A program made the translations under genes and the position numbers. The notes under the pieces are model-generated. The model saw only the letters and a program-made list of their open reading frames with translations. It had not been told where the DNA came from and searched no databases. Of a DNA stretch of 47,216 nucleotides, positions 1 through 47,216 are shown piece after piece. Origin of the DNA: an uncultured archaeon (GTDB lineage: Archaea > Asgardarchaeota > Lokiarchaeia > Sigyniarchaeales > SOKP01); NCBI GenBank assembly GCA_964525635.1, contig CAZGJX010000019.1, forward strand, positions 1-47,216. Reading direction: 5' to 3'. How positions within the stretch are numbered: the first letter of the stretch is position 1; each line of letters starts with the position of its first letter.

Positions 1-69
1 ATTCTCGAGGCCGTCCGTTGTTGGCCCTCAAGCTGGATGTCCAATAATGTCCAGACTTTTTGCAACGGT
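1..69. repeat. End of a GC-richer repeated element (probable IS/MITE terminus); 16-69 is the reverse complement of 47163-47216
   Basis: 53/54 identity between the two contig ends in inverted orientation; internal TGTCCA direct repeat. Confidence 0.8.
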
Positions 70-914
70 GAAAAAAGAAATAATAAAGAACTTAATGAAA
101 TGATAGATTAATCAGAACTGATAAGCAGACTTTTAACTGATCCTAAACAAAATTCTAGGTCATTTGTGGGATTACGTGCCTACGAATGGCGTTTGTTGGA
201 GCTATCCGAAATTCCTTTTACTCATACTCTTGAAAAAGTACAAAATTTGTTAACACTTTTAATAAATAAATCATATATACAAGAGGGATTTTCTTTAACA
301 GGTGATAAAGAAGGACTATTAGCTTGCCATAATGCTATGATAACGACCATTCTTATTAAAATGAATTACGACGATAAAGATAAGATAGATATGGGAATAA
401 AATGGATTTTAGATTATCAAAGTATTGAAAGAAATAAGGAATGTAAATGGAGAGGTAAAGATCTCTTTACAAAATTCGGTGGATGTATGAAAAAAACACC
501 CTGTTTTTATGGTGTTATAAAATCTATGATAACTCTTACAGAATACAAAAAAAAATTTGGAAATCCACCTAAGATCGATAATAAACTCAACCAAGGATTA
601 GAATATATTCTTAACCATAAGATATTTAAGAAACTTTCTATAAATGAGCCTATAGAACCCTCTATAATCCTCAACTTTTATCCTTATCCATACAAATCAA
701 ATATTATTGAAATTTTATCACTAATTAAAGTAAATGGGTTAATTGATGATGAACGTTGCAACGAAGCATTAGACATATTGAAACATAAACAACGTTCAGA
801 TGGATTCTGGCAAGCTGATATATCTTATATGAAATCTGCTTGGATTGATTTTGATGAACTAAAAAAACCTGGTCTTGGATAAGTTATATAATAAGTAGAT
901 TATTATATGAGTGA
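70..914 (+). pseudogene. Disrupted alpha/alpha-barrel (prenyltransferase/squalene-cyclase-repeat-like) protein
   Basis: ORF 166-882 has QW-like repeats (WILDYQ, KHKQRSDGFW). The same frame upstream has an in-frame TAA at 109-111. The C-terminal WISYIISRLLYE lies in another frame after ~873. Confidence 0.55.
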
Positions 915-1119
915 TATTTTTTAAATAAAATTGAAAATTCTAAACTAAATAAGTCACCTTCTCATAATAAGGTGAGCGAGTTTTAATTTGAAGTATAATC
1001 TAACTTTCTTTTCTTTCTAAAAAATTCATAATTTTTATATATGAATCAGATAATTCGTAATGTAACTTATATTATTTTAAAAAATTCTTATCCTAATTAT
1101 AATAAAATAGGTCAAGACT

Positions 1120-1760
1120 ATGAAAAAAAAATCAAAAATATTTATATTCTGTATTAGAATTTTTTAATGTTATCATTAATACCTCCAACTTATGCTGATG
1201 ATTCTGCGGTAGGTGTTGAAGAAGGAGATGTTCTAAAATATGAAAGGAGAATAGAAGGTGCTTTAATAGATACTCTTATAGTTAATATTACTAGTGTTGC
1301 AAATGTAAGTGGTTTTCTAGAGGTTAAAGCAAGAGTTGAATCTACTAATGGTACAATAATAGAACCTGAAGCTATTTGGCTTCAATGGAATGCAACACTA
1401 CAAATCCTCGATATGCCCGGTCAAGGTCTTACATCTGTTCTTACAGTATATGCAATTACACCTAATCCATTAAATACAACCTTATTAATAGATTATCTAG
1501 ATAATGCAGGTTATAGTGATCTTAGCGCAAGTGGAAATACAATATCATGTGTTTATCCACTAAATACATATAAATTTACTTATAGTGATAAAGGTATTTT
1601 AACAAAAGTAGGGATAACAGCATTAGGAGTTAAAGCCACAATTACACTTGTAACTGATAGTGACGATGGTGTTTCATTGGGATATACTATTTTTTTAATT
1701 ATTCCTGTAGCTATAATTTTTGTATTTAATAGAAAGCGAAAATCAATTGAATTAATATAA
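1120..1760 (+). CDS. Secreted, C-terminally membrane-anchored surface protein; signal peptide frameshifted at a T6 tract
   Basis: ATG 1120 gives MKKKSKIFIFCIRIF, one base out of frame with ORF 1167-1760. C-terminus is acidic linker + GY + TM + RKRK, resembling a sorting signal. Confidence 0.55.
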
Positions 1761-1964
1761 AAAGAATAATACAAATAAATTTAAATTATAAAATTTTTTT
1801 TTTAAAATTATTGAATCCTCTTCTTATCTATTACTTTTAAATATATAATTTATGTTTAATTGTAATAAAAAACAAAAATTGTTCATGATTAAATTAACTT
1901 AACAAAAGATTGAGAACTATCTATCATATTCTAATCATTTATTGTTGTTTCATTTTTAGAAAAG

Positions 1965-3953
1965 ATGACTTTTAAATTTAAAATAGAATCAGATTTTTCC
2001 CCAAAGGGGGACCAACCCTCAGCTATTAAAACCTTAGCAGATAATATAAAAGAAGGAAAAACATTTCAAACACTTCTTGGAGCGACTGGAACAGGTAAGA
2101 GCTTTTCTATTGCTAATGTAATTGAGAAAATCCAGAAACCAACTTTAATAATGGCTCCAAACAAAACCTTGGCAGCACAATTATATCAGGAACTAAAAAC
2201 ATTCTTTCCTAATAATGCAATTCATTATTTTGTCTCTTATTATGACTATTATCAACCAGAAGCATATTTACCAACAACAGGATTATATATAGAAAAAGAT
2301 TTTAGCGTAAATGAGGAAATAGAAAGATTAAGATTAGCTGCTGCCCATGCTATAAGAACAAGAGAAGATGTAATAATTGTTGCAACCGTTTCATGTATTT
2401 ATGGCTTAGGCGATCCTACATATTGGGAATCTGTTACTCTCTATATTGAAGAAGGGCAAGTAATAACAAGAGATGAGATTGTTTCAAGATTAATTGAAAT
2501 CAACTATGAAAGAAAATCAACTGACTTTAAACCGGGATCAGTTAGAGTAAAGGGGGATATTATTGATATATTTCCTGCATATATGGAAGTTGCCATAAGG
2601 ATTTCAATGTTTGGAGATGAAATTGAATCAATTCACGAAATACATCCTATAACAAATAATCCAATAAGAGATCTAAAGAATTATAGAGTTTTTCCAGCAA
2701 CGCATTTTCTTCTTCCAGAAGAAAATAAAGAAAATGCTCTTCTGTCCATAGAGGAGGAACTTCAAGAACAAATTGACTATTTCAAGGATAATAAAATGTA
2801 TGCTGAGGCACAAAGAATTGAAAAAAGAGTAAAATTTGATTTGGAAATGATGAGAGAAATGGGATGGTGCAAGGGAATAGAAAATTATTCAAGACCACTC
2901 TCTGGAAGAGATCCAGGTACTCCTCCAATGACTCTTATGGATTATTTTCCTGAAGATTACTTAATTGTTGTTGATGAGTCACATGTTACAATTCCGCAGA
3001 TTCATGGTATGATTGGAGGAGACCGCTCAAGAAAGAAAAACTTAATAGAGTATGGATGGCGTTTACCTTCTGCTTATGATAATAGACCTCTTACCTTCGA
3101 AGAATGGGAAAGAAAAATTAAATATATAATTTTCATGAGTGCAACTCCTTCAAAATATGAGCTTGATAAAAGTGAAGGTATATCAGCAGAGCAAATCATT
3201 AGACCTACTGGACTTGTGGATCCAGAGGTAGAGATAAGACCTGCCAAAAATCAAATAGATGATCTATTAGATGAGATAAAAAAAGTAGTATCAAATAAGG
3301 GAAGAATTCTTGTTACCACTTTAACAAAAAGAATGGCAGAAGATATTGCTGAATATTATTCGGAATTAGGATTAAAAATAGCTTATCTCCATAGTGAGGT
3401 AGATACTGTAGAAAGGTTTGAGATACTAAGAGCATTAAGAGATGGTACATATGATGTCCTTGTAGGTATAAATTTATTACGAGAAGGACTGGATCTTCCA
3501 GAAGTGCAACTTGTGGCTATTTTAGACGCAGATAAATTAGGATTTTTAAGAGACCAAAGATCACTTATACAAACAATAGGAAGAGCATCAAGAAATATAA
3601 ATGGAAAAGCCATATTATATGGTGATAAAATTACAGCAGCAATGAGAGGTGCCATAAATGAAACGAATAGACGAAGAAAAAAACAAGTTGCATTTAATAA
3701 GAAAAATAATATTACTCCTCAAACCATAAAAAAAAATATATTAGAATCTCTATCTGATGAAAAAGAATTTAAGGAGAAAGAAACTAAACGTCTGAGAAAA
3801 TCTATCGAACAAAAAATGGAAGAATTAGGAGATATTGATATTAAAATACAATATCTTGAAGAAAAAATGTTTTTAGCAGCTAAAGAGCTTAGATTTGAAG
3901 ATGCTGCTTTTTTAAGAGATAAAATAAAAGAATTAAAAATATTAATAGAATAA
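1965..3953 (+). CDS. uvrB: Excinuclease ABC subunit B
   Basis: GATGTGKS, FVSYYDYYQPEAY, DESH, GINLLREGLDLPEV, C-terminal UVR motif. Confidence 0.98.
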   Translation: MTFKFKIESDFSPKGDQPSAIKTLADNIKEGKTFQTLLGATGTGKSFSIANVIEKIQKPTLIMAPNKTLAAQLYQELKTFFPNNAIHYFVSYYDYYQPEAYLPTTGLYIEKDFSVNEEIERLRLAAAHAIRTREDVIIVATVSCIYGLGDPTYWESVTLYIEEGQVITRDEIVSRLIEINYERKSTDFKPGSVRVKGDIIDIFPAYMEVAIRISMFGDEIESIHEIHPITNNPIRDLKNYRVFPATHFLLPEENKENALLSIEEELQEQIDYFKDNKMYAEAQRIEKRVKFDLEMMREMGWCKGIENYSRPLSGRDPGTPPMTLMDYFPEDYLIVVDESHVTIPQIHGMIGGDRSRKKNLIEYGWRLPSAYDNRPLTFEEWERKIKYIIFMSATPSKYELDKSEGISAEQIIRPTGLVDPEVEIRPAKNQIDDLLDEIKKVVSNKGRILVTTLTKRMAEDIAEYYSELGLKIAYLHSEVDTVERFEILRALRDGTYDVLVGINLLREGLDLPEVQLVAILDADKLGFLRDQRSLIQTIGRASRNINGKAILYGDKITAAMRGAINETNRRRKKQVAFNKKNNITPQTIKKNILESLSDEKEFKEKETKRLRKSIEQKMEELGDIDIKIQYLEEKMFLAAKELRFEDAAFLRDKIKELKILIE

Positions 3954-4039
3954 ATATAATGAATTTTTAAAAATAAAAGAATTACACAAATTCTTTGAGA
4001 TATTCAAATATGAACAAATCATAGGATAGATAATTTATT

Positions 4040-4959
4040 TTATCTAATAACGTTCACTCCTTTTTCTATTAGTTTTTTAATCATAGGATTTTTACTTAAA
4101 TTAATATAATTATATTGAATAGATAGATTCTCAAGCAACGGAAGAGAATCTATAGTCTCTGGTAAATCAAACAATTGATTATGATCTAAATTTAATACCT
4201 TAATTGAAATAAGATTTCCAATTGATTTTGGGATTTTTCTTATATTATCCCATCTTAAATTAAGATTTTCAAGAAATTAAAGTCTTTTGATTGATTTTGG
4301 GAGAATATAAAGTTCACAATAACAAATACTAATTTCATTTACTCTAATTTTAAATGTAGAGAATTCCAATTCTGAATTCAAATTAGTTTTTCTTACAAAA
4401 GTAAATATTTTACCTGTAATTTGCTCTAATTCTTCTAATACTTTAGCTTCAAATTGAGGGATTTTAGCATTTCTGAAAGAAACTATTCTCTCATTAGCTC
4501 CCATTCCACATAATTTACATGATTTTTCATTATCATCCAATGTTGCTCCACATTTTTCACAGAATTTAAGATTTATCTGTTTAATAGGATTATTTTGTGA
4601 TAAATCTTGATTATCTTCTTTAATTTCAAAATATAAAGATTCTTCTTTAAAATTAAATCCACATTCTGGACAATATTGTACATTTTTTTCTATTTTACAA
4701 CCACAATCATGTTTTTTAATATTCATACCACATAAAAAACAACAATTTTCATATTCTGCAAACTTTACACCACATACAGAACATTTAAAATCCTCTGATT
4801 TCTTAATTTCTTTTATAATTTTAAAATTTTTTAGAAAAGTTTTTAATGAATTTAATTCATTTATATCTTCTTGGTTGGATTTAAATTTATTTTGGAATCA
4901 GGATAAATAGCATTAAATATTTTTCTTTTAAGAATTTCACTTTTTTTATTTGAATCCAT
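4040..4959 (-). pseudogene. Multi zinc-ribbon + leucine-rich-repeat protein, disrupted
   Basis: Repeated CxxCG pairs. The LRR (LPKSIKRL*FLENLNL...IPKSIGNL...LPETIDSL) continues in frame past TAA 4277-4279 to a stop at 4040. ATG 4959 is joined by a frameshift near 4890. Confidence 0.75.
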
Positions 4960-5253
4960 TTTATTTTTCATTTAACTTATTAATTAAGATTTAGCTATGA
5001 TACTAATATATTTGTTAAATATATATATTTAATACAATTATCTCTCAATTTTATTTTGTATACAACACTTAATAAAATATGGTTCAATAAGCTCTTTAGT
5101 TTTAAAATAATAAACTTCAAATTATCTTAATTTAATAAAATGGTTGTCGAAAAATATGTATATTCTATAAGTCAAATATATTTTAACTCAACTTGATTTA
5201 TTTCTCAATAATACTTATAGAAATTCCAAATTATTAATTTAAATATAAAGGAG

Positions 5254-5712
5254 GTGAATATTATTTTAGAAGAAGGTGATCCTGCTCCAAATAATATCGA
5301 GTTACAAAACCAAGATGGAGATTTAGTTAAGCTAACCGATTATAAAGGTGAAAAATTAGTTATATATTTTTATCCAAGAGATAATACTCCCGGATGTACT
5401 ACGGAAGCAAAAAATTTTAGAGATTCTATAAAAGAATATGAAGTTAAAGGTATTAGGATTATTGGAATCAGTCCTGATTCTGTAAAATCACATAAAAAAT
5501 TTCAAACAAAATATAATCTTCCATTTCTATTACTTTCAGATCCAGATAAAATTGCTGCGAAAGCATTTGGCGCATTTAGTAATGGTCGAATTAAAAGACG
5601 AACTTGGTTGATAAATGAAGATTGGAAAATTGAAAAGGTTTATGAAAATATATCTGCATCAAAACATAATGCAGAATTGTGTACTTATTATGGTTTAAAA
5701 CCTTTTCAATAA
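5254..5712 (+). CDS. bcp: Peroxiredoxin BCP/PrxQ
   Basis: YFYPRDNTPGCTTEA motif; GGAGG overlapping the GTG start region. Confidence 0.93.
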   Translation: MNIILEEGDPAPNNIELQNQDGDLVKLTDYKGEKLVIYFYPRDNTPGCTTEAKNFRDSIKEYEVKGIRIIGISPDSVKSHKKFQTKYNLPFLLLSDPDKIAAKAFGAFSNGRIKRRTWLINEDWKIEKVYENISASKHNAELCTYYGLKPFQ

Positions 5713-5937
5713 TTTTTTCAACTTTATCCTTTTGAAAATTCAAATCATTGATTTTATAACTGAATAAAAAAATAGAAATAATATTTCCATACATTTTCTT
5801 TAAGAATTATAATTTAAAATCATAAAAATCAAAATTAATGATATATTTGATTTATTGAAAATATGAACCCTGTTTTATTTAAAAATAAATTAATAATTTC
5901 TTTATTAAAATAATTTAAAATTAGTTTTTAAAAAATT

Positions 5938-8805
5938 ATGGAAAATTATATTATTATCAAAGGTGCTCGTCAAAACAATCTTAAAAATATAAATGTTAAA
6001 ATTCCTCGTAATAAACTTATAACTGTTACGGGTGTAAGTGGTAGTGGAAAATCAAGCCTTGCAATGGATACTTTATATGCTGAAGGACAAAGAAGATTTT
6101 TAGAATCTTTATCTAGTTATGCAAGGCAATTTCTTGGAGAAATGGATAAACCAGATGTAGATTCAATAGAAGGATTATCACCAGCAATCGCAATAGAACA
6201 GAAACCACTTTCCAAAAATCCAAGAAGTACCGTTGGTACAGTTACAGAAATTTATGATTATTATAGATTATTATATGCTAATATTGGTATACCACATTGT
6301 CCAAATTGTGGAAAAGAAATTAAACCCCAAACCCCACAACAAATAATCGAACAAATATTGGATTCTATAGAAGAAAATCAGAAATTTATTGTTAAAGCAC
6401 CTTTAATTAGAGATAGAAAAGGAGAATATAAAGACTTATTACAAGATCTTAAAAAACAAGGTTATGTTAGGGTTGAAATTGATGGAATTCAATATACTCT
6501 TGATGAAGATATTTCAATGGATAAGAATGTCAAACACAATATCAATGTTATCATCGATCGTCTTGTAATGAAAAAGGATATAAAAAAGAGAGTAGCAGAT
6601 TCAATTGAAACAGCATTAGAGTTAACTGATGGTATTTTATTAATTGAAATCGTGGATAAAGAGGAACAAATGTTTTCTGAACATTATGCTTGTTTGGATT
6701 GTCAAATATCATTACCTCCTATTGATCATAAAATGTTTTCCTTCAATATCCCTCATGGAAGTTGTCAATATTGTCATGGCTTAGGTAATGTTATGGAATT
6801 TGATTATAACACAATTTTAGGATCAAATTTCGATATTACCCTTCAAGAAAGTGGAATTCGAAATATTCCCGGATTTAAAAGTGATGATGCTTATTCTTGG
6901 CAGATGTTGGAACAAGTTGCTAATTTTTATAATTTTGATTTAAATAATACACCTATTAAAGATATGGATCCAGAAAACCTAAAAAAGATATTATATGGAT
7001 CTGGTGAAGATACTATTGATTTTCAATTTAGAAGTAATGGGAATAATTTTAATGATAATGCTAATGGAAAAGTCTCATCATGGCAAGTAAATAGGAAATT
7101 TGAAGGAATCATTCCCATGTTGCATAGAAGATATATGGAAACAAGTTCTGAAATATCTCGAGATATGTATGAAAAAATGATGAATAGTGTTAATTGTCCT
7201 GAATGTAAAGGCCAAAGATTAAAGCCTGAAAGTAGAGCAGTGACTATTAATGGTTTAAATATAGCTGAGCTTACAATGCTCTCTGTAAAAGAATCTGATA
7301 AATTTTTTAAAAATTTAAAGTTAGATAATACACAAGCTACTATAATAAAAGATGTATTAAAAGAAATTAAAGATAGATTGAGTTTTCTTGATAATGTAGG
7401 ATTGGATTATATTCAGTTAAATAGAAGATCAGATACGTTATCAGTTGGAGAAGCTGAAAGAATTCGTCTTGCTACGCAATTAGGTTCAACTCTAGTGGGT
7501 GTATTATATGTATTAGATGAGCCTACTGTTGGTTTACATCAGAGAGATATCTCCCGATTAATAAAGATGCTAAAAAAATTAAGAGATCTAGGAAATACAG
7601 TGCTTGTTGTGGAACACGATGATGAGGTAATCAAAAATTCAGATCATATAATCGATTTAGGTCCATTGGCTGGGATACATGGTGGAGAAATAGTTGCAGA
7701 AGGATCAGTTGATGAGATCTTAAAATCCAATTCCTTAACTGGTAAATATTTATCTGGTAAAGCTATAATTAATATTCCGAAAAAAAGAAGAGAAATTAAA
7801 GATAAATTCATAGAAATAAGAGGAGCTAAAGAAAATAATCTTAAAAATATTGATATAAAAATTCCATTAGGTGTGTTTACATCTATTACAGGAGTTTCTG
7901 GAGCAGGAAAAACAAGTTTAATTATTGAATGTCTCTATAAGGGACTTCACAATATTATAAATACTCGGAGTAATAAATTAATTGATGGAGATTATGATGA
8001 AATAATTGGCTATAAATATATTGATAATCTTATCGATATCGACCAATCTCCCATTGGAAGAACTCCAAGATCTGTTCCTGCTACGTACACTAAAGCAATG
8101 GATTATATTAGAGAGATCTTTGCTAGGTTATCAGAATCCAAAGAAAGAGGATATGATAAAGGAAGATATAGTTTTAATACTAAATCAGGTCATTGCAAAA
8201 AATGTAAAGGAACAGGTTATATTCTTAAAGAAATGTATTTCTTACCAGATATTTATATAAGATGTGATTTATGTAAAGGAAAACGTTATAATGCTGAAAC
8301 ACTTGATGTTAAATTTAAGGAGAAGACGATTTCGAACATATTGGATATGACTTTTGAAGAAGCATTAGAATTTTTTGCTAATTTTCCAAATTTAAAAAAA
8401 ACTCTTAAAACAGTTGTTGATGTAGGATTAGGATATCTAGAGCTAGGTCAATCTTCTACTACTTTAAGTGGAGGAGAATCACAACGTTTAAAGATAGCTA
8501 GAGAATTGAGGAAGAAAAGTACTGGTAATACTCTTTATATTTTAGATGAACCTACAACGGGATTATCAACTTATGATATTAATATTTTATTGAATGTACT
8601 TCAAAGATTAGTTGATAAAGGAAATACGGTGATAGTTATTGAACATAATATGGAAATTATAAAGTCTACAGATTATATAATTGATTTGGGTCCTGAGGGT
8701 GGAGAAAAAGGCGGGGAAATTGTTGCATCTGGTACACCTGAAGAATTAATTAAAAATCAAAACTCACATACTGCAATATATCTAAAAAAACATCTTGAAA
8801 ATTAA
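5938..8805 (+). CDS. uvrA: Excinuclease ABC subunit A
   Basis: Two ABC cassettes (GVSGSGKS, GVSGAGKT, LSGGESQR, LDEPT) and zinc fingers. Confidence 0.98.
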   Translation: MENYIIIKGARQNNLKNINVKIPRNKLITVTGVSGSGKSSLAMDTLYAEGQRRFLESLSSYARQFLGEMDKPDVDSIEGLSPAIAIEQKPLSKNPRSTVGTVTEIYDYYRLLYANIGIPHCPNCGKEIKPQTPQQIIEQILDSIEENQKFIVKAPLIRDRKGEYKDLLQDLKKQGYVRVEIDGIQYTLDEDISMDKNVKHNINVIIDRLVMKKDIKKRVADSIETALELTDGILLIEIVDKEEQMFSEHYACLDCQISLPPIDHKMFSFNIPHGSCQYCHGLGNVMEFDYNTILGSNFDITLQESGIRNIPGFKSDDAYSWQMLEQVANFYNFDLNNTPIKDMDPENLKKILYGSGEDTIDFQFRSNGNNFNDNANGKVSSWQVNRKFEGIIPMLHRRYMETSSEISRDMYEKMMNSVNCPECKGQRLKPESRAVTINGLNIAELTMLSVKESDKFFKNLKLDNTQATIIKDVLKEIKDRLSFLDNVGLDYIQLNRRSDTLSVGEAERIRLATQLGSTLVGVLYVLDEPTVGLHQRDISRLIKMLKKLRDLGNTVLVVEHDDEVIKNSDHIIDLGPLAGIHGGEIVAEGSVDEILKSNSLTGKYLSGKAIINIPKKRREIKDKFIEIRGAKENNLKNIDIKIPLGVFTSITGVSGAGKTSLIIECLYKGLHNIINTRSNKLIDGDYDEIIGYKYIDNLIDIDQSPIGRTPRSVPATYTKAMDYIREIFARLSESKERGYDKGRYSFNTKSGHCKKCKGTGYILKEMYFLPDIYIRCDLCKGKRYNAETLDVKFKEKTISNILDMTFEEALEFFANFPNLKKTLKTVVDVGLGYLELGQSSTTLSGGESQRLKIARELRKKSTGNTLYILDEPTTGLSTYDINILLNVLQRLVDKGNTVIVIEHNMEIIKSTDYIIDLGPEGGEKGGEIVASGTPEELIKNQNSHTAIYLKKHLEN

Positions 8806-9215
8806 AAGCCATTCCAAAATTTTTTTACAGGATCTTCAAAAGCATCACCAATTTCATCCTTGAATTCTGAAAACTGAGCTATATTTCCATCCCAATTCTT
8901 TTTTATTCTTATCTCTGGGTATTTATCTATGAACTTGGTTGATATGACCTCCAATTCATGAATAATTTTATCTCTTTTAACTTTTTTAGGCGAATTAGCA
9001 ATAAATAAGATTTCATATTTTTTTAATAAAACAAATTGTTTATTGCTTAATTCAAAATGCGATAAACCACCTTCACTTACTTCTTCTGCGAAAGTATTTA
9101 TTGCACTTAGAAGTGCTCCGAAAAGTTGAGTCTCTATCTGTGGATTAAATACACGATTAAACAAAACAATTCCATCTTCAGTGATAATCCATAGATCATG
9201 TAATATTTTTACCAT
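8802..9215 (-). CDS. Longin/roadblock-like small protein (Asgard type)
   Basis: WIITEDGIVLF...QLFGALLSAINTFAEE...WDGNIAQFSEF pattern. Confidence 0.65.
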   Translation of the reverse strand: MVKILHDLWIITEDGIVLFNRVFNPQIETQLFGALLSAINTFAEEVSEGGLSHFELSNKQFVLLKKYEILFIANSPKKVKRDKIIHELEVISTKFIDKYPEIRIKKNWDGNIAQFSEFKDEIGDAFEDPVKKFWNGF

Positions 9216-9498
9216 TATTTATGCCTCTTTTATTTCTTTCATAGATATTTTTATTTTTTCATGGTATAAATTTTGATTCTTTAAATTTTAAATGATGACT
9301 ATATTGAAATATTTTTTAAAAATCAATGAATATTCATGAAGATTTATAGTGTAAAATATAAAATTAAATTATTTATAAAATTAATTTGTATATCATTATT
9401 ATTTAATTCTTTGTTCAATTGATTAATAAATGTGAAAAATTATTATAGAATTTGCTTAGGAATTTAATTAGACCTTCCTTAAGTTAATATTATCAAGT

Positions 9499-10824
9499 TT
9501 ACTTTTCTTTACAAAATTTATATAAAATCATTATTGAAATAGTTGTTAAAAGTACTATAAGATATATAAATAAAGCTAAATAATCTGAAATAGTATAGTT
9601 TATATCCAAAATAAAAGAAGCAATTCCATATAGAATTAAACTTATGCTTATTGTGAGTATTAAGATATGATATCTATACTTTTTTCTTATATATATTTCA
9701 AAATAATAAAATGGAACAGAAAGTAAAATACTTTCAAAAATTATTAAAGGAATCAAATAATAAAATAATTCAATTCCAAATATAAGATTATTAATTAATT
9801 TAAAAAAAATAACTGCATTTACTAATATTATGAAATTATGCACTAAATAAAGACCATAAGAAATTTTTCCAAAAAATTTCAATGAATTACCTGTTTTTGG
9901 TAAATTAATGAAAATATAATTAAGAAATAAAAGAAATATTATCGTTAACAATGGAAAATACAGTTGTCTTTCTATACTAAAATGAATATGATCATCCATA
10001 TTTTTAATATTTATAAATATAAAAAAAGATAAAATAATTAAAATGAATAAAGTTAATCCAATAATATGATTTTTCATCATTTTCTCTTTCTTTTTAAAAT
10101 TAGAACTTAACCAAAAGCCAAACAACATACCAAATATAAAAATAAAGATCCGAATTACAAACATATCAAAATAAAAAAGACTATCTGTAAAGATTTTCAT
10201 TGTAAATAATAAAATAATACAAATACTAAATGATATGATTAAACAAATAAAACTGATTTTAAGATTTTTTTTTATAAAAACATAAAAAATGGGAAACAGT
10301 AAGTATAAAAATAATATAAAAGAAATAAACCAATGTGTTGGTTCAATATAAAAAATCATATTAAGATCATTGAATTGAAAGGCCTGTAATCCGCTTATAT
10401 GAACTATAACTGAATTTAGACTAAAAATCTCGTCATTAACAATGTAATGAAAGAAAACATAGAAAAATGTAGATATTATCAATAATGGGTAGATTTTTAG
10501 AATTCTTTTTTTATACCAACTTTTCCAACAATGATCATCATAATTCATTGTAGCTATTTGAAATGTTAGGATCATACCACTTATAAATAAAAGGATATCT
10601 AATCCAATATCTCCAAGGAAAAAAATAATATTAAAAAAAGGACCAATTTCTTCCTTGAATGAGGTAAATTCATTGAATATATGTAAGAATATAATCCATA
10701 AGAGAGCAATCAGTCTTATACAGAAAATACTATCAAAAAAACAACTATAATCTCTAATATCATCTCTAATTGGAGTATTTGTTTTTTCTTTCATATAATT
10801 CCCCTTAATCCCTAAGTAATACAT
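9499..10824 (-). CDS. Acyltransferase family 3 membrane protein
   Basis: R...IIFLH, LLFISG, WYKKRILKIYP, HWFI, FGKISYGLYLVH; many TMs. Confidence 0.85.
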   Translation of the reverse strand: MYYLGIKGNYMKEKTNTPIRDDIRDYSCFFDSIFCIRLIALLWIIFLHIFNEFTSFKEEIGPFFNIIFFLGDIGLDILLFISGMILTFQIATMNYDDHCWKSWYKKRILKIYPLLIISTFFYVFFHYIVNDEIFSLNSVIVHISGLQAFQFNDLNMIFYIEPTHWFISFILFLYLLFPIFYVFIKKNLKISFICLIISFSICIILLFTMKIFTDSLFYFDMFVIRIFIFIFGMLFGFWLSSNFKKKEKMMKNHIIGLTLFILIILSFFIFINIKNMDDHIHFSIERQLYFPLLTIIFLLFLNYIFINLPKTGNSLKFFGKISYGLYLVHNFIILVNAVIFFKLINNLIFGIELFYYLIPLIIFESILLSVPFYYFEIYIRKKYRYHILILTISISLILYGIASFILDINYTISDYLALFIYLIVLLTTISIMILYKFCKEK

Positions 10825-10991
10825 TCTTTAGATTCATAACACTTTGATATAATTTTAGAATTTCTAAATAATTTTTTAAAGATAATAATAATTAGAATAT
10901 TATAGAAATTACTATACTTTAATAAATAATTTAAAGGTAAATTTGATAAATCTCAAATTATATCATTTATTAATTTAAGTTGAGAAATATA

Positions 10992-12845
10992 ATGACTGAA
11001 AATCAAATTTCTAATAAAGATAAAGATAAACCCATCAGAGCGCCTATAGCTTGTATTCTGGGACACATTGACCATGGAATGAATATTTTATTTTAATATA
11101 TTCACATAAAGACAAGTATCCTAGATTATATTCGAGGTACAGTTGTTCAGCAAAGAGAAGCTGCAGGAATAACTCAACATATTGGAGCTTCTTTTTTTCC
11201 AATTGAAGATATAAAAAAATTCTTAGGTAAATCAAAAAAATCATTTGCAGAAATGGATCTTAACTTACCTGGATTACTGATTGTTGATACACCGGGGCAT
11301 GCGGCATTCATGAATTTGAGAAAAAGAGGTGGTGCTGTAGCTGATATTGCAATACTTGTCGTAGATGTTACTGCTGGAACACAACCTATTACATGGGAAG
11401 CTGTAAGGATTCTAAAAGAAAGAAAAACACCTTTTGTTATTGCTGCGAATAAAATAGATAGAGTTACAGGTTGGAAATCAAATACTGATGCTGATTTTTT
11501 GGATACTTATAAAAAACAAAAAGAACATGTGAGAGAATTTCTTGATGTGGCTCTCTATAAAATGATTGGTGATTTCTTAGAGGAAGGCTTCAAAGGAATA
11601 GATAGATATGATAAAATAAAAGATTTTACAAAAAAGATAGCAATTGTTCCTACAAGTGCTAAAACAGGAGAGGGGATCTCAACATTATTAATGGTACTTA
11701 TGGGTTTGGTTCAACAATATTTAACAACTAATTTACAATTTTCTGAGGGTTCAGCATATGGAGTTGTTCTTGAAGTTAAAAAAGAAAGAGGTTATGGAAA
11801 AACGATAGATGTATTAATTTATAATGGAAATCTTAAAAAAGGTGATGATTTCATTGTAGGAGGTCTTGAAAAACCAATTAAATCAAGAATCAGAGCTTTA
11901 CTAGCACCTAAACCTTTGGATGAAATAAGAGATCCTAGGCAAAAATTTGATTCTGTTGACATGGTAAGTGCAGCTGCAGGAATAAAGATTTTAGCGCCTG
12001 ATATAGAAGATGTTGTTGCGGGGTCTCCCTTTAGAAGTATTGTTGATTCTTCAACTGAAGACACAATTTATAATGAAATTGATGATGAAGTGCAAAGAAT
12101 TAAAATAAAAACGGAAAAGGCAGGTGTCGTTTTAATGGCAGATACATTAGGTTCACTTGAAGCATTAGAAAATCATTTTTCTAAAAACGGTGTTAAAATA
12201 AGTGTAGCAGATGTTGGTCCTATAAAAAAAGAAGATATTATGAATGCTAATATTGTTAAAGAATTCGATCCTTATTCTGCTGCCGTATTAGGATTTAATG
12301 TTCCAATTTTACCTGAAGCAGAAACACAAGCCCATGTTGATAATATAAGGATTTTTACAAATAATGTAATTTATAGGTTATTAGAAGATTTTCTTGAATA
12401 TTCAGAAACTAGAAAAGCAGAAGATACAGCAAAAGAATTAGGTGATTTGATTTTACCAGCAAAGTTGAAGATGTATCCCCAATATGTATTTAGAAATTCC
12501 AATCCTGCTGTTTTCGGAGTTCTTGTGGAGGGAGGTACTCTCAAACCAAAAGTATCTTTAATAACTGATAAGGGTAAAAAAGTGGGTAAAGTTCATCAAT
12601 TACAAGATAAAGGTCAAAATATAAATAAAGCAGATAAAGGAACAGAAGCTGCAATATCTATTAGAGGTATTGAAATTGGGCGTGATATACAAAAAGATGA
12701 AACCTTATTTGTATCTGTACCAGAATCGCATGTAAGACAGTTAAATTTAAAATTTCTAAATGAACTCACTATTGATCAGAAACAAGTCCTAAAGGAATAT
12801 GTTGTACTAAAAAGGAAAATGGAACATGCCTGGTGGGGTATGTAA
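10992..12845 (+). CDS. infB: Translation initiation factor aIF5B/IF-2, split by a 30-nt intervening sequence (607 aa if removed)
   Basis: ATG 10992 MTENQ...RAPIACILGHIDHG; same frame resumes KTSILDYIRGT...GITQHIGASF...DTPGH...NKID. Confidence 0.95.
11080..11109 (+). other. Putative bulge-helix-bulge mRNA intron in infB
   Basis: 30 nt with in-frame TAA (11094-11096), internal stem GAAUAU/AUAUUC, two 3-nt bulges, long exon-exon stem; excision restores GGA AAG ACA. Confidence 0.75.
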
Positions 12846-12900
12846 TTTATTAGTTTTAAATTGAGAAGTAATTCTTAATTCAATAAGAGTTAATTTTATT

Positions 12901-14358
12901 ATGAATACCATAAAAGCGATTTTCTCAGAAGTTTTAGAAAAAATAAGGCCAACTCAAGAAGAAATATTGTTAATAAAAGAGATTGTAGAAAAATTAAAAT
13001 TCTTACTGAATAGAAAAGCTAAAGAATTAAATATTGAATATATTTCTATTGAACCTCAAGGCTCAACTGGTATAAAACAAACACAATTGAGAAATGATTC
13101 TGATATTGATTTATTTATTGGCCTGGATTATAATATATTTAAACCTAATTATGAAGGATTAAGTAAAACTAAAAGAAAACAAAAAATAAAAGAAGATCTT
13201 TTATGGTATTGTAATAATTGGATTATTAAAACTTTAAAAAAAGAGAGAAATTTCAGTAAATTTAATCTATTATATGCAGAACATCCCTATGTTAAATTAG
13301 AATATACTAAAGATAATATTACAATTGATATTGATTTAGTACTCTATTTTGAGCTGGAATTAGAAAATATAAAAAATTATGGTCCGATTACAGCAGTAGA
13401 TAGATCCCCATGGCATGGAAGATTCATAAGAGATAACTTAACAATTGAACAGAAAGATGATGTGAGATTGTTAAAGCAATTTTTTAAATCATGTCATTGT
13501 TATGGTGATAAAAGTCCAGTTGGCCGAGTTGGTTTTATTGGATATAGTTCAGAATTACTTATTTATCATTTTAAAAAAATTTTAGAAGTTTTTAATAATT
13601 TTAGTAATTTGGTTAATAATCCGTTAGATTATTATAGAAGAAATAAAGAAGAACTAGCTAAAATCACACATTTTGATGATGAATTTTTAATAGTTATTGA
13701 TCCTATTGATAGAAATAGAAATGTAGCTTCAGCAATATCAAAAAAAGCATATCAATACTGTAATTATCAAATTTCTCAGTTCTTAAAGAAACCTGAAAAA
13801 AGATATTTTGAAATATCAAAAATACCTGAATTTAACCCAAACGATTTTAAAAACATCATTTCAAATCTATATATTATAGAGTTTAAAGATATTAATGGTA
13901 AAACCCATTATACAGAAATGAGAGATAAATTATACTCTTTTGGCGATTATTTAAGAATTCATGGCGAAAAAGAATTTACACATGAGATTAAATTTGGGAA
14001 AATCATATTTGAAATTTATTTTGAAAATGAACTCAATGAATATAATATTGCTATATTTTGTAAAAAACCTCTTATTTCAAAGAGTTATATTCGTCGAGGA
14101 CCTCCATTAAGCGATAAAAAGCATACTCCTAAGTTTAAAGAAAAAAATCCTAATTATTTTTTAAAAGATGGTTTTTTATGGGTGGAAACTCAACGATCAC
14201 ATTATAATTTTTTAGAATTTTTAAAGATGGGAATAAAAAATAAAATTCCAGATAATTTGAAGGTTACAAATCTCTCAATTTCTAATAATGTGAAAACAGT
14301 ATCTGGTAAAAAAGCTCTTTATATTCTCTGTAATATGGTTTTACCTTTTATTGATTAA
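12901..14358 (+). CDS. cca: Archaeal class I CCA-adding enzyme
   Basis: GS...TQLRNDSDIDLF, YAEHPYV, TAVDRSPWH, VIDPIDRNRNVASA, RGPP. Confidence 0.92.
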   Translation: MNTIKAIFSEVLEKIRPTQEEILLIKEIVEKLKFLLNRKAKELNIEYISIEPQGSTGIKQTQLRNDSDIDLFIGLDYNIFKPNYEGLSKTKRKQKIKEDLLWYCNNWIIKTLKKERNFSKFNLLYAEHPYVKLEYTKDNITIDIDLVLYFELELENIKNYGPITAVDRSPWHGRFIRDNLTIEQKDDVRLLKQFFKSCHCYGDKSPVGRVGFIGYSSELLIYHFKKILEVFNNFSNLVNNPLDYYRRNKEELAKITHFDDEFLIVIDPIDRNRNVASAISKKAYQYCNYQISQFLKKPEKRYFEISKIPEFNPNDFKNIISNLYIIEFKDINGKTHYTEMRDKLYSFGDYLRIHGEKEFTHEIKFGKIIFEIYFENELNEYNIAIFCKKPLISKSYIRRGPPLSDKKHTPKFKEKNPNYFLKDGFLWVETQRSHYNFLEFLKMGIKNKIPDNLKVTNLSISNNVKTVSGKKALYILCNMVLPFID

Positions 14359-14623
14359 TATTAATATTTTATATAGAGATTTTGAGTTCTGCTAAACCAT
14401 AAAGAATAAAAAACAAATAGTTTTAATTAAAAATCACTTATAGATTTTTAATTCACTTTAATTTTCTTAAATTTCTTATGATTTTATTTTTTTTATCTTG
14501 GAATTCATCAATAAAGAATTTTATTAGCGTTATTTGTAATAAAATTTTTATCATTTAGAATATTTATCCATGTAGATTCTATTTATACATTTAAATCAAT
14601 TATAATACTAAAAATGAACTAAA

Positions 14624-16882
14624 ATGGTTAAAGTTAAAAATCCTGAAACGATTCAAAAGGAAATTGCTCAAGGTTCTTATGAAAAAAAACGGATATTCTC
14701 TATCATTGCTCATATTGACCACGGAAAAACAACCGCATCTGATTACTTGCTTAGAAGAGCGGGGTTGATGAGACCTGAAGATGCAGGACAATTGCAGATG
14801 ACGGATTCCGATGACGAAGAGCAACAAAGAGGTATTACAATATTCACTAGCGTTGTTCTCTTATCTTTTCAAGATCCAAGAGACCCTGATGGTGAAGAAT
14901 ATATCTTCCAAATAAATGATACTCCTGGACATATTTCATTTACTGGTGAAGTATCACGCGCTTTAAGGGGCTCTGATGGAGCAATAATCCTTGTTGACGC
15001 ATTAGAAGGAATTATGACTCAAACTGAGACTAATATAAGACTTTCTGTTGGAGAAGAATTATGTAAACCTGTTTTATTTATCAATAAAGTTGATAGATTA
15101 ATAAATGAATTAAGACTTAGTCCAGAAGACACTTATAAAAAAATTGATGAAATCACTAGACAAGTGAATGATTTAATAAAAAAAATTAAACCTGAAGGAG
15201 AAGATTTTAAGGATTGGGGTGTAGATTTTGCTAAAAATAGCGTTGCTGTAGGTTCAGCAAAACATGGATGGGGATTTACATATGAAATTCTTAAACAAAA
15301 AGGATTCACACCAATTACTGTTTTTGAAAAATACACTGAAGGAGATATCGAATGGTTAAGAGAAAATCTTCCATTAGATGAATCTATATTGAGAATGGTT
15401 GTTGATCACTTACCTGATCCTATAACTGCTTCAAAATATAGAATTCCTAAAATTTGGTCAGGTGATCTTAATTCAGAATTAGGTCAAGCATTATTGAAAA
15501 GTGACCCTAATGGACCATTATATGGGATGATTACCAAAATATTTCTTGATCCTGCAAAGAATTTTCAAGCTACCTTGATAGGAAGAGTATTTTCAGGAAC
15601 TTTAGATGAATCAGAGACTCTCTATCTAATCAATAACAGAACATCTAGCAGAATAAAAAGACTTGGTGTAATGGAAATCACTGACATTTTAGATATGAAA
15701 AAAGTCCCTGCAGGTAATCTATTTGCTTTATATGGCTTCATCTGTCCTTCAGGTGAGACCTTTATGAGTAATGAAGCTGTCCCTAAAGATAAAGATGAAA
15801 AGAATAGATTACCATCATTTGAAAAGATCTCATATGCATGTGAAGCTGTTGTTTCACGTTCAATAAAACCCAAAGATGCTCATGACTTAGCAAAACTAGG
15901 AACGGTAGTAAATAAATGGTTACAAGCAGATCCTACTGCAGAATTTCGTTTGGATAAAGAGAGTAAGGAATATATCTTATCTGGAATCGATCCATTACAA
16001 ATAGATATTCTTACAAAGAGAATTAATAGACAGGTATCAATAGATATTGGTGAACCAATAATTGTTTATAGAGAAAAACTTACAAAAAAAGGTCATGAAT
16101 ACCATACTAAATCTGGAAATTCTCATAATAAAATCATTATGTATGTAGAGCCTTTAGATGAAAAAACTGAAAAATTATTAGAACATGGAAAGATTACCGA
16201 TTTAATGGATAACAAGACAAGAGCCCAAATACTTAGAGATGAAGCAGATTGGGATGCAAAAGAAGCTAAAAAAGTAGTAGATGTTTATAATGGAAATCTT
16301 ATAGTAAATGGTACTAAAGGTCTACAAAGATTTGATCGTGTAAAATCTTATTTAACTGCATGTTTTCGAGATTGGGTAGATGCATGTATTTTGGCAAAAG
16401 AACCCGCAATGGGTATTAAGGCAATTTTTACAGATATGGATATACATGAAGATCCAGCTCATACGGGATATGGTCAAATTGCTCAAATGGTTAGTGCTGC
16501 TCTATCACTTTCAATGCTTGAAGCGGCCCCTCATTTATTTGAACCAATCCAAAGAATAGATGTTAAAACACCTCAAGGTACAGAACCAGGGGTTCTCGCT
16601 ATAATTAATAAACATAGAGGAAGAGTGAATAACGTAAAACCTGAAGGTGAATATGTAAGAGTGGAAGGACAGTTACCTGCTGGCGAAACTATTGGAATTG
16701 CAGATGAAATTAGAAGTACAACTCAAGGAAGAGCTTTTTTTGGTTATGAATTCTCTGGATTTGAACAAGTACCTCGAAGTTTAGAAGAAAGCTTAATTTT
16801 AGAAATAAGAAAAAGAAAAAGCATGAAAGAAGAAATTCCAACTGCTAAGTCCTGGGAGAGATACATTTATAAAAGGAGTTAA
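14624..16882 (+). CDS. Elongation factor 2 family GTPase, probably the Asgard paralog aEF-2p
   Basis: AHIDHGKTT, RGITI, DTPGH, NKVD; diphthamide loop reads HTG rather than HRG; not in a ribosomal protein operon. Confidence 0.85.
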   Translation: MVKVKNPETIQKEIAQGSYEKKRIFSIIAHIDHGKTTASDYLLRRAGLMRPEDAGQLQMTDSDDEEQQRGITIFTSVVLLSFQDPRDPDGEEYIFQINDTPGHISFTGEVSRALRGSDGAIILVDALEGIMTQTETNIRLSVGEELCKPVLFINKVDRLINELRLSPEDTYKKIDEITRQVNDLIKKIKPEGEDFKDWGVDFAKNSVAVGSAKHGWGFTYEILKQKGFTPITVFEKYTEGDIEWLRENLPLDESILRMVVDHLPDPITASKYRIPKIWSGDLNSELGQALLKSDPNGPLYGMITKIFLDPAKNFQATLIGRVFSGTLDESETLYLINNRTSSRIKRLGVMEITDILDMKKVPAGNLFALYGFICPSGETFMSNEAVPKDKDEKNRLPSFEKISYACEAVVSRSIKPKDAHDLAKLGTVVNKWLQADPTAEFRLDKESKEYILSGIDPLQIDILTKRINRQVSIDIGEPIIVYREKLTKKGHEYHTKSGNSHNKIIMYVEPLDEKTEKLLEHGKITDLMDNKTRAQILRDEADWDAKEAKKVVDVYNGNLIVNGTKGLQRFDRVKSYLTACFRDWVDACILAKEPAMGIKAIFTDMDIHEDPAHTGYGQIAQMVSAALSLSMLEAAPHLFEPIQRIDVKTPQGTEPGVLAIINKHRGRVNNVKPEGEYVRVEGQLPAGETIGIADEIRSTTQGRAFFGYEFSGFEQVPRSLEESLILEIRKRKSMKEEIPTAKSWERYIYKRS

Positions 16883-17275
16883 ATTTTCTTATATTCTTGA
16901 TTTTATTTCTTATACTTTATTTTCTATAATTTTTTTCTTTAATGAAATACTGATCATCTTTTAATATAAATTGAGAAATTTCAAATAATTTAAATTAACA
17001 TATTATTATTTTTTTTAAATCTTATAAATTACAGTATTTAAGATGTAAAAAATCAAAGAGAGTGAAAAAATTTTAATATTAATACATTTTAATTTTCATT
17101 TGCATTAGAACTCTTTAAAATTACATATTTTGCTCATTTGTGGATTTATCTTATTCATTTTTTTTAATGATAATTTTAAATAAAAAACACCTTTATATAA
17201 GATAATATTACCAATGGATCAATTGAAAAATTAATTTTTCAATAATTAAGATTTTCCTATTTTCAATAAAGAGTA

Positions 17276-18406
17276 TTGATTAGAGTGACATATAATAAAA
17301 AAATATCCAAAACATTACGAAAACATACTATTATTCTGATAGTATTGATAATTTCTCCATTAGTTTTTTTTACTGTCTCGGCTTTAAATTCAGTAAAGGA
17401 AAATAATATTGAAAATAAAGAAGATCCTAATAATTTTATAAATCAGCTTTTAGAGGATATAGATTATAAGAATCAATTTGGGACTTACGGCTATTATAAT
17501 ATTGAAATTACTATATATTCAAGAACAGGAGAATTATTAAATATATTAGAAGAATATAAATCTCAATTATATGGCTATTTTGGGACATCTTCTCTTAAGA
17601 ATGAATCTTTAGATTTTCAAATTTTAGGTTTAAGTCTTTTCTTATTATTAAGTTCAATCACATCAGTATTAATTTCAAAAAAAGGGATAAAAAAATCAAA
17701 TTCAGAGAATATTGGAGAATCTGGATTAGATAAGAAAATAGATATAAATAATTTTCATGAAATAGAAGAAATAATCATTGATTTAATTCAGGAATATTTA
17801 GAAATGAACAAATGTTTCAATAAAGAAAGGATCATTCCTTTTCTTATTGGAAGAATAAGTAAAATGGATACTAATCTCAATACTAATGGAATTAAGACAG
17901 TAGTAGAATCATTGGAAGAAAAAAAAGTAGTTATTCAAGGTTCTAAATTAATAAAACAAAATGTCTTAAATAATTCTAATCGCTACATGATATATAGGTT
18001 TGTTAACGAAAATCCTGGTACATATCTTAATCAAATTATAACCGGTTTAAATTTAAATATATTCATAATAAAATGGCACCTAGATATATTGATTAGATTT
18101 AATTTCATCAGAGAAAAGCTAATAAATAATCAAAAAGTTTACTACGATTCAAAATTAAATTCTAAATTTGAAGAATTTTATTATTTAATATCAAATAGGA
18201 AATGTATTAAAATTATAAAATATCTTAAATCTAATGATCAAGGAAATACAATATATGAGATATCTAAGACCCTTGGAATGCATTTTAACACAGTTAAGAA
18301 ATATTTAAATGAATTAGATAAAAATAATTTACTATTAAGCAAAAAATTCTCAAATAAAACACTGTATTTTCTAAATGGATTTTTGTTTGACCAATTAAAT
18401 ATTTAA
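17276..18406 (+). CDS. Membrane-anchored protein with C-terminal tandem winged-HTH domains
   Basis: Two hydrophobic segments; NSNRYMIYRFVNENPG...WHLDIL; second HTH TIYEISKTLGMHFNTVKKYL. Confidence 0.7.
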   Translation: MIRVTYNKKISKTLRKHTIILIVLIISPLVFFTVSALNSVKENNIENKEDPNNFINQLLEDIDYKNQFGTYGYYNIEITIYSRTGELLNILEEYKSQLYGYFGTSSLKNESLDFQILGLSLFLLLSSITSVLISKKGIKKSNSENIGESGLDKKIDINNFHEIEEIIIDLIQEYLEMNKCFNKERIIPFLIGRISKMDTNLNTNGIKTVVESLEEKKVVIQGSKLIKQNVLNNSNRYMIYRFVNENPGTYLNQIITGLNLNIFIIKWHLDILIRFNFIREKLINNQKVYYDSKLNSKFEEFYYLISNRKCIKIIKYLKSNDQGNTIYEISKTLGMHFNTVKKYLNELDKNNLLLSKKFSNKTLYFLNGFLFDQLNI

Positions 18407-18475
18407 TTCTTTAATTTTAATTTCTTTTTTATTTTATAGGAGTCTTCAATAGAGGGAATTTTCAAGTTTATATAA

Positions 18476-18716
18476 TTGACCAAAAATTAAAAATCTCCAA
18501 ATTTACCCCAACGGAATTCCTAATTATTCCTAATCGAATTTCGTCGTATTTAAAATAATGATCTAAATTGATCAAAATAGCAATATTTTTATCAAAAAGG
18601 AATAAAAACTCGATTTTTATCAAAAAAATAATCTCTCTAATTCAATGACATAAAAGAATTTGGGATAATTAGGAACTTAGTCGGTTTTAAATTAGAAATA
18701 TTTTGATTTCAGTCAA
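18476..18716. repeat. MITE-like element or long imperfect palindrome
   Basis: ~58-bp imperfect inverted repeats (TTGAC...TTCCTAATTAT / ATAATTAGGAA...GTCAA); internal direct repeat ATTTTTATCAAAAA. Confidence 0.55.
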
Positions 18717-18758
18717 ATTTAAAAAATTAAAAATACCCTCAATAAGGATAAGATAATA

Positions 18759-19469
18759 TTAAAAATTGAATAATTGTTTTAATTCCTCCGTATTGTTAAC
18801 AAGATAATTTGGACTTTTTTTTTGAAGATCAGTTTTTTTAGCTAAACCACTTGCTACACATACCATAGTAACTTCTGCAGCTTTACCTGCTTGAACATCA
18901 GTTGTCATGTCACCAATAAAAATGACCTCATCAGGATCTAGATCCCAAGTTCGTACTATTTTTACTATACCTTCTGGACTTGGTTTAACTTCAGACACTT
19001 CATTAAATCCTACAATCGTTTTAAAATATTTTATTAAATTATATTTTTTTAATACTTCTTCAGCATAAGCTTTTTGATTGTTTGTAAGAATTGCAAGATT
19101 TAGTTTTTTCTTATTCATATTATCTATTATATCATATATTCCATCAAATAAACCAGATTCCCCACGATATTCGTTAAACTGATTAAAAAGGAAAACGGCT
19201 ATCCTTATTTTTTTCATAAAACTCATTCCTTCTAAAAAATCAAGCTTTAATAAATTATACGCGTTTAATATAATCTTTGGAACTGGATAGTGTTGTATTT
19301 CTTCAATTAAATGGGCAATTTCTTCTAAAATACTATTACTATCTATAGTTAAATTATATTTGTTAATAATATCTTCTACAGCTTTTTTGATGGCATCAAT
19401 TATATTATAGATAACTCCATCTAAATCAAAAATTATCCCTTTATAATTATCCAAATTTATTTTTTCCAT
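18759..19469 (-). CDS. HAD-superfamily phosphatase (phosphoglycolate phosphatase-like)
   Basis: FDLDG, ILTNN, KPSP, IGDMTTD. Confidence 0.9.
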   Translation of the reverse strand: MEKINLDNYKGIIFDLDGVIYNIIDAIKKAVEDIINKYNLTIDSNSILEEIAHLIEEIQHYPVPKIILNAYNLLKLDFLEGMSFMKKIRIAVFLFNQFNEYRGESGLFDGIYDIIDNMNKKKLNLAILTNNQKAYAEEVLKKYNLIKYFKTIVGFNEVSEVKPSPEGIVKIVRTWDLDPDEVIFIGDMTTDVQAGKAAEVTMVCVASGLAKKTDLQKKSPNYLVNNTEELKQLFNF

Positions 19470-19582
19470 CTTATCATGAGTAAATGTTCAAATTAATTTT
19501 AATTATTTTATTTTTATAATATTATTTAGGAGATTAAAAATGAATATAATTATCTCAATAATATTTTGAGAAGATAAAATTT

Positions 19583-20467
19583 ATGTCAGATAAAAAGGAA
19601 AATGTTGTAAATGATCAAGAGAAGGAAGAGGAGGATCAGCAAAATGAAGAAAATCAGGGAACTGATGATTTTCAAGAATATATGAAAGAAATGGAGCTAC
19701 TTAAATCGGATTTCTCTGATCTAGAAGAATTAGATTTAGAAGAGATTCAAGAAATGCGAGATGCAATTATGGAAGTTAAAGAGATCGAAGATGATATTGT
19801 AGAAAATAATGAAGTTATAGAAGAACCTACTTTATCAGAAGAATTACAAGAAAAAGAAGCTATGATGATTGATTTTTCAGACTTAGGAAAGACAGATTTG
19901 AGTGAATTAATTGAAATGAAACAAGCGATCGAAACTGTTAAACAAGAGACAATGTCCTCAAAAGGTCAGAGATTGGAATCTGATCAAACTAGAGGCATTT
20001 CGGATGAATTAGAGAAGAAAATTCAGCAAGAACTTTCTAAAAAAAAGAAGAAAGAAAAAAAAACTATTATTACCGAAGAGGATTTTTTAAAATATGCTGA
20101 GAAGAGACGTGATAAAGTTTGGTACCATGCACTCTACTATATAACATTTAAAGTAGAGGATCATACTGCTAGTAAATACCTTCTTTATGATGTATTAAAA
20201 CAAGATACTAGTAAAAGTCCCATTGATCCTATTCCAGAGCATCAATTTTATTTTGGATTAGGTTATCTTCTCAGGTTAAGTATAAATAATACCCAAATTG
20301 TTCGATACTTAAGCGGAGGAAAATTTAAAATAAATATAGATATTAAAATAATAAAAAAAATTCTGGAAGATTCTGGAGAACCTATTATAACTAAACCTGT
20401 AATAGAAAACGGTTTACAAAAGACGATGTTCAAAGACTTCCTCAATGATGATTTTTCAGACATTTGA
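19583..20467 (+). CDS. Hypothetical protein with acidic N-terminus and duplicated helical motif
   Basis: 294-aa ORF; DFSDL..xDL.E..EM..AI..VK occurs twice. Confidence 0.7.
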   Translation: MSDKKENVVNDQEKEEEDQQNEENQGTDDFQEYMKEMELLKSDFSDLEELDLEEIQEMRDAIMEVKEIEDDIVENNEVIEEPTLSEELQEKEAMMIDFSDLGKTDLSELIEMKQAIETVKQETMSSKGQRLESDQTRGISDELEKKIQQELSKKKKKEKKTIITEEDFLKYAEKRRDKVWYHALYYITFKVEDHTASKYLLYDVLKQDTSKSPIDPIPEHQFYFGLGYLLRLSINNTQIVRYLSGGKFKINIDIKIIKKILEDSGEPIITKPVIENGLQKTMFKDFLNDDFSDI

Positions 20468-20581
20468 AATTTTTATTAATTAGATTTCACGAACTTTAAA
20501 TTAAACCGACAGACTCCCTCTTTATTAATTATTTAAAAATCTATAAAAGTATAATTTAATCTAAAAACTGTGTTTTTAATT

Positions 20582-20767
20582 ATGCTTTGGATAAATAAAT
20601 ATCATTTATGTTTAGAATGTGATCAAGAATTTGAAAATGAATTAAATTTAGCAATCTGCCCAGATTGTTTGAAAAAAGAAAAAGATAATTATAAAAAAGG
20701 GATTCCTTCTAAATTTGAAACTGTAAATAATTACTTAAGGAAATTAATTCTAAAAAACGCCAAGTGA
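20582..20767 (+). CDS. Small zinc-finger protein
   Basis: CLEC...CPDC; ATG 20582 preferred over GTG 20570. Confidence 0.6.
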   Translation: MLWINKYHLCLECDQEFENELNLAICPDCLKKEKDNYKKGIPSKFETVNNYLRKLILKNAK

Positions 20768-20887
20768 TAATTCTTTTTTCATAATTCACTTTTTATTTTA
20801 ATAAAAATTAAATTTTGATATTTTTCCATACTTACAACAAGCAATTAAACTAAAATTCTTATTCAAAAATGGATTATATAAAATAAT

Positions 20888-21535
20888 ATGGAGGAAAAAC
20901 CTTCTTTATTAATTATTGGAAACTCTAATGTGGGAAAAAGTTCAATTACAAAATTGCTTTTAAAAGATGCAAGCCAGTTTAAAGGTAAAATTGGAAAAAA
21001 TCCTGGGAGTACATTACTTATTAAACCAATTGATCAAAAAAATATACCATATAAAATTATTGACTTACCAGGATTTGGATATGCAAAAAGCTCAAGTCAA
21101 CGGCGAGAAATACATATCAAACAACAAATAGTCTCTCACATAGAAAAAAATCATAAACAATACTTCTATAGCCTTGTTGTTATAAATATTCTACGAATAG
21201 AAGATGAATTTAAGAAATATTTTTATGATAATAAAGAGACAATTCCATTAACTTTTGAGTTAATTTCATTTTTAACAGAATTTTCTCTCCCTATTTTAAT
21301 AATTATAAATAAAATAGATAAACTCTCTAATTTTGATAAAAATAAAATTATTAAATTCTTAATTGATACCAGTAAAGAATATGGATTAAATTTAATCCAT
21401 TTAGAGAAATTTAAAGGTGATTATTCAGAAGCTATACCTTTTTTGGATTTTTCTGCTCTTAAAAAGCAAAATCTAGGTAAATTAAAAGTAACTATTAATG
21501 ATCTACTTAATAACTATAAAAAATTAGAAATTTAA
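20888..21535 (+). CDS. engB: EngB/YihA-family GTP-binding protein
   Basis: GNSNVGKSS, GKNPGST, DLPGFG, NKID, SA. Confidence 0.8.
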   Translation: MEEKPSLLIIGNSNVGKSSITKLLLKDASQFKGKIGKNPGSTLLIKPIDQKNIPYKIIDLPGFGYAKSSSQRREIHIKQQIVSHIEKNHKQYFYSLVVINILRIEDEFKKYFYDNKETIPLTFELISFLTEFSLPILIIINKIDKLSNFDKNKIIKFLIDTSKEYGLNLIHLEKFKGDYSEAIPFLDFSALKKQNLGKLKVTINDLLNNYKKLEI

Positions 21536-21629
21536 TAAAAAAGCTGGAAAGAAAATTTGTTTTAGGAATTATATTTATGAGAATAAAGAATAATTATTTT
21601 AAAGTATAAATATTTCAAAATATTAGGCA

Positions 21630-22865
21630 ATGAAATACATTATATTAATATGTGATGGTGCTGCTGATTGGCCTATCGAAGAACTTGGAAATAAAACAAT
21701 ATTTGAAGCAACTGAAACTCCTTATTTGGATGATATAGCTAGCAATGGGAAAATGGGCCTATTGAAAACTATACCTGAGGGTATGAGTCCAGGAAGCGAA
21801 TGTGCTAATATGTCAATTATGGGATATCGTCCAGAAATAGACCTTACCGGACGTGGACCTCTAGAAGCATTAAGTGCGGGAGTATCTATGAATAATACCG
21901 ATATCGCATTTCGATGCAATCTTGTAACAATAGAAAAGGAGTTAATTAAAGATTATTCATCAGGACATATTACAACCCAAGAAGGACGAGCTCTTATTAA
22001 TTTTATTCAATCAAAGTTAAAAGAGGAGGGAGTAGATTTTTTTCCAGGTGTTCAATACCGTCATATTTTACGACTTGATGGAAATATGTATTCTGAAAAG
22101 GTCAAAACAATCCCTCCACATGATATCTTGGATCAATGTTATAAAGATTATTTACCAAAACTAATAGATCTTGATAATGAAAAAGCAAAAAAAACAGTAG
22201 ATCTGTTAATTAGACTTATTGAGAAAAGTAATGAATTACTTATTCATCATGAAATTAATAAGAAACGAGAAAAAAATGGAAAGAGCATGGCAACTCATAT
22301 TTTTCCTTGGAGTGGGGGAAAAAAACCTAATATTGAACCTTTTTATAAGAAATATGGAATAAAAGGATCTGTTATTTCCGCAGTTGATTTAATTCATGGG
22401 ATTGGAATAGCTGCAGGACTAGAACCTATTCATGTTGAAGGAGCAACTGGTCTACCTGATACAAATTATAGAGGAAAAGTTGAAGCGGCTATAAATGAAT
22501 TAAAAAAAAGAGATTTTGTTTACCTGCATATTGAAGCTATTGATGAAATGGCTCATACAGGAGATTATAAAAAAAAAATGGAAGCCTTGAGAGACTTTGA
22601 TCACCAGGTTATTAAACCAATAATAGAAGCAGAAGAATTATTTAATAATGAGTTAAAAATAGCAGTGTTGCCAGATCACTTAACACCTTGTAAGATTAGA
22701 ACTCATTCAAATGAACCTGTACCATTTGTAATTTACAATCCAAAAATCCCTAATTCACGAAATTTACACTCCTTCTCTGAAAAAAATGCTGAAGATGGAG
22801 AATTTGGACTTATTCACAACGGAGAGGATTTTATGAGATTATTTATAGGTAAATCCAAATTCTAA
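21630..22865 (+). CDS. apgM: Cofactor-independent phosphoglycerate mutase (archaeal ApgM type)
   Basis: DGAAD, PGSECAN, GRGPLEA, AFRCN, DEMAH, PDHLTP, TH. Confidence 0.92.
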   Translation: MKYIILICDGAADWPIEELGNKTIFEATETPYLDDIASNGKMGLLKTIPEGMSPGSECANMSIMGYRPEIDLTGRGPLEALSAGVSMNNTDIAFRCNLVTIEKELIKDYSSGHITTQEGRALINFIQSKLKEEGVDFFPGVQYRHILRLDGNMYSEKVKTIPPHDILDQCYKDYLPKLIDLDNEKAKKTVDLLIRLIEKSNELLIHHEINKKREKNGKSMATHIFPWSGGKKPNIEPFYKKYGIKGSVISAVDLIHGIGIAAGLEPIHVEGATGLPDTNYRGKVEAAINELKKRDFVYLHIEAIDEMAHTGDYKKKMEALRDFDHQVIKPIIEAEELFNNELKIAVLPDHLTPCKIRTHSNEPVPFVIYNPKIPNSRNLHSFSEKNAEDGEFGLIHNGEDFMRLFIGKSKF

Positions 22866-23079
22866 TTTATTATTATGCTTTGAATAAATTAAAAATAAAA
22901 TAATATAGTTATCAATAATAATATTCTATTTTTAAAAATTTAAATAATTAAAGAAAATAATAAGAGACTAAAAATTTTTAAAGAAGAGAGTTATTCTAAA
23001 AATAAATCTTTTATTCTAGTTCTTATTATTCAATAACAAACCATTTAATATACACATATTTAGTATAAGTGAGAGAATA

Positions 23080-23739
23080 ATGGATGAAATTCTACAAAAT
23101 ATATTACAAATAGTTAGTGGAATAAGTTGGACAATTGTATATCTTGTAATAATAATACGAGGTTTTAAAGATAAAACATATGGAATGCCATTTTATGCAT
23201 TAGCATTGAATTTTATGTGGGAACTTTTATATTCAATAGATATTGAAGATTTTTATAGTATGGATTTACAGAGAATAATAAATATTACTTGGCTTATATT
23301 TGATATTATCATAATTTTTATATACTTCAAGTATGGAAGAAAAGAATTTATCAAAAATTCTAAAAAAATAGAGTTTTATATCTGGGCTATTTTAGGATTT
23401 ATATTTGCATTTTTCATTCAATATGCTTTTATAATAGAAATTGGAGGTATTTTAGGTGCTGCATATACCGCTTTTATACAAAATTTTCTAATGTCGATTC
23501 TTTTTATTGATATGTTGTATAAAAGAGGAAATGTTGATGGTCAATCAATGTATATTGCTATTTTTAAAGGGATTGGGACTCTTGCCCCTACAATATTATT
23601 TTCTATTGAACTTGAAAATCCAATAGTTTTAGTTTTTGGAATAGGATGTCTCGTATATGATGTTATTTATATAATTAAATTAAGAGAACAATTTCTTGTA
23701 CAAAAACTCAATCCATTCACCCGAAAACCAATAAATTAA
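23080..23739 (+). CDS. PaxB/AtmB-like integral membrane terpene cyclase family protein
   Basis: WTIVY...KDKTYGMP..AL..N..WE, GQS..IA..K..GT, late YD; ~7 TMs. Confidence 0.75.
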   Translation: MDEILQNILQIVSGISWTIVYLVIIIRGFKDKTYGMPFYALALNFMWELLYSIDIEDFYSMDLQRIINITWLIFDIIIIFIYFKYGRKEFIKNSKKIEFYIWAILGFIFAFFIQYAFIIEIGGILGAAYTAFIQNFLMSILFIDMLYKRGNVDGQSMYIAIFKGIGTLAPTILFSIELENPIVLVFGIGCLVYDVIYIIKLREQFLVQKLNPFTRKPIN

Positions 23740-23819
23740 GATAATAATTAAAATAATAAATCTTAAATATCTAAGTGCTTTCTAAAAAGACTTTTTTTTT
23801 TATAATTTGAAATTATTAT

Positions 23820-25109
23820 TTAATAATTTGTTATTTTAGGATCTTTTTTCTCATTCCAATTTACACAAAATAAAAAATCTCTACTTGGTTTATTTCGATA
23901 TATTATAGGAAAACCACTTCTTTTCTCAATTTCTTGAGCAATATTGTCTAAAAATTCATATTCAGGAAAATAATCCTGTTTTGCTTTATCAGATTTGATT
24001 CGTTTATCAATTGATAATGCTTTAGCTTGGAGTGTAAAACCCTTTATTTCAAAAAAATTAGGGTTTGTTTTTTCTATAATTTTAATATAATCGTCTATTA
24101 ATTTGGTTGATAGATTTAGATTCTTTACTGCTGTTAATCTTACTAAGGTTCTTGTTGATAAAGAATTTAATAATTCTAAAGATTGGTTTATTTTTTGCCA
24201 ACCATTTTTAATCATTGGTCTACATACTTTTTTATATAGCTCTTCATTAGGAGCTGGAAGTGTAAGATATAACTGTGAGGGTAATGAATCCATTTTTGAA
24301 ATATTTTCAGGTAATGTTCCATTTGTTACGATGAAAGTAGTCATGTTCCTTTTTCTGAATTCATTTACTAAATTAGAGATTTTTGGAAAAAGTAATGGCT
24401 CTCCATCTAAAGATATTGCAGCATGATTTGGATATAATGCTTCATTATGAGCAGTCATGATATCATCTGGATTTGTTAAGCTCCGATTGATTAAAAGTTC
24501 AATTTCATCATTCGAATCTAATGAATTCTTTATTTCATCTTCTAAATTATAATTATTTATAAAATCCCCTACTGGTTTTATGAAATCTTGATTTTTTAAA
24601 AGATTTAATGCTCTTTCAATTTTATTTTTACTAACACATATCTTTTCATATAAAGAATCTATGCTATGGATACCCTCATGCTTAAGCATATAATAGAGAA
24701 TATCAATCATAATTTCATAATTATCTAAATATCTCTTTAAAGGCAGATGGTTGGTGATAATATCCTGTTGATGTTTTATCATTTCATCAATCAAATCTTT
24801 TGGTTCATCTGCCTCAACAGTAAATGACCCCCCCAATGAACCATTCTCTATATCTCGCCAACAAAATACACATTGATGATTACAAAATGGTAAAGATGGT
24901 GTATTTTGTAAACATCGATGACTTTCTATTCCAAAAACACCTTTATAGCAATTTCTGTTTTCTCTTCCTGTCATCAACTTTTGCTCTAACCAATGACAAG
25001 GTTTAATAGCAGAATGTTTATTTTTACCAATAATTCTATATGTAGTTTTTATATAACTTTCCACAAATTCATTGGTTATTTTATTATCTTTGATAAATCG
25101 ATTATTCAT
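23820..25109 (-). CDS. taw1: 4-demethylwyosine synthase (radical SAM) with ~90-aa insertion
   Basis: HSAIKPCHW, CYK..FGIESHRC, CNHQCVFCWR, HAAISLDGEP, VTNG. Confidence 0.9.
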   Translation of the reverse strand: MNNRFIKDNKITNEFVESYIKTTYRIIGKNKHSAIKPCHWLEQKLMTGRENRNCYKGVFGIESHRCLQNTPSLPFCNHQCVFCWRDIENGSLGGSFTVEADEPKDLIDEMIKHQQDIITNHLPLKRYLDNYEIMIDILYYMLKHEGIHSIDSLYEKICVSKNKIERALNLLKNQDFIKPVGDFINNYNLEDEIKNSLDSNDEIELLINRSLTNPDDIMTAHNEALYPNHAAISLDGEPLLFPKISNLVNEFRKRNMTTFIVTNGTLPENISKMDSLPSQLYLTLPAPNEELYKKVCRPMIKNGWQKINQSLELLNSLSTRTLVRLTAVKNLNLSTKLIDDYIKIIEKTNPNFFEIKGFTLQAKALSIDKRIKSDKAKQDYFPEYEFLDNIAQEIEKRSGFPIIYRNKPSRDFLFCVNWNEKKDPKITNY

Positions 25110-25245
25110 TAGACCAAAACACTATTAATCTTATTTTTCCTCTAAAAATTATAAATATAAAAAGGTTTAATAGATAAATTAAATTATTTCTTAAGAATTA
25201 TAAGTATGGAAATAATTAGAATCTCACTTATAAAATATAATTAGA

Positions 25246-26118
25246 GTGTTTAATATGATAAATAAAATTAAGAATGAATTATTGAATTTAGGATTAAAAT
25301 TCATCAGTAATGACGAAAAATTAATAAGAATTTTCTTGGAAACAATCCCGTCTAATATTAATGAAATTGTAATTATTCCGACAGTAAAACTCGTTATGAA
25401 AAAACTTATCAACAAACTAGCTAGTAAAAATAAAAAAGGACAAGTATATAATGGATTATTAAATGAAGTGAGAGTTAGTATTATACGTTGTCATATTGGA
25501 TGTCCTAATATGGCAATTTTAATGGAATGTTTAAAAAGAACTAAAGCTAAAAAAATCATTAGAATTGATATATGTGGAGGGATTACTGAATTAAAAAACC
25601 TTATTGATGTAGGTAATATAATAATTCCTAAAAAAGCGTATTGTGGAGATGGAACAACTACACAATATATTTTAACACATCCAGATTTAGCAAATCAACT
25701 AGATTCAATAGAGAATCCTATAGGACGATTTGAAAATATAATTGCTGGAAATCAAAAAATATATATTTCAAAACCAGATGAACAATTAAGTAATATATTA
25801 TTTAATCATGGTATTTCTGATATTAGTTCTATAACTAAAAAGGTTGATTTATGGACAACCGATGCATTATTTTGTGAGACTTATGACTTTTTGAATGCAT
25901 GGAAAGCTACAAATATAGAATGTATCGATATGGAATCTTCTATATTGTTTTTACTTGGTAAACTATATAATCTGAAAACATCATCCATATTAGCTGTATC
26001 TGATTTACCGGGTACTAAATACGATTTTTTAAATTCAAATGAAATTCATCCAAATATGGAAAATGGAATTAATAAAGCAGTCAGAATATTAATGAATTCC
26101 CTTTCAAAAATAAAATAA
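25246..26118 (+). CDS. Purine/uridine nucleoside phosphorylase family protein
   Basis: IGCP, IRIDICGG, WTTDA, IDMES, AVSD. Confidence 0.8.
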   Translation: MFNMINKIKNELLNLGLKFISNDEKLIRIFLETIPSNINEIVIIPTVKLVMKKLINKLASKNKKGQVYNGLLNEVRVSIIRCHIGCPNMAILMECLKRTKAKKIIRIDICGGITELKNLIDVGNIIIPKKAYCGDGTTTQYILTHPDLANQLDSIENPIGRFENIIAGNQKIYISKPDEQLSNILFNHGISDISSITKKVDLWTTDALFCETYDFLNAWKATNIECIDMESSILFLLGKLYNLKTSSILAVSDLPGTKYDFLNSNEIHPNMENGINKAVRILMNSLSKIK

Positions 26119-26146
26119 AAAATCTAAATATAACAAAAAGAAGAAA

Positions 26147-27280
26147 TTATTCAAAAAAATAAGTTCCAACTATTGAATCTGCTTTACTAAATTCAGAGAC
26201 TTCACCCACAAAATTCTCCAATTGCTTGGAAAATTTGGATTTAAAATCATTTGTAAAGTTTTTATGAGCCATATTGGAAGCTTGAGTTGTATAATCCACC
26301 AAGAGAGCACATAAAAAATGTTCTTTCTTGATAATTTTTAATTCACGACCTTCAAAAATAATTGTTTCTATGAATCCTGTAGTTTTAGTAGTTTCTTTGA
26401 ATAGAGAAGAAATTGCTGAAAAAGCACCTATTAAAAGTTCAGTATCTTTTATAGTAATTTGATTACCAAATGTTTTTGAATAAATTTGAATTCCCGATTC
26501 AGAATAAACGAGAAGCATATGAATTCTCTGTATCTGTAATAACCATGGTTTTTTACTTGCTTTAAAAAATGTAATTCCAATAATGATCATTCCAATATTT
26601 TGAATAATATAACTTCCAAGATGTATGATTTGAGCAGGAGAATGTACTGGATGAATACTTAAATTAAGAACATATGGAATTAAAGGAAAAAATAGAGCAA
26701 AAAATATACTAAAACGAGTAATTTTATAAGACTCTTTTGAGTTGATGACGATGCTTTTTTTCTAGAGATCTATGTAACATCCTGAATAATAGAAAAAAAC
26801 TGCTTAAATAAAAAATTGATTCTGCTATCCCAATGAAACTATCATCTAAAATAACAACTGAATAAAATTTTCCATCTTCTTCTACAGAAAAAGGGGGATT
26901 AGATAATAAACCTCCAATTATTATAAATGTAATAATTGTTAGAAATATTTGTCGTTTTGAAAATTGAACATCTCTTTCAAAGACTTCAAGAAGAATAATA
27001 ATTGAATATAATACCAACAATTCAAAAATAGTTGATAAGATTAAAAATATTTTTGTCATTTCTAAATCTTCCAGAAAAAAAAAGACATGATCATAGTGAT
27101 AACACTTAAAATATAGGTTAAATAAAAGAGACTTAAGTATCCAAACATTTTATATTTTGTCTTAAAATAATTTTTAGAAAAAAATGTGCAAAAAAAGATT
27201 GTTAAAATTAATATTATAGATGGTGGAATCATATTTATAAATATATCCACAAAACCTGCTTGAAATAACATCTTTATCAT
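26147..27280 (-). pseudogene. Multi-TM (7TM-like) protein fused to C-terminal longin-like domain, about 3 frameshifts
   Basis: Three collinear ORF pieces rejoin by frameshifts near 27075-27083 (A9), ~26765 and ~26710; C-terminal LLVYSESGIQIYS...LIGAFSAISSLFKE. Confidence 0.7.
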
Positions 27281-27352
27281 AATTTAATTCTCATTGGTAT
27301 ATTATTAATAATATATAATAAGCTAATATTCAAGTTTCTTTAAATATAAAGT

Positions 27353-28255
27353 TTATAATCCCTTTAATAAATCTGAAAAATTTGGCTCTTTAAAATATTT
27401 ATTATATTTTTTTAACAACTCTATATTTACTAAGTGTATTTTTTTTCCAGCTTTATTTTTTGCTGATTTTATTAAATCTAACTCTTTCATTTTTTTAAGA
27501 TGATATTGTATTGTCCCAGGATATACCTCTAAATCCTCCGAAATACTTGATATTGATATTGTATCATCTTTAAAAAATTCTTCAATTATTTTCGGAATTA
27601 AATCATTTATAAAAACCACTTTATAATCATCAAAGTCATCAGGAACATCTTTTATGAAATAATGGAGAGTTTTACCTATTTTTTTTGACCTTATAAGCCC
27701 AAAATTTTCTAAAGTCATTATATGTTTAAGAAAAGGAGTTCTCGTGATATTTAATTCCTCCTCTATTTTGTCATCTCTAGCATGAATCCCTGGATTATCA
27801 CGAATAAATTCTATTATTGATGCTAATTTCTCATTATTTAGAATTTCTAATTTTGTTCTTCTTTCATTAGTAACAATCCAATTCTTATCCTCTAAACTTC
27901 TAATAGAAAGGAATATATCTTCTTTACTATAACCCTTTTTATACGATAATTTTGCAATACATGTTGCATATAATTTTTCGATGATGGGAAATCGTTGTAT
28001 TTGTGCTTCAGATTCTATTTCAAATTCTGTATCATATCGTTTTAATTTAAGAATTTCCTGAGCAATTTTCAAAATGTCTTTGTCAATATCTGATAATTCT
28101 CCAACCAGCTCCTCCTTTTTAACAGGTTCTTCTACTTGCTCTTTTTTTTCTTCTTTAAATACTAATGGAGTAAAATCAGTCTCTCTAAATGAACTTTCCT
28201 TTAATAATATTTTCTCTTTTTTTTCCTTTGAGTTTCTTCTTTTTTCTAGCGACAT
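27353..28255 (-). CDS. Tandem winged-HTH regulator
   Basis: IIEFIRDNPGIH...KHIMTLENFGLIRS; SISSISEDLEVYPGTIQYHL. Confidence 0.75.
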   Translation of the reverse strand: MSLEKRRNSKEKKEKILLKESSFRETDFTPLVFKEEKKEQVEEPVKKEELVGELSDIDKDILKIAQEILKLKRYDTEFEIESEAQIQRFPIIEKLYATCIAKLSYKKGYSKEDIFLSIRSLEDKNWIVTNERRTKLEILNNEKLASIIEFIRDNPGIHARDDKIEEELNITRTPFLKHIMTLENFGLIRSKKIGKTLHYFIKDVPDDFDDYKVVFINDLIPKIIEEFFKDDTISISSISEDLEVYPGTIQYHLKKMKELDLIKSAKNKAGKKIHLVNIELLKKYNKYFKEPNFSDLLKGL

Positions 28256-28270
28256 GATTGTTACTCTATA

Positions 28271-29950
28271 TTAAGCATATTTTTCTAAAAATTGGACATA
28301 TTTAACTTGTTCATCCTCATCCATATATTTTAACTGTTCAACTATCTTATTATAATGTTCTGGCTTTACCTTTGGAAGCTTTCGAATCCTTTCCACTAAT
28401 TTACGAGGTATCTTTTCTTGGTAAAGATTAATTATTGCCTTAATATATTTAACTTGTTGTTCTTTTGTTAAAAAGGCCAACTCTTTTAATAATTCATTCT
28501 TATCTCTCTTGGGGATTTTAAGATTAATTATTTGTTCCCTGATATCTTTAGAAAGAAGTGTAAAAATTTTAGAGAAATATTCTTTTACAAGCTTTTTATC
28601 TTTTTTATTTTTTACAGGTATAAGAGATTCGTGTAATTTTAATTCTATTTCTTCTTCCTTTTTCTTTATTTCATCTTTGGTTTTTGTTTCTTCTTTGCTA
28701 ATCTTGACTATTTCTTCTTTAATTATATCTTTTATTGGTTCCTCTTCTTTAGTTTTTGTTTGTTCTTCACCAATCTTAACTATTTCTTCTTTAATTTTGT
28801 CTTTTTTCATTTCAATAATATCTAATTCATCAATTTTTGACAAATAAATGGAATCTTCTGTATCAAGTTCTTTTGTTCCTTTTATTTTCTCTTTTTCTTT
28901 AATAAATTTTGTTTGTATAATAACTAACATTAAGAGGATAGCTGCTTTCACTAAAATAAATATTCCTACTGCACAAAATATAGTAGCTATTATACCTAAA
29001 ATAAACGTTCTTATTACAACTGTTATTTCAACTTTTTGTTTATTATGTATTTTTTTTCTATACAAAAAATCAATTGATAAACATATAATTGCTCCGATTA
29101 AAGATCCAATAACACTACTAATGAAAAAATTATTCATCAAAAAGTCTTTAAAAGCTTCAGGACTTTCAAAACCTACAACAAATAGATTTCTAATAAAAAT
29201 TTCAAATTCAAAATAAAAATCTATTCTACTAATTATGTGAATAGCAAATATAATGAGTATAAATCCTAATATAGAGGAAAATTCATTAAGAGAATTTTTT
29301 ATAAAATGCGCGATATCATAAAAAGTATATTTATTCTTTTTACTAATTAATATTACATAAATTAAAACCAAGACACCCTTTGCCAATAAGAAAACTCCAG
29401 TTCCATAAAGAAAACATCCCAATATTCCAATACTAATGCTATGTACTATAACTTCTTCATATTTGCCTTCTTTGATTCTTTTATAAACTACTTTTTTATC
29501 ATATAAAGATAAAAGTAAGCCAAAAAGACCTATACTACTATGTCTAATAACTATAACTAACCACAAATCTGGTTCCTGAAATATTTGTAATAATAAAATA
29601 AGAGAAAGAATGGATACAATTAAAATAGGGATATATGAAAATTCATTGAATTTTTGAATCACTTTGTTTATTGTTGAATAAGTTTTTTCTTTTTTTACAG
29701 GATAAGTCTCTTTTTTCTTTTTCTCCCATTTTTCCCCATTTTCCCCTTTTTCCAATATAAATTCCTTTTTATGTGGTTTTGCTAATTTTATCTCAGGTTT
29801 AAATTTTCTTTCAATAAATTTTACTCCTGCAAGACTAAAAGGTGTACCACATTTTTCACAATAAACTTGGATATTATCTTCTATTAATCCTGATAGTTGA
29901 GTGGGAAAATGAAATCCACATTCATTACAAATATAAATTCTTTTTGACAT
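28271..29950 (-). CDS. Zinc-ribbon + multi-TM + charged C-terminal protein
   Basis: CNECG...CEKCG; duplicated TM block (GxFxLxKxxLxL twice); K/E-rich tail. Confidence 0.75.
   Translation of the reverse strand: MSKRIYICNECGFHFPTQLSGLIEDNIQVYCEKCGTPFSLAGVKFIERKFKPEIKLAKPHKKEFILEKGENGEKWEKKKKETYPVKKEKTYSTINKVIQKFNEFSYIPILIVSILSLILLLQIFQEPDLWLVIVIRHSSIGLFGLLLSLYDKKVVYKRIKEGKYEEVIVHSISIGILGCFLYGTGVFLLAKGVLVLIYVILISKKNKYTFYDIAHFIKNSLNEFSSILGFILIIFAIHIISRIDFYFEFEIFIRNLFVVGFESPEAFKDFLMNNFFISSVIGSLIGAIICLSIDFLYRKKIHNKQKVEITVVIRTFILGIIATIFCAVGIFILVKAAILLMLVIIQTKFIKEKEKIKGTKELDTEDSIYLSKIDELDIIEMKKDKIKEEIVKIGEEQTKTKEEEPIKDIIKEEIVKISKEETKTKDEIKKKEEEIELKLHESLIPVKNKKDKKLVKEYFSKIFTLLSKDIREQIINLKIPKRDKNELLKELAFLTKEQQVKYIKAIINLYQEKIPRKLVERIRKLPKVKPEHYNKIVEQLKYMDEDEQVKYVQFLEKYA
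28674..28806 (-). repeat. Intragenic imperfect tandem duplication, 72-nt period
   Basis: IKEEIVKIGEEQTKTKE / IKEEIVKISKEETKTKD. Confidence 0.75.
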
Positions 29951-30218
29951 ATCCTTTTACACTATTTATATAATATTGTTTTTTTTATAGGATTTATTTT
30001 TTTTTATTCTAAATAAATGATTTACCTTTTCTTTGAATATTTAAATCTTTTTATATTTATGTTAGCAACTTATTTCCTAACAATTAATATTGTTATACTT
30101 TATTAATTTTTAACTTAAGGCTAATCTATAAAGAAAAAGAAATTCTTAAAATATAAAAAATTTGTAGTCCAGTTATTATATAAGATTTTTAATTTATTAT
30201 TAAATATCTAAATATTAT

Positions 30219-30725
30219 CTAATTTAAATCTAATATTTTTAACCAGCTAATTGATTTAACAGTATTCTGGAGTTGATGATCATCGTTTACTATATTGAAT
30301 ATTAAATTTTTAAATAATATTTCAGCTTTAGTCTTTATTGGTTTTATAGGAATTATATTATCGTTTTTTCCATGAAAAATTGTTACAGGAATTTCAATTG
30401 GTTTTATACTAGAAGGAATATATTCATCCGCAATTAACAAAGGTGCTAATAAAATGAGCCTATCAACTTTTTCAGGATTATTAATAGTAAATAGAGTCCC
30501 CATTAAACCACCGAAAGAGGATCCGATAATTTTCCATTTCTTTTCTTCACTAAGAATTTTATTCAATTGTATCATTCTAATCTTTAGAAGGTCTTTACGA
30601 GGTATTTTTGAATTATATTCTTCAAAATCTGGAGTCAAACAATCAGTTATTGTACTTCTGAAAAAATTACCTTTAAATCCATGACCAGAACTAATTAGTC
30701 CATGAATAAAAATAACATTATTCAT
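30219..30725 (-). CDS. YqiA-like alpha/beta hydrolase
   Basis: FIHG, GSSFGG, HGKND, DDH. Confidence 0.85.
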   Translation of the reverse strand: MNNVIFIHGLISSGHGFKGNFFRSTITDCLTPDFEEYNSKIPRKDLLKIRMIQLNKILSEEKKWKIIGSSFGGLMGTLFTINNPEKVDRLILLAPLLIADEYIPSSIKPIEIPVTIFHGKNDNIIPIKPIKTKAEILFKNLIFNIVNDDHQLQNTVKSISWLKILDLN

Positions 30726-31806
30726 TTATAGTCCCGTCCTGAGAAGATTTATCATTGTCCTTCTCTCTTAATTTCCTTAATTCTTTTTGATATCCAATAT
30801 ACATTATCAAAGCAACTATTGAGAAATAAAGAATAACTAAAAAAATTCCAAAAAAATAGTATTTACCAGTAAAAGATAAGAAATATAGAGAAATCCCTAC
30901 TAGAAATCCTGTGATTATTCTAGATTCTGTCGTACTATTTCGGAATAATAATTTTTGTGTACCCCAATCAATTATACAAGGTATTGGAAATATTAAACAG
31001 ATAATAATAGCCAATTCCGGATTTATTATAAAATTAAAAGATATTTCAAAAAAATAAAAAAAAAATAAAGATACGATACCACCTATTATTGCTCCTGAAC
31101 ATCTTGAGCAAAAATAAATATATGTTCTTCCAAATTTGAGATGATATGTATGATCACATGCATAATACGGATGGTGAGTTAAGCTCATATGATAAAAATG
31201 TATTTCTTTTTCAGCAAGAAAATAATTATATAAGAATAGCAGGATTGGAATAATGAAAATAATTGATATTATTGATTGAGTAAGAAATTTAAAACCAAAA
31301 TTTACTATTATTTTCTCTAAACTAACGTTTGGGTAGCTAAAAGATTGAAGAACTATTACAATTCCACTAATTAAAAATGAAGAAATCAATACACTCAAGA
31401 ATGAATAAAAAATTTTAATTCGATCCTTAAATTTCAGAGGACTATATTTATAAATTCCAACAAAAAATCCCAGAATTGCTACAATAAAACACCATTGTAG
31501 TTCTAAAGTATCATAAAATGCCAACTGGTAAAATAATTCACCAAGAAATCCATTTATTAATCCATGAAATGATCCTGCTAAAACAGAAAAAAATGTAAAC
31601 AATAGCAAAGTGAAACCAAATTGCATTGAAAACTGTGATTGATCAACAAAATTGGTTGATATTGAACCCATAGTTTCAGAAAAGTAAAAATAAGACATAA
31701 TTATAAATATTCCCTTAAATATATTTAAGGTAATTTTTCTCAGAAGCGTATATTCTTCGATTTCTTTATTTATTTTATCATTATATCCATTAATTTCATT
31801 CTTCAT
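30718..31806 (-). CDS. ECF S-component-like domain fused to DUF2085-like membrane domain
   Basis: Gly-rich TMs; THH...CDH...FCSRCSG...P...DWGTQ...R..TG. Confidence 0.6.
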   Translation of the reverse strand: MKNEINGYNDKINKEIEEYTLLRKITLNIFKGIFIIMSYFYFSETMGSISTNFVDQSQFSMQFGFTLLLFTFFSVLAGSFHGLINGFLGELFYQLAFYDTLELQWCFIVAILGFFVGIYKYSPLKFKDRIKIFYSFLSVLISSFLISGIVIVLQSFSYPNVSLEKIIVNFGFKFLTQSIISIIFIIPILLFLYNYFLAEKEIHFYHMSLTHHPYYACDHTYHLKFGRTYIYFCSRCSGAIIGGIVSLFFFYFFEISFNFIINPELAIIICLIFPIPCIIDWGTQKLLFRNSTTESRIITGFLVGISLYFLSFTGKYYFFGIFLVILYFSIVALIMYIGYQKELRKLREKDNDKSSQDGTINE

Positions 31807-31853
31807 TAGGGATCTAGGTATTTAATTGTTATAATTTAATAATAATATATAAA

Positions 31854-32510
31854 TTAATTATAAATGGTGTCTAAATACTGAATTAAACGTAGTTTTGTTT
31901 TTTCAAATCCTTTTCTGATTGTTTTTAAAATTATCTTCTTTGCAGTTGGTAGTTTAAGAATAGATGGATCTTTCTCTATAAGTTTTATTGCTTCATCATT
32001 GTAATCTATATTCTTTATCAATGAGATATAAGCATCTTGTTTAGTTTTAAATACTATTTTTGTTAATTCATCATAATTATTTATATCTTGTTTTATTTGC
32101 ATCATTTTCATAGCATCTTTCACTTGAATAATAAAGAGTTTTTTGTTTATTTCCTTCAGCTTATCAAAATTTTCATGTTTTTTTCGACAGTGGATATAAG
32201 TCTGGTCACCTTCTATATATTCTTGGAAATGGTTATTTATCAAATCATCGAACAATTCTTGGCTTGAACCATGTTGTAGAATTTGTTTTGCACAGTCCAA
32301 TGTAGTTTTTATTTGTTTTAATGTGCCTACTTTAGCAGCATTATTACTCCAAGTATCATAGAAGGTTTTAACTAGTGGTTTAACTATTATATTAAATACA
32401 CCAGCTTTTAATTCAGAATCTATCAATGTTCTACCGAATTGTAATGTAGTGTTCATTTCTTCAATCATTCTATCTTCTAATATTTTATAATTTCTTTCTA
32501 CGTAATCCAA
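31854..32510 (-). CDS. Hypothetical helical protein
   Basis: 218-aa ORF with TTG start; no recognised motif. Confidence 0.65.
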   Translation of the reverse strand: MDYVERNYKILEDRMIEEMNTTLQFGRTLIDSELKAGVFNIIVKPLVKTFYDTWSNNAAKVGTLKQIKTTLDCAKQILQHGSSQELFDDLINNHFQEYIEGDQTYIHCRKKHENFDKLKEINKKLFIIQVKDAMKMMQIKQDINNYDELTKIVFKTKQDAYISLIKNIDYNDEAIKLIEKDPSILKLPTAKKIILKTIRKGFEKTKLRLIQYLDTIYN

Positions 32511-32661
32511 TTTATTCTTTCCTCATATTGATATTTAATTTAAAAATTAGTAAAAAAAATTTTTCATTAAATAATTTAAAACTTATTTTCTTCTATTATA
32601 ATATTGAATTTATCATGAGAAAAAAATTTATATATTTATAATTTCGTTTGAGTTAATTTTT

Positions 32662-35600
32662 ATGCGATATATCTTTAAAATTTTAGTTTTGGGAAATTTT
32701 GATGTACTTATTCCATATTTATCTACTGCTTTCAATGAAATAGGTGAAGATAAAGAAACTTATGAAGTTTGGAACAGGGAGATAACCGTATTAGAGGATA
32801 TATGTGAAATTGAAATAGATGCTATAACTAAACTAACTGCTGATTTTGATCAATTAATCCCCAGCGTGGACGGTATTATATATTTTTTAAATCCATTAAT
32901 AAACGAAGAAATTGAATACTTCCAAATGATACTTGATATTTTAGAAAAAATAAAAAGAAATATCCCTACTGTGATATTATACTATAATGAAGATGGCATT
33001 CTACCAATTTCAGTTATTGATTTATTAGAGGATACATGGATTGATTATCCTGATTTTGAAGCGTTTATAAATGTGCATCCAAGATACTTTAAACAAGTAT
33101 TACAAAGTTTATCTTTTGCTATGATATCAGGAGATGATCCATTAGATCTTGAAAATGCGTGGTTAAGATATCCCGTTTTGGTTATGCAGGCAAATTATTA
33201 TTATAATAAAAAAGATTTCTATAATGCTGGTAAGATCATTAAAAAAATAGCCTTTATAAATAGTATATTCAATAGAGAAAATAACTATATTATAAATGAA
33301 CAAGCTGCTTATCTTTTCTCAAAAATAGAGCTCTATCAAGAAACTGCTAATATTTTGAGTCAAATAGATACAAAAAAATCGATGGAATATAAGAAATTAT
33401 ACGTCAAGGCAATGATACGTGAGGGAAATAAATTATTTAATAAGGCAGATTATAAATATGCCGCTAGACAATATGAAAATGCCGCTCAATGGGCGTTAAT
33501 AGAATTAAAAGATAAAAAATTAATTATAGAGTGCTTTAAATTGGCAATTAATTCTTGGATTTCTGCTTGTGAAGTAGAAAATGCCTTCACAATTCTTGAG
33601 CGCCTTCCTCATGAAGAAATAAAACCAATATTGCAGGAAGTTGCTGATAAAGTTATAGCTGCTTCTGATTATTTGGTATCCCAAGGTGATTTAAAAGGTG
33701 CGAGAGAAGAAATATATATTGCTATAAATACATATCAAAGAGAAAATCTCTTAGAGATTATGAAAAAATTCGCTATAAAGTTATCTGAGATTTTAATACA
33801 ACTTCTGAAAGATCAAATTAAAAAACATAAAATTAATGGAGCAAAAAGGAGTTATGATGAAATCCTTAATTTATGGACCTATTTCGAAGTGAGGAGAGGG
33901 AATCTAGACCTTGTTTTAGAGGGCTTAATCATTCAATTCCTTGATAAACTAAATTTCAAAACAGCAGTCTATTTAATAAATGAATTAAATTCATTAAAAT
34001 TAAAGAAAAAATTAACAGAATATAGTTCTCAAGTAGAAGATAAAAATAAACTATTGAAAAAGAGAGATAAGGAAATTAATATAAATCAGGGAATTCAAAT
34101 TTTAATAAATTTTATCGAAACTGAAAATGAAATTATCAACACAATGAATTCTAAAAAATTAGAAAATGCTATTGAATTAATCGAAAAGAACCAATATATA
34201 AGAGCTGCTGATCAATTAGAAAAATACGTAGATTACCTTAAAAATTTAGGTGAAATAAATGAAGCAGATAGAATTTTATGTGAATTATTGGATATTTTAG
34301 TTCAAGGAAATCAAATTGAGGAATTTTTAAAATATTATCCAAAAATCACTGGGATAAGAGTAAAGAAAAATTACATAAAATATATCTTTCCCTTTCTCAT
34401 TGATAGTTTTAATAAAATTAACAAGAATTATAAATATGAAAAAAATGAAAAAATATTCGAGGATCTTAATTTAATATTAAGGAATCAAATGTTATATGAA
34501 CAATCAAAAGAAATTAGTAATATTTTTATAGAAATAATTAGAAATGAAGCTTTGAAAATAGTTAAAATGGAACAGAATACTATTGGAATTGAAGGGGCAA
34601 TTAATCTAATTAAAAAAGTTGCAAATATATCTTCTTCATATTTAGATAATAAAGAGTTTCATTTTGATGAAGTATATCAGATAATAGCAGATATATATAT
34701 AAATTTAGGAGATTTATCTTCAGCATTAAGTAATATAGATAAAATTGTAGAAAAGACTATAAAGAAAGAGGCTTATAAAAAACTAGCAAAACAAGAGGAT
34801 ACCAAAATTTTATTAGAATCAAAAAGAATAGAAGCTTCTCTTAAAGTAAAATTAATTAAAGAGAAATCAACAGATATTAAAATGTTAGCTGAAGATGCAA
34901 AATCAGATATGGTATCTAAGATGAAACAAAGAAAAGGTTTTAAAAGAGCATTTTTCGAAAAAGCACTTTATTTTTTAAATGAGAAGAAATATAATAATGC
35001 ACTAGAGCTTTATGAAAATAGCATAGTTCGCATGGAAAAAACTAAACAATATTATTTAGCTGGAGTTTCTATAGCAATAATGTCTTTGATACTAATAAGA
35101 GATGATAAAAAAGATGAATTAATTAAATTTATTGAAGAAAAATCCTACTCTGATAATTTTTATCATAACTCCTTTCCAGTTATTTTAGTTGAATATCTTA
35201 CTAACTTAATAAAAATTAAAAAGGAATTAGAATTTAATGAAACTTTACTTTATATGGAAAATTTACCTTTATTTACAGAAGAACGAGAATTACTTTATGA
35301 TATATTAAACAAAACATATCCTAAAGAACCAGAATTTAAGGAGATTAAAAGATCAACTAAATCAAAAGTAACTGGAGAAGATAAAGGAAAAACTTTAAAA
35401 AAAATATTAGAATTAGATCAAAAAATAGATATCCTCCAACAAAAATTAAGAGATCATAAATCTATTTTTCAGGAAGTATATAAAAAACGTAATGCTTTAA
35501 AAAAAAGATATTATAATGAATTATTATCTTTATTAGAGAATGATAAATATAGGGAAGCAGCAGATAAATATTATGAATTAGTAAATATTTTTTCAAAACG

Positions 35601-35883
35601 GAAAGATTATGAAAATAGCACTCTACTTTTACTACTTCATGTATTATCATTGATTAGAACAAAATCATCTTTAAATGAAATAAAAAATGTTACTCAAGAT
35701 TATTTAAATACACTTGGTACGTCTAAAGCTATAGTAAGTGAGATTTTTCAGTTTGATATTCTATTGTTAATAATTGATGTGTTCTCAAATAAGTATAATA
35801 AATTCATACCTAAAATAAATGAGATGTTAGAGAATTTACCTTTATTTGAAGAGGAATGGAATTTATTACCAATTACTTTATAG
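32662..35883 (+). CDS. Degenerate small-GTPase-like domain + long TPR/alpha-solenoid
   Basis: FKILVLG without GKT, VDGIIYF, IPTVIL; helical repeats; duplicated C-terminal module ending ENLPLFxEE. Confidence 0.7.
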   Translation: MRYIFKILVLGNFDVLIPYLSTAFNEIGEDKETYEVWNREITVLEDICEIEIDAITKLTADFDQLIPSVDGIIYFLNPLINEEIEYFQMILDILEKIKRNIPTVILYYNEDGILPISVIDLLEDTWIDYPDFEAFINVHPRYFKQVLQSLSFAMISGDDPLDLENAWLRYPVLVMQANYYYNKKDFYNAGKIIKKIAFINSIFNRENNYIINEQAAYLFSKIELYQETANILSQIDTKKSMEYKKLYVKAMIREGNKLFNKADYKYAARQYENAAQWALIELKDKKLIIECFKLAINSWISACEVENAFTILERLPHEEIKPILQEVADKVIAASDYLVSQGDLKGAREEIYIAINTYQRENLLEIMKKFAIKLSEILIQLLKDQIKKHKINGAKRSYDEILNLWTYFEVRRGNLDLVLEGLIIQFLDKLNFKTAVYLINELNSLKLKKKLTEYSSQVEDKNKLLKKRDKEININQGIQILINFIETENEIINTMNSKKLENAIELIEKNQYIRAADQLEKYVDYLKNLGEINEADRILCELLDILVQGNQIEEFLKYYPKITGIRVKKNYIKYIFPFLIDSFNKINKNYKYEKNEKIFEDLNLILRNQMLYEQSKEISNIFIEIIRNEALKIVKMEQNTIGIEGAINLIKKVANISSSYLDNKEFHFDEVYQIIADIYINLGDLSSALSNIDKIVEKTIKKEAYKKLAKQEDTKILLESKRIEASLKVKLIKEKSTDIKMLAEDAKSDMVSKMKQRKGFKRAFFEKALYFLNEKKYNNALELYENSIVRMEKTKQYYLAGVSIAIMSLILIRDDKKDELIKFIEEKSYSDNFYHNSFPVILVEYLTNLIKIKKELEFNETLLYMENLPLFTEERELLYDILNKTYPKEPEFKEIKRSTKSKVTGEDKGKTLKKILELDQKIDILQQKLRDHKSIFQEVYKKRNALKKRYYNELLSLLENDKYREAADKYYELVNIFSKRKDYENSTLLLLLHVLSLIRTKSSLNEIKNVTQDYLNTLGTSKAIVSEIFQFDILLLIIDVFSNKYNKFIPKINEMLENLPLFEEEWNLLPITL

Positions 35884-35886
35884 ATT

Positions 35887-36801
35887 CTATACAACATCAG
35901 CAAACTTTTGAAGATCTTTTACTCTCATCCTAAGGGTTACTTCTGTAACTTTAGCTAAATTTGAAATTTCTTTTTGAGTTCTATTTTCATTACATATTTT
36001 TGATCCAATGTAAATAGCAGCAGCAGCAATACCTTTAGGATCTTTACCTGCCGAATTAAAACCATTTTCTTTCGCTTTTTGAATAAGTTTAACCGCAATA
36101 TTTCTACAATTCATCGATAATTTTAATTCATCATTAAATTTATCTACATATCTATCTGCTGTAAAATATTGAACTTTTAGATTAAGGTTTGGTAAAACTT
36201 CCATTAAAATTAAACGATAACTTTTAACGACTTTCTTTTTAGGTATTTGAGCTATTTTAGTTATTTCCTCTATTGTACGTGGAATGCCATGAACTCTAAG
36301 TGCACAGAAAATTGAAGCTGATAATAAAGTGTCAATACTTCTACCCATTGTTAATTTTTTTTTTACAGTTTGGGTATATATACGTAGAGCATCTTCAGCA
36401 ACAGTATCTGGTACTCCTAATCGTTTTTGTAATCTTTGTAAATTTGGTAAGGCAATCCATAGATTTCTTTCAAAACTTGTGGTTAATGATCTATGAATTT
36501 TAGCCAATCTATTAAATTTTGATTTATATTTTGGGCTTAATAGACTTCCTCGAGCATCTCTACTGCCTTTAATTATAGTTCTTGGACCAATAGGACTATA
36601 TACCCTTTCATTACTTTTTCTTTTTTGAATCTCTTCCTGAGTAAAGGCTCTTCGAGGAGAATCATCAAATATTCGTGAAATTACTAAGCCACAGTTAAGA
36701 CAAACATAAAATCCATCTTCTTCTGATAATTTTGGAGAATCACAACAGGATTCATTTATGTCTCCCTCAAGGAGGTTATCATTATCAATTTTAGAGGGCA
36801 T
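35887..36801 (-). CDS. tfb: Transcription initiation factor IIB (TFB)
   Basis: Zn ribbon, ERNL..AL, GRS, GKDPKGIAAAAIY, RTQKEI..VTEVTLR. Confidence 0.95.
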   Translation of the reverse strand: MPSKIDNDNLLEGDINESCCDSPKLSEEDGFYVCLNCGLVISRIFDDSPRRAFTQEEIQKRKSNERVYSPIGPRTIIKGSRDARGSLLSPKYKSKFNRLAKIHRSLTTSFERNLWIALPNLQRLQKRLGVPDTVAEDALRIYTQTVKKKLTMGRSIDTLLSASIFCALRVHGIPRTIEEITKIAQIPKKKVVKSYRLILMEVLPNLNLKVQYFTADRYVDKFNDELKLSMNCRNIAVKLIQKAKENGFNSAGKDPKGIAAAAIYIGSKICNENRTQKEISNLAKVTEVTLRMRVKDLQKFADVV

Positions 36802-37095
36802 AATATATAGATATAAAATGAACTAATTAGAAATTTTATCTTATATTCAAATTAGTGAATAAAATATTTAAATTTTAATTTTACTTAAATATTGTTGCTA
36901 ATTTTTATCATTATTATAGATAAATTTTTTTATTCTCTAAAATTCAAATAAAATGAGGGGTGTTCAAAATTTCCTCAGATTATATATATTATAGAATTAA
37001 TTTAATAAATTTTTGTTAAAAATAAAATTTAAAAATGAACTTTGAACAATAGAACATATAATGTGAAATAAGAAAGTTTAAAATGTTGAATAATT

Positions 37096-38340
37096 ATGAC
37101 AAAAAAAAAAACCATGGCTCAAGAAGATCTTATTAGTGAATCGGATGATAATACTATAGATTTTATTTTAAAATTTTTTAAAGCTAAATCACTAAATATT
37201 GATAAGGTTAATAACCAAGTTGTTATTAAAGGGATTCTGGATAATTCAATTGACTCCTTTAGTTTTTTAAACGATAATGAAGCTAAATTTATTAAAAAAA
37301 GTTTAGAAGCTTCTAAACTTGGAGATCTTATACAATATAAAGATAAGAATATCTATAATTATATTTCCTTTGATCAATTGAAAAACTCAGAAAAAGAAGG
37401 TATTGAAATTAAAGAGTTAGAAGAAAAGATCATAAAGGCAGTTAATATTAGTACAATTTTAAGTAATTTAAAAGGAAAAGCAATTAAAATAGAGAAAGAA
37501 CAACAGAAAATTATTGTTGCAGGATTGGATCAGGCTGGAAAGACAGCAATCTTAACTAAATTTGGAGGTAAATTCGGTTTAAATGAATTGTCTAAGATAA
37601 AACCTACAAAAAGAGTACATAGACGAGAAATCAAAACAGAATCTTTTTCTATTTTTATCTGGGATTTTGGAGGGCAAAGCAAGTATCGAGAAGAATACCT
37701 AAAAAATCCAGATACTTATTTTCTTGGAGTTGATTTATTTATGTATGTTATCGATATTCAAGATTCTGATAGATTTGAAGAATCTTTTACTTATTTAAAA
37801 GGAATAGTAAAAGCATTAAAAGATCTCGAGGAGAATCCATTTTTTCTGATATTTTTGCATAAATTTGATCCTGATCTTCAGCAAGATCCAAAAATTCAAC
37901 TTAATGTTGAAGTTGTCAAACAAAATTTAAAGGAATTTTTCTCTCAGATCGCTTTTACTCATGAAACTTACTTATCATCTATCTATTCAGCAGTAGCTAG
38001 AGAGCCTCAGTTTGCTAAATACATGAAAGAAATGATTGCTGATGTTGGGACCTCTTTGGATGATCCAACTCTTCAAAAAGTTGAAGGTTTAGCAAAAACT
38101 TTAGAACAAACACTAAATGCTGTTATTAGACTCTCTGAAAGCATGTCACATGAATTAAATCAAATGGACGTAAGAATCACTGCTATAGAAAGTGGAGCAA
38201 TTCAAATGGCAGAATCTGGTATCCCTGTACAACTAAATCCTCCCGGTCAAGCCCCACCACGTCGTGGGGAAAATGTTAGAGTAAGAGTTCTTGACGAGCT
38301 AAAAGACTTATTTGCAAAAAGAAAAAAATTAGATATTTAA
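37096..38340 (+). CDS. Arf/Rag(Gtr)-like small GTPase with N-terminal extension and C-terminal coiled coil
   Basis: GLDQAGKT, KPT, WDFGGQ, HKFD. Confidence 0.88.
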   Translation: MTKKKTMAQEDLISESDDNTIDFILKFFKAKSLNIDKVNNQVVIKGILDNSIDSFSFLNDNEAKFIKKSLEASKLGDLIQYKDKNIYNYISFDQLKNSEKEGIEIKELEEKIIKAVNISTILSNLKGKAIKIEKEQQKIIVAGLDQAGKTAILTKFGGKFGLNELSKIKPTKRVHRREIKTESFSIFIWDFGGQSKYREEYLKNPDTYFLGVDLFMYVIDIQDSDRFEESFTYLKGIVKALKDLEENPFFLIFLHKFDPDLQQDPKIQLNVEVVKQNLKEFFSQIAFTHETYLSSIYSAVAREPQFAKYMKEMIADVGTSLDDPTLQKVEGLAKTLEQTLNAVIRLSESMSHELNQMDVRITAIESGAIQMAESGIPVQLNPPGQAPPRRGENVRVRVLDELKDLFAKRKKLDI

Positions 38341-39074
38341 TATGTATTATTGAAGGTTTTTCTTTTTTTCAAATTTTTTATCAATTTAAATAATGCCAAA
38401 AGATAGATGGCTCCAAATATTAATATACACAATAAAATATACCAAACATTCTCAAATAATAATGGATTTAATTTATTTTGCTCTATTGCTATATTAGACA
38501 CGTTTTCTATATAATATAATAGATCTATTATCGGGTCACTAAAAACAAAAATAGTAAGAATAAATCCAATAATTCCAAAAATAAATCCAACAATTACATC
38601 TGTAGGATAATGAACTCCTAATTGAATTCTAGAAAAAATAACTAATCCTATAAGAACCAAAAATAATAAAATTAGATAAATTGAATTTGATAAACATCCA
38701 ATTGTTAATCCTTGTGAAACAATATTGTAAGTATGCCAAGATGGAAAACTATTTGAAAATGGTCTCCGTGTAAAAACTTTGATATTCTCATGTTTTTTAA
38801 AAGGTCTTTCTCTTTTTACAATTGCTTTTATTATGACAATTATAACCAAACCAAATAAATAAGCAAATCCTATATGGGATAAATATACAGGATCATACCA
38901 TATAAATAAAAAGATAGTAATTAAACTTACCCATATTGTTTCTTCTCCTAAAAATGAAAGATATTGTAGCAATTTGGTAAAATAATGACCTCCTTTACCA
39001 TTATATTTAATTAAAATTCTTTTATCCCACTGATTAATTTTTTTTTTCAAATCATTTAATTTAATAGAATCCAT
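38337..39074 (-). CDS. PAP2-family membrane phosphatase
   Basis: K....RERP, SFPSWH, SRIQLGVHYPTD. Confidence 0.88.
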   Translation of the reverse strand: MDSIKLNDLKKKINQWDKRILIKYNGKGGHYFTKLLQYLSFLGEETIWVSLITIFLFIWYDPVYLSHIGFAYLFGLVIIVIIKAIVKRERPFKKHENIKVFTRRPFSNSFPSWHTYNIVSQGLTIGCLSNSIYLILLFLVLIGLVIFSRIQLGVHYPTDVIVGFIFGIIGFILTIFVFSDPIIDLLYYIENVSNIAIEQNKLNPLLFENVWYILLCILIFGAIYLLALFKLIKNLKKRKTFNNTY

Positions 39075-39090
39075 TTTTGTATCTTTAAAA

Positions 39091-39885
39091 TTACTTGATA
39101 TTATTTAAATATTGATATGCTTCTTTTATTTTTAAGATAGAATCTTGAAAGTAGTTTAGATCATGTGAATCGGAGCCTACAAAAATATTACCCCCTTTTT
39201 TTTTCAAATTTGTGATTATTTCTTTTGATGGAAAAGGTCTATTAAGAGAGTATCTTAGACCAGAGAGATTATATTCAATACTTATATTATTATTTATACA
39301 AAGAAGTCCTATATCTAAAATCCTTTTATCAGAAATATCACAATTATCTGTAGGTTTAATATCATTTATATTAATATATCGAAAGATTGTATCAATATGA
39401 CAGATATTTTTAAATATTTTAGAATTTATCATCTCTTTTGTAGAATTAAAATAATCATCTATAATTTCTTTTATTGGTTTTTTCTTTAAAAGGTCTATAA
39501 TATAGTTTCTTTCAGTAATAGGATATTTAATATCACATTCATGAATACTTCCGGCAATAAAATCAATACACTCCCCATAATCATCTAAAAATTCTAAAAT
39601 ATCCTTTTCCATTCCTATATAATAATCTATTTCCAAACCACTTAATGCAAAATTATAGGTTTCTTTAATTTTATCGATTTCTTCTAAATATATATCAATT
39701 TTACCATCATAAAATGGATGATTCTTATCATTTTTAACATAATATAGTTCATAATGTTCTAAAAAACATACATTAATATGATTACTTTCAGCAATTAAAA
39801 GATAATCCTCAAAATTTGGACCATTCTTGGGAATATCGGAACTCCATCTTGTATGTACGTGATAATCAGTATATTTATATCGCAT
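39091..39885 (-). CDS. PHP-domain phosphoesterase (HisJ-like)
   Basis: DYHVHT, EH, GLEID, GSIH, HID, GSDSH. Confidence 0.88.
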   Translation of the reverse strand: MRYKYTDYHVHTRWSSDIPKNGPNFEDYLLIAESNHINVCFLEHYELYYVKNDKNHPFYDGKIDIYLEEIDKIKETYNFALSGLEIDYYIGMEKDILEFLDDYGECIDFIAGSIHECDIKYPITERNYIIDLLKKKPIKEIIDDYFNSTKEMINSKIFKNICHIDTIFRYININDIKPTDNCDISDKRILDIGLLCINNNISIEYNLSGLRYSLNRPFPSKEIITNLKKKGGNIFVGSDSHDLNYFQDSILKIKEAYQYLNNIK

Positions 39886-39972
39886 TTATGTAAAGTAAAT
39901 TTAATTTAATATCATATCTCTTAATTAATAGAATGAATAAGTTAAGAAAAGAGTATTGATTTCTCCTAATCA

Positions 39973-40581
39973 ATGATAAAAAACTTAATTTTTGATTTAG
40001 GAAATGTTTTAATTAATTTTAAACCTAAAGAACTGTTATTAAAATATTCAAATAATCTAAAAAAAATTGATGAATTTATTGATAAGATTATTGGAAGAGA
40101 TATTTGGTTAGATCTTGATCGTGGATTAATTTATTTTCAAGAAGCAAAAAATATTTACTTAAAAAAGTTCCCTGATTTAAAAGAACTAATAGATATATTT
40201 TATACACATTGGAAAGAATTATTTTCTCCTATTGATCAAAGTATAATTATTTTAAAGGCTTTAAAAAATAAAGGTTATAATATCTTTCTACTATCAAATT
40301 TTATCAAAACACCCTTTCTTTATGTGGAAAAAAAATTTGATTTTTTCAATATTATAGATGGAAGGATAATCTCTTATGAGGAAAATATTATTAAACCAAA
40401 TATAAAAATCTATGAATGTCTTCTAAAACGATTTCATCTTAATCCTGATGAATGTTTATTTATTGACGATCAAATTCAATTTTTAACTCCTGCAAAAGAT
40501 TTAGGATTTCTTATTATCCATTTTCATAAATCTTTGAATCTAAGGGATAAATTAAAAGAATTTGATATTATTATAGAATAA
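39973..40581 (+). CDS. HAD-superfamily phosphatase (YihX-like)
   Basis: FDLGNV, LLSN, KP, FIDD. Confidence 0.9.
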   Translation: MIKNLIFDLGNVLINFKPKELLLKYSNNLKKIDEFIDKIIGRDIWLDLDRGLIYFQEAKNIYLKKFPDLKELIDIFYTHWKELFSPIDQSIIILKALKNKGYNIFLLSNFIKTPFLYVEKKFDFFNIIDGRIISYEENIIKPNIKIYECLLKRFHLNPDECLFIDDQIQFLTPAKDLGFLIIHFHKSLNLRDKLKEFDIIIE

Positions 40582-40600
40582 AAAAAAAAATAGGTATATC

Positions 40601-42010
40601 TTATCTCCTCGAACTTATTATTCTCTCAATTAATATAATGATTAAAATAATGAAAGCAATTGGTGGAAAAATAAGTAAAAATAATCTGAATATAATATCT
40701 TGTTCTAACTGTTCTGAAGCCACAAACATTATTCCATCAATAAAAGTACTTACTAATGAAAGGCATGTAAATATAAATAATATATTGTTAATTTTACTAT
40801 CACTTAATTCCTTCAATTTTTCTCTTCCTTGATTATGTAGATATTCAAAAACGTTTAATTTATTCATAAAAAATTCTTCCATTTGAGAGATTCTCCAACT
40901 TATTACAGCTTCATTATAGATAAAGTGTGCAAATGGAGCAAGATTTTGTAAATAATTTGCTTTATTTACTGAATAAAGTTCCATTTCCATTTTTAATTTA
41001 TTAATCCATTTAATAGCTTTTCTAACAGATTTTTTTCTCAATGTTTGATAAGAAGCAAGTTGTGTGAGTTGTCTATATAAAATTTCATTGAAAATTTGAA
41101 GTGTTCGCCATTCTATTTCACAATATCTTAAAATTTCCTTAGCATAGAATAATTCTATTTTATCTAAATTTGCCCATAAACTATTTCCCCATCCTATATG
41201 GACAAAACTTTGTGTACCTTTGGCAAAATTGATTTTTCCTTCTGGATGACTTATTGCTATAATTTTATTCATAATTTCTTCAATTGGAACTTTTTTTTTA
41301 ATTTCATTATCATTTCTAATTAATACAATATGACCCCATAATGGAATATTTGCTTTTTGATTTGTAAATAATTCTTCATAACTAACCACTGGGTTTTCAA
41401 GTTGGAATTCTTGATCAATTTCTTTAAAGATTTTATAAACTTTTTCTGCTAAAGATTCAGAAAGTGTGATTAAATCGGGATATCTTATTATAACTCTCAT
41501 AATATCCTGTAATATCTTTAATCCCCTATCTTCTTCATAAGATACTAATTCATGTTTAAGATTAAACATCACTTTGCAATAAATCATCCCCACACCATAT
41601 TCATGAAAACTCATTGTTTCAAATATAAATTCTGGATTATCCTTGAAAACATCATCCTTAATAATATCCAATGGTAATTGGAATTTTTTATTAATACTAA
41701 TGGTTATTATACTATTATCCCGCTGTGTCTTTCCACTACCTCCTGTTTTCTTGAATAGAAGTGTATCAATTTTTCCTTTTATTATTAATTCATCTTCTCC
41801 TAGCCAGGTTTTGATACTTCCAGTTGGATTTTCTTCACGAATAAATTTTTCGATTAAAATTTGATTCGGATAAATATCATTTAATTTTCCGAAAAAAACC
41901 TTTCTGAATTTATCATAGGATCCAATTAGACATGAATAATCAATTATCATTTTCGAATTAAATGGAGCTATTACATAACAAACATAATCTTTATTTTGAT
42001 TTTCCAGCAT
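40601..42010 (-). CDS. Hypothetical protein with long helices and two C-terminal TMs (CorA/RMD1-like topology)
   Basis: 469-aa ORF; KINNILFIFT...TM hairpin; no GMN motif. Confidence 0.6.
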   Translation of the reverse strand: MLENQNKDYVCYVIAPFNSKMIIDYSCLIGSYDKFRKVFFGKLNDIYPNQILIEKFIREENPTGSIKTWLGEDELIIKGKIDTLLFKKTGGSGKTQRDNSIITISINKKFQLPLDIIKDDVFKDNPEFIFETMSFHEYGVGMIYCKVMFNLKHELVSYEEDRGLKILQDIMRVIIRYPDLITLSESLAEKVYKIFKEIDQEFQLENPVVSYEELFTNQKANIPLWGHIVLIRNDNEIKKKVPIEEIMNKIIAISHPEGKINFAKGTQSFVHIGWGNSLWANLDKIELFYAKEILRYCEIEWRTLQIFNEILYRQLTQLASYQTLRKKSVRKAIKWINKLKMEMELYSVNKANYLQNLAPFAHFIYNEAVISWRISQMEEFFMNKLNVFEYLHNQGREKLKELSDSKINNILFIFTCLSLVSTFIDGIMFVASEQLEQDIIFRLFLLIFPPIAFIILIIILIERIISSRR

Positions 42011-42089
42011 TTTTGAAATATAATTATTTAATTTTTCATTTTGAAATCTAATAAAAGATGAAAAATAAAAAATAGATTTATTATTAAAA

Positions 42090-42300
42090 TCTATACTTTT
42101 AGAAGTTTCAGTGAACTACACACAGCCTAGAGGCTGTGGCTTCCTACGAGTACTCAATCGCTTCTAGTACGGATTGGTCTGTATGTCGTAAAAAACCATT
42201 CCATTGTAATTGGAATGATTCCTCGTTCACAGAGGACTTATGCGATAGGAAATCATATTTATGTTTTACTGTAAAGAATTTTAACATGATATTAATTGCC
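42090..42300 (-). ncRNA. Putative omegaRNA/reRNA (scaffold over tnpB 3' end and right end; guide from flank)
   Basis: Inferred from TnpB biology and the right-end hairpin; boundaries approximate. Confidence 0.5.
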
Positions 42301-43547
42301 GAGTTGAGATCCCGGTCGATACGATTTCCACAGTCACAAATAATAATTTTCTCGAAAATTGAACGCTTTTTCAGTCTTCCACATTTACAACAGGCTTTTA
42401 TTGTCTTTGATTCATTAATTCTTATTACTCTCTTACCTACTTTTTCTGCTTTATAGGTTAAAAATTTAACAAATCTTGACAAATACCCTGTGTTTTGAAC
42501 CGAATGGTTGAGTGTTTTATGGATTATATTCTTTTTACTATTTTCAGTACCCTTCTTTTTCTGAGCCATTTGTTTTACTTTTAACTTTCCAACAATGATT
42601 GTATTCGCTTTCGTATTAGAGATAATTTGGTGTGAAAGCCAATGTTGATAATCTTTAAGTTGATAAGAGCATTTTTTAATCATCTTACATAATTTAGAAT
42701 TATACCAATACCATCTATTACTATATCTCTTACAATGGTCTCGTTTTGATTGTACCTCCTCTATCTTTTTTTTCCAATAGAGATCTGGTCTTCTATGAGT
42801 AAATTGTATTGATTTTCCGAAAAGATTCATAGCAACCGTTTGATTAATTCCTAAATCAAATGCTTGATACAAGGAATTATCATGATAATTAGGTGTATTA
42901 ACTTCATATGTGAGGGAAATAAACCATTTCTTATTGGATTGAAACAATTCTACTTGCATTATCTTTTCTTTGGGTATAAGAAAAGGGGGAATAGTAAATT
43001 GAAGGAGGATATTTGAAGGATGTTTATGAGAGAGTGTAATGGAATTTTCATAGAGTTTAAATCCAGATTGGTTATAACAAAGAGTAGTAAAGTACTTCTT
43101 TCCTTTAAAAAATGGAGGTCGTGCTTTTTTATCTCCCTTATTCCAAAGAGAAAAAAAAGATTTGTAATTCCTATCAAGTTTTTCAAGTGTAGTTTGAAGG
43201 ACCTTCGAATATACCCATTTATACTCCGGATATTTTTCTTTTATTAAGGGTAATGCTCTCGATTGAGTGAGATAGGTAATATAATTGCAATTTTGTTTTG
43301 ATTTCTTTTTATTTTATCGCCAATTTTCCATTCGTTCTGCCAACGCAAAATTATACAAGAGACGACATCTTTCTGAGAGTATCCAGAGTACTTGCTCTTG
43401 TTCTTTAGAAGGAAAAATCCTCATTTTTTGCGAAAGTTTCATTAATACAATTATATAATAGGATTTAGTAAAAATAGGAAGAGTTTGACAATTTAATAAT
43501 TTCCTTTTTTTACTCAATTCATCCCCTCCTTGAGGGGAAGGGTCTTC
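42111..43547 (-). mobile_element. IS200/IS605-superfamily, tnpB-only (IS1341-type) element
   Basis: Left end GAAGACCCTTCCCCTCAAGGAGGGGATGAATT; right end GAAGCCACAGCCTCTAGGCTGTGTGTAGTTCAC; no tnpA. Confidence 0.88.
42144..43442 (-). pseudogene. tnpB: TnpB RNA-guided nuclease with one premature TAA (43314-43316)
   Basis: MKLSQKMRIFP...LYNFAL is in frame with ORF 42144-42959 (AFDLG, NES, CCKC..CDC, DRDLNSAINI). Confidence 0.9.
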
Positions 43548-43597
43548 TTAAACAATAATGTAAAATTTTATTTTTCTAATTTCATAATCTTATATTA

Positions 43598-45016
43598 ATG
43601 AAACTAGCTGATTTCAAATCAACTCTAGGAAAAAAAGATTTTAGATTAAAGTCAGTTAAAAATCGTGTAAAAGAGCAAAGAAAACTTTTTGGTCCAGAAT
43701 CTAGTGGACCACAATTAGACTTATTTTATGGATTTTTATGTATTATATATGATGGAATTGATTCTATAGAAAAAATTAAAAAAAAAATGCGTTGGCTCTT
43801 TCTATCTACTATGTCTCAATTGGTTATAGAAGATCAAGATATAGAAGAGTATATACATCTCGCAAGATATAAGAATTTTATAAAATTGAATACTGATGAT
43901 AATATATCCCTTACAGATCAAGGAAAAGCATATGTTGAAAAAAATTATTGTCTAATGCTTATAACTTCCCATTGGATGCACAAATTTCTCAGTGAAAAAT
44001 TTGTGTTAATAATAACAGCTATATCTTTATTTTTTCTCTCCATATTAAAAATATGTTTTGGAATGTCTATTGATAGTCAGGGAATGATATCAGAAGGATT
44101 GGAAAACCTAACAGATATGATAAAAATTGCAATAATCTACTTCGGAATTCGTTTCCATAAAGATCGTACTGCTAGTATAGTTATAATTTTATTGATGATT
44201 TTTACAGGATTAACACTAATTTGGTCAAGTATAGAGTCATTAATCAATTTATCTCCAATTATGGTCAATTTTGAATCATTTCTCATAGGAGGATTATCTA
44301 TTTTAATAAATAGAGCATTAATGTATTATAAAGGTATTGTGGGACGAGCTTCGGGAAATCTGTCATTATTAAGTGATTCAAAGGATTCTGAAATAAATTC
44401 ATTAATTAGTATTGGGGTTCTAATTGGATTATTTTTTGCTATTTTTAAGTGGTATATAATTGATTCTTTTGTTAGTCTAATCATAGCTGGTTTAATTATC
44501 AAGGAAGGGATAGAATTTCTAAGAGAATTAATTGTTAAAGAAGATGAATTTGATATAAGTACAATTCATGTCAAGGCTGATAATATCTATAAAAATCGAC
44601 TGACAGGATATTTAATTGCGAATATAAGAAGAAATCGTATTAGTTCATCTAAATTGTTAATTAAATTTGAAGAAGGATTAGGACTTGGTAGAACTTATTG
44701 GGAAGGATGGGCGGATTTTTTTTATGATGAATTAGGTGAAAAAATAGCTAGAAAACACCTAAATAAATTAATTGAGGGAAAAGAAATAAAGGAGATAGAT
44801 AATGAATTAATTTTAACACCTAAAGGAATTGATGCATATCATAAAGCAAAATCAAGACAATATAGTAGACAAAATAGAAGAAATAAAAGAGATTCTGAAG
44901 AAAGAAATAATAACTTTGTGGGAATAATTTGGATCACTTTCACAGTATTAATTATAACATTATTAATTATTTACGGTCCAAAAATTGTTGAATTTATAAA
45001 TTCTTTTATTCAATAA
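43598..45016 (+). CDS. Cation diffusion facilitator TM domain flanked by wHTH-like domains
   Basis: EGLENLTD, SLLSDSKDS, IDSFVSLII; LTDQG and LTPKG wing motifs. Confidence 0.75.
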   Translation: MKLADFKSTLGKKDFRLKSVKNRVKEQRKLFGPESSGPQLDLFYGFLCIIYDGIDSIEKIKKKMRWLFLSTMSQLVIEDQDIEEYIHLARYKNFIKLNTDDNISLTDQGKAYVEKNYCLMLITSHWMHKFLSEKFVLIITAISLFFLSILKICFGMSIDSQGMISEGLENLTDMIKIAIIYFGIRFHKDRTASIVIILLMIFTGLTLIWSSIESLINLSPIMVNFESFLIGGLSILINRALMYYKGIVGRASGNLSLLSDSKDSEINSLISIGVLIGLFFAIFKWYIIDSFVSLIIAGLIIKEGIEFLRELIVKEDEFDISTIHVKADNIYKNRLTGYLIANIRRNRISSSKLLIKFEEGLGLGRTYWEGWADFFYDELGEKIARKHLNKLIEGKEIKEIDNELILTPKGIDAYHKAKSRQYSRQNRRNKRDSEERNNNFVGIIWITFTVLIITLLIIYGPKIVEFINSFIQ

Positions 45017-45075
45017 ATTCATTATTGGAATTAAGAAATGAATAGTCTTTTCCTATATAAATTATGAATAATTTT

Positions 45076-45465
45076 TTAACAGTATTGATTTATCTTATCA
45101 AAATAACCATTGATATGTTCCAATATCGTATCAACATTTGTACTATCATTTATAATAAGAGTTAAAAATACATTTTTCTCATCACTTTTCAATATCATTA
45201 AAGAGATATCTTCCAATTGCGCTATAATTTTTTGTAGACTCCTTCCTCCAATAGTTTTCCCTAATCCATCCGCACTTTTCAAGACAGAAGCTACCATTGG
45301 TATAAATTCTTCCATATTATAATCTAAGTCAGTCTCTTTTACAATTAACCTTCCATCAAGATAAGACAATATTATTCCTGATAATTTAGCTATGGTTTTT
45401 ATATTAGTGATAATACCTGATAATTGATCATAGTCTGGAATATTTGATGATTTTTTACTGCTCAT
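45076..45465 (-). CDS. Roadblock/LC7 domain protein
   Basis: LSGIILSYLDGRLI, MVASVL, LQKIIAQLED. Confidence 0.8.
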   Translation of the reverse strand: MSSKKSSNIPDYDQLSGIITNIKTIAKLSGIILSYLDGRLIVKETDLDYNMEEFIPMVASVLKSADGLGKTIGGRSLQKIIAQLEDISLMILKSDEKNVFLTLIINDSTNVDTILEHINGYFDKINQYC

Positions 45466-45539
45466 AATTAAAAATAATTTATTTTTAATATCTAAAATAA
45501 TTAATATCTATTTAATTAATTAATGGTAAAAAAGAAAAA

Positions 45540-46937
45540 ATGAATATAAATAAAGATAATATAGAAATTCTAAAAAATGATAATGATAATTTTATTCAGA
45601 ATGAATTAATACCTTTTCTTAAAATTCCTAGTTATACATTGAATAAAGAAGGAATCAATGATGCAAAAGATTTCATAAAATCATATATTATGGATTTCTG
45701 TGAAGATATAAGTCAATTTGAAGGTCAAATTAATCCTTTCATATTTGCTAAAGTTAAAGGTAAAATAGATACGCCTTTATTAATCTATATGATGTATGAT
45801 ACCCAACCTATAAATGAATATAATAGATGGATTTCCCCTCCTTTTAATGCAAATATAAGGAATCTTCCTTCTTTAGAAAATATTGGTGAATGTATAATTG
45901 CTAGAGGAGCATATAATTCAAAAACTCCATTGTTAGCATTTCTGAATGTTGTTAGAATTCTTAAGTCAATGGATATGTTACCTATATCTCTATATTTAAT
46001 TTTTGATGGAGAAGAGGAAATGGGGTCTCCTACCTTTTCAAAGATATTAGAAGAAAATAAAAATCTTTTTAAATCTTGTATAGATGCATATTATCCCTCT
46101 ATTAAACAAGATTTAAGTGGTAAAGCCGTATTAAAATTGGGATATAAAGGATTGCTTTCTTTAACTATCAAAACAATTTCAAACAACCAAGAGGTTCATT
46201 CTTCATATAGTAATATTGTTCCAAAACCCTCTTTAGATTTATTAGAAGTAATACAAGGAATTTATTCAAACAATCATTTTCAAATTACTCCACTTTCAAA
46301 AGTTTATGATCTCTCAGATCAAGAAATAGTATTGATAAATAGTTTAGCTAATAAAGAAAATATAAATGATATTTTAAATAAAGCAGGTATAAATCAAATA
46401 ACTGCAGATAATCCTTATAATTTATTTAAAAATTATTTATTTGATCCAACTTTTAATCTTTCTACATTTAAATCTGGGTATTTAAAAGAAGGAATAAAAA
46501 ACTCCGTACCAAATTTAGCTTCATGTAATATAGATATCCGATTTGCGCATCAATTATCTTCTAAAGCGATATTTGATGTAATTAAAAACAAGATCTCTGA
46601 ATTAAGTAAAAACATTAGATCTAAAGTAGATATAAAAATAAATAATGGGTATGAAAGTTCGAGAATAGATAGTAAATCCAGATTGGTAAAAAGTCTTATA
46701 AAGACTTTTGAAATACTTAATATCAAAACAGAAATCTGGCCTATTAGTGCAGCTGCAGCTCCGTTAAGCAAAATTCAAAAGGAATTAGGAATTAATTATA
46801 TAACTGCCGGCTTGGGAATTGGTGGAAATGCTCATTGTGCAAATGAATTTGTTCAAGTAAAATCAATAATTAATACAAGATTATCATATTACTATTTCTT
46901 AGAAACCTATTCTAATTTTATTTCAAAAAATAATTAG
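45540..46937 (+). CDS. M20-family metallopeptidase/amidohydrolase with non-canonical metal ligands
   Basis: YMMYDTQP, W..PPF, ARGAYNSK, GEEEMGSP, NAHCANE. Confidence 0.85.
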   Translation: MNINKDNIEILKNDNDNFIQNELIPFLKIPSYTLNKEGINDAKDFIKSYIMDFCEDISQFEGQINPFIFAKVKGKIDTPLLIYMMYDTQPINEYNRWISPPFNANIRNLPSLENIGECIIARGAYNSKTPLLAFLNVVRILKSMDMLPISLYLIFDGEEEMGSPTFSKILEENKNLFKSCIDAYYPSIKQDLSGKAVLKLGYKGLLSLTIKTISNNQEVHSSYSNIVPKPSLDLLEVIQGIYSNNHFQITPLSKVYDLSDQEIVLINSLANKENINDILNKAGINQITADNPYNLFKNYLFDPTFNLSTFKSGYLKEGIKNSVPNLASCNIDIRFAHQLSSKAIFDVIKNKISELSKNIRSKVDIKINNGYESSRIDSKSRLVKSLIKTFEILNIKTEIWPISAAAAPLSKIQKELGINYITAGLGIGGNAHCANEFVQVKSIINTRLSYYYFLETYSNFISKNN

Positions 46938-47162
46938 AAAGTATGAAACAATCCTCTAAAACCCCTTTTTTTTGCTATAATTGCTTGTTGTGCACATAAT
47001 TCAGAGCAACATAGGCAAGATATACATTTTTTTCTTTCAAATTCAGGAAGTCGATTTTTATCAAACTTAATAGCTTTCGCTGGACATATTTCAGCACAAT
47101 CACCACATTTTACGCAGTATTTCTTTTTTAATACTGGAATTTTCTTCTTTATTTTATAGAAT
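46934..47162 (-). pseudogene. C-terminal 2x[4Fe-4S] domain of a larger gene (DUF362-like), cut by the terminal repeat
   Basis: CVKCGDCAEICP...CISCLCCSELC; the annotated ATG (47185) lies inside the repeat. Confidence 0.65.
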
Positions 47163-47216
47163 ACCGTTGCAAAAAATCTGGACATTATTGGACATCCAGC
47201 TTGAGGGCCAACAACG
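47163..47216. repeat. Second copy of the terminal repeat (inverted relative to 16-69)
   Basis: Direct sequence comparison, one mismatch. Confidence 0.85.

What the first reader, a model, noticed from the sequence alone, without database searches (positions are those of the whole stretch)
11052..11130. Candidate bulge-helix-bulge mRNA intron splitting the P-loop of aIF5B/IF-2
Seen: from ATG 10992 the frame reads ...LGHIDHG, then 10 extra codons including TAA (11094), then KTSILDYIRGT in the same frame. The rest of the gene is intact, and the ORF track's 530-aa call lacks G1/G2. Seen by manual folding: intron stem G11081-U11086 pairs with A11098-C11103. The central helix is AUGG (11074-77) with ACAU (11104-07), three WC pairs plus one G.A. 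The 3-nt bulges are AAU (11078-80) and AAA (11108-10), closed by C11073-G11111. A long exon-exon stem follows (UUG/CAA, AC/GU, UCUGGGA/UCCUAGA, UGUA/UAUA). Established: archaeal tRNA splicing endonuclease (EndA) cuts after the second base of each bulge, and the well-characterised archaeal mRNA intron is in crenarchaeal cbf5. Applying that rule removes 11080-11109, exactly 30 nt, giving CAU GGA A|AG ACA = HGKT. Inference: an EndA/RtcB-spliced protein-coding intron in an Asgard translation factor, possibly coupling initiation to splicing capacity. I know of no report of this but cannot search.
Basis: partly seen in the sequence, partly recalled or inferred. Interest (0 to 1): 0.95.

Follow-up and report, generated by a model that had tools for sequence, protein, structure and literature searches.

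The report
tRNA-type intron splits Asgard aIF5B gene
The only aIF5B translation-start-factor gene found in this Lokiarchaeia (Asgard) genome is broken inside its GTP-binding loop by a 30-base insert shaped like an archaeal tRNA intron, and comparison with relatives indicates it must be cut out of the messenger RNA, a kind of splicing I found published for only one archaeal coding sequence (cbf5).

Summary
Observation confirmed. A 30-nt, 90% AT insert (11080-11109) with an in-frame TAA splits the G1 Lys codon of the only aIF5B gene found. It is present in contigs of three sequencing runs, one possibly the source.

Three other Lokiarchaeia carry 30-32-nt inserts at this site. The only removal register that repairs all four genes is the one the EndA rule predicts. 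The gene is under purifying selection (dN/dS about 0.07). The exon stem is much stronger in intron-bearing copies. The genome encodes EndA alpha and beta subunits and RtcB.

New here: the same nucleotide is interrupted in this genome's aIF2-gamma and one aEF-2 paralogue, and in about 30 relatives, with compensatory changes. The G.A pair recurs there, alternating with G-C. The site lies 2 nt from the aIF5B intein site. It was gained at least twice.

Caveats: splicing itself is not shown. The motif is relaxed (3 of 4 central pairs). Regulatory coupling has no support.

Verdict: very probably a cbf5-type EndA/RtcB mRNA intron (about 0.88). This scan has noted such introns before on other DNA, including in aIF5B.

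The parts
10992..11079 (+). aIF5B exon 1: 29 codons plus the first base of the G1 Lys codon
   Evidence: no amino-acid change in 16 codons among three intron-bearing species despite pS 0.5-0.75
11080..11109 (+). 30-nt BHB-type intron candidate, 90% AT
   Evidence: the only register shared by four genomes
11094..11096 (+). in-frame TAA inside the intron
11110..12845 (+). aIF5B exon 2; matches TIGR00491 aIF-2 from profile position 17
11074..11077 (+). 5' strand of the central helix (exon, His-Gly codons)
11078..11080 (+). 5' 3-nt bulge; predicted cut after 11079
11081..11103 (+). intron hairpin: 11081-86 pairs with 11098-103
11104..11107 (+). 3' strand of the central helix (intron); A11104 faces G11077
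11108..11110 (+). 3' 3-nt bulge; predicted cut after 11109
11052..11070 (+). 5' arm of the exon-exon stem
11113..11130 (+). 3' arm of the exon-exon stem
11111..11112 (+). position equivalent to the aIF5B intein site (K|T), 2 nt downstream of the splice junction; no intein here
11253..12845 (+). truncated 530-aa ORF called by gene finders; lacks G1 and G2

Best explanation
The 30 nt are a small archaeal BHB intron in the aIF5B mRNA. Shown: the insert breaks the P-loop, and removing exactly 11080-11109 restores it. The flanks can fold into exon stem, 3-nt bulge, 4-nt central helix with a terminal G.A, 3-nt bulge and intron hairpin. The genome encodes two EndA subunits and RtcB. Inferred from established EndA chemistry: the (alpha-beta)2 EndA, whose alpha subunit carries the loop linked to relaxed specificity, cuts after the second base of each bulge. 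RtcB then joins the exons (GGA A|AG ACA), giving a 607-aa aIF5B. Inferred history: the G1 Lys codon of translational GTPases is a recurrent insertion site. The aIF5B intron was gained at least twice in this family, and was probably lost again in two congeners. It persists because only exact removal restores an indispensable motif, not because it regulates.
For: (a) Register: G000 allows offsets 0-2, G002 allows 2-5, and GCA_019894835 and G073 allow 0-2. Only +2, the BHB prediction, is shared. Lengths of 30 and 32 nt mean no single readthrough or frameshift repairs all four. (b) No second aIF5B was found in a genome rated 100% complete. dN/dS is 0.07-0.08 among intron-bearing copies and 0.05-0.07 against intronless congeners. 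(c) Exon-exon duplex is -12.9, -12.3, -9.2 and -9.8 kcal/mol in intron-bearing copies, against a mean of -2.8 (sd 2.4, one at -10.9) in 27 intronless orthologues. (d) 37 inserts at the homologous nucleotide of aIF5B (4), aIF2-gamma (28) and aEF-2 (5): 86.5% of cells are paired, against 30-47% when the partners are slid. Central pair 2 switches U-A to C-G with the His codon in 4 cases. Pair 4 is G-C in 28 and G.A in 9, never anything else. (e) EndA alpha is closest to PDB 3P1Z/3AJV, keeps Tyr/His/Lys at the aligned catalytic positions and the KPR loop; a beta-like paralogue and RtcB are present. PMC5829648 reports (alpha-beta)2 with the L1 loop in Asgard. (f) A genome scan gives 10 true against 0 mirror-image motifs that repair broken genes at the strictest three-pair setting (cut-offs chosen after the fact). 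RadA and thioredoxin halves join at adjacent Pfam positions.
Against: No spliced RNA or cleavage assay was obtained. [quoted passage not shown] The strict BHB conformer is not the predicted MFE. In GCA_019894835 the closing exon pair is C.A, and it is unpaired in 8 of 37 inserts. Sequences in the covariation count are related, so the shuffle control overstates significance.
Confidence: 0.88

Rival explanations
1. The insert is removed from the RNA, but by another enzyme or through the alternative fold (U11080-A11104, 3-bp helix).
For: The alternative fold is the predicted MFE.
Against: Cutting that fold by the second-base rule would remove 31 nt and shift the frame (inference). G002 has A at that position and cannot form the pair. 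Most same-site introns have a full G-C there.
Confidence: 0.04
2. The insert is excised at the DNA level in part of the population, as a tiny mobile or phase-variable element, and cells rely on the insert-free allele.
For: Same-site gains and losses are patchy, with recombination footprints around the site.
Against: No joint skipping the insert appeared in the contigs laid (contigs drop rare variants). Selection for G.U and exon-exon pairing points to RNA-level structure.
Confidence: 0.03
3. The gene is expressed without splicing, by stop readthrough, ribosomal bypass or reinitiation at ATG 11253.
For: In this genome the insert keeps the frame.
Against: Readthrough would put 10 residues inside GHxDHGKT, which is contiguous in 117 of 120 close homologues. 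The 32-nt orthologous inserts shift the frame. No GGA landing codon precedes the Lys codon. The reinitiated product lacks G1 and G2, yet exon 1 is conserved.
Confidence: 0.03
4. The gene is a pseudogene, or the insert is an assembly artefact.
For: There is an in-frame stop, and the genome is a metagenome assembly.
Against: The insert is in contigs of three runs and a JGI assembly. Homologous inserts occur in two species at dS about 1. dN/dS is about 0.07 and no second copy was found.
Confidence: 0.02

Closest known systems
cbf5 pre-mRNA BHB intron of Desulfurococcales and Sulfolobales (Watanabe 2002; Yoshinari 2006; Yokobori 2009, PMC2738675)
   Same: A small intron lies between bases 1 and 2 of an essential codon (catalytic Asp there, P-loop Lys here). 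The BHB is often relaxed, the EndA is hetero-oligomeric, cuts fall after bulge base 2, and some lineages lost it secondarily.
   Different: The host gene and phylum differ. The site is shared by three paralogous GTPases in one genome and was gained more than once. At least about ten genes of this genome look similarly split. cbf5 splicing was shown by cDNA; this one is not shown.
Haloferax HVO_1309 5' UTR BHB intron (Schwarz 2020, PMC7714728)
   Same: An EndA substrate in an mRNA; the paper names cbf5 as the only other mRNA case.
   Different: It is outside the coding sequence, so removal is not needed to restore a reading frame.
Non-canonical BHB introns of Asgard tRNA genes (bioRxiv 10.64898/2026.10.13.758758)
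   Same: Same superphylum, motif and enzyme type, with repeated gains by an unknown route.
   Different: The preprint treats tRNA genes only; 'mRNA' does not occur in its main text.
aIF5B (IF2) P-loop inteins, e.g. Thermococcus and Archaeoglobus
   Same: An intervening sequence in the same G1 motif; the insertion is at GHxDHGK|C...N|T in 57 of 59 proteins examined.
   Different: Inteins are about 520-570 residues, splice at protein level and mostly carry a LAGLIDADG domain. This insert is 30 nt, contains a stop and lies 2 nt upstream.

Membership tests
Archaeal BHB (EndA/RtcB) mRNA intron, cbf5 type | Insert breaks a conserved coding sequence and exact removal restores it | tested here: met
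Archaeal BHB (EndA/RtcB) mRNA intron, cbf5 type | Canonical BHB: two 3-nt bulges around four paired central bases | tested here: not met
   3 Watson-Crick pairs plus G.A in this copy; 4 of 4 in the G073 copy and most aIF2-gamma copies
Archaeal BHB (EndA/RtcB) mRNA intron, cbf5 type | Relaxed BHB with flanking helices, the form most cbf5 introns have (PMC2738675) | tested here: met
Archaeal BHB (EndA/RtcB) mRNA intron, cbf5 type | Boundaries fall after the second base of each bulge | tested here: met
   the only register common to four genomes
Archaeal BHB (EndA/RtcB) mRNA intron, cbf5 type | Host encodes a hetero-oligomeric EndA with specificity loop, and RtcB | tested here: met
   sequence-level only
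Archaeal BHB (EndA/RtcB) mRNA intron, cbf5 type | Spliced mRNA or excised intron detected | not testable with these tools
   no RNA holder listed
Archaeal BHB (EndA/RtcB) mRNA intron, cbf5 type | Cleavage by the cognate EndA in vitro | not testable with these tools
   needs an experiment
Group I / group II self-splicing intron | Ribozyme core of hundreds of nucleotides | tested here: not met
   30 nt, one hairpin
Spliceosomal intron | GU...AG (or AU...AC) ends | tested here: not met
   ends are UG..AA, AG..AG and UG..AA in the three genus-level copies
Intein | In-frame translated splicing domain from Cys/Ser to His-Asn | tested here: not met
   10 codons with a stop; orthologues shift the frame

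The most novel reading that the evidence does not exclude
Lokiarchaeia run a routine, multi-gene EndA/RtcB mRNA-splicing system whose mini-introns are mobile and site-selective. They colonise the G1 Lys codon of several essential translational GTPases (three in this genome, four in G002) and can move between paralogues. They are gained and lost through short DNA patches. Because they split the sequence next to the P-loop intein site, they may also block intein homing.
Probability: 0.3. Interest if true: 0.9.

Novelty: new variant of a known kind. Interest (0 to 1): 0.7.

Why it matters
The papers I could search confirm endonuclease-type splicing inside an archaeal coding sequence only for cbf5. 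If true, core translation factors in the closest archaeal relatives of eukaryotes depend on mRNA splicing by the tRNA machinery. That bears on how intron-containing mRNAs arose and gives a natural parallel to IRE1/RtcB-type splicing (comparison from general knowledge). The same-nucleotide introns in aIF5B, aIF2-gamma and aEF-2, with datable gains and losses, make the open question of how archaeal introns arrive testable. There is also a practical effect: databases hold these proteins as truncated calls of 530, 581 and 587 aa that lack the P-loop.

Tried and rejected
RNA evidence: no RNA holder listed. No full-length near-identical protein was found for the three genus-level copies or for the intron-bearing aIF2-gamma copies. 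P0117 is 97.5% identical to the G073 product, but it comes from multi-gene Logan contigs (up to 27.8 kb) of an intronless relative, so it is not a spliced transcript.

Scans: the first genome scan timed out. A loose BHB scan did not discriminate (28,859 true against 29,059 mirror); only strict structure filters did. The BHB-constrained folds were mis-specified and were replaced by explicit energies. The broader class-level pattern produced many false hits in intronless EF-2 genes.

Copying from aIF2-gamma: the genus-level aIF5B introns resemble aIF2-gamma introns (p 0.001-0.02 untrimmed). After trimming the ends and grouping by genus, only two of three kept a signal (p 0.001 and 0.019 against genus g2, uncorrected). 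This is suggestive, not shown.

Loss in G001/G003: best trees need one gain and one loss, but the AU test does not reject the three intron-bearers as one clade (p 0.057).

Other: the 742-aa frame in G038 is an N-terminal extension, not an intein. The sigma-70 promoter scan is not informative for an archaeon. Five literature searches aimed at this kind of intron found no report of an aIF5B or Asgard mRNA intron; subscription journals are mostly not covered.

Full report
1. Observation. The frame from ATG 10992 reads ...LGHIDHG, ten extra codons including TAA 11094-96, then KTSILDYIRGT, and continues intact to 12845. Removing 30 nt restores a 607-aa protein. Within this sequence three registers give the same product. 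The insert is real DNA: contigs from runs X1 (possibly the source), X4 and X5 span it with no differences, and so does JGI contig L036. These runs share year and habitat and may be one campaign. At the fixed boundary, none of 20,000 shuffles of the insert matches both the central helix and the hairpin.

2. The gene. Exon 2 matches TIGR00491 aIF-2 above its cut-off. No second copy was found in the 4.45-Mb genome, rated 100% complete. The closest homologues are labelled Lokiarchaeota or Promethearchaeota. Twenty-eight related loci have contiguous HGKT, as do 117 of the 120 closest proteins. The three exceptions are truncated gene calls of the intron-bearing copies.

3. Same-site inserts in aIF5B. 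G002 (JAGXOA01) and GCA_019894835.1 carry related 32-nt, frameshifting inserts. G073, in another genus, carries an unrelated 30-nt insert with a full four-pair central helix. The registers that restore the motif are 0-2, 2-5, 0-2 and 0-2. Only +2 is shared, and that is where EndA would cut. dN/dS among intron-bearers is 0.07-0.08 at dS 0.84-1.07, and the 16 codons before the junction show no amino-acid change. The exon-exon duplex is -9 to -13 kcal/mol in intron-bearers against a mean of -2.8 in 27 intronless copies, one of which reaches -10.9.

4. The site is shared by paralogues. In this genome the same nucleotide (A|AG of the G1 Lys) is interrupted in aIF2-gamma (C142, 29 nt) and in one of two aEF-2 paralogues (C151, 32 nt). 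EF-1alpha, the window's own aEF-2 and a further GTPase on C50 are intact. G002 has four interrupted GTPases. Across 37 such inserts, 86.5% of cells pair, against 30-47% for slid partners. Central pair 2 covaries with the His codon (U-A 33, C-G 4). Pair 4 is G-C in 28 and G.A in 9. So the G.A in our copy is a recurring variant, not decay. These sequences are related, so the counts are not independent events.

5. Machinery. An EndA catalytic subunit (202 aa) aligns best with PDB 3P1Z/3AJV. It keeps Tyr, His and Lys at the aligned catalytic positions and has the KPR loop. A 204-aa paralogue lacking the His motif and a full RtcB are also present. PMC5829648 links (alpha-beta)2 enzymes with this loop to relaxed substrates and reports them in Asgard.

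6. Genome context. A scan for BHB motifs that repair broken reading frames gives 10 true against 0 mirror-image hits at the strictest three-pair setting, and 28 against 7 at a looser one (cut-offs chosen after the fact). This site is among the top five. The other top hits include recognisable S27ae, RadA, oxidoreductase, GHMP kinase, RNase HII, thioredoxin and aldolase genes. RadA halves join at Pfam positions 196/198 and thioredoxin halves at 33/36. The others were recognised by motif or by one half only.

7. History. Nucleotide and protein trees place intronless G001 and G003 inside the intron-bearing group, which implies one gain and one loss. The AU test does not exclude the alternative (p 0.057), but it rejects a single clade that includes G073 (p 6e-9). 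So there were at least two gains, or many losses. G001 and G003 differ at 19 of the 60 nt that end at the junction and at 0-3 per 30 nt on either side; seven control pairs show no such excess. This suggests a short foreign patch at the former intron site. G073 also has a divergent 5' end relative to an otherwise 97-99% identical intronless relative. Both could be assembly chimeras. The junction lies 2 nt upstream of the aIF5B intein site. Shared targeting of an invariant motif is the simplest reading; protection from intein homing is speculation.

8. Mechanism. Shown: gene break, unique repair register, foldable motif, selection, enzymes present. Inferred from established chemistry: EndA cuts at 11079|80 and 11109|10 and RtcB ligates. 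Weak points: the motif is 'relaxed' by the rule of the 2026 preprint, the strict conformer is 4.4 kcal/mol above the predicted MFE, and no RNA was examined. Readthrough, bypass, pseudogene and artefact each fail on the 32-nt orthologues, on selection or on the reads. Regulation of initiation is unsupported, given the patchy distribution.

9. Known and new. It works like the cbf5 intron (PMC2738675) and meets each sequence-level feature of that class in its relaxed form. The two experimental features could not be tested. PMC7714728 names cbf5 as the only earlier mRNA case besides a 5' UTR intron. My searches found no published aIF5B or Asgard mRNA intron. This scan's own notes report the same kind of intron on much other DNA, including aIF5B P-loops in other archaeal groups and claims of RNA support for other genes. 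I did not check those RNA claims and do not count them as evidence.

10. Verdict. Very probably a real EndA/RtcB-type mRNA intron (0.88). New variant of a known kind. Interest 0.7.

Noticed in passing
G000:C151:5048-5079 (L108): 32-nt BHB insert at the same G1 Lys nucleotide in an aEF-2 paralogue (33% identical to the window's aEF-2). It is also present, at 31 nt, in G001, G002 and G003.
   Followed up: partly
G000:C142:4667-4695, minus strand (L038): 29-nt BHB insert with a full four-pair central helix at the same nucleotide of aIF2-gamma; 28 distinct copies across the family.
   Followed up: yes
G002:C200:713-742 (L132): The orthologue of the window's aEF-2 (87% identical) carries a 30-nt same-site insert in G002, giving four interrupted GTPases in one genome.
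   Followed up: partly
L005 and L006, 60 nt before the G1 Lys codon: Intronless sister species differ at 19 of 60 nt that end exactly at the intron site and are about 96% alike elsewhere; G003 reads RSAILCIL instead of RAPIACIL. Possible conversion patch.
   Followed up: partly
L134/L090 (G073) against L135: The intron-bearing 5' end and upstream gene of G073 aIF5B diverge from an intronless relative that is 97-99% identical beyond about 300 nt. Recombination or a chimeric assembly.
   Followed up: partly
L093 (G088:C13:38277-38332): An aEF-2 insert whose BHB fits better one base further downstream within the Lys codon; left out of the covariation count.
   Followed up: no
G000 C7:6422, C44:13663, C6:7457, C20:8308, C4:30193, C1:45743, C3:4428: Further 30-32-nt BHB candidates in S27ae, RadA, a 2-oxoacid oxidoreductase subunit, a GHMP kinase, RNase HII, thioredoxin and an aldolase. 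Five of seven have an AUUC/AUUUC-like sequence in or near the loop (enrichment not tested).
   Followed up: partly
window 5938-16882: Gene order uvrA, small ORF, aIF5B, CCA-adding enzyme, aEF-2 is kept in GCA_019894835 (L035); the 441-aa membrane ORF at 9499-10824 is missing there.
   Followed up: no
L133 (G038 aIF5B): aIF5B with an N-terminal extension of about 140 aa, rich in Lys/Ala repeats; not an intein.
   Followed up: partly
G000:C54:19098-26273: A cluster of 22 tRNA genes in two oppositely oriented arrays (ARAGORN).
   Followed up: no
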